Below, piece after piece: positions 1 through 64,000 of a DNA stretch of 64,000 nt; position 1 is the first letter of the stretch, and every line of letters begins with the position of its first letter. Source of the DNA: an uncultured Rickettsiales bacterium. Its GTDB lineage: Bacteria; Pseudomonadota; Alphaproteobacteria; Rickettsiales; CANDYO01. Made by a program: the position numbers and the translations under genes. Under the pieces are notes generated by a model. That model searched no databases. It was not told the origin of the DNA and was given only the letters and a program-made list of their open reading frames with translations. The stretch is from positions 16,998 through 80,997 of the forward strand of contig CAYHIS010000001.1 of assembly GCA_964356785.1 (NCBI GenBank). Reading direction: 5' to 3'.

Positions 1-9067: not shown

Positions 9068-9811
9068 TTACTTTACCTCATAAAGCTTATCATCCGCTCT
9101 CTTTATTAGACTCTCAACTGAATCACCATCTTCTAAAGAAGATAGGCCTATGCTTACGGTCAACGGATGTTTTACTTTAATGTTTTTAGATATTCTGTCA
9201 GCTATCAACCGGGCGGTTGTAAGGTTAGTTTTTAAAGCAAGAATGAATTCTTCCCCTCCAAAACGAGCCAATAAATCATCTTCTCTAATATTTTCTGAAA
9301 TCGTTTGCGCTACTTGCTGTAACACTTTATCACCCTCTAGATGACCAAAATTATCATTTATATTTTTAAAATTATCTATATCTATAATAGCCAAAGAAAG
9401 ATCGCTTTTATCAGCTAAGGAATTGCTAATTAAATGTGAAATCTGTGAATCGAAATAATTGCGGTTATATATTTGTGTAAGATTATCATAATTTGCTTTA
9501 TCTAAGTCATTTACAAATTTCTTAGTTCTTAACGCTATTCTAATTCGGGCTTTTATATCTTCCTTATTGGTTGGAAGATTTATATAATCATCCACTCCTA
9601 AATCAAGAGCTTCTTGTAAGTGATGCGATTCATTTTCATTAATTAAAAGGATAATGGTTGATTCTTTGTCTTTATCTAAAAGGTCTTTATAATAATTTCG
9701 TTCTGCAAGAATAACGCTACTCGTGTTTTCAATTGAATGCCCCAAATCTTCTATGGCCTCTCTAACTAAAGCCTTAAGTTCAATATTGTCTACTAGTAAC
9801 TCTATTTTCAC
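9068..9811 (-). CDS. Diguanylate cyclase (GGEEF) with a degenerate N-terminal receiver domain (PleD-like)
   Basis: 247 aa. YNRNYFD...DIDNFKNINDNFGHLEGDKVL...REDDLLARFGGEEF carries an RxxD I-site 5 residues before GGEEF. The REC-like N-terminus has N in place of the phospho-acceptor Asp (IILLINENE) and L in place of the conserved Lys (DYINLP). Confidence 0.8.
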   Translation of the reverse strand: MKIELLVDNIELKALVREAIEDLGHSIENTSSVILAERNYYKDLLDKDKESTIILLINENESHHLQEALDLGVDDYINLPTNKEDIKARIRIALRTKKFVNDLDKANYDNLTQIYNRNYFDSQISHLISNSLADKSDLSLAIIDIDNFKNINDNFGHLEGDKVLQQVAQTISENIREDDLLARFGGEEFILALKTNLTTARLIADRISKNIKVKHPLTVSIGLSSLEDGDSVESLIKRADDKLYEVK

Positions 9812-10299
9812 TCTATTTCCGTTGGTCTTATAGATCTTGCTAAAGTATCTATTACTTTATTTACAAATCCCGCTTCGCTATTTTCATAAAAGGTTTTTGT
9901 AAGGCTTACATATTCATCAATTATAATTTTAGCAGGTATATCTGCGCAATATAACAATTCTATAGTGGCTAGTTCTAAAATGGAACCAATAACTTTATCT
10001 AACTTTGCTAAACTATATTTCTCAATTAAATTATTTTTAATAGTTTGATGAATATCTTTAATATTATTTGTATATAGCAAAATAAGCTGCTCTAGAAGCC
10101 TCTCATCTACCTTGTGTAGCTCTAGTATATCATCGACTTTAACCCCTAGATCAAAAATATCTTTATTATTATAAGCTTCTTTAATGTTTGAACTTATAGA
10201 TTTTATAGTTTTAAGATCTTGCATCTTATAAGAATAAAGTGACAAAATTGCTAAAAACCTAGCAACATGTTTATTTATAGGGTTTGTATTTTCTAACAC
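9808..10299 (-). CDS. nusB: Transcription antitermination factor NusB
   Basis: 163 aa with a GTG start. ARFLAILSLYSY... and the C-terminal IPAKIIIDEYVSLTKTFYENSEAGFVNKVIDTLARSIR follow the NusB pattern. Confidence 0.75.
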   Translation of the reverse strand: MLENTNPINKHVARFLAILSLYSYKMQDLKTIKSISSNIKEAYNNKDIFDLGVKVDDILELHKVDERLLEQLILLYTNNIKDIHQTIKNNLIEKYSLAKLDKVIGSILELATIELLYCADIPAKIIIDEYVSLTKTFYENSEAGFVNKVIDTLARSIRPTEIE

Positions 10300-10333
10300 T
10301 CGAATTTTCCATTATACATTAATAAAACTGGAA

Positions 10334-11749
10334 CTAATACCATCCCAGATACTTCCACCATATACCACCAATACCGGCCCAAATCAATATATTTACTAAG
10401 CTTAATGCAAATCCTATAGTCCACCATTCTCTAATAGAAACGGATTTTGTTTCAAAATAAACTGGCGCAGAAGCTATTCCATAATGAGTAAGCCCACCAC
10501 ATAAAGTGGAAAAATACGCAAGTAGCATCGCCGCAAGCATAGGTGGAACATTGAAGCTAAATAATAAAAGTAAAAAGGTTGTGAATAAAACGGTTACATG
10601 AGCGGTGACGCTAGCAAATAAATAATGTAAATAAAAATAGATTCCTATTAAAATAGGTACAGCGAAAATGGCTTGATAACCACTCAATGACTGACCAATT
10701 TTCATTCCAATCCATTTTATTGTACCAAACTCAGCTAAATAGCCTGATAACATTACCATTATGGCAAACCAAACAAAACTATCCCAAGCATTTTTCTCGT
10801 TTACTGCATCTTGCCAAGTTAGCACTCCTGTAGTTAAAAGAGCAACAACCCCTAACATAGAAACGCCCGTTGCATCTAATCCTATTTTTTTGTCCAGAAT
10901 CCATCCTGTAATTAAAGAGACAAAAACAATCATCATTATTATTTCTTGAATTGTTAATCTTCCCATATGCTTTAGCGCTTCAACAGCATGTTTTGGGGCA
11001 TCAGGAGAATGTTTAATTGCTGGCGGATGCATGAGATACACTAATATTGGCATTACTAATAAAGCAATAATACCAGGAACAATGGCTCCCAGCGCCCATG
11101 AACCCCAAGTAATTTCCACCCCCTCCTTTGAAGCTAAGCTCTGAATTAAGGGATTTGCTGCCATCGCAGTTAAAAACATAGCGCTTGTAATCACATTCGC
11201 TTGCAAGCATACCTGGCTTAAAAAGCCCATATTTCTTTTCTTTTCATTTGGAGTTAGATTTTCTCCATAGGTATTTACCAAAGATTCAACAATAGGATAG
11301 ATAATTCCACCTCCACGAGCCGTAACGCTAGGAATAAGGGGAGAAAGTAAGAATTCTGCAGAAACAAGACCATAAGATAAACCTAAAGTAGTTTTACCCA
11401 ATTTGGAAATAAAATAATATGCGATGCGTTTACCAAGCCCTGTTTTGATAATTCCTCTAGCAATAAAAAAAGCAAAAACTAATAACCAAACTACATTCTC
11501 ACTAAACCCTCGAAGTATCTGCTTAGTAGATAAAACTCCAAGAGCGAGACATGCCCCAGCTCCAAGCAAAGCCACCGCGCTTATAGGAAGTGGATTTAAT
11601 ACTATTCCTAACATAGTACAAATAAAAATCACTAATAGATGCCAACTCTGGAGAGAAAGCTCATCTGAAATAGAATTATGCCAAGCAATTGTTCCTACTA
11701 GAAAAAGAAGCAATAATTTTATGATATTTATATATTTCAAATTTGCCAT
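10334..11749 (-). CDS. DASS-family anion:cation symporter (2-oxoglutarate/malate or dicarboxylate translocator-like)
   Basis: 471 aa, polytopic with about 12-14 TM segments. Segments such as GLGKRIAYYFI, LIPSVTARGGGIIYPI and TLCGGLTHYGIASAPVYF are typical of the SLC13/CitT/SodiT family. Confidence 0.75.
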   Translation of the reverse strand: MANLKYINIIKLLLLFLVGTIAWHNSISDELSLQSWHLLVIFICTMLGIVLNPLPISAVALLGAGACLALGVLSTKQILRGFSENVVWLLVFAFFIARGIIKTGLGKRIAYYFISKLGKTTLGLSYGLVSAEFLLSPLIPSVTARGGGIIYPIVESLVNTYGENLTPNEKKRNMGFLSQVCLQANVITSAMFLTAMAANPLIQSLASKEGVEITWGSWALGAIVPGIIALLVMPILVYLMHPPAIKHSPDAPKHAVEALKHMGRLTIQEIIMMIVFVSLITGWILDKKIGLDATGVSMLGVVALLTTGVLTWQDAVNEKNAWDSFVWFAIMVMLSGYLAEFGTIKWIGMKIGQSLSGYQAIFAVPILIGIYFYLHYLFASVTAHVTVLFTTFLLLLFSFNVPPMLAAMLLAYFSTLCGGLTHYGIASAPVYFETKSVSIREWWTIGFALSLVNILIWAGIGGIWWKYLGWY

Positions 11750-11878
11750 TTAAACCCTCTAAAAATATAATATTATTTAGTGAAGGAGGAGTATATACCA
11801 AATTTAATAATTTGCATATTTTGTTTTTTTATATAAAATATTTTTTTAAAACTATATTTAAGAATTTTCTAGGAAATA

Positions 11879-12586
11879 ATGGATTTTTTTGAGATTACCA
11901 CTTTACTAAACTTACTAACTTTAACAGGATTAGAAATTGTACTTGGCATTGATAATGTAATTTTTATTGCATTATTAGTGCAGCATCTGCGTGGAAAAAG
12001 AAGAACGCATGCACGGGTTTTGGGCCTAAGCCTAGCTCTCATTTTCCGTATATTAATGCTTTTTGGTGCAAGCTGGATAATGACGCTTACAACTCCATTA
12101 TTTACATTAGCAAAATTCCCAATAACCGGAAGAAGCTTACTTCTTATAATAGGTGGATTATTTTTAGTAGTAAAATCTGCTATCGAGCTTAAAGAAATGT
12201 TTTATGAACATAAAGAATCTCAATCACCTAAAGCCGTTGAAACAAGGTTTTTTAAAATTATTGCTCAGATAATTTTTATAGATATAATTCTTTCATTTGA
12301 TTCAATAATTACCGCCGTAGGAATTAGTAATCAATTACCGGTAATGGTTACTGCGGTAGTTATAGCTATAATAGTGATGCTACTTGCTGCAAATCCCATT
12401 GGCAACTTTATATATGAAAATCCTTCGATAAAACTAATGGCCTTAGCCTTTATATTTTTAGTAGGGGTATTCTTAACACTAAGCGGAATTGACATCGAAA
12501 TAGAAAAAGGATATTTATACTTCGCCATGTTCTTCAGTAGTATGGTGGAATGGATGAATATAAAGCTGAAGAGAAAAAATCTATAG
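11879..12586 (+). CDS. TerC-family integral membrane protein
   Basis: 235 aa. LEIVLGIDNVIFIALL and SFDSIITAVG are the duplicated TerC signature segments. Confidence 0.8.
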   Translation: MDFFEITTLLNLLTLTGLEIVLGIDNVIFIALLVQHLRGKRRTHARVLGLSLALIFRILMLFGASWIMTLTTPLFTLAKFPITGRSLLLIIGGLFLVVKSAIELKEMFYEHKESQSPKAVETRFFKIIAQIIFIDIILSFDSIITAVGISNQLPVMVTAVVIAIIVMLLAANPIGNFIYENPSIKLMALAFIFLVGVFLTLSGIDIEIEKGYLYFAMFFSSMVEWMNIKLKRKNL

Positions 12587-12589
12587 CTC

Positions 12590-13678
12590 ATGAAACAATT
12601 ACTTATTTATATTAGAAATTTCTTTTTTTTGCTAATGATTTTTATCATCAGCGTACTAATTTATATTCGCATTTTTTTGCCATTTCCTAATAATTCTGTA
12701 ATAGTTCCTCGTGATGGAGGTACTGGAAACCAAATGTTTATCTATGCAGCTGGATATTCATTAGCTAAAAAAACTAATAGTAAACTCTTCGTGCTGATTG
12801 ACGAAAAGGATATGCAAAATAACCCTTATAATTCACAAAGAAGAAATTTCGTCTTTCATAAATTAAATATCCCTCAAGAATCTGTTATATATCAGAGTAA
12901 ATTAAATAAATTATTTACTAAACTATACATAAAACTTAAGTTAAAAGGTGCGCAACGCAATAAAGAGTTAGATATATTAAGAGACTTACTTAAAATAGTT
13001 TTTAATGTTAAGTTAGTTGACGATCAAAATTTTTTTGATGTTGTAAAACAAAAAAATAATCAAGTTTTATTGATGAATGACTATTTGGAGTCCTATCTTT
13101 ATTTTGAAGACTATAAAGATGATTTAATAAAATTATTTACTCCATCAGATCTTAACATTAAGAATTTGGAAAACATAGTTTCGCAGGTTTCTAATAAAAC
13201 TTCTATATGTGTTCATGTTAGAAGAACTGACAAAATAGATTCAAAGCATTACTTACCTATAGATTATCAAAAACAAGCTATAAATTTAGCCAAAGAATCT
13301 ATCAGCAACCCAACTTTTTTTATATTTTCTGATGACATTGATATGACTAAAAAAGAATTGGGCAATATAACAAATAGCATTTATGTAAGTGGGCATTCAT
13401 CGATAGAGGACTTTTATATACTAAATAACTGTCATAATATTATAGTCGCAAATAGCTCGTTTAGTTGGTGGGCAGCTTATTTAAATAAACAAAAAGATAG
13501 ACTAGTAATAGCCCCTTATCCAAAATATAGCCCAGAGTTTTTTCTAGAGGCTTATGATGATGGTATAAGACGTCAAAAACAAAAACTATCACAAATAGGT
13601 TATTGCCCAAAAGAATGGATATTACTTGACTACCAAAAAAATCAAATTACTTTTAACTCCAAAGAAAAAGAAAATTAA
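12590..13678 (+). CDS. Alpha-1,2-fucosyltransferase (GT11) with N-terminal membrane anchor
   Basis: 362 aa. GGTGNQMFIYAAGYSLA (GT11 N-terminal motif), CVHVRRTD (HxRRxD motif I) and ANSSFSWWAAYL (motif III). Anchor FFFLLMIFIISVLIYIRIF. Confidence 0.85.
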   Translation: MKQLLIYIRNFFFLLMIFIISVLIYIRIFLPFPNNSVIVPRDGGTGNQMFIYAAGYSLAKKTNSKLFVLIDEKDMQNNPYNSQRRNFVFHKLNIPQESVIYQSKLNKLFTKLYIKLKLKGAQRNKELDILRDLLKIVFNVKLVDDQNFFDVVKQKNNQVLLMNDYLESYLYFEDYKDDLIKLFTPSDLNIKNLENIVSQVSNKTSICVHVRRTDKIDSKHYLPIDYQKQAINLAKESISNPTFFIFSDDIDMTKKELGNITNSIYVSGHSSIEDFYILNNCHNIIVANSSFSWWAAYLNKQKDRLVIAPYPKYSPEFFLEAYDDGIRRQKQKLSQIGYCPKEWILLDYQKNQITFNSKEKEN

Positions 13679-13680
13679 TT

Positions 13681-14676
13681 ATGAAAATACGTAACTTATT
13701 AATAATTTTATCAATTCTTGCAACAATAATATCTTTATATTATCTTCAACATAATCGTATAAAATATAAAATAAAAATATTTGCATTAGAGAAAACTGTT
13801 GCAGAAACTGGAAGAGAACTTTTTCCTAGATATAAATTCGCCACTCAAGATTTAATCAAAACATATGAGAATGATTTATCTACTATAACCAAAGAAGATT
13901 TCTTATTAGCTAAAGAAACCGCCTCACAAGAAGAAAAAGTAAAATTTTGCGTTGTAATACCTTCTTATAATAATGTAAATTATGCCACCCAAAATATTAA
14001 CTCTGTTTTTCGTCAAAATTATCATAATTGGAGAGCAATTATTATTGATGATAATTCAAATGATGGAATGAGTGAGTTGCTAGTTAAAATAAAGCAAGAA
14101 AGCAATTTGCCTGATGAAAAATTAACTATACTAAGACATGAAACAAGAATGCGCTCAGCATTATATAGCACACATTACGCTGCTAATAATTTTTGTAAAG
14201 ATAATGAAGTATTAGTAATGCTTGATGGAGATGATATGCTTGCCACTTCAAGTGCTTTAAAACAGTTAGCTGAAGTCTATCAAGATGGCTCAATCTGGGT
14301 TACATATGGGCAGCAGTTGGATAATAACGGAACCCCTTGTAATTGTAGCCGCGAAATATCTAAAGAAAAATGGCAAGAGATAAGAAATTCACCCTTTGAT
14401 ACTTCTCACCTAAAAACATGTTATACATGGTTATTTAGAAAAATAAAACTAGAGGATTTAAAATATCAAGGTAGATTTATTACTTCAGCTTGCGATATAC
14501 CAATCATGTTTCCTGTTTTAGAAATGGCAGGGAAAGAAAGAGTAAAAGCTATGGATCATATATTATATATTTGGAGAACTCATCAAAATAATGAAAATAA
14601 AATATATTCTAAGGAACAAAAGAAAGTAGCAGAATATGTAAGCAAATTACCAAAGTATAAAAAACTAGATTTATAA
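13681..14676 (+). CDS. GT2-family glycosyltransferase, copy 1 of a tandem duplicate, N-terminal anchor
   Basis: 331 aa. FCVVIPSYNNVNYATQNINSVFRQNY...IIIDDNSNDG...VMLDGDDML is a GT-A fold with the DxD motif. Anchor LLIILSILATIISLYYL. Confidence 0.85.
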   Translation: MKIRNLLIILSILATIISLYYLQHNRIKYKIKIFALEKTVAETGRELFPRYKFATQDLIKTYENDLSTITKEDFLLAKETASQEEKVKFCVVIPSYNNVNYATQNINSVFRQNYHNWRAIIIDDNSNDGMSELLVKIKQESNLPDEKLTILRHETRMRSALYSTHYAANNFCKDNEVLVMLDGDDMLATSSALKQLAEVYQDGSIWVTYGQQLDNNGTPCNCSREISKEKWQEIRNSPFDTSHLKTCYTWLFRKIKLEDLKYQGRFITSACDIPIMFPVLEMAGKERVKAMDHILYIWRTHQNNENKIYSKEQKKVAEYVSKLPKYKKLDL

Positions 14677-14721
14677 AAAATATTATTAATCTAGCCAAGT
14701 AACATGTAAGGAAAATCAATC

Positions 14722-15714
14722 ATGAGAATCCGCAATTTAATTTTAATTATATCATTAATAATAACAATTATTTCTCTTTATTATCTTCAACATAATCGTA
14801 TAAAGCATAAAAGAAAAATACTTGCATTGAAGGAAATAGTTGCAGAGCCGGGAAGAGCGCTTCTTCCTAGGTATAAATTCGCAACTCAAGATCTAATCAA
14901 AACATATGAGAATGATTTATCTACTATAACAAAGGAAGATTTCTTATTAGCTAAAGAAATCGCCTCACAAGAAGAAAAAGTAAAATTTTGTGTTGTAATA
15001 CCTTCTTATAATAACGTAAATTATGCCACGCAAAATATTAATTCTGTTTTTCGTCAAAATTATCATAATTGGAGAGCAATTATTATTGATGATGGATCCA
15101 ATGATGGAATGAGTGAATTACTAGTTAAAATAAAACAAGACAGCAATTTGCCTGATGAAAAGTTAACTATCCTAAGACATGAAACAAGGATACGTTCAGC
15201 GTTATATAGTTTTTATGAAGCTACACATAATTTTTGTAAAGATGATGAAGTGTTAGTGATGCTTGATGGAGATGATATGTTGGCTACCTCAAGCACTTTA
15301 AAGCAATTAGCTTCGGTTTACGAAGATAGCTCAATTTGGGTAACATATGGGCAGCAGCTAGATACAAATGGCACCCCATGCAATTGTAGCGATGAAATAC
15401 CTAAAGAAAAATGGCCATATATAAGAAAATTACCCTTTACTACCTCTCACTTAAGAACTTGCTATACATGGTTGTTTAATCAAATAGCATTAAAAGACCT
15501 GCAATATCAAGGAGAGTTTCTTAACTCTGGTTGGGATTTAGCGATAATGTATCCTATTTTAGAAATGGCAGGAAAAGCAAGAGTAAAAGCCATGGATCAT
15601 ATATTGTATATATGGAGAACACATGAAAATAATGATGGAAAAATATATTCTCAAGAACAAAAGGAACTCACAAAATATATTAGCAGTCTACCAAAATATA
15701 AACAGTTAGATTAA
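14722..15714 (+). CDS. GT2-family glycosyltransferase, copy 2 of a tandem duplicate
   Basis: 330 aa, colinear with copy 1. My hand alignment gives about 65 mismatches over 330 positions. Residues ~51-124 are almost identical and the C-terminal third has diverged. Confidence 0.85.
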   Translation: MRIRNLILIISLIITIISLYYLQHNRIKHKRKILALKEIVAEPGRALLPRYKFATQDLIKTYENDLSTITKEDFLLAKEIASQEEKVKFCVVIPSYNNVNYATQNINSVFRQNYHNWRAIIIDDGSNDGMSELLVKIKQDSNLPDEKLTILRHETRIRSALYSFYEATHNFCKDDEVLVMLDGDDMLATSSTLKQLASVYEDSSIWVTYGQQLDTNGTPCNCSDEIPKEKWPYIRKLPFTTSHLRTCYTWLFNQIALKDLQYQGEFLNSGWDLAIMYPILEMAGKARVKAMDHILYIWRTHENNDGKIYSQEQKELTKYISSLPKYKQLD

Positions 15715-15766
15715 GGGCTACATCATTTAAAGAATAAATTTCAATTGCTTCTATAGAAATAAAAAG

Positions 15767-16711
15767 TTAAAAACATGGTTCATAAAGTTGATTTCTTAAC
15801 AACCATTCACTGATTTTCTTACTTTTAGAAAAAAACTTAAGCTCTTTATTAAAAGTTTGAGAAGTTAAACTTCTTTCATCGTGACGTCTAGTAACGCAAA
15901 AAGCCTTTGCATGCGCTGGAAATTCTTTGTAAACAGTAAAATTTTCTGGGTTTTGATAATATAATGCCGTTAAAATAGCTTGATCATGGCGATGATCTTT
16001 AAAATCAGGATACTCATTTTTGCTTGCAATATCTGTTAACAACTCCGGATCTTCACAATAATGCAGCCAATTTTTCACAAGTTTTCTTGTTTTTGCATTA
16101 TTCTTAATAAGCAGGAAACCACCTTGGAATTGAATTTTATCTCTAACTAACTCATTACTATTAAGCATCTTATCAATTATAGTTCTTTTCATATATATTC
16201 TATTTGTATGGCTATTAGGAAATAAAGTGAAATCATTGTTTTTAGTTTCTTCTAATAATTTATAAATTCCCTCTTTAATTAAAGCAGATCTATCTAGATA
16301 AAGCAAAACATCACCTTCATTCATCATATTTAATGTTTTGAGTATAATATATGGTTTCCATAACCAATATCCAGCACCTCTTGTTTGAGACAGAATAAAT
16401 TTATTTTTCTTATAAAATTCTGGGTCAATATGATGGGGTTGATAAGGTAATATTACATCAAAAACTCCAGCCATAGATGCACTCATATTTAAGTTGTTCT
16501 GATTCTGAATATATATTCCATGACTAGCATATGAAATTAACCAAAGCTTCTCCTTTTTATAAACTTTATAAGCATTTTTTATCGGATATGTAGATATATC
16601 CGTTGAATCTCGAAAGTCCTTTAAAGATAATATGCATAAATATAAGAATATTGATAAGAAAACTAATACTATTACAATAATATATAAAATATTTATTTTA
16701 AAATTTCTCAT
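15767..16711 (-). CDS. Uncharacterised membrane-anchored protein, probable GT-A-like sugar transferase ('GAGYWLWKPY' family)
   Basis: 314 aa. Anchor ILYIIVIVLVFLSIFLYLCIL. Motifs RGAGYWLWKPYIILKTL, LLYLDRSA (DxD-like position) and HRHDQAILT. Paralog of the partial ORF at 63197. The family assignment is inference from context only. Confidence 0.45.
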   Translation of the reverse strand: MRNFKINILYIIVIVLVFLSIFLYLCILSLKDFRDSTDISTYPIKNAYKVYKKEKLWLISYASHGIYIQNQNNLNMSASMAGVFDVILPYQPHHIDPEFYKKNKFILSQTRGAGYWLWKPYIILKTLNMMNEGDVLLYLDRSALIKEGIYKLLEETKNNDFTLFPNSHTNRIYMKRTIIDKMLNSNELVRDKIQFQGGFLLIKNNAKTRKLVKNWLHYCEDPELLTDIASKNEYPDFKDHRHDQAILTALYYQNPENFTVYKEFPAHAKAFCVTRRHDERSLTSQTFNKELKFFSKSKKISEWLLRNQLYEPCF

Positions 16712-17651
16712 CTATTTTCCTTTTTAATATTGGTGCTAATTTCTGTCTTAGTTTATTTTTCATATTTTCATAATCCATTTTATGATCGGTAATTATAATC
16801 TGCTCCCAAATTTCGCAATATTTCTTATCATTCTTATCTACTTCTATAATATAGTTAACTAAATCTTCTTCTGTTTCAAAGTCTTGTGCTGAAATAATAG
16901 CTTTTTTATTAATATCTTCTTGAGCTTTAATATCAGCATAATAAATAGGAACTGAGCCTGAGAAATAAGCATTAAAAACTTTTTCTGTTGTATAGCCAGG
17001 ATATGTTTGATTTTCATAAGCAATTACAAATTTACATTTTGATAAAAATTCCAACGTATCTTCAGAAGAAACGGTTTTACCTATGTTATTAAGATGCCCC
17101 CCACCACTTACTACGGGTTTATATAAAGAAAGTCTATGAAACAAACGATCACGAGCTGAAACTCCATCATAATATCGCTCTTTAGACCCATTCCCAACTA
17201 AAAAACAAGCAAAATGAGGATGGTCATTTTTACATTTCCCTCTTTTGAAAGAAGGTTCTAGGTTTTTATTTATATTATTATAAAAATAATATAAAGGAAT
17301 TCTTATATAATTAGACCATTCTTCATCGATAGGTGCAAAGCCTATAGACAAATCATAATTTTCTAATTTTGCAGGGTAAGCCTCGCCTATAAAGAAAATT
17401 TTAATTGCGTTATTATTATTGATCGGATCGTTTCCGAATACACTATTAATTATTAAATCATAATCGTCTTTGTTTGTAATTTTAATTACATATTTTTCCT
17501 CTAATATTTCTTTTATCATAGAAAAATCAGTAATTTTTGCGTTTTGATGTAAATTTTGTAACTTTACTTTAATAACTGGTCTAGAATGAGTTGAGTAAAT
17601 AAAAACACTAGAGCATATTATTACAAATACTGTAAAAATCTTAAAAATCAC
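16698..17651 (-). CDS. Alpha-1,3(/4)-fucosyltransferase (GT10) with N-terminal anchor
   Basis: 317 aa with a GTG start. KFVIAYENQTYPGYTTEKVFNAYFSGSVPIYYA matches the GT10 alpha-1,3-FucT motif (FENS..GY.TEK...A...G.VP.Y.G). FACFLVGNG...R..L...LSLYKPVVSGG matches the preceding conserved block. Confidence 0.8.
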   Translation of the reverse strand: MIFKIFTVFVIICSSVFIYSTHSRPVIKVKLQNLHQNAKITDFSMIKEILEEKYVIKITNKDDYDLIINSVFGNDPINNNNAIKIFFIGEAYPAKLENYDLSIGFAPIDEEWSNYIRIPLYYFYNNINKNLEPSFKRGKCKNDHPHFACFLVGNGSKERYYDGVSARDRLFHRLSLYKPVVSGGGHLNNIGKTVSSEDTLEFLSKCKFVIAYENQTYPGYTTEKVFNAYFSGSVPIYYADIKAQEDINKKAIISAQDFETEEDLVNYIIEVDKNDKKYCEIWEQIIITDHKMDYENMKNKLRQKLAPILKRKIDEKF

Positions 17652-27338: not shown

Positions 27339-29395
27339 TCATGGACCATATGATTTTTAATATAGTTTTTATGCCATTGCTCGGAGCTATAGCTGCATTC
27401 TTTGGAGGAAAATTTTTAAATAGACTTCTTTCCAAACTCGCTTTTGGTAAGGAATTTGAAGAAGGATCGGAGCGCAGAACCGGAATGTACACAGAAGTAC
27501 ATGAGGATTCGAGCACCGAACCAACGTACAAATTACCAGCAAAAGTAGAGTTTCGAAAGAAGTCTAATGATCGCTTTGCACAAATCATCTCTAGTACATT
27601 AATGATAAGCAGCGCTGTATTTGCTATTATAATATTTCAAGATATTATTTTTAATAAAAATATTTATCAAATCCATTTGTTTGATTGGATAAATATAGCT
27701 TCGTTTAAAAGCGAATGGAATTTATATATAGATTCAGTTACTGCTGTAATGCTGCTTGTAGTAACTTCTGTTTCAGCTGTCGTTCATTTATATTCTATTG
27801 GCTATATGAAAGAAGATAAATCTATACCAAGGTTTATGTCTTACCTTTCTCTTTTTACATTTTTTATGTTGCTACTAGTTACCTCAAATAATATTTTACA
27901 ATTATTTGTAGGCTGGGAAGGAGTCGGGCTCTGTTCTTATCTTTTAATTGGATTTTGGCATCACAAGCCTTCCGCAAATGCTGCTGCTATGAAAGCTTTT
28001 ATAGTTAATAGAGTTGGTGATTTTGCTTTTATGCTTGGGATAGGAGCGTTGTTTTTTACTTTTGATAGCATTAATTTCCAAGAAATTTTTGCTAGTAGTG
28101 AAGCTTTAAAAGACAAAATGATTCTTTTTTTAGGCCATGAATATAGAGCTATGGATTTAATCTGTGCGCTTCTTTTTATTGGGGCCATGGGTAAATCTGC
28201 GCAATTAGGCCTTCATACATGGTTGCCAGATGCAATGGAAGGCCCTACGCCTGTTTCTGCATTAATTCATGCAGCGACAATGGTAACAGCTGGTGTATTC
28301 TTAGTAATTAGATTTTCACCAATTTTCGAATTAGCACCATCTGTTCTAGATTTAGTTACATATATTGGCGCATTTACAGCAATTTTCGCTGCTTCAATTG
28401 CCCTTGTACAAAATGACATAAAAAAGATTATCGCTTATTCAACTTGCAGTCAATTAGGTTATATGTTTTTTGCTTGCGGAGTCGGCGCATATCCAGTCGC
28501 ATTATTTCATTTAATGACTCATGCTTTTTTTAAGGCTTTATTATTTTTAGGAGCTGGAAATGTAATCCACAGCATGCATCACGAGCAAGATATAAATAAA
28601 ATGGGAGGTTTGTGGCAAAAAATACCATTTACCTATAGCTTAATGTTGATAGGCTCGTTAGCTTTGGCTGGGATTTATCCATTTGCTGGATATTTCTCAA
28701 AAGATCTTATATTAGAAACATCATTTGCTAAAGCTACAAACGCTGGAATTATGGCTTATATTTTAGGAACAATAGGAGCATTCTTTACGGCTTTTTATTC
28801 ATGGAGATTGCTGTTCATAGCATTTCATGGTAAAGCAAAAAACCACCATGAAGTGTATGAAGCCCCAAAAATTATGACTATGCCTCTAATAGTTTTAGCC
28901 TTAGGCGCTATTTTTTCAGGAATGCTAGCCGTATCACTAGGTATTTTAGCTCCTGATTTTTGGAATAATTCTTTAATATTCTCAGATATAATTGAAAAAG
29001 CTCATCATGTCTCTGATCACGTTAAATTATTGCCTTTGTTTGCAAGTGCTTTAGGAATATTCTTAGCTTATCTTTTTTATATAAAACTGCCTGAACTTCC
29101 GCAGATTTTTGCTCATTCTTTTTATGGATTTTATTTATTACTTGCTAATAAATATTATATAGATGAAATTTATGATTCTATTTTTGTAAAACCATTTAAG
29201 TTTATAGCAAATATATTATGGCAAATAGGTGATATGAAATTTATAGATGGTTTAGGTCCAAATGGTGCGGCTTACGTTTCACAAAAACTATCTGGTATAA
29301 TCAGCAAAATACAATCAGGTTATATTTACAACTATATTTTAGTGATGGTTATAGCATTAATTGGGATTATTAGTTGGTATATATTGATATTATAG
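27335..29395 (+). CDS. nuoL: NADH-quinone oxidoreductase subunit L, carrying an in-frame ~45-codon palindromic-element insertion near the N-terminus
   Basis: 686 aa. Canonical NuoL blocks: [67 protein letters not shown]. The extra hydrophilic segment [49 protein letters not shown] lies between TM1 and TM2. Confidence 0.95.
27429..27558. repeat. Palindromic element (A/B superfamily) inserted in frame in nuoL
   Basis: The ends TTTCCAAACTCGCTTTTGG and CAGCAAAAGTAGAGTTTCGAAA are inverted repeats. The central GGAATGTACACAGAAGTACATGAGGATTC is the reverse complement of the shared core CTCATGTAC-N5-TGTACA. Boundaries are accurate to about 10 nt. Confidence 0.75.
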
Positions 29396-29404
29396 GTTTA
29401 AAAT

Positions 29405-30868
29405 ATGACAGCAGCATTTCCATTATTATCTAGCATTATTCTTTGTCCATTTATAGGGGCTTTGTTTATATTATTTGCTATTAAAGATGCTAAAACTTCT
29501 AAGATAATTGCTTTGCTTAGCAGCTTATTTTCATTAATTTTGAGTATTTTAATCTATCTATCATTTGATAAGAATTCTTCAGGTTTTCAATTACAAGAAA
29601 TTCATCCATTAATTAAAACAATAAACTGCAATTATCACTTAGGGATCGATGGCATCTCCATTTTCTTTATTATTTTGACAAGCATTCTTACACCAATTTG
29701 TATTTTAGCAAGTTGGCATTCCATTACAGAAAGAGTGAAGGAATATATGATTGCCTTCCTTCTTCTTGAAACACTTGTATTAGCAGTATTTTGTGCACTT
29801 GATTTTGTTTTATTTTATATTTTCTTTGAAGCAATGCTGATACCAATGTTCTTAATTATTGGAATATGGGGGGGAGAAAATAGAGTTTATGCAGCAATTA
29901 AATTTTTCTTATACACTCTTTTAGGGTCTTTATTTTTGCTCATTGCTATTATTTATATTTATCAACAAACAAATAGCTTGGATATTATAAACCTGCAAAA
30001 ACTAGCACCACAATTTTCACTGCAGGTGCAAAATCTATTATGGCTTGCTTTTTTTGCCTCATTTGCAGTAAAAATACCAATGTGGCCAGTGCATACATGG
30101 CTTCCCGATGCTCACGTGGAGGCGCCGACCGCTGGCTCAGTAATATTAGCTGGAATCTTACTTAAAATGGGCGCTTACGGTTTCTTAAGATTTTCATTGC
30201 CTATGTTACCAGATGCTAGTCATTATTTTGCTGATTTAGTATTTATTTTGAGTAGCATAGCAATTATTTATACATCTTTTGTTGCATTTGCTCAAACCAA
30301 TATGAAAAAGCTTATAGCTTATTCTTCTATAGCTCATATGGGTTTCGTAAGTATGGGGATTTTTACATTTAATCAGATTGCTATTGAAGGAGCGTTGATG
30401 CAAATGATTAGCCATGGAATTATATCAGCGGCTTTATTCTTAATTGTTGGTTCTTTATATGAGCGTACGCATACAAAAGAAATAAGTGATTTTGGTGGTG
30501 TAGTTTATAAAATGCCTAATTTCGCATTAATATTTATGATTTTCACTATGGCTTCGATTGGCCTTCCCTCAACTAGTGGATTTGTTGGAGAAATGCTTGT
30601 TATTGTTGGTACATTTAAAGTAAATAAATTATACGCTATGCTTGCTGCAACTAGTTTAGTTTTAGGTGCTGCATATATGTTATTATTATACAAAAGAGTA
30701 ATGTTTGGTGAAATTACAAATAAGAAAGTTGATAAATTACAAGATATAACCTACCTAGAATGGATAATTTATATACCGTTAGTTTTCTTAACTTTTTTAT
30801 TAGGTATTTACCCGAATATAATTACAGAGATTTTGCATTCACCTGTATTAGAATTAATTGGAAAATAA
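29405..30868 (+). CDS. nuoM: NADH-quinone oxidoreductase subunit M
   Basis: 487 aa. FAVKIPMWPVHTWLPDAHVEAPTAGSVILAGILLKMGAYGFLRF. Confidence 0.95.
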   Translation: MTAAFPLLSSIILCPFIGALFILFAIKDAKTSKIIALLSSLFSLILSILIYLSFDKNSSGFQLQEIHPLIKTINCNYHLGIDGISIFFIILTSILTPICILASWHSITERVKEYMIAFLLLETLVLAVFCALDFVLFYIFFEAMLIPMFLIIGIWGGENRVYAAIKFFLYTLLGSLFLLIAIIYIYQQTNSLDIINLQKLAPQFSLQVQNLLWLAFFASFAVKIPMWPVHTWLPDAHVEAPTAGSVILAGILLKMGAYGFLRFSLPMLPDASHYFADLVFILSSIAIIYTSFVAFAQTNMKKLIAYSSIAHMGFVSMGIFTFNQIAIEGALMQMISHGIISAALFLIVGSLYERTHTKEISDFGGVVYKMPNFALIFMIFTMASIGLPSTSGFVGEMLVIVGTFKVNKLYAMLAATSLVLGAAYMLLLYKRVMFGEITNKKVDKLQDITYLEWIIYIPLVFLTFLLGIYPNIITEILHSPVLELIGK

Positions 30869-30874
30869 CTAAAG

Positions 30875-31225
30875 ATGAAAAAAGAAATAAAATTAATTTT
30901 CTGCAAACCAACAGCACATGAAAAAATAGCATTAACCCAATTTATTGTAGATATATTTGCAAAAATTGGAATAATTATTGGAGCAACAAGAGGAGCGGAT
31001 TTTGTAGAAAAATTAATTGAAGATCAAGTAATACCTCAATTTGGCAAAGGCGGCTTTACTATTGGCTCTATAATAACAGCCTATCATGCTATGACTTATG
31101 GAGCCTTAGGATATTTATTTGCTAACTCAATTATTTATTTAGGTGATGATTTCATAGATAGTATAAATCATTATCTATGTAGAAATGAAATAGAACCTTC
31201 AGGAGAAATTTATCAATATGATTGA
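30875..31225 (+). CDS. Hypothetical small protein encoded between nuoM and nuoN
   Basis: 116-aa ORF starting 6 nt after the nuoM stop and overlapping the nuoN start by 8 nt. One or two hydrophobic segments (IGIIIGATRG; GGFTIGSIITAYHAMTYGALGYLFANSIIYLG). I recognise no homolog. Confidence 0.45.
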   Translation: MKKEIKLIFCKPTAHEKIALTQFIVDIFAKIGIIIGATRGADFVEKLIEDQVIPQFGKGGFTIGSIITAYHAMTYGALGYLFANSIIYLGDDFIDSINHYLCRNEIEPSGEIYQYD

Positions 31226-32600
31226 GATGATGATTCTTTTACCAGAAATAATATTAGCTTTAACAGCTTGCACTATACTTATGCTCGGCAGCTTTACTAA
31301 AAAACATTGTTTTAAAGGGCTTAATTTTATAGTTGCTATATTTTTAACAGTGGCTCTTTATATCTTGTTATATAAAACTCCTTATAAAGAAGAATTGCTT
31401 ATTTTTGGATCGCTCTTTAAAAGCAATATGCTTATTATAAATCTAAAATCTTTAATCTTAGCTACAACAATTTTATATATATTTATCTATAAAGATTCTA
31501 GATTTCTTGAAAACTCAATGCTCAAAACATATGAATTTTCTGTAATTTTTCTTTTGAGTATTGTTGGCATGATGCTGATGCTTTCAGCTAATAACTTCTT
31601 AAGTTTTTATATATCTTTAGAGCTTCAAAGTTTATGCTTATATGTTTTAGCAGCTTTTGAAAGAGAAGATAGTAAATCTTCTGAAGCAGGACTTAAATAT
31701 TTTATTCTAGGGTCTTTCGCTTCAGGCCTATTATTGTTTGGTATATCTTTTGTTTATGGTTTCACAGGTAATGTAGATTTTGACTCTTTAGAAATTTTCT
31801 TGAATCAAACCGCAAGCACCACAGAATCAATAGGAATAATAATTGGTCTTATAATGATTCTGATTGGATTATTCTTTAAAGTATCTGCTGCTCCTTTTCA
31901 CATGTGGACCCCTGATGTATATCAGGGCTCTCCAACAATAGTAACTACTATGTTTGCAACCATTGGAAAGATTGCTTCAGTAGGATTTTTATATAGATTA
32001 ACTTCAGAAAGTTTATCTGGATGGGGGCAAGATCTTCAGCCAATTTTACTATTGATTACTTGCGCATCTTTAATGATTGGCGCTTTGGGGGCTTTAAAAC
32101 AAAATAACTTAAAAAGATTATTAGCTTATAGCTCGATAGGTCATGTTGGTTTTATGTTACTTGCAATCTCCAGCTTCTTTATAGACTCAACAATTTTATT
32201 ATATTTATTGATATATACCACGATGACTCTTGGAACTTTTATAATAATAATGAGTCTTAATGCATCTGAAATTAAAGACTTAGCTGGACTTTCTAGAAAA
32301 AATCCAATTCTTGCATTATCACTAGCTATCTTTATGTTATCATTGGCTGGAATCCCACCTTTCGCCGGTTTCTTTGCTAAATTCTATGTTTTTCAAGTGG
32401 CTATCAAAGCTGAATTTTTTATAACCTCAATTATTGCTATAATTGCAGCAGTTATTTCAGCTTATTATTATTTAAAGATTGTAAAAACTATGTATTTTGA
32501 TGCTTCGTTAACTGAAAATATCGATGTAAATCTTTCATATTCTACCAAAGTTATTTTAGCATTATTAGTTTTATTTAATATTTTTTATGTCTTCTTCTAA
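31218..32600 (+). CDS. nuoN: NADH-quinone oxidoreductase subunit N
   Basis: 460 aa. FKVSAAPFHMWTPDVYQGSPTIVT...LKRLLAYSSIGHVGFML. Confidence 0.95.
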   Translation: MIEMMILLPEIILALTACTILMLGSFTKKHCFKGLNFIVAIFLTVALYILLYKTPYKEELLIFGSLFKSNMLIINLKSLILATTILYIFIYKDSRFLENSMLKTYEFSVIFLLSIVGMMLMLSANNFLSFYISLELQSLCLYVLAAFEREDSKSSEAGLKYFILGSFASGLLLFGISFVYGFTGNVDFDSLEIFLNQTASTTESIGIIIGLIMILIGLFFKVSAAPFHMWTPDVYQGSPTIVTTMFATIGKIASVGFLYRLTSESLSGWGQDLQPILLLITCASLMIGALGALKQNNLKRLLAYSSIGHVGFMLLAISSFFIDSTILLYLLIYTTMTLGTFIIIMSLNASEIKDLAGLSRKNPILALSLAIFMLSLAGIPPFAGFFAKFYVFQVAIKAEFFITSIIAIIAAVISAYYYLKIVKTMYFDASLTENIDVNLSYSTKVILALLVLFNIFYVFF

Positions 32601-33735
32601 TATTGCTATCTACATTCATTGGCCATATTGCAAGTCAAAATGTCCTTATTGTGATTTTAATAGCCATGTGAGAGATGCAATTGATGTGAGTGCCTGGAAT
32701 GAAGGTTATTTAAAAGAAATAGATAATTATTCCGCATTACTACAAAATAAAAAAATTATTTCAATTTTTTTTGGCGGCGGCACCCCTTCTCTAATGCCTA
32801 GTTTTATTGTAAAAAATATTATAAATAAACTAAAAGAACTTGGTAAATTTGATCAAAATATTGAAATAACTTTAGAAGCAAATCCTACTTCCGTAGAAGC
32901 GGAAAAATTTAAAGAATTTGCTGAAGCTGGAATTAATCGTGTTTCTTTAGGTATTCAATCTTTAAACCAAAATAATTTAAAATTTTTAGGAAGAGAGCAT
33001 AATGTTGAAGAAGCCATTGCAGCTATAAAAATTGCTAAAGATAATTTTAAACGCTATTCATTTGATTTAATTTATGCCTTGCCGAATCAGACACTTAACA
33101 GTTGGAGAGATGAGTTAGTGCAGGCTCTAGATTTAGCAGGTGAACATCTTTCTCTTTATCAATTAACCATAGAAAAAGGTACGCCATTTTATAGCATGTA
33201 TCAAAAGAAGAAATTTGACCTTCCAGGTGAAGATCTTGCAAAAGATTTTTATATGTTAACTCAAGAGATAATGGAGGCAAAAGGGTTTCCAGCTTACGAG
33301 ATTTCTAACCATGCAAGATTAGGTGAAGAATGTAAGCATAATATGGTATATTGGCAATATGATGATTTTTTAGGTATAGGGCCTGGAGCTCATAGTAGAA
33401 TTAATAATAAAGCTATGCATAGTATTTATCACCCAGAAAATTGGCTTAAAGCTGCGTTAGAAGGTAAAACTACTATTCAGGACTCTATAGATCTAAAGCT
33501 AGATGATCGAGTAAATGAAATTTTATTGATGGGATTGAGGCTAACAAAAGGAATAAATCAACAAGCTTTTATAAGTAAAACAGGATATAGTTTTTTTGAT
33601 TATTTAAATAATAAAAAACTTACATTTCTTTTAGAAAATGATTTTTTAGGGTTTGAAAATGATAATCTATTTGCGACCAATAAAGGAAGATTAGTGTTAA
33701 ATAATATTATCAATCAGTTAGTGGAAAGGGGATGA
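32587..33735 (+). CDS. hemW: Radical-SAM heme chaperone HemW (HemN-like, oxygen-independent coproporphyrinogen oxidase family)
   Basis: 382 aa. IYIHWPYCKSKCPYCDFNS (CxxxCxxC), FFGGGTPS, NRVSLGIQS. Overlaps the nuoN 3' end by 14 nt. Confidence 0.85.
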   Translation: MSSSNIAIYIHWPYCKSKCPYCDFNSHVRDAIDVSAWNEGYLKEIDNYSALLQNKKIISIFFGGGTPSLMPSFIVKNIINKLKELGKFDQNIEITLEANPTSVEAEKFKEFAEAGINRVSLGIQSLNQNNLKFLGREHNVEEAIAAIKIAKDNFKRYSFDLIYALPNQTLNSWRDELVQALDLAGEHLSLYQLTIEKGTPFYSMYQKKKFDLPGEDLAKDFYMLTQEIMEAKGFPAYEISNHARLGEECKHNMVYWQYDDFLGIGPGAHSRINNKAMHSIYHPENWLKAALEGKTTIQDSIDLKLDDRVNEILLMGLRLTKGINQQAFISKTGYSFFDYLNNKKLTFLLENDFLGFENDNLFATNKGRLVLNNIINQLVERG

Positions 33736-34139
33736 TTATGAGTTTTAAAGTGGAATTTGAAGTAAGAGATAATGAAATTGATATTCAAGGAGTCGTAAAT
33801 AATGCGAATTATTTTATATATTTCGCTCATACTAGGCATAAATTCCTAGAAAAAATATTAAAAATCAATTTCATTGAAATGGCGAAAGCAAACCATAATC
33901 TATTTCTTATAAGTTCAAATATTGAGTTTAAAAAAGCCCTTCTTCCAAATCAAAAATTCTATGTTACATGCAGCATTGCTCCAGAAGGAAAAATCCGTTT
34001 TGCTTTTGAGCAGGAAATTAGACTATGCTCTGATGATTCTTTAATTGCTAAAGGCCTCAATATTGGTGTTTGCATGGACGGGAATAGAAATCGTCCAATT
34101 ATACCGGAAGCAATAGCAAGCTATATCAAACCTCACTAA
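33732..34139 (+). CDS. 4HBT-fold acyl-CoA thioesterase (YbgC-like)
   Basis: 135 aa. The N-terminal VRDNEIDIQGVVNNANYFIYFAHTRHKFL matches the hot-dog thioesterase pattern (D..GhV.n..Y..yf..ar..fl). Confidence 0.7.
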   Translation: MIMSFKVEFEVRDNEIDIQGVVNNANYFIYFAHTRHKFLEKILKINFIEMAKANHNLFLISSNIEFKKALLPNQKFYVTCSIAPEGKIRFAFEQEIRLCSDDSLIAKGLNIGVCMDGNRNRPIIPEAIASYIKPH

Positions 34140-34274
34140 TAATTTTACAATTAGTGGTTCTAGCAATTAAAGTACAAGAATTTTTTTTATTATCTTTAAA
34201 AATTGTTTGACTAAATTGCTTATTTGATATATCTACAATAATTCAATTAATTTTAAAAATATAGGTTATATAAG

Positions 34275-34562
34275 ATGTCTCGTAAATGTGAACTTACTGG
34301 AAAGGCAGTTTTAACAGGTAATAATGTATCTCACTCTAATCGTAAAACACGTAGAAGATATTTACCTAATTTACATCGCGTCACCTTACTTAGTGAAGTT
34401 CTAGGGGAAGTGAAGTTAAGAATTACTACTAATGCATTGCGTAGTATTGACATACATGGTGGTATTGATTCATTCCTTTTATCACAGTCAGATGAATCAT
34501 TGTCATTAAAAGCTAGCCAAATGAAGAAAAAAATAAAATTGGCACAAAAAAGCGTCGCTTAA
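34275..34562 (+). CDS. rpmB: 50S ribosomal protein L28
   Basis: [33 protein letters not shown]. Confidence 0.95.
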
Positions 34563-34581
34563 ATGTAAATAGGTAAAAATT

Positions 34582-34815
34582 ATGAAAAAAGATATACATC
34601 CAAAATATAAAGAATTGAGAATAATAATGACAGATGGTGGTGAGTTCAAAACCAAATCTACTTACCATGGAGAAAGCGTTTTACTTGATGTTGATTTCCG
34701 TAAACATCCTGCATGGAGAGGCGGAGGAGTTGCTAGTATAAATGCTAATGCTAACCAAGTCGCTTCATTTAATAAAAAATTTGGTGGTATCTTCGCAGCC
34801 CCAAAACAAGCTTAA
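34582..34815 (+). CDS. rpmE: 50S ribosomal protein L31
   Basis: MKKDIHPKY...HPAWRGG...FNKKFG. Confidence 0.9.
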   Translation: MKKDIHPKYKELRIIMTDGGEFKTKSTYHGESVLLDVDFRKHPAWRGGGVASINANANQVASFNKKFGGIFAAPKQA

Positions 34816-34830
34816 TGGGAAATTGGTATT

Positions 34831-34850
34831 ATTCCCGTTCTCACGGGAAT
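34831..34850. terminator. Stem-loop between convergent rpmE and 34861..35280
   Basis: ATTCCCG-TTCTCA-CGGGAAT (7-bp stem) lies 16 nt after the rpmE stop. There is no clear U-run. It is flanked by a 12-nt solo copy of the family-B terminus (GGAAATTGGTAT). Confidence 0.4.
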
Positions 34851-34860
34851 CTTCAAATAC

Positions 34861-35280
34861 TCAAAATTTTATAGTTTTCTTGCCTTTAAATTGGTTTGAC
34901 TCATGAAGATTCTTGCTGTAATGCTCTCTATAAGTTCGATATACTTTACTTCCTTTTTCCTCTTTTAGGCGTTCTAAGCAAATTTCAAAAGTATAAATAC
35001 ATATTTCATTTTTACCAAATTGATGAACACGATCTTCAAAAAAGTCTAAAGTATCTAACAAGCACCAATCCCTACCGTCATAGATTTTAGCCTTAAAATA
35101 TCCTTTATGACCTTTACTTTGATAATTATTTAAAATAATAGGATATAGTTTTTCTTCATCATTTAAATAAAGATAAATATCGCCTTCTTTAGATTTAGAA
35201 ATTTCTTCATCATGGCAGTTTTTAAGATAAACATTGCCGCTAATAATGATTGATTTGATAGTTTTAGACTGTCCACGCAC
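34861..35280 (-). CDS. Hypothetical protein
   Basis: 139-aa ORF with a GTG start, no recognisable motif and no signal peptide. Confidence 0.4.
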   Translation of the reverse strand: MRGQSKTIKSIIISGNVYLKNCHDEEISKSKEGDIYLYLNDEEKLYPIILNNYQSKGHKGYFKAKIYDGRDWCLLDTLDFFEDRVHQFGKNEICIYTFEICLERLKEEKGSKVYRTYREHYSKNLHESNQFKGKKTIKF

Positions 35281-35370
35281 TATGTATTATTCGATCTTTA
35301 ATAAATTTCTTTGCATTATAGTAAAGAATTTGTTATTTTGTAAAGCTTTATTGAATCTATAAATTAAGAT

Positions 35371-36333
35371 ATGTCTATACAAATTGGGAATATAAAAATT
35401 AGCTCTCCTGTGATTTTAGCTCCTATGTCTGGCGTTACAGACATGCCATTTAGAAGATTGGTTAAAAAATTTGGAGCTGGTCTAGTTGTTTCAGAAATGA
35501 TTGCCAGCAGAGCCATGATTATTCAAACAAGACAATCTCTACAAAAATGCGCTAGATCTGAGTTTGAAGACCTTACTTCTGTACAGCTTGCAGGCTGTGA
35601 GCCTGAAGTCATGGCTGAAGCTGCAAAATTAAACGAAGACTTAGGGGCTCCAATTATTGATATAAATTTTGGTTGCCCTGTTAAAAAAGTGGTTGGTGGT
35701 AATGCAGGATCTGCTTTAATGAGAGATGAGAAGTTAGCAGCCCAGATACTAGAGGCTACGGTTAAATCGGTAAAAGTTCCAGTCACTTTAAAAATGAGAA
35801 AAGGATGGGATGAAAATAGTTTAAATGCGCCAAGGCTTGCTAAAATTGCAGAAGATACAGGCATCCAAATGATCACCATTCATGGCAGAACCAGATGCCA
35901 ATTATATAATGGTATAGCTGATTGGAAGTTTATTAAGAAAGTTAAAGAAGCTGTGTCAATACCAGTTATTGCCAATGGGGATATCAATTCGCTAGAAGAT
36001 GCTATAAGATGCAAGGAAGAATCTGGAGCAGATGGTATAATGATTGGTAGAGGGGCATATGGAAAACCATGGTTTATCAATCAAGCAATGCATTTCCTAG
36101 AAACTGGAGAAAAACTTCAAGATCCAGCAAATTCTATTAAGCTTTCTGCCATATTAGAGCATTATGATCACATGATAGACCATTATGGAGAGGAATCTGG
36201 AGTTAGAATGGCTAGAAAACATATAGGTTGGTACAGTAGTGGCATGCCGTCTTCTGCTGAATTTAGATTTAAAGTAAATCAATTAAGTAATGCCGTAGAA
36301 GTTAAAAAAAGAATCGAAGAGTTTTTCAACTAG
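35371..36333 (+). CDS. dusB: tRNA-dihydrouridine synthase B (NifR3 family)
   Basis: 320 aa. [41 protein letters not shown]. Confidence 0.9.
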
Positions 36334-36370
36334 GCGCAAATGAATATTGACTTGTAATTGGGCATTAAAT

Positions 36371-36400
36371 GGATATAATTGGATATAAATGGATATTTTA
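36371..36400 (+). promoter_or_regulatory. Three tandem 10-bp direct repeats (GGATATAA/T..) immediately upstream of fic
   Basis: GGATATAATT / GGATATAAAT / GGATATTTTA at 36371, 36381 and 36391, exactly one helical turn apart. The array ends 2 nt before the ATG at 36403. Confidence 0.4.
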
Positions 36401-36402
36401 TT

Positions 36403-37452
36403 ATGCTTAATATAGAAAACATTATTATAACTCCCGATATTTTAAAAAAAATTGCAGAACTTGATGAGTTCAAAGGTCGTTGGAAAGCTATTGAAAATCT
36501 AGCTCCAGAACGCTTATACATTCTAAAACGCGTCGCCAGCATTGAAAGCGTTGGCTCTTCCACTCGCATTGAGGGTTCAAAACTTACCGATAAAGAAGTA
36601 GAAAGGCTTCTTTCTAATTTAGATAGAAAATCATTTGCTACTAGAGATGAACAAGAAGTAGCTGGCTATGCTGACGCTATGGATATAGTATTTAATGAAC
36701 ATAGCTCCATTACTATTACTGAAAATCATATTAAACAGTTACATGGAATTTTATTAAAGTATAGCGTTAAAGATCAAGATCATAGTGGAGAATATAAGAA
36801 AATCACTAATCATGTAGAAGCCTTTGATTTAGACGGAAAAAGCATAGGTGTTGTTTTCCAAACAGCTACTCCATTTGAGACCCCTATAATGATGAAAAAA
36901 TTGCTTGAATGGTATAACCAACAGATAAATGAAGAAAAGCAACATCCATTGCTTTTGATCTCTATATTCATTGTTGTATTTCTAGCAATACATCCATTTA
37001 AAGATGGTAATGGTAGATTATCACGAATCCTTACAACTTTGCTTTTATTACATGCTGGCTACACGTACGTTCCTTATAGTTCAATGGAAAGCGTTATTGA
37101 GGTAAATAAAGATGGCTATTATTTAGCCTTAAGACATACACAAAAAACTATTCGCACCAAAAAGCAAGATTGGGAGCCCTGGATTTTATATTTTCTGAGG
37201 ACCATGTTGAAGCAAAAAGATAATTTGGCCACAAAAATAAAGGAAGAACAGTCTCTTCGTACATCTCTACCTGCGCTTTCTAGACAAATTTTAGAGTTAG
37301 TAAATGCGCGCGGAGATATCAGCATAAAGGAAATTGAGAAAACTACTGCCGCTAATCGCAGTACCATTAAAGTACATTTAAAAAAATTAACAGAACAAGG
37401 TTATTTGATGTCTATTGGCGGAGGGCGTGGGGCTCACTATATCAAAAAATAG
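36403..37452 (+). CDS. fic: Fic-family protein (class II, with N-terminal inhibitory helix and C-terminal winged-helix)
   Basis: Active-site loop HPFKDGNGRLSR (HxFx[DE]GNGRxxR). Inhibitory motif STRIEG ([ST]xxxE[GN]) upstream. C-terminal wHTH-like region (EIEKTTAANRSTIKVHLKKLTEQGYL). The track ORF begins at TTG 36379 inside the repeats, but I prefer ATG 36403. Confidence 0.85.
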   Translation: MLNIENIIITPDILKKIAELDEFKGRWKAIENLAPERLYILKRVASIESVGSSTRIEGSKLTDKEVERLLSNLDRKSFATRDEQEVAGYADAMDIVFNEHSSITITENHIKQLHGILLKYSVKDQDHSGEYKKITNHVEAFDLDGKSIGVVFQTATPFETPIMMKKLLEWYNQQINEEKQHPLLLISIFIVVFLAIHPFKDGNGRLSRILTTLLLLHAGYTYVPYSSMESVIEVNKDGYYLALRHTQKTIRTKKQDWEPWILYFLRTMLKQKDNLATKIKEEQSLRTSLPALSRQILELVNARGDISIKEIEKTTAANRSTIKVHLKKLTEQGYLMSIGGGRGAHYIKK

Positions 37453-37535
37453 CTATTCATTGACATACTATACCAATTCCAGCTGCTTAAGATTAGTCTC
37501 ATATGTTATGAACTTATACACACACATAAATACAT

Positions 37536-37564
37536 TTGCACATAAACACATTTTATGCTATAAT
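37536..37564 (+). promoter_or_regulatory. Sigma70-like promoter for the dinJ-yafQ pair (TTGCAC-N17-TATAAT) embedded in CACATAA repeats
   Basis: TTGCAC at 37536..37541, a 17-nt spacer, and TATAAT at 37559..37564. ACACATAAA/CACATAA motifs recur about four times between 37519 and 37580 and are possible operators. Confidence 0.45.
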
Positions 37565-37594
37565 CAATTCACATAATAATATAAAGGTTATATA

Positions 37595-37825
37595 ATGAGT
37601 AGAATTAGCATAGAAGTCACAGATGAACAACATACCCAAATTAAAGTAATGGCTTCTTTACAGAAGAAAACTATAAAAGATTTGATTATTGAAAATATTT
37701 TTAACGCACCTCAAACTAGAGAGTTAAATCAGACTACTTTGGAAGCCATTAAAGATATTAGCAAGGATAATGATCTTAATATTTATGAATCAGTAGGGAC
37801 TTTATTTGCACGGTTTAACAAATAA
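37595..37825 (+). CDS. dinJ: Type II antitoxin, RelB/DinJ family
   Basis: 76 aa. The C-terminal ELNQTTLEAIKDISKDNDLNIYESVGTLFARF resembles the DinJ C-terminus (EPNQLTIQSIKNSEAG...DDLFDKL). The stop abuts the toxin ATG. Confidence 0.7.
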   Translation: MSRISIEVTDEQHTQIKVMASLQKKTIKDLIIENIFNAPQTRELNQTTLEAIKDISKDNDLNIYESVGTLFARFNK

Positions 37826-38092
37826 ATGCTAATAAAAACAACCAAAGCATTTGAGAAAGATCTAACGAGAATGCAAAAACGTGGCAAAGATCTTTCTAAA
37901 TTAGAGTATCTCATCAAGTTATTGGCTAATAACAATGTTTTGCAGGCAAAATACAGGGAGCATAAATTATCAGGTAACTATCAAAATTTAAGAGAATGTC
38001 ATATTGAGCCAGATTGGTTATTAATATACGAGAATCAGAACAATATACTGTATCTCGCAAGAACCGGCACTCATTCAGATTTATTCAAATAG
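37826..38092 (+). CDS. yafQ: Type II toxin, YafQ/RelE family mRNA interferase
   Basis: 88 aa. F.KDL.RM.KRGKD...L......HKLSGNYQNLRECHIEPDWLLIYE...ILYLARTGTHSDLF is the YafQ signature. Confidence 0.85.
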   Translation: MLIKTTKAFEKDLTRMQKRGKDLSKLEYLIKLLANNNVLQAKYREHKLSGNYQNLRECHIEPDWLLIYENQNNILYLARTGTHSDLFK

Positions 38093-38193
38093 TTGATTTA
38101 CCTATTTTGCTTACTCTCTGTATAAATAAAGATTCCATTTACATAAAAATTATGTTATACTACCTCCTATGTTAATAGAACAGGGTATAAATC

Positions 38194-38793
38194 ATGGCAA
38201 GAAACTTCTATCAGGTTGAAAGTCTTTCTCAAGAAAATATTTTACAAAGTAGAATGGAAGAAATAGAAAAATTAGAAAAATTGATAGATGATTCTTTAGC
38301 TGAGATTGAAAGCTTAAGAGTAGAGTTAAAAGATCTAGAGCAGGATTTAAATTCTTTTCTTGATAATTATTATGGATCAGGATCCATATTTTTTAAAAAC
38401 ACAGATCCTTCAAGTTGCCAAGCTGATAATGATAACGGTCATAATTTAGAGCAAGCCAAGAAAAATCTTTATGCAAAAATTGCCAAAGTTTGTTCGCAAG
38501 ATAGTTTCAGCAATAATAGCAATTTATCTCATGACAATCTTCTTAAAATCGAAGGATATCTTACAGAGGGCTCAGATCAATCTAAATCTCCGCATGATTT
38601 GCTTTCTAACTTAATTTTTGAGTATTATGGTTTAATGCAGCAAATGCGTGAACTAAAAACTAGAAAACAATCTTTACTTGAAAGCCCAGCTTATGAACTA
38701 AAGCAAGAAATTATGTGGGCAAATATTAAAACTACCGAAACAATTTCAAAAATCAGAGATAATCTCGTTAATCACGCGAATAGATTGCATTAA
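38194..38793 (+). CDS. Hypothetical coiled-coil protein
   Basis: 199-aa ORF. The N-terminal heptad-like region is EEIEKLEKLIDDSLAEIESLRVELKDLEQDLNSFL. Confidence 0.45.
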   Translation: MARNFYQVESLSQENILQSRMEEIEKLEKLIDDSLAEIESLRVELKDLEQDLNSFLDNYYGSGSIFFKNTDPSSCQADNDNGHNLEQAKKNLYAKIAKVCSQDSFSNNSNLSHDNLLKIEGYLTEGSDQSKSPHDLLSNLIFEYYGLMQQMRELKTRKQSLLESPAYELKQEIMWANIKTTETISKIRDNLVNHANRLH

Positions 38794-38955
38794 TTTTTAT
38801 CATTCTCTTAGAAAGCTATGACAAAATAAAACCAATAATCTTTAAATAGGTAATCTATCTATGCCTATTTCAAATATTTTTTCATTGGCAATTAATAGAC
38901 AATCATATAACCCACAATTTTTAGCAAAATCAACAAAATGGTTAGGCCATTAAAA

Positions 38956-39255
38956 TTAATGAACATTCTCATTTTCTTTACTTTGGCTTTTGTTCATGCC
39001 TGTAGTAGGTGAATCATCATTACTCTTAGATACACCACTCATACGATTCATGAATGATTTTTTCATTTTATTAACAAACCTTTTTGTTGCATTATATGCT
39101 TTAGTTGCTCCAATAGCCTTATCCACTTCAACTGCAGCTGATCTTATTGGAAAGTGTTTGGCATTATAATCACCAAGCTTCATAAGTCCTTGTTTGACTT
39201 TATCCTCATCTCCATAAAGAGCTTCTCTATGTGTAAAGTCCTCTTCTTCACTCAT
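38956..39255 (-). CDS. Hypothetical small protein directly abutting the ubiX stop
   Basis: 99-aa ORF whose start codon follows the ubiX stop with no spacer. Hydrophilic, no motif recognised. Confidence 0.4.
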   Translation of the reverse strand: MSEEEDFTHREALYGDEDKVKQGLMKLGDYNAKHFPIRSAAVEVDKAIGATKAYNATKRFVNKMKKSFMNRMSGVSKSNDDSPTTGMNKSQSKENENVH

Positions 39256-39843
39256 TTAATTCTCCTTTATATTTAATCCTTCCCATCGTTTTAGTAACTT
39301 ACTATCTAAGTCAAATAAATCTAAAACTCTGCATATAGTATGATTTATTATATCATCAATATTTTCTGGATTGCAATAAAAAGCTGGAACTGGTGGATAA
39401 ATTATTCCTCCATTTTCTGCTATAGCTACCATATTCTTCAAATGCGTTAAGTGAAGAGGAGTCTCTCTTAACAAGAGTATTAGCCTCTTTTTTTCTTTCA
39501 AAATAACATCTGCAGATCTAGTGATTAAATTATCGCAGTAAGAATGAGCAATGGCAGACATTGTCTTTATGGAACAAGGAGCAATTATCATTCCATCCAT
39601 CTTAAATGATCCACTTGCTAAACAAGCGCTGATATCTTCTACATTATAAGAAAAACTAGCTAATTTTTTAATATCAGAAATTTTATATTTTGTTTCACTT
39701 GCAATGGTTAGATTAGCTGATTTACTAATTATGAGATGCGTTTCAACATTAGAAAATTCTTTTAGAATTTCTAATAATCTAATTCCATAAATCGCTCCTG
39801 AAGCGCCAGTAATTGCTATAATTAATTTCATTTCCTCTTGCAC
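39256..39843 (-). CDS. ubiX: Flavin prenyltransferase UbiX
   Basis: [23 protein letters not shown]...[41 protein letters not shown]...PPVPAFY. The start may be the internal Met at 39831. Confidence 0.9.
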
Positions 39844-39866
39844 TCTATTTCTTTTTTGTTACCCTA

Positions 39867-40020
39867 CTACTACTTTTGTCATTCCCGCTACTACTTTTGT
39901 CATTCCCGCGAAGGCGGGAATCCACTATATTAACTGGATTCCCGCCTTCGCGGGAATGACATAGAGGACACTGGAATGACATAGAGGACACTGGAATGAC
40001 GTAAGAGACGCGGGAATTAC
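39867..40020. repeat. Composite nested palindrome: 21-bp x2 tandem, a 25-bp perfect inverted repeat, then 20-bp x2 (+1 degenerate) tandem
   Basis: CTACTACTTTTGTCATTCCCG x2 (39867..39908). GTCATTCCCGCGAAGGCGGGAATCC (39899..39923) and its exact complement (39936..39960) surround a 12-nt loop. ATAGAGGACACTGGAATGAC x2 (39961..40000) is followed by a degenerate third unit that contains the murD stop codon. Confidence 0.9.
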
Positions 40021-41390
40021 ATAGAAATCCTATTAAACATCTCAATAAAAGCATCGCCACGTTCTTCAAAATTTCTCCATTGATCGAAAGATGCACATGC
40101 AGGTGATAATAAAATTATATCACCAGGCTTTGCAATTTTACAAGCCTCGGCAAAAGCATTTTCTAGATTATCACATTTTTTCCATAAAACTTCATGCCCG
40201 CATGTGGCGGCAAACTCATCTTGCGCATCTCCTATAAGTAAAGCAACTTTAATTTTAGGAAAATATTTCTTTAAAGATTCAATGCCACCAGCCTTAGCCA
40301 CCCCACCTGCTATCCAAATAATATTATCAAAACTTGCCAAGGCTTTCTCTGTAGAATCAGCATTGGTTGCCTTGCTATCATTAATAAATTTGATTTGGTT
40401 ATGCTCACCTAGATATTGCATTCTATGCTTTAATCCAACAAAACTTGGTAAAGCCTCAATAATTTTTTCTTTTTGCAATCCAAATTTAAGGCAGCAAGCA
40501 ATCGCAGCCGCTAGATTTTGTTTGTTATGCTGCCCTAGTAAAGAATTATTATCAATTATAATATCTTTTACATCTTCTTCTGAGAATATCGTTGTATTTT
40601 TTACTTTTTTTAAGGAAGAATGAATAATAGCGTGGTCGTCATCACTTTGATTTTGGAAAATTTTATATTTGGAATTTGTATAATTTTCCATATTGCCATG
40701 ACGGTCTAGATGATCTGGTGTAATATTTAAAAACACAGCAATATTAAATTTAGTTTTGTCTAACAGATCTAACTGAAAAGAAGAAACTTCTAGAACAAAA
40801 ACAGTATCTCTCTTTTCGTCATTCTGAGGCACCTGCCGAAGAATCCAGTCTGTGTAATTATTTCTGGATGTTTCGCTATCACTCAACATGACGAATTTCC
40901 TCTCTCCTTCATCATGCTCACTTTCGGATATATCATCAAAACTTAAAACTGGAATACCAATATTTCCACCTAAAACTACATTAACATTATTATATTTTAA
41001 AATATGAGCAATAAGAGAGGTAGTTGTAGATTTCCCATTAGTTCCAGTAATACCAATGAAAAATGCATCTTTATTATTAAGATATAAAACTTCAATATCA
41101 CAAATAATCTTTATGTTTCTTTGTTTGACTAATTTTACTATTTTATGAGGTTCAGGATGAGTTAGAGAGATTCCAGGACTTAAGATAAGATAATCAATTG
41201 CCCCCCATGCTTCATCAGCTAAATCTTTTAAATATTTAGAAAATTCAGGATGATCTTTAATGATTTTTTTTATAGTCTCTTCTTTATCATCAAAAGCAAT
41301 AAAATCAACCTCTTTTTTACTTAGATATTTTAATGTTGCAATACCTGACAGGCCAAGTCCGAAAACTCCAATTTTTTTATTTTCAAACAT
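40017..41390 (-). CDS. murD: UDP-N-acetylmuramoylalanine--D-glutamate ligase, carrying an in-frame palindromic insertion
   Basis: 457 aa. GLGLSGIA, GITGTNGKSTT, LEVSSFQLD, NITPDHLDRH, DSKATN. The extra hydrophilic segment SESEHDEGERKFVMLSDSETSRNNYTDWILRQVPQNDEKRD lies just before LEVSSFQL. Confidence 0.9.
   Translation of the reverse strand: MFENKKIGVFGLGLSGIATLKYLSKKEVDFIAFDDKEETIKKIIKDHPEFSKYLKDLADEAWGAIDYLILSPGISLTHPEPHKIVKLVKQRNIKIICDIEVLYLNNKDAFFIGITGTNGKSTTTSLIAHILKYNNVNVVLGGNIGIPVLSFDDISESEHDEGERKFVMLSDSETSRNNYTDWILRQVPQNDEKRDTVFVLEVSSFQLDLLDKTKFNIAVFLNITPDHLDRHGNMENYTNSKYKIFQNQSDDDHAIIHSSLKKVKNTTIFSEEDVKDIIIDNNSLLGQHNKQNLAAAIACCLKFGLQKEKIIEALPSFVGLKHRMQYLGEHNQIKFINDSKATNADSTEKALASFDNIIWIAGGVAKAGGIESLKKYFPKIKVALLIGDAQDEFAATCGHEVLWKKCDNLENAFAEACKIAKPGDIILLSPACASFDQWRNFEERGDAFIEMFNRISM
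40808..40900. repeat. GTCATT...AATCCAG-type palindromic element inserted in frame in murD
   Basis: TTCGTCATTCTGAGGCACCTGCCGAAGAATCCAG ... CTGGATGTTTCGCTATCACTCAACATGACGAA are imperfect inverted arms, flanked by CTCTCT-type direct sequence on both sides. The motif resembles the intergenic palindrome at 39899. Confidence 0.65.
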
Positions 41391-41466
41391 TCTTTATATT
41401 TATTTAAACTTGTATATAATTCATTATACGATATAACTTATATTAATATATACAAAAGAAAAAATT

Positions 41467-42606
41467 ATGAAAATTGCTATCTTAAAAGAAAGAGCTCTAA
41501 ACGAAAAAAGAGTTGCTATAACTCCAGATATAGTAAAAAAACTTGTTGCTCATAACGTGGAAATTTGTATTGAACAAGGAGCGGGATTAACAGCGAATAT
41601 TACTGATGAAGAATATAAAAATGCTGGCGCTAAAATATCTAACGTTCTTTTAGAAATTGTTGCTGATGCTGACATAGTATTTAAAGTACAACCATCTCCT
41701 GCAGATAATCATAATGAGTTGAACTTTATCAAAGAGAATGCATTATTATTAGGATTATTATCGCCTTATTCTAATAAAGATAACTTAAAAAAATATGTAG
41801 ATAAAAAAGTTACCGCAATGGCAATAGAGCTGCTTCCTAGAATAACTAAAGCTCAAGGTATGGATGTGCTTTCTTCACAAAGTAATTTAGCTGGTTATAT
41901 CTCAGTAATTAAAGCTGCTAATGAATATGGTGGAGCATTTCCTATGATGATGACGGCAGCTGGAACTGTGTCACCAGCTAAGCTATTAGTAATGGGAGCT
42001 GGAGTTGCTGGATTACAAGTTATTGCCACAGCAAAAAGATTGGGAGCTATTGTTTCGGCTTTTGATGTTAGAAGCGTGGCTAAAGAACAAGTGCAAAGTT
42101 TGGGTGCAAGCTTCATTGAGGTTCCGGTTCAAGAAGATGGTAGCACTGGCGCTGGATATGCAAAAGAAATGAGTGAAGAATATAAAGCAAAACAAAAGCA
42201 ATTAATTCACGAAACTCTTAAGAAGAGCGATATTGTTATTACAACTGCTCTTATTCCTGGCCGCTCTGCGCCGATTCTGATTACCGCTGAAATGATAAAA
42301 GATATGAAACCTGGGTCTGTCATTATAGACATCGCAGCAGGAAGCGGAGGAAATTGCGAGGGCACTATAGCTGATGAAATTGTAATGAGTGACAATTGCG
42401 TCAAAATAGTTGGCTTCAGTAATTTAGCTGCACATATTCCTAAAGAAGCTAGTAAGCTATATTCGAAAAACTTATATAATTTATTAGAATATTTAACTAA
42501 TAAAGAATTTAAACAAGTAAATCTAGATTTTGAAGATGAAATAACTAAGTCTTGCGTTTTAACTCATAATGGACAAATTATACATCCAAATTTTAAAGAA
42601 ATTTGA
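41467..42606 (+). CDS. pntAA: NAD(P) transhydrogenase subunit alpha part 1 (dI)
   Basis: 379 aa. MKIAILKERALNEKRVAITPD, the Rossmann fold VMGAGVAGLQVIATAKRLGA, and ALIPGRSAPILIT. Confidence 0.9.
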   Translation: MKIAILKERALNEKRVAITPDIVKKLVAHNVEICIEQGAGLTANITDEEYKNAGAKISNVLLEIVADADIVFKVQPSPADNHNELNFIKENALLLGLLSPYSNKDNLKKYVDKKVTAMAIELLPRITKAQGMDVLSSQSNLAGYISVIKAANEYGGAFPMMMTAAGTVSPAKLLVMGAGVAGLQVIATAKRLGAIVSAFDVRSVAKEQVQSLGASFIEVPVQEDGSTGAGYAKEMSEEYKAKQKQLIHETLKKSDIVITTALIPGRSAPILITAEMIKDMKPGSVIIDIAAGSGGNCEGTIADEIVMSDNCVKIVGFSNLAAHIPKEASKLYSKNLYNLLEYLTNKEFKQVNLDFEDEITKSCVLTHNGQIIHPNFKEI

Positions 42607-42621
42607 TACTGGAGATAAAAA

Positions 42622-43044
42622 ATGACAAATAACATTCATAATATTGTTAAGAATGCTAATGAAATTTCAGATACTGCAAATAAGTTATCTGAGCAAGCAA
42701 ATAATTTAGTTAGCAAATTAAATACAGTAGCTATTGAGAAAATTACTCAAACAGCGACAATTGGAGTGGATCCCTTTATTTTTGCTATTACAATCTTTGT
42801 TTTAGCATGTTTTGTAGGATATTACGTAGTATGGAAAGTAACCCCTGCGCTGCACACACCTTTAATGGCGGTGACTAATGCTATTTCTGGAATCATAATT
42901 GTAGGAGCAATTATCGCTCTGGGTCCTAAAGAATTTGGAATTGCGCAAGTAGCTGGTTTTTTTGCTGTAATGCTTGCTGCAGTAAATATTTTTGGTGGAT
43001 TTGTGGTTACACAAAGAATGTTAGCAATGTTTAAGAAGAAGTAA
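42622..43044 (+). CDS. pntAB: NAD(P) transhydrogenase subunit alpha part 2 (membrane dII-alpha)
   Basis: 140 aa. C-terminal TM region [27 protein letters not shown]...[13 protein letters not shown]. Confidence 0.85.
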
Positions 43045-43049
43045 ATATT

Positions 43050-44450
43050 ATGATTATATCAACTCACACCTCATCATTACTTTATTTAATCTCTTCAATA
43101 TGCTTTATTTTAGCGCTAAAAGGGCTTTCTTCACCTAATAGCGCAAGATCCGGAAACTTCATTGGAATATTCGGTATGATACTAGCTGTTTTTACAGCTT
43201 TTTATCATCCAGCTATAGAGAGTAATATATTAATTATTACAGCTATAGCTATTGGTGGAATAATTGGCATTGTAATTGCTAAAAAAATTCAAATGACAGC
43301 TATGCCTCAATTAGTAGCCGCTTTTCACTCCCTTGTGGGTTTGGCTGCGGTATTAATTGCAATCGCTGTTTATGTCACCCCTGAGAGCTATAATTTGGGC
43401 ATTAGTGGAAACTTGCCTCTTGCTAATTTAATTGAATTAGGCTTAGGAAGTGCAATTGGCGCGATTACATTTACAGGATCTATCGTAGCCTTCTTGAAAT
43501 TGCAAGGTATAATGAAAGGGGCTCCTGTTAGATTTATAGGACAACATTTATTAAATTTAGGGATTGCTATAGCAATTTTAACTTCTCTTTATTTATTCTG
43601 CGCAAATCAATCTTCTATAGCATTTGCATTTCTGATTTGCTTATCATTACTATTAGGATGGTTATTAATCATTCCTATTGGTGGCGCGGACATGCCAGTT
43701 ATAGTTTCAATGCTTAATTCATATTCTGGTTGGGCAGCCGCTGGTATTGGCTTCACCTTATCGAATAGTTTATTGATCATTACTGGAGCTTTAGTTGGAG
43801 CGAGCGGCGCTATACTTAGCTATATTATGTGTAAAGCCATGAATAGATCGTTATTTAACGTAATATTTGGAGGTTTTGCATCATCTAATATAACAACTTC
43901 TGCTGGCGCTAAGGAAGAAAGAACTGTAAAATCTGTAGCCGCAGAAGATGCTGCATTTATCTTAAAAAATTCTCAAGATGTTATTATTATTCCTGGTTAT
44001 GGCATGGCAGTGGCGCAAGCGCAGCATGCTGTTAAAGAAATGGCTGAATTTTTAAAGAAGCATGGAATTAAAGTTAGGTTCGCAATTCATCCTGTTGCGG
44101 GAAGAATGCCAGGTCATATGAATGTGCTTCTTGCAGAAGCTGGTGTTAGTTATGAAGATGTATTTGAACTTGAGGATATCAATCGTGATTTTGCATCCTC
44201 AGATGTTGCTTTCGTAATTGGCGCAAATGATATTACAAACCCAGCAGCTAAGACTGATCCGCAAAGCCCAATTTATGGAATGCCCATTTTAGAAGTTGGC
44301 GCTGCTAAAACAGTATTCTTTATAAAGCGCGGCATGGCGGCTGGTTACGCAGGCGTAGAAAATGAATTATTTTATCAGAATAATACCATGATGTTATTTG
44401 GTGATGCAAAGAAAGTAACTGAATCGATACTAAAAGCCTTTGAGGAATAA
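43050..44450 (+). CDS. pntB: NAD(P) transhydrogenase subunit beta
   Basis: 466 aa. [62 protein letters not shown]. Confidence 0.95.
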
Positions 44451-45388
44451 TGATAGATTATCTAGAGATCTTAAAAGCGACTCAAGAAGCTGCAATCGCT
44501 TGTTATGATTTTATAGGAAAAAATGATGAAAAATCATCTGATAAAGCTGCAGTTGATGCAATGCGTAGAGTGCTTAACACTTTAGATTTTAAAGCAAGAA
44601 TTGTTATTGGAGAAGGTGAACGCGATAAAGCCCCTATGCTATATATTGGCGAAGAGCTTGGCGCGTCTAGTGGAAGAGTTCAGTACGATATTGCAGTTGA
44701 CCCATTAGAGGGAACTACTATTTGTGCCAAAGCAATGCCTGGATCTTTATCAGTCCTCGCTATAACTGAGCATCAAGGAATGCTTCATGCACCTGATGTA
44801 TATATGGATAAAATAGCTTCAAAATATCCAGTTGTTGATTTAGATGACTCAGTTGCTAATAATCTTAAAAACATTGCTAATTTTAAAAAATGTCCTGTTA
44901 ATGAGTTAACTGTTATAATTTTAAACCGCCAGAGACATCAAGAAAAAATCGCTAAGACCAGAGAAACTGGTGCTAAGCTTAAGCTTATTTCTGATGGTGA
45001 TATTGCAGCTATCATTGAGGTTGCTTTAGGAGACGCTGATCTTTATCTTGGAATTGGTGGGGCTCCTGAAGGCGTACTTGCTGCTGCTGCGCTCAAAACT
45101 TTAGGCGGTCAGATAATGGGTAGACTTATTTTTGCTGATGAAAATGAAAAAAATAGGGCTGCTAAAATTGGAATTACTGATTTTAATAAAAAATATCTTT
45201 TAAATGATTTAGTTTCGAAAGATGTTATTTTTTGCGCAACTGGCGTTACTTCCGGTCCATTACTTGAAGGAGTTATGAGGCAAGATAATAAGTTTAAAAC
45301 TCAATCTATTATGTTGTCTTCTATAGACAAGCAAGTTCTTAAAATAGACGCTTACGCTCCTCATAATTATACCAATTCTCACCTATAA
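44450..45388 (+). CDS. glpX: Fructose-1,6-bisphosphatase class II
   Basis: 312 aa. DKAAVDAMR, IVIGEGERDKAPMLYIGE, DIAVDPLEGTT, DGDIAA, GIGGAPEGVLAAAALK. The ATG overlaps the pntB stop (ATGA... TAATG context). Confidence 0.9.
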   Translation: MIDYLEILKATQEAAIACYDFIGKNDEKSSDKAAVDAMRRVLNTLDFKARIVIGEGERDKAPMLYIGEELGASSGRVQYDIAVDPLEGTTICAKAMPGSLSVLAITEHQGMLHAPDVYMDKIASKYPVVDLDDSVANNLKNIANFKKCPVNELTVIILNRQRHQEKIAKTRETGAKLKLISDGDIAAIIEVALGDADLYLGIGGAPEGVLAAAALKTLGGQIMGRLIFADENEKNRAAKIGITDFNKKYLLNDLVSKDVIFCATGVTSGPLLEGVMRQDNKFKTQSIMLSSIDKQVLKIDAYAPHNYTNSHL

Positions 45389-45406
45389 TTGAACGTTTAG
45401 GATTGG

Positions 45407-45511
45407 TATACCTATCACACTTCAAAAGTTGGCAGGAGCTAGGAGCGATGTGTACAACTAGTTACATGAGCGACGAAGTGACGCACCAAATCTTGAAGTG
45501 TGATAGGTATA
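45407..45511. repeat. Palindromic element, family A (105 bp), filling the glpX/perM convergent gap
   Basis: Terminal inverted repeats TATACCTATCACACTTCAAAAGTTGG (45407..45432) and CCAAATCTTGAAGTGTGATAGGTATA (45486..45511). The core (reverse complement) is CTCATGTAAC-TAGT-TGTACAC. The right end directly abuts the stop codon of the minus-strand gene at 45512. Confidence 0.85.
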
Positions 45512-46552
45512 TTAGTATAACTTTTTCATAACTAAGCTTCTTATGATCACTCCTACAATTGCTGCTATCGGAACAGCAAAAAACATTCCCCAGAATCCAA
45601 ATAACGCTCCGCCAGCCATTATAGAGAAAATCACCCAGACCGGATTAAGACCCACTTTTTCTCCTACAAGTTTAGGTGTAATTATATAGCTTTCGATCAG
45701 ATGACCGAATAAGAAAATTACTAAGGTTATATACATATGTTTTAAATCTGAAAATTGTATCAGAGCAACTAGAGCGCAAATTAATCCACCAATTATAAGG
45801 CCCAAATAAGGTATTATAGCAAGAAATCCAGCTATAATTCCAACAAGTAATGCGTAATCTAAACCGACTAGACTAAGGCTTACAATATAAAATAATGCTA
45901 GAAGCAAACAAACGCTCATTTGCCCGCGCACATAAGAAGAGAGAACTTTATCTATTTGACTAAATAAATCTAAAATTACTTTCTTCTGGTTTATTGGAAG
46001 TATGTCTTTTATATTTTTTGTAAAACTTGGCCAGTCTCTTAATAAGTAAAATACAAGAATCGGAGTGAATAAAATTAATCCTACAAGATTAAATATGGCC
46101 ATTCCAGAATCAAAAATACTTTGAATTGCTGACATTATATATTTAAAAAACTCACTAGAAAGATTAGTAAATTGCTGCCTTATAGTTTCTGCAAAATCAG
46201 GAGCAACCTTAATGAGAATACCATCTAACTTCTTTGAGGCAAATTCAGCAAAATATTTTTCGTAATCTGGTATATGCAATATAAAAGCTTTTACTTGGTG
46301 AATCAGACTTGGAACTAAACGAATAAAGCTTAGTACTAAAATAAGAAAAAATACCCCAACTATTATACTAACTGTTAAGCCTCTTTTTACCTTTAATTTC
46401 TCTAGACGGATGGTTAATGGGTCTAAGAAGTAAGCTATAATTAAACTTGCTATGAACGGAGTGAGTATAGACCTTACTTCATTTAAGAAGAGTATTATTA
46501 TACCAAATATTATGAACCAGAAAATTAATTTAGAAACTTGCATATTGTTCAT
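45512..46552 (-). CDS. AI-2E family transporter (PerM/YhhT-like permease)
   Basis: 346 aa with about 8 TM segments. C-terminal GEKVGLNPVWVIFSIMAGGALFGFWGMFFAVPIAA is typical of PF01594-type permeases. Confidence 0.8.
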   Translation of the reverse strand: MNNMQVSKLIFWFIIFGIIILFLNEVRSILTPFIASLIIAYFLDPLTIRLEKLKVKRGLTVSIIVGVFFLILVLSFIRLVPSLIHQVKAFILHIPDYEKYFAEFASKKLDGILIKVAPDFAETIRQQFTNLSSEFFKYIMSAIQSIFDSGMAIFNLVGLILFTPILVFYLLRDWPSFTKNIKDILPINQKKVILDLFSQIDKVLSSYVRGQMSVCLLLALFYIVSLSLVGLDYALLVGIIAGFLAIIPYLGLIIGGLICALVALIQFSDLKHMYITLVIFLFGHLIESYIITPKLVGEKVGLNPVWVIFSIMAGGALFGFWGMFFAVPIAAIVGVIIRSLVMKKLY

Positions 46553-47678
46553 CTTTATTTAAATTTTTTGTTATTGTAAATTTATTATTTGTTAGGTCTT
46601 GTAAATCAAAATTATGATTTTTAAATATAGTTTGAAGATCTGAAAATGAAACATGATAGGTAAATGAAATTAAATATTTCTCAAAACTTATTTTTTTTAA
46701 TAAAAAATTACTGATATATTTAGAGCTTAAAATAGCTTTTTCTATCTCAAGCCAATCAGAATAATCTTTAACCACCACCTCAGCTTCGATATTAAATGGA
46801 TCAGTTATAGTAAAATCAGGATGTAATTTTTTATTATAAATAGAAGCAAAGTCAAAGTTCTTTACTTCCTTAGCAGAGTTTTTAAATAACTGGTTAAGAT
46901 CTGCGCCTTCAAGATCGGAAAAATTATGTTTTTGCCAAATGAAACTATTTTTGTTGATAAAACTTGCTTGCAAAGCAAAGTGATTTGTTGGAGAACTCTC
47001 TAAAACTTCTAATTTTATTAATGCTATATTATTAACATTATATCTTTCATATAATGAAGATAAATCCACGATATCTCTATTAAAGATATTTTGATTTATA
47101 ATTGCTATGTCCTCTAAGTCTCCTAATGGCAAGACGTAATGAGCTTTAAAATCATCGCTGGAAATTATATTGTTCCAGAATTGAAGCCAGCTATTATCAT
47201 CATCTAACCAAGCTGTTTTTCCTTGAGATTTATAAATTGGAATAAGTAGAGTAGTTGTTGGTTCTGCAGGAGTTTTGAAACTTTGATGATTTTCGGCTAT
47301 TTCGGTTATTTGTTCTTTTTCTTTAAAATCCGCTCCTATTGAATTCATAATATCATCAATTTGTTTTTTATTAAATTTTACATTAATTTTTGCAAAATAA
47401 TTAGTTGCTGAGCGTTTTTCATCAGAAAGCTCAAAACCAGATACCGTATTGAGTATTTTATCATCAGAAATAGTTCCCATAGAGGCTGAAGGAAAATGCT
47501 TCTTCACTAAAATAGTAAATGCTTTAATTTGCCCCTCTTCAATAGCCGCGTTTCTTGCAATATTAGCGTTTTTATTGATAGCAGAAATCTTGATTGATTT
47601 TACGATATATACTTCTTCAGCAAATGATATGGATGAAAATACCAAGAATATTAAAGTACAAAATAATTTATTTAACAT
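46530..47678 (-). CDS. Hypothetical secreted protein (possibly DUF2066-like; unverified)
   Basis: 382 aa. Signal peptide MLNKLFCTLIFLVFSSISFAEE. Overlaps the downstream permease start by 23 nt. The family guess rests only on size, the signal peptide and adjacency to a PerM-type gene. Confidence 0.5.
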   Translation of the reverse strand: MLNKLFCTLIFLVFSSISFAEEVYIVKSIKISAINKNANIARNAAIEEGQIKAFTILVKKHFPSASMGTISDDKILNTVSGFELSDEKRSATNYFAKINVKFNKKQIDDIMNSIGADFKEKEQITEIAENHQSFKTPAEPTTTLLIPIYKSQGKTAWLDDDNSWLQFWNNIISSDDFKAHYVLPLGDLEDIAIINQNIFNRDIVDLSSLYERYNVNNIALIKLEVLESSPTNHFALQASFINKNSFIWQKHNFSDLEGADLNQLFKNSAKEVKNFDFASIYNKKLHPDFTITDPFNIEAEVVVKDYSDWLEIEKAILSSKYISNFLLKKISFEKYLISFTYHVSFSDLQTIFKNHNFDLQDLTNNKFTITKNLNKDEQYASF

Positions 47679-47740
47679 ATTATAATTTTGATTAACAATT
47701 ATGACTTGAATTATAAAGCAAGCTATTTTCTATAGCAAGT

Positions 47741-47825
47741 ACCATTTTTTAGAACTAAAGTTTACAGATTCGAGATGTGAGCACACGAATCTTCAATAAT
47801 TTGGATTTATAAATTTAATTATAGA
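47741..47825. repeat. Palindromic element, family B, short copy (core deleted)
   Basis: TAGAACTAAAGTTTACAGATTCGAGATGTGAGC matches the 21472 element right arm (reverse complement). ACACGAATCTTCAATAATTTGGATTTATAAATTTAATTATAGAAATTGGTAT matches the reverse complement of its left arm. The central CTCATGTAC...TGTAC core is missing. Confidence 0.75.
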
Positions 47826-47845
47826 AATTGGTATAACATATTTTA

Positions 47846-47874
47846 TTGAATGATAACAAGTATTTTGTTACAAT
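47846..47874 (+). promoter_or_regulatory. Sigma70-like promoter for kdsD (TTGAAT-N17-TACAAT)
   Basis: TTGAAT at 47846..47851, a 17-nt spacer, and TACAAT at 47869..47874, ending 39 nt upstream of the ATG at 47913. Confidence 0.4.
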
Positions 47875-47912
47875 ACTTGGAGATTTTTATTTCTTAAATT
47901 ATTATTAAACTT

Positions 47913-48884
47913 ATGGTTTGTTCAAAAATAGAAACAGCAAAAACAGTCATTGGCTCAGCAATTGAAGGCTTAGAGGCTTTATCAATTAGCTTAAATGAAA
48001 ATTTCACTCGTTTGATAGATGAGATTCTAGAGCATAAAGGTAGAGTTATTTTAAGTGGCATGGGGAAAAGTGGCCATATTGCGAAGAAAATTGCTGCTAC
48101 TTTAGCTTCTACCGGCACTCCATCTTTTTTCATTCACCCTAGTGAAGCTAGTCATGGTGATTTAGGCATGATCCAGCATAATGATCTAGTTATTTTACTT
48201 TCTAACTCTGGAGAAACAGAGGAGCTAAAAGATATAATCAATTATTGCAAACGCTTTCATATTTTTTTAGTTGCTATGGTAAGAAGATCCGATTCTACAT
48301 TGGGTAATGCAGCTGATTTATGTCTATCTATTCCAGCAATAGCTGAAGCTTTAGAGTTTGACGCACCCACAACCTCAACCACAACGATGTTAGTGTTGGG
48401 AGATGCCATAGCTCTAACCTTGCTTGATAAAAAAGGCTTTAGCCGCAAAGATTTTCAGCTTTACCATCCAGGAGGGCGTTTAGGAGCTACTTTTTACAGA
48501 GTGCAGGATATTATGCATGTTGATTACGCATTACCTATCGCTCATATTGACGATAGCGTAAAAGATACTTTAAATATCATAACTCAAAAGAAATTTGGTT
48601 GCGCCGCTATTTTAGATCATAAACAGAAGTTAGTTGGAGTATTTACGGACGGCGAACTGAGAAGAAACATACATCATAATAATTTATTAGATAAGAAAAT
48701 TTCTGAAGTAATGACAGCTAATCCAGTTACCATTAATGCTTCTAGCTTAGTTGTTGAAGCATTAGATCTAATGAATAGAAAATTAATTACAACAGTTTTT
48801 GTAGTGGATGATAATAATTATTTAAGGGGAATCGTGCATATGCATGATTGCCTTAAGGCAGGAGCTACGCCAGAGTTAAAATAG
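47913..48884 (+). CDS. kdsD: Arabinose-5-phosphate isomerase (SIS + tandem CBS)
   Basis: 323 aa. GRVILSGMGKSGHIAKKIAATLASTGTPSFFIHPSEASHGDLGM, LSNSGETEEL, and CBS pairs at the C-terminus. Confidence 0.9.
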   Translation: MVCSKIETAKTVIGSAIEGLEALSISLNENFTRLIDEILEHKGRVILSGMGKSGHIAKKIAATLASTGTPSFFIHPSEASHGDLGMIQHNDLVILLSNSGETEELKDIINYCKRFHIFLVAMVRRSDSTLGNAADLCLSIPAIAEALEFDAPTTSTTTMLVLGDAIALTLLDKKGFSRKDFQLYHPGGRLGATFYRVQDIMHVDYALPIAHIDDSVKDTLNIITQKKFGCAAILDHKQKLVGVFTDGELRRNIHHNNLLDKKISEVMTANPVTINASSLVVEALDLMNRKLITTVFVVDDNNYLRGIVHMHDCLKAGATPELK

Positions 48885-49873
48885 TGCTTAAATTTAAAAA
48901 TCGTTCAAACATAGTTAAACTTACTAAATATACACTTGTATTTATAGTGTTGCTGACAACTACCATAGTTTTCTACTATATTTTCTTGAACCAAAATAAT
49001 AATATCAGTCATAAAACTACTCATGTAGAGAGTGAGAAACAAGTAAATGAAGTTGAATTTAGAGCTAATAACCCAGATCTTATTGGCGTTAGTGTGGATC
49101 ATGGGCCATATTATATACAAGCAAATGAAATGGAAGAAATTTCAGGTAGGGTATATTTTATAGACCCAAAAGTAAGATTAATGCTTAAACATCTTGATTG
49201 GTTAAGTTTACGCGCAAATAAAGCATATTTGACTACAAAAAATAATCATCTAGAATTATTTGATGATATAAATTCTGACTTAAATAAAGAATATTTCTTT
49301 AAAGGCAATTATGCAGAAATTTTTGCACAAGATTACGTAATTAAATCTGATCAAGATTCATTATTTTTTACTAAAGAATATAATCTCTCATCTGCAAAAG
49401 GTTTTATTGTAAATTATAATGAACAAAAAGCTTTTTTCCATGGGGATATAATAGCAAATATTCAAAGAGAAAAGGATAAATCTAGAATAAATATAGAATC
49501 AGAAAAATTAGATGTATTTTTCCAAAATAAAGAAGCTCATTTCATTGGTAAAGTTGTTTTAGATAAAGATGGCACAAAAGTATATGCTGATAAAATGGTA
49601 GCCTTTGTTAACCCTAAAACAGATCAGATAGAAAAAATTTATGCGTATGATAATGTAAAAATAATTAATGATAAACAAACAGCAACAGGTGATTTTGGGG
49701 AATATATAGTAGCTACTTCTATTTTAACTTTAAAAAATAATGTGAAATTAAAAAAACAGAGGGATGTTGCAGAAGGTGAGTTATTGCATTATAACTTCAA
49801 AACAAAAAAAGCTGATTTAGTTGGAACAAATACCAATAAAAGAGTTCGTGTAATTCTTAAACCAAAACAATAA
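48884..49873 (+). CDS. LPS-export protein, apparent LptC-LptA fusion (N-terminal anchor plus two OstA-like beta-jellyroll halves)
   Basis: 329 aa with a GTG start overlapping the kdsD stop. TM segment YTLVFIVLLTTTIVFYYIF. The C-terminal half INIESEKLDVF...HFIGKVVLDKDGTKVYADKMVAF...IYAYDNVKIINDKQTATGDFGEYI..TSILTLKNNVKLKKQRDVAEGELLHYNFKTKKADL follows the LptA/OstA pattern. No separate lptA follows. Confidence 0.6.
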   Translation: MLKFKNRSNIVKLTKYTLVFIVLLTTTIVFYYIFLNQNNNISHKTTHVESEKQVNEVEFRANNPDLIGVSVDHGPYYIQANEMEEISGRVYFIDPKVRLMLKHLDWLSLRANKAYLTTKNNHLELFDDINSDLNKEYFFKGNYAEIFAQDYVIKSDQDSLFFTKEYNLSSAKGFIVNYNEQKAFFHGDIIANIQREKDKSRINIESEKLDVFFQNKEAHFIGKVVLDKDGTKVYADKMVAFVNPKTDQIEKIYAYDNVKIINDKQTATGDFGEYIVATSILTLKNNVKLKKQRDVAEGELLHYNFKTKKADLVGTNTNKRVRVILKPKQ

Positions 49874-49874
49874 A

Positions 49875-52800
49875 ATGAAAAAATTTAAACTGCCAATAAA
49901 TTTTAAATTTGATGACTTATACGAAACGTCAAAATTAAAGCTACTAGATTTTTATTTTTTAGAATATTTAAAAGATCAGAGCCTAGAACTATATAAAAAT
50001 TTAATTGATTATAGAGAGAATTCTAATGGCTGGAATATAGAATATTCTAAATTAGTGATTGCTATAGCGCCATTCTTAGAAAATTTTATAGCTAATTTTT
50101 TCTCTATTGAAAATGAACTAAATACAACAAAAGAAAAATATAGTCCTTTAGCTAAGGTATATGAATGCAAGAGATTATTTGTTCAGCGTTATGCTCTTAA
50201 AAGCAATAGGTTTGGCGCAAATAACATAGCGCAAATCATGCCTGTTGCCAAAATGATAGAAAGATTTGAACAAGAATTTGCAAAAAATGCTCTTTTTTGG
50301 CTAAATAATAAAATTCAAGACAAGCTTGATGTGGCCACAGATTATGCAATCTGGGCATGCTTGAGCGAAGAGGGAAAAGAAAAACATAAATCTGGCACTT
50401 TATTTAAACTTCCTCAAAAAATAGATTTTGAGCAACTAATTGATTTAAAAACACAACAGCAAGCAGGTATTAAATCATTATATTTAGAAAAATGTCATGA
50501 AAGAAATGGTTTTGGATTAACTGACCCTGGTTGCGGACTCGAATTTGCTGTTGATCAAACTAATTATTGTATAAATTGCCATAATCAAAGCAAAGACTCA
50601 TGCTCTAAAGGTTTAAACGAAAACTTGAAAGGCTGCCCATTAAAAGAAAAAATCTCAGAAATGAATATCTTAAAGTCTAAGGGAAATATTATAGGAGCTT
50701 TGGCTGTGGCCATTATAGATAATCCTATGATTGCTGCCACAGGACATCGAATTTGTAATGATTGCATGAAGGCCTGTATTTACCAAAAACAACAGCCCGT
50801 GGATATTCCGCAAATAGAAACTAGAACTTTAAAAGATGTTTTAGATTTGCCATGGGGTTTTGAAATTTATAGTTTACTTACTCGCTGGAATCCTCTGTCT
50901 TTTTCGAATCCTTATCCAAAAGAAGACACGGGCTCTAAAGTTTTAGTAGCTGGAATGGGCCCTGCAGGCTTTACTCTTTCTCATTATTTACTTAATGAAG
51001 GACATATAGTGGTTGGGATAGATGGACTAAAAATAGAAGCTATTTCTGAGAAACTTCTCAATGAACCAATTAGAGATATTAATGAATTTTTTGAAAATCT
51101 TGATGAGCGGATTGTAGCAGGTTTCGGTGGAGTAATGGAATATGGAATAACCAATAGGTGGAATAAGAATTTTTTATTACTAATAAGACTCTTGCTTGAA
51201 AGACGTAAAAATTTTAAACTTTTTGGATCGGTTAGGCTTGGCAGCAATATAACACCAAAACAAGCGTTTGATACAGGATTTAAGCATATAGCTTTGGCTC
51301 TTGGCGCAGGAAGTCCCAAGCTTCTTGATATGAAGGATACTGTGGCTAAGGGGGTAAGAACGGCATCTGATTTCCTTATGTCTCTGCAGCTTGGTACGGC
51401 TCATAAAAAAGATTCTCTCACTAATTTGCAAATTAGAATGCCTGTTGTTGTAATTGGAGGCGGCCTTACCGCCCTAGACGCCGCCACTGAAAGCTTGGCA
51501 TATTATCCAAAATTGGTTAAGAAATTTGCTCTTTTCTATAAAGATACAAAATTAAACGAGGAAGAGCAGCAGATTGCAGATGAATTCTTTGCTCATGATG
51601 AATTATTTAAAAATTCAGAATCATTACTTAAGAGTTTAAAATCTCTTGGTGGAGCTAAAATAATATATAGAAATAGATTGCAGAACGCTCCAAGTTATAG
51701 GTTAAATCATGAAGAGCTTAAGTTAGGTCTTAGTGAAGGAGTCGAGTTTGTTGAGAATGCCACACCTACAAAAATCTTGTTAGATAAATATGGTTATGTT
51801 TCTGGATTAGAAATATGGCAAGATGGTAAAAAATCTACTATTCCCGCAAAAACTATTCTAATTGCCGCTGGAACGGTTCCTAACGTGATTCTTTCTCAAG
51901 AATTCCCAGAATATCTTCAAAAAGAAGGAAAATATTTCAAAATATTAGAAGATAAATTTATTGCATATAATAATGGTAAAAATTCTATTAGTTTTTTTGG
52001 AGACCTACATCCAGACTATGCTGGTAATGTTGTTAAAGCTATGGCCAGTGCAAAAGCCGGATATCCAGTGATATCTAAGTTATTAAAAAATGATATTGAA
52101 TTTGTAAAAGAAGAATTCTTTAAATTATTATATAATCAACTGACTTCCACCTTAACTCAAGTAAATAGACTTACTCCCAATATTGTTGAGTTAGTGATTA
52201 AATCTCCATTAGCTGCAAGTAACTTTAAGCCAGGTCAATTTTTTAAGCTACAAAATTATGCTAATAATAATCTTCCATTAATGGAAGGAATAGCATTAAC
52301 TGGGGCTAAAGTAGAGAATGATAATATATCAACTATTGTTCTTGAAATGGGTAACTCAAGTAATTTATGTTCTAAACTACAAGTGGGTGAAAAACTAGCA
52401 TTAATGGGCCCCACTGGAAGCCCTACTGAAATTACCTCAAATGAAAATATTATGCTAATTGGAGGTGGTCTTGGAAACGCTGTTTTATTTTCCATTGGAC
52501 AAGCTTTTAGGCAAAATAATTCACAAATATTATATTTTGCAGGCTATAGAAAATTAGAGGATCGTTATAAAATTGAAGAAATTGAAAATGCAGCAGATAA
52601 AATTATCTGGTCCTGTGATGAAGCCATTCTAAAAACAACCAGAAAACAAGATCTTTCTTTTCATGGCAATATTGTTGAATCTATACTTTGGTTTACTAAA
52701 GCAAACCCTGAAAGCCTAAAGAAAATCGATCGCGTCATTGTAATTGGATCAGATAAAATGATGCATGCGGTAAAGAAACATTGCCTTTCTTACTTTAAGC

Positions 52801-53015
52801 CTGGAATCAAAGCTATTGCGAGTATCAACTCGCCCATGCAATGCATGATGAAGGAAATCTGTGGACAATGTTTACAAAAACATGTAGATATAAATACAGG
52901 GATTGAAACTTATGTATTTAGTTGCGCAAACCAAGATCAAGATATTAGACGAGTTGATTTTCTTCATCTTGAAGCAAGATTGTCCCAAAATAGTCTTTTA
53001 GAAAAAACTCTATAA
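49875..53015 (+). CDS. Large multidomain flavo-iron-sulfur oxidoreductase (GltD-like NAD(P)H/FAD module fused to a PyrK-like ferredoxin-reductase module)
   Basis: 1046 aa. Cys clusters CINCHNQSKDSCSKGL..GCP and HRICNDCMKAC. Rossmann motifs VLVAGMGPAGFT and VVVIGGGLTALD. The C-terminal FNR-like domain ends in CMMKEICGQC...FSCANQD (2Fe-2S). Confidence 0.7.
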   Translation: MKKFKLPINFKFDDLYETSKLKLLDFYFLEYLKDQSLELYKNLIDYRENSNGWNIEYSKLVIAIAPFLENFIANFFSIENELNTTKEKYSPLAKVYECKRLFVQRYALKSNRFGANNIAQIMPVAKMIERFEQEFAKNALFWLNNKIQDKLDVATDYAIWACLSEEGKEKHKSGTLFKLPQKIDFEQLIDLKTQQQAGIKSLYLEKCHERNGFGLTDPGCGLEFAVDQTNYCINCHNQSKDSCSKGLNENLKGCPLKEKISEMNILKSKGNIIGALAVAIIDNPMIAATGHRICNDCMKACIYQKQQPVDIPQIETRTLKDVLDLPWGFEIYSLLTRWNPLSFSNPYPKEDTGSKVLVAGMGPAGFTLSHYLLNEGHIVVGIDGLKIEAISEKLLNEPIRDINEFFENLDERIVAGFGGVMEYGITNRWNKNFLLLIRLLLERRKNFKLFGSVRLGSNITPKQAFDTGFKHIALALGAGSPKLLDMKDTVAKGVRTASDFLMSLQLGTAHKKDSLTNLQIRMPVVVIGGGLTALDAATESLAYYPKLVKKFALFYKDTKLNEEEQQIADEFFAHDELFKNSESLLKSLKSLGGAKIIYRNRLQNAPSYRLNHEELKLGLSEGVEFVENATPTKILLDKYGYVSGLEIWQDGKKSTIPAKTILIAAGTVPNVILSQEFPEYLQKEGKYFKILEDKFIAYNNGKNSISFFGDLHPDYAGNVVKAMASAKAGYPVISKLLKNDIEFVKEEFFKLLYNQLTSTLTQVNRLTPNIVELVIKSPLAASNFKPGQFFKLQNYANNNLPLMEGIALTGAKVENDNISTIVLEMGNSSNLCSKLQVGEKLALMGPTGSPTEITSNENIMLIGGGLGNAVLFSIGQAFRQNNSQILYFAGYRKLEDRYKIEEIENAADKIIWSCDEAILKTTRKQDLSFHGNIVESILWFTKANPESLKKIDRVIVIGSDKMMHAVKKHCLSYFKPGIKAIASINSPMQCMMKEICGQCLQKHVDINTGIETYVFSCANQDQDIRRVDFLHLEARLSQNSLLEKTL

Positions 53016-54122
53016 TGAAAACAGAAATAGAAAACTTAATTACCCAAATAAAGCAAACTTTAGAATTGCTAAGGGGGTCTCTTTGACTATGAATCATCAA
53101 TCTTAAAAATTCAGAAACTTGAAGAACAAGCTAATGATCAAGCCCTTTGGGAAGATCCACAAAAAGCGCAAAGAATATTACAAGAAAAAAACCATCTTAC
53201 AGAGTCAATCAATCAATATGACAGTCTAACTCAAAAATTCAAAGATTTAACAGAGCTAATAAACTTAGCTGAAGAAGAAAAGGATCTTGCATTATTAGAA
53301 GAAGCAGAAAAAGATATATTTACTCTTTCTAAAACTGTACAAAAGCTTGAGATTGAGTGTCTTTTTTCATCTGAAGCAGATCAAAAAGATTGTTTTCTTG
53401 AAATTCATGCTGGTGCAGGTGGAACAGAGAGTCATGACTGGGCACAAATGCTTTTACGAATGTATTTAAGATGGGCTGAAAAACATAAATTTAAAATTGA
53501 ATATATTGATCAAATCTCAGGTGAAGAAGCTGGAGTTAAATCTGTGACTATTAAAATCCACGGATATAATGCTTATGGTTTCTGTAAATGTGAAAATGGA
53601 GTTCACCGCCTAGTCCGTCTATCACCCTTTAATGCAGCCGGAAAAAGGCAAACAAGCTTTGCTAGTGTTTTTTCTTATCCTGTGCTCACAGATAATATAA
53701 ATGTTGAAATAAATGAAAAGGATTTAAGAATTGATACTTATCGCTCTTCAGGCGCTGGTGGACAGCATGTAAATACCACTGATAGCGCTGTAAGAATTAC
53801 CCATATTCCTACCTCTATTGTTGTGCAATGTCAAAGCGATCGCTCACAACATAAGAATAAAGCAGAAGCTATGTCTATGCTTAAAGCTAAACTTTATGAT
53901 CTTGAGTTACAGACTAGACAAGAAAAAATAGATAACTTAAATAAATCTAAAACTGAAATAGGTTGGGGGCATCAAATCCGCTCATATGTTCTTCATCCAT
54001 ATAGAATGGTTAAAGATTTACGTACAGACTTTGAGACTAGTGATACTGATGCTATTCTAGATGGCGATCTAGATGAGTTTATGCTTTCCTATCTTAAGTT
54101 TTTAGCTGTAAAGAAACCTTGA
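53015..54122 (+). CDS. prfB: Peptide chain release factor 2, requiring a programmed +1 frameshift at 53084
   Basis: Frame 0 reads MKTEIENLITQIKQTLELLRGSL then TGA (53084..53086). The +1 frame continues DYESSILKIQKLEEQANDQALWEDPQKAQ... and joins the track ORF 53448..54122, which contains SGAGGQHVNTTDSAVRITHIPT and SPF. Confidence 0.95.
53072..53087 (+). promoter_or_regulatory. RF2 autoregulatory +1 frameshift site (SD-like AGGGGG, then CTT TGA C)
   Basis: AGGGGG TCT CTT TGA C is nearly identical to the E. coli prfB site AGGGGG TAT CTT TGA C. Confidence 0.9.
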
Positions 54123-54173
54123 CATTTAGTAAAAATTTTGTATTAATATTTTAAAATTTTATATACATGTTTT

Positions 54174-56018
54174 ATGAAAAATTCCTATGATGTAATTATA
54201 GTTGGCGCTGGCCACGCTGGAGTCGAGGCGGCATCAAGCGCTGCAAGGCTCGGTGCCAATACTTTATTAATTACACTAAAACAAGAAAATTTGGGAGAAA
54301 TGTCTTGTAACCCTTCAATTGGAGGGGTTGCTAAAGGTATAATAGTGAAAGAGGTGGACGCTTTTGGTGGTGTTATGGCCAGAGCTATTGATATGGCTAG
54401 TATCCATTCAAAAATCCTGAACGAAAGTAAAGGGCCTGCAGTTCATGGTCCTAGAGCTCAAGCAGATAGAAAATTGTATAAATCAGCTGTTAAATCTATT
54501 CTAGAGAAAATACCTAACTTAGATATTTTATATGCATCTGTTGAAGATGTTATAGTTGAAAATAATAAAGTATCAGGAGTGGTATTAGGTGATGGAAAAA
54601 TTATATCTGCGCCATCTGTTGTCCTTACAACCGGAACTTTCTTAAATGGTCTTATTCACATTGGAAGAACGCAAATTCAAGCAGGTAGAGTTGATGAAAA
54701 GCCTTCTATAGGTCTAGCCAGCACTTTAAAAAGATTGGATCTTAAATTAGGTAGGTTAAAAACAGGAACTCCAGCTCGTTTAGATGCTGATACTATAAAT
54801 TGGAATTTACTATCTGCACAGCCGGGAGACAATCCTCCCAAGCCTTTCTCGGTTTTGACTGATAAAATAAATGTCCGTCAGATTGATTGCTATATCACTC
54901 ATACCAACGAACTAACGCATCAAATAATTAAAGATAATGCTAATGAATCTCCTATGTTTATGGGAGTTTTTGAAGGAAAAGGCCCTAGATACTGCCCTTC
55001 CATAGAGGATAAAATTACTCGATTTTCCCATAAATCTTCTCATCAGATTTTTCTTGAACCTGAGGGACTTGATACAAACGTAATTTATCCAAATGGCATT
55101 TCTACTTCGTTACCTGAAGATATTCAGTTAAATTTCCTTCGCACAATCCTAGGTCTTGAAAAAGTTTTGATTCTAAAACCTGGATATGCAATTGAATATG
55201 ATTATGTTCATCCACAAGAGATTAAACCAACTCTTGAAACGAAAAAAATTAAAGGCCTCTATCTAGCAGGTCAAATTAATGGCACTACGGGTTACGAAGA
55301 AGCTGCAGGCCAAGGTTTAGTGGCCGGAATCAATGCCGCCTCTAATGAAGACTTCATACTAGACCGCTCTGAAAGTTACATAGGGGTCATGATTGACGAT
55401 CTTATAACTTTTGGTGTAAGTGAGCCTTATCGCGTTCTAACCTCAAGGTCTGAATATAGGTTGTCATTGCGAGCTGATAATGCTGATTTAAGATTATCTT
55501 CTTATGCAATCGCCAAGGGATTGCTTTCATCCGATCAAGAGGCGATGTACAATAATAAATTATCCTTACTTGAAGATAGCCGTAAACTGCTGGATCAATT
55601 ATCAATTACGCCAAGCAAACTATCAGCTTATAATATTAATATCGCTCAAGATGGAATTCATAAAACAGCCTTTAAACTACTTGCTTACCCAAACCTTACA
55701 TTCAACGATCTTTTAAGAATCTGGCCCGAACTTAAAAATATACCTACAAACATTCAAGATTTATTATCTACGGAAGCCAAGTATCGATTCTATTTAACTC
55801 GCCAAACAGATGACATAAAATTATTTAAAGAATATGAATCTTTTAAATTGCCTGATACCATTAGTTATAAAACGATTGATAGCTTATCTAATGAAGTAAA
55901 AGAGAAGTTGGAATTATATCGCCCAATAAACATCGGCGCTGCAAGCAGAATAGCCGGAGTCACACCAGCAGCAATCGTGTCATTAATCGTCTATTTAAAG
56001 AAAGCAAATGGATTATAG
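54174..56018 (+). CDS. mnmG: tRNA uridine-5-carboxymethylaminomethyl modification enzyme MnmG (GidA)
   Basis: 614 aa. [55 protein letters not shown]. Confidence 0.95.
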
Positions 56019-56589
56019 AGAGTATGATGTTCCATGTGGAACGATCGAGAAATATATAAAGTTACTAAAGCAATGGAATAAAAAAATAAATTTAATTTCT
56101 GCGAATGATTTACAAGAGTTAAAAGAAAGGCATGTAATGGATTCGCTGCAACTATTAAAATATATAAATAAAGATCAAGTATTATATGATATTGGGTCCG
56201 GCGCTGGATTCCCAGGATTAATGCTGTCATATGCCGGCGTAAAAGAAGTTCATTTAGTTGAAAGAATTACAAAGAAGGCTAATTTTCTAACGCTTGCAGC
56301 CGCTTTTTCAAAAGATCAGCTACGTATTCATAATTTATCAGCAGAAGATATAAGATGTGATAAATGCGATGTTATAACAGCAAGAGGATTATCCTCATTA
56401 GAAAATATATTTGAAGCAACGCAAAATATTGTTAAAGAAAATACTAGATACATTTTGTTAAAAGGAAGAAATACAGAAGAAGAAATAAAAAAAGCTCTAG
56501 AAAATTGGCAATTTAAGTATATAATACATCAGAGCGTGACATCACCAGATGGATATGTATTAGAAGCGGAGCGACTAGAAAAGAAATGA
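56008..56589 (+). CDS. rsmG: 16S rRNA (guanine527-N7)-methyltransferase RsmG (GidB)
   Basis: 193 aa. WNKKINLIS...RHVMDSL...[11 protein letters not shown]...ITARG. Confidence 0.9.
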
Positions 56590-57350
56590 GTAAAATTATT
56601 GCTGTAGTAAATCAAAAAGGTGGAGTAGGAAAGACTACGACGGCAATAAACCTAGCTTCTGCTATTTCTTCAGCAAGAAACAGAGTGCTGCTAATTGATT
56701 TGGACCCTCAAGGAAATACTAGCACAGGAATGGGTGTGGCTCAGAAAAATAGATGGTTAAATTCATATAATCTACTTTTAGATGATATCCACCCCAGTAA
56801 GGTAATAAAAAAAACAAATATACCTAATTTAGATTTAATCGCGGCAAATGTTGATTTATCAGGCGCCGAACTGGAGTTAATAAACCAAATTAGCAGAGAG
56901 TCGGTATTAAAAAATAAAATCGACATGGTGACGAATGATTATGATTATATTTTCATAGACTGCCCACCTTCCCTAAGCATTCTTACAATTAACGCCCTAA
57001 CCGCGGCAAGTTCTGTTTTAGTTCCGCTGCAATGCGAGTTTTTTGCTTTAGAAGGACTGACGCATTTGCTGAAGACTATTAATTTAGTACAGAAAAAACT
57101 TAATCCTAAACTAGCTATAGAAGGCGTATTGCTAACAATGTACGATAGGCGATATAATTTAACTGCCCAAGTTGAAGCTGATGTTAGGGCGCATTTAGGT
57201 GATCTCGTTTTTAAAGTCGTAATACCTAGAAATGTAAGAATGTCAGAAGCACCTTCACATGGTAAGCCCGCTATAATTTATGATTATAAATGTATAGGAT
57301 CGTTAGCTTATATAGAACTTGCAAAAGAACTTTTAGAAAGGAACAAATAA
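56586..57350 (+). CDS. parA: Chromosome partitioning ATPase ParA (Soj)
   Basis: 254 aa. Deviant Walker A NQKGGVGKTTTAINLA. DLDPQGN, IDCPPSL. Confidence 0.95.
   Translation: MSKIIAVVNQKGGVGKTTTAINLASAISSARNRVLLIDLDPQGNTSTGMGVAQKNRWLNSYNLLLDDIHPSKVIKKTNIPNLDLIAANVDLSGAELELINQISRESVLKNKIDMVTNDYDYIFIDCPPSLSILTINALTAASSVLVPLQCEFFALEGLTHLLKTINLVQKKLNPKLAIEGVLLTMYDRRYNLTAQVEADVRAHLGDLVFKVVIPRNVRMSEAPSHGKPAIIYDYKCIGSLAYIELAKELLERNK

Positions 57351-64000: not shown

Follow-up and report, generated by a model that had tools for sequence, protein, structure and literature searches.

The five adjacent glycosyltransferase genes analyzed here (GT11, GT2a, GT2b, UNK, and GT10; Table 1), which lie in a 64 kb stretch of DNA referred to as the window, probably form a variable surface-glycan cluster, whose product would most likely be an LPS/LOS outer core or O-unit with 6-deoxyhexose (probably L-fucose) caps. 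All five genes are intact, the family assignments stand, and the motifs for donor binding and catalysis are conserved. The gene kit is common in Rickettsiales, and the cluster is therefore real but fairly ordinary, of an already known kind. As to acceptor, order of action, linkages, donor sugar, and final LPS location, we infer that five inner-membrane-anchored Leloir glycosyltransferases would act in turn on a lipid-linked acceptor, in which GT2a and GT2b would add beta-linked hexose or HexNAc, the GT8/GT34-like enzyme UNK would add alpha-linked hexose, and GT10 and GT11 would add the terminal alpha-1,3/4- and alpha-1,2-linked 6-deoxyhexose, probably L-fucose from GDP-fucose. The glycan would then sit on the bacterium's own outer-membrane LPS.

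The window encodes KdsD, LptC/LptA, BamA, Skp, and a PagL-like protein, which indicates that the organism makes LPS. No waaL, wzx, wzy, or wecA-type genes were identified in the 64 kb. The GDP-fucose synthesis genes gmd, fcl, and fkp are also absent from the window, as the sequence-only reading had noted, and in the Pfam search none of the ORFs of at least 150 aa was of the Epimerase/GDP_Man_Dehyd type.

All five ORFs occur in the ORF list of the window exactly where they had been placed and are full-length measured against their homologs. The island is flanked by TerC on one side and rplU/rpmA on the other, in agreement with the earlier description. Only 3 nt separate the end of terC from the start of GT11 on the same (+) strand, and these genes are therefore possibly co-transcribed. 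UNK and GT10 overlap by 14 nt at the GT10 gene end. Promoter-like sites were located upstream of terC (11743-11771, the strongest on that strand) and for rplU (17861-17888), in a scan that was overall no better than shuffled sequence. A possible IS30-like scar had been suggested at the island border; the sole candidate, a 21-codon ORF (MTEYHQIALEERKNISLRKLG) in the spacer between GT10 and rplU, has no Pfam match at E<=1, and a repeat search of the window recovered neither a repeat copy nor a flanking repeat. This candidate was rejected as having no sequence support, and the island border shows no sign of a mobile element. The best named MnmG matches are "MAG Rickettsiales bacterium" (75% identity), supporting the placement of this genome among Rickettsiales MAGs and bearing out the proposed Rickettsiales affiliation. 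The source is an uncultured groundwater Rickettsiales bacterium, a relative of Rickettsia.

Table 1. Coordinates of the glycosyltransferase genes and associated features in the window.
Feature	Position	Strand	Details
Second membrane-anchored GT cluster	444..3947	-	Pfam; two GT32-like DXD and one Glyco_trans_1_2
TerC-family membrane protein	11879..12586	+	ORF; Pfam TerC on identical ENA contig; upstream flank
GT11 (alpha-1,2-fucosyltransferase-type)	12590..13678	+	362 aa; Pfam PF01531
GT2a	13681..14676	+	331 aa; Pfam PF00535
GT2b	14722..15714	+	330 aa; Pfam PF00535; tandem paralog of GT2a
UNK, GT-A-fold glycosyltransferase	15767..16711	-	314 aa; no Pfam/NCBIfam match
GT10 (alpha-1,3/4-fucosyltransferase-type)	16698..17651	-	317 aa; Pfam FucT_N and Glyco_transf_10
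Spacer between GT10-UNK pair and rplU-rpmA (divergent)	17652..17924	.	273 bp; contains 21-codon ORF
UNK paralog (P0094), cut by window end	63197..64000	+	58% identity (tblastn)

Pfam profiles agree with the sequence-only reading on four recognizable transferases (GT11, GT10, and two GT2), all above gathering cut-offs: GT11 matches PF01531 (E 2e-25, profile positions 7-284 of 298), GT10 matches Glyco_transf_10 (E 3.4e-17) and FucT_N (E 5e-13), and GT2a and GT2b match PF00535 (E 1.6e-15 and 3.4e-14, respectively). In GT11, the N-terminal hydrophobic anchor is directly followed by the catalytic domain, and HxRRxD and other family motifs are kept (GGTGNQMF at residue 43, HVRRTD at residue 209, and NSSFSWWAAYL); in GT10, too, the motifs for donor binding and catalysis are intact. 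Among the motifs quoted previously, GGTGNQMF, HVRRTD, and AYENQTYPGYTTEKVFNAYFSGSVPIYY (residue 211) were found, but "SNSSFSWWAAYL" in fact reads ANSSFSWWAAYL. GT2a consists of an N-terminal anchor, a linker of ~65 aa, and a catalytic domain (GT-A, inverting-type) with a DGDD motif at residue 182; its NCBIfam similarity to TuaG/PgaC/PglI/EpsE is weak and sub-threshold. The two GT2 genes, once described as near-identical, are a diverged tandem duplicate with 80% protein identity and 86% DNA identity across the first 300 nt, detected as a direct DNA repeat (D1) with a spacing of 1041 nt.

There is a full-length match between the GT10 family profile and H. pylori FucT (2nzw; E 2e-42), with ~35% identity over 256 aligned residues that cover both 2nzw domains. 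H. pylori residues E95, N240, Y246, E249, and K250 correspond to E90, N214, Y220, E223, and K224, and R195 to the invariant R167. On this alignment, GT10 retains all GDP-fucose-contacting and catalytic residues of H. pylori FucT, the list of which is that reported by Sun et al. (2007). Similar to FutA/FutB (GT10) and FutC (GT11), the Lewis-antigen fucosyltransferases of H. pylori LPS, the window genes belong to these two CAZy families, with GT11 keeping the family motifs, and GT25, to which the H. pylori beta-1,4-galactosyltransferase belongs, occurs beside GT10 in relatives of this cluster. Different from H. pylori, no GT25 gene is present in the 64 kb window, and GT10 lacks C-terminal heptad repeats/amphipathic helices, ending at residue 317 and bearing an N-terminal hydrophobic anchor instead. 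GT10 and GT11 are here clustered with GT2 and GT-A genes, whereas those of H. pylori are scattered. H. pylori FucT, the closest characterized homolog of GT10, fucosylates LPS O-antigen.

The UNK protein, with a 25-residue N-terminal transmembrane helix, had been called GT-A-like but unassigned, and both parts of that description hold. Among its 897 homologs, 42 were sampled, of which 11 match Pfam GT34, three Nucleotid_trans, and three GT8. Its AF2 model (pLDDT 90.7) matched XXYLT1, glycogenin, LgtC, and PBCV-1 A64R in Foldseek, as well as giant-virus and cyanophage glycosyltransferases at E 1e-19, these uncharacterized proteins being its closest structural relatives. UNK is thus a GT-A-fold transferase related to GT8/GT34/GT77, from a family not yet described. 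It shares the fold of this retaining group (Foldseek probability 1.0), but identity is only 10-15%, TM-scores to solved structures are ~0.4, D140-x-S/G replaces the canonical DxD, and an invariant H242 lies in an HRHDQ motif.

The GT10 subfamily was identified in ~20 Rickettsiales, Rickettsiaceae, and Rickettsia genomes. Fifteen of the best 27 species-level genome loci carry one of these three labels and the others are mostly Alphaproteobacteria or Proteobacteria MAGs; by these labels, the subfamily is predominantly one of Rickettsiales. Gillespie et al. (2008; PMC2635572) reported RiOG_866, a group of Rickettsia alpha-(1,3)-fucosyltransferase orthologs of which the R. bellii member is full-length and those of species associated with ticks are decaying. 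GT10 and GT11 moreover lie side by side in L007 and L138, two related contigs, and in L138 a UNK-like gene clusters with them; contrary to what had been supposed, the pairing is thus not unusual for Rickettsiales. It is also not uniformly maintained, since the GT11 HxRRxD motif of the closest relative, L007, is degenerate (CLDTKIGD). One 855-aa protein (P0335) joins GT10 and GT11, its GT10 half sharing 47% identity with the GT10 of the window, and P0338 is a GT2-GT11 fusion; such recurrence and fusion of GT10, GT11, and partner modules in relatives is taken as showing functional coupling. No biochemical data for members of these Rickettsiales subfamilies were found in the searchable literature.

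Compared with GT10 of Rickettsia (RiOG_866) and Rickettsia endosymbionts, members of the same order, the window protein belongs to the same subfamily (45-56% identity, FucT_N plus GT10). The Rickettsia genes, however, are solitary, adjoin GT25, or belong, along with GT61 and DUF6492, to a dTDP-aminodeoxyhexose cluster, are often decaying (e.g., frameshifted in R. tamurae), and have no GT11 partner seen beside them. The GT11 subfamily is small (63 of 20,651 relatives at E<=1e-30), and many of its nearest members carry a fused HtrL_YibB domain, whose Pfam family takes its name from genes in the LPS-core locus of enterobacteria. These nearest relatives (37-48% identity) have the N-terminal anchor and GT11 motifs in common with the window protein, and the fusion in L138 adjoins GT10 and the UNK-like gene; the window GT11 lacks the C-terminal HtrL_YibB domain of ~300 aa, to which UNK has no detectable homology (hhalign probability 1%). 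The Midichloria candidate MIDI_RS01890 is counted with these fusions from its literature description.

Across families, 19 of 26 GT10, 38 of 42 UNK, and 15 of 17 GT11 members share the anchor, and all eight glycosyltransferase genes of the window encode one. Net charge in the UNK and GT11 families is +2.1 before the anchor vs +0.3 to +0.6 after it, and the positive-inside rule, crude as applied here, predicts N-in/C-out anchors with catalytic domains outside the cytoplasm. In 16 of 19 GT10 members, K/R residues are instead more numerous behind the anchor; this opposite bias, shared by GT2a and GT2b, predicts cytoplasmic catalytic domains.

An unlikely alternative is that the cluster has the same surface-glycan role but that GT10 and/or GT11 transfer another deoxy-sugar, such as dTDP-linked 3-amino-3,6-dideoxyhexose (Fuc3NAc, Qui3NAc) or GDP-linked colitose, D-rhamnose, or mannose, in which case the product would be neither fucosylated nor Lewis-like. 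One colitosyltransferase, E. coli O55 WbgN, is classified in CAZy GT11, and the window lacks GDP-fucose genes. The 45%-identical homolog of Rickettsia proper lies in an rmlA-rmlB-fdtA-degT cluster with an acetyltransferase (RmlA and RmlB above NCBIfam cut-offs), so the donor of the subfamily may not always be GDP-fucose. FdtA, DegT, and Epimerase also recur by GT10 in other Rickettsiales loci. Against this stand the conserved GDP-fucose-contacting residues of GT10 and the HxRRxD of GT11, together with a ManC-like mannose-1-P guanylyltransferase (GDP-mannose pyrophosphorylase) gene that adjoins GT11 in the closest relative (GT10 71% identical); the latter mildly favors a GDP-sugar donor of the bacterium's own making, be it GDP-fucose or another.

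It is improbable that the enzymes act beyond the bacterial cytoplasm (on the periplasmic side, at the cell surface, or as secreted proteins), using host nucleotide sugars such as GDP-fucose on the bacterium's own envelope or on host glycoconjugates, much as Lst, the surface sialyltransferase of gonococci, draws on CMP-sialic acid from the host. The conserved anchors, the type-II, Golgi-like orientation of UNK and GT11, and the lack of donor-synthesis genes in the window would fit, as would a Midichloria protein with fucosyltransferase and HtrL/YibB domains proposed as an effector (preprint 10.1101/2022.05.16.490919). However, the opposite bias of GT10 and GT2a/b, the crudeness of the charge rule, an N-terminal anchor atypical of type IV secretion substrates, and neighborhoods that are LPS-like rather than effector-like all speak against it. 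Equally improbable is a glycan not bound to LPS, such as a capsule or exopolysaccharide, or a role in protein glycosylation; waaL and core heptosyl/Kdo transferases are not adjacent to the island, its GT2 and GT-A enzymes are generic, and GT90 and CAP59-like capsule-type families adjoin GT10 in a relative, but the window contains no polymerase, exporter, or oligosaccharyltransferase, and lpx genes and GT25 neighbors in relatives point to LPS/LOS. The most frequent families among the 120 GT10 neighbors in 19 Rickettsiales-type loci are GT2 (11), GT25 "LPS biosynthesis" (5), FkbM methyltransferase (5), GNAT (3), and DegT, FdtA, Epimerase, and GT61 (two each), and a GT10-UNK pair adjoins lpxI-lpxA-fabZ-lpxD in GCA_041447055.1.

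A second cluster in the window probably belongs to the same glycan pathway as the island. Its families also adjoin GT10 in GCA_041447055.1, and a Rickettsiales MAG (L031) has, at a distance of 5 kb from GT10, two tandem homologs of its Glyco_trans_1_2 gene (51-52% identity). Its two GT32-like DXD transferases (Gly_transf_sug/TcdA-TcdB-like) are part of a four-copy tandem array that continues past the window start, with four copies on ENA contig L140 and tandem repeats D2-D9 in the window. UNK and its paralog form an inverted DNA repeat (I1, 16257-16603 vs 63275-63621, 71%), and the paralog directly follows an LD-carboxypeptidase gene on ENA contigs L053-L055.

Five intact glycosyltransferase (GT) genes are present between terC and rplU, at exactly the positions that the sequence-only reading had assigned to them, and their families (GT11, GT2 twice, and GT10) were recovered with Pfam scores exceeding the curated thresholds. 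GT11 matched PF01531 with 90 bits (cut-off 23.9) and covered profile positions 7–284 of 298, GT2a and GT2b matched Glycos_transf_2 with 57.9 and 53.6 bits, respectively (cut-off 23.3), and GT10 matched both PF00852 (63.1 bits; cut-off 23.9) and the N-terminal bacterial FucT_N domain PF18025 (49.7 bits; cut-off 27.2). No NCBIfam equivalog was identified for any of the five island proteins, and thus no specific function is assigned at cut-off to the GT2 pair. On the forward strand, terC, GT11, GT2a, and GT2b are separated by 3, 2, and 45 nt, and on the reverse strand GT10 overlaps by 14 nt with the fifth gene, here called UNK; a 273-bp spacer lies between the GT10-UNK pair and the divergently transcribed rplU-rpmA. 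Scanning the island for promoters and terminators gave counts equal to those of shuffled sequence and was uninformative.

Genes of the glycosyltransferase island and its upstream neighbor terC, with Pfam matches of the encoded proteins
Gene	Position in window	Strand	Length (aa)	Pfam match or remark
terC	11879-12586			upstream of the forward-strand trio
GT11	12590-13678	+	362	GT11, E 2e-25
GT2a	13681-14676	+	331	GT2, E 1.6e-15
GT2b	14722-15714	+	330	GT2, E 3.4e-14
UNK	15767-16711	-	314	no match
GT10	16698-17651	-	317	FucT_N, E 5e-13; GT10, E 3.4e-17

Three motifs were tested in GT11, namely the donor-binding HxRRxD, GGxGNQxF, and SxFSWW, and all were found, as HVRRTD (residue 209), GGTGNQMF (residue 43), and NSSFSWWAAYL. 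The motifs quoted from sequence inspection are therefore present, with one letter wrong in the quotation: the sequence has ANSSFSWWAAYL, not SNSS... The GT11 subfamily is small, comprising 63 of 20,651 detectable relatives at E<=1e-30. GT2a and GT2b share a DGDD motif at residue 182 and had been described as near-identical; the two proteins are 80% identical and represent a diverged tandem duplicate.

The GT10 protein is of bacterial type, because the family profile matched the solved Helicobacter pylori alpha-1,3-fucosyltransferase (2nzw) over its full length, including both domains (E 2e-42), which is better and longer than the match to human FUT9 (E 8e-21, C-terminal part only). An origin from eukaryotes or giant viruses was rejected on the same comparison. 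In the H. pylori enzyme, the catalytic base and the residues contacting GDP-fucose are E95, R195, Y246, E249, and K250; all have equivalents in the GT10 of the window, with E90, Y220, E223, and K224 placed by pairwise alignment and the family-invariant R167 (for R195) by profile alignment; all five residues are invariant or nearly so across the GT10 family. Whereas the H. pylori enzyme carries C-terminal heptad repeats and amphipathic membrane-binding helices, the GT10 of the window has neither: it ends at residue 317 directly after the catalytic domain and, in the family alignment, has an N-terminal hydrophobic anchor instead.

UNK, which had been described as GT-A-like, indeed adopts a GT-A fold in an AF2 model (pLDDT 90.7), with a Foldseek probability of 1.0 to XXYLT1, glycogenin, LgtC, and A64R. 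Among solved structures, retaining GT8-type enzymes and PBCV-1 A64R come nearest (E ~1e-6, TM-score ~0.4), and UNK is closer to uncharacterised glycosyltransferases of giant viruses and cyanophages (E 1e-19, 21–26% identity). Among its 897 homologs, a minority of those tested match GT34, GT8, or Nucleotid_trans (Pfam GT34 in 11 of 42), and the conserved motifs are D140-x-S/G and HRHDQ, the canonical DxD not being present. The idea that UNK is an HtrL_YibB domain detached from the fused GT11 proteins found in relatives was rejected (hhalign probability 1%). A second UNK copy, 58% identical and cut by the window end, lies directly after an LD-carboxypeptidase gene (63197–64000, forward strand).

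The island belongs with bacterial LPS fucosyltransferase clusters and is most likely a variable LPS/LOS outer-glycan cluster, a reading based on the company kept by GT10, an lpx neighborhood in one relative together with HtrL_YibB fusions, and the function of the closest characterised homolog. Among 120 neighbors of GT10 genes in 19 Rickettsiales-type loci, GT2 (11), GT25 annotated as LPS biosynthesis (5), and FkbM methyltransferase (5) are the commonest families, and GNAT, DegT, FdtA, Epimerase, and GT61 also occur. In GCA_041447055.1, a GT10-UNK pair has GT25, GT90, CAP59-like, and Glyco_trans_1_2 genes to one side and, to the other, an ankyrin-repeat protein followed by lpxI-lpxA-fabZ-lpxD. 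Another relative (L138; GT10 55% identical) encodes GT25, GT10, a methyltransferase, a GT11-HtrL_YibB protein, and a UNK-like gene. Fusions were also identified, including a single 855-aa GT10-GT11 protein (P0335), of which the GT10 half is 47% identical to that of the window, and a GT2-GT11 protein (P0338). In the proposed pathway, the inverting GT2a and GT2b and UNK, with its retaining-type fold, would extend a lipid-linked oligosaccharide, and GT10 and GT11 would cap it with 6-deoxyhexose.

Further glycosyltransferase genes are located at the left end of the window. A tandem array at 1–3947 (reverse strand), continuing on the overlapping contig L140 (4741–9520), comprises four GT32-like DXD paralogs and one Glyco_trans_1_2 gene, of which the window itself holds two full GT32-like copies and only a fragment of a third. 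The GT32-like proteins match Pfam Gly_transf_sug, show weak TcdA/TcdB-type similarity, and, like the Glyco_trans_1_2 protein, each have an N-terminal hydrophobic segment; Glyco_trans_1_2 homologs are found near GT10 in other Rickettsiales MAGs. Beyond the array, L140:10555-15853 encodes an HTH_17 protein, a Bro-N/ANT antirepressor-like protein, HATPase_c, and an NB-ARC/TPR STAND NTPase, and looks like a mobile-element or defence-type neighborhood.

The sequence-only reading had regarded the GT10/GT11 arrangement as unusual for Rickettsiales, a view contradicted by the distribution of GT10, by previous literature, and by recurrence of the pairing in relatives. With each GTDB species represented by a single genome, a scan recovered 27 loci of the GT10 subfamily at no less than 32% identity, 15 of which are labelled Rickettsiaceae, Rickettsia, or Rickettsiales and the remainder mostly Alphaproteobacteria or Proteobacteria MAGs; the subfamily is typical of Rickettsiales, and complete genomes of Rickettsia endosymbionts contain GT10 at 45–50% identity. 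An ortholog group of Rickettsia alpha-(1,3)-fucosyltransferase has already been recorded (PMC2635572); R. bellii has the gene at full length, and tick-associated species have decaying copies. Glycosyltransferase islets centred on GT10 are common in Rickettsiales and have been noted before in the literature. The GT10/GT11 pairing is rarer than GT10 itself, yet recurrent in relatives. The closest relative, L007, contains GT10 (71% identical), a methyltransferase, and GT11 beside pntAB-glpX, with a PntB 85% identical to that of the window. A further candidate pairing (P0022/P0325, on contigs of equal length) was rejected since its GT10 is solitary within +/-10 kb. When the GT11 subfamily alignment was used to scan metagenomes, its patterns proved too general, and the matches listed were only generic GT11s at ~30% identity; 5 of the 80 unrelated environmental GT11 loci among them have GT10 nearby, which suggests a recurrent minority arrangement in bacteria generally.

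Degraded copies were also encountered. The GT10 homolog of Rickettsia tamurae AT-1 (L027:10001-10790) is a pseudogene split over three frames, and at L138:11782-11925 a second GT10 copy survives as a 48-codon remnant; both cases attest to turnover and decay in the GT10 family. A Rickettsiales-type GT10 (L023) and a UNK homolog (P0143) are each filed under MAGs that carry the name 'Janthinobacterium lividum', which probably reflects wrong binning or labelling in the public records.

The donor is most likely L-fucose from GDP-fucose, given that every donor-contacting residue is conserved and that L007 encodes a ManC-like mannose-1-P guanylyltransferase beside its GT11; this protein matches TIGR01479 with E 2e-43 over the nucleotidyltransferase half, below the full-length cut-off. 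The donor is made uncertain by a Rickettsia GT10 homolog located in an rmlA-rmlB-fdtA-degT cluster, that is, among dTDP-aminodeoxyhexose genes. As noted from the sequence earlier, gmd, fcl, and fkp were not found in the 64-kb window; the same holds for ~10 kb beyond its left end (L140), and the ~4 kb covered beyond its right end (the overlapping contig L053) contains only unrelated genes and no donor-synthesis gene. A Lewis-type product also requires a LacNAc-forming galactosyltransferase, which in an H. pylori-like system is the beta-1,4-galactosyltransferase GT25. The H. pylori-like system has GT25 alongside GT10 and GT11, whereas no GT25 was found in the window, although relatives have it beside GT10. 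Mimicry of host Lewis antigens, as had been proposed, is conjecture.

A hydrophobic N-terminal segment is present in all five island proteins and in the three other GT genes complete in the window (444–3947), and is kept in 19 of 26 GT10, 38 of 42 UNK, and 15 of 17 GT11 family members. Topology was predicted by a simple positive-inside count, which is a crude rule. For the UNK and GT11 families, the charge precedes the segment, a type-II orientation that would place the catalytic domain outside the cytoplasm. Together with the conservation of the anchors, this leaves room for a model in which at least GT11 and UNK (GT8/34-like) face outward and an intracellular Rickettsiales bacterium lacking GDP-fucose synthesis would fucosylate its own envelope or host glycans, using GDP-fucose from the host cell that gains access to the bacterial periplasm or surface; if true, such fucosylation would parallel gonococcal Lst sialylation, with fucose as the sugar. 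However, 16 of the 19 anchored GT10 family members, as well as GT2a and GT2b, have more K/R after the segment, and their catalytic domains are accordingly predicted to lie in the cytoplasm; within a single pathway, the two predictions are mutually exclusive. We consider extracytoplasmic fucosylation with a host donor improbable.

No clear sign of recent horizontal transfer of the island was observed: its GC content is 0.26–0.31 against ~0.32 for the window, comparably low values occur elsewhere in the window, and neither a tRNA nor an integrase nor a flanking repeat was found at the island. The glycosyltransferase module occupies different chromosomal sites in three related lineages, which indicates that it moves or rearranges over longer timescales. 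An IS30-like scar had been suggested to border the island. The only candidate in six-frame translation was a 21-codon ORF in the GT10-rplU spacer, compared with Pfam as a 26-aa peptide, with an 'ALEER' stretch loosely resembling IS30 N-termini; it was rejected, since it had no Pfam match at E<=1 (including the transposase domains HTH_38 and rve) and the repeat search of the window detected no repeat or inverted repeat involving 17652–17924.

To our knowledge, hardly any of the glycosyltransferases responsible for Rickettsiales surface glycans have been characterised. LPS O-antigen was recently shown to be critical for survival of Rickettsia in host cells (bioRxiv 10.64898/2026.06.12.731980; PMC12201665). 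GT10-centred modules are widespread in the order, with GT25, GT2, GT11, a GT8/34-like enzyme, and methyltransferases as partners; they have been shuffled between genomic sites, and the set is decaying in some Rickettsia. The window and its relatives provide concrete candidates for the enzymes behind fucosylated or deoxyhexose-capped LOS in endosymbionts of protists and arthropods. They do not constitute a new kind of system, and their value is that of a catalogue entry and of N-terminally anchored variants of bacterial fucosyltransferases, modestly interesting for how the proteins are anchored and for where their donor sugar comes from.

Regarding the source organism, a Rickettsiales-type genome, as initially proposed, is supported by MnmG, the best named relatives of which are 75% identical ('MAG Rickettsiales bacterium'), followed at ~60% by Rickettsiales bacterium Ac37b and MAGs labelled 'Rickettsiaceae bacterium' and 'Rickettsiales endosymbiont'. 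The window also contains a nuo operon of alphaproteobacterial type (NuoL with NADH5_C) and envelope genes encoding KdsD, LptC/LptA, BamA, Skp, and a PagL-like protein, which together with the MnmG relatives identify the organism as an LPS-producing bacterium of Rickettsiales type. Its GC content is ~0.31–0.32. Proteins identical to those of the window occur on ENA contigs from samples Hain_H43_02um (by name, Hainich groundwater; well H43, ENA ERZ1292635/38/40) and in an NCBI MAG labelled 'Pseudomonadota bacterium' (locus tags AABY27_; largest contig 316,764 bp).

Several other features of the window were noted. A methyl-accepting chemotaxis protein (HAMP and MCPsignal) is encoded beside a periplasmic binding protein at 3947–6857 (reverse strand); chemotaxis genes are unusual in classical Rickettsiales, and their presence suggests a lineage that is less reduced and possibly motile. 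The window further encodes a protein combining a Fic/DOC domain with a C-terminal winged helix (36379–37452, forward strand) and a protein of 510 aa that has two DnaJ (J) domains and a C-terminal module duplicated internally (19363–20895, reverse strand); the latter protein is conserved on ENA contigs. The release-factor ORF at 53448–54122 (forward strand) begins at PCRF profile position 121, which places the N-terminal part in another frame, in line with the programmed +1 frameshift well known for prfB. A 108-aa ORF at 8686–9012 (reverse strand) corresponds only to the N-terminal part of a biotin-synthase-like protein, with the radical-SAM CxxxCxxC motif (CPENCSYCTQSAHH), and looks like a gene remnant or pseudogene. 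Two families of intergenic inverted-repeat elements (8515–8633/45406–45522 and 21470–21594/47746–47836), each ~60–120 nt in two blocks with 76–89% identity and copies tens of kb apart, may belong to the same kind as the small dispersed repeats known from Rickettsia.
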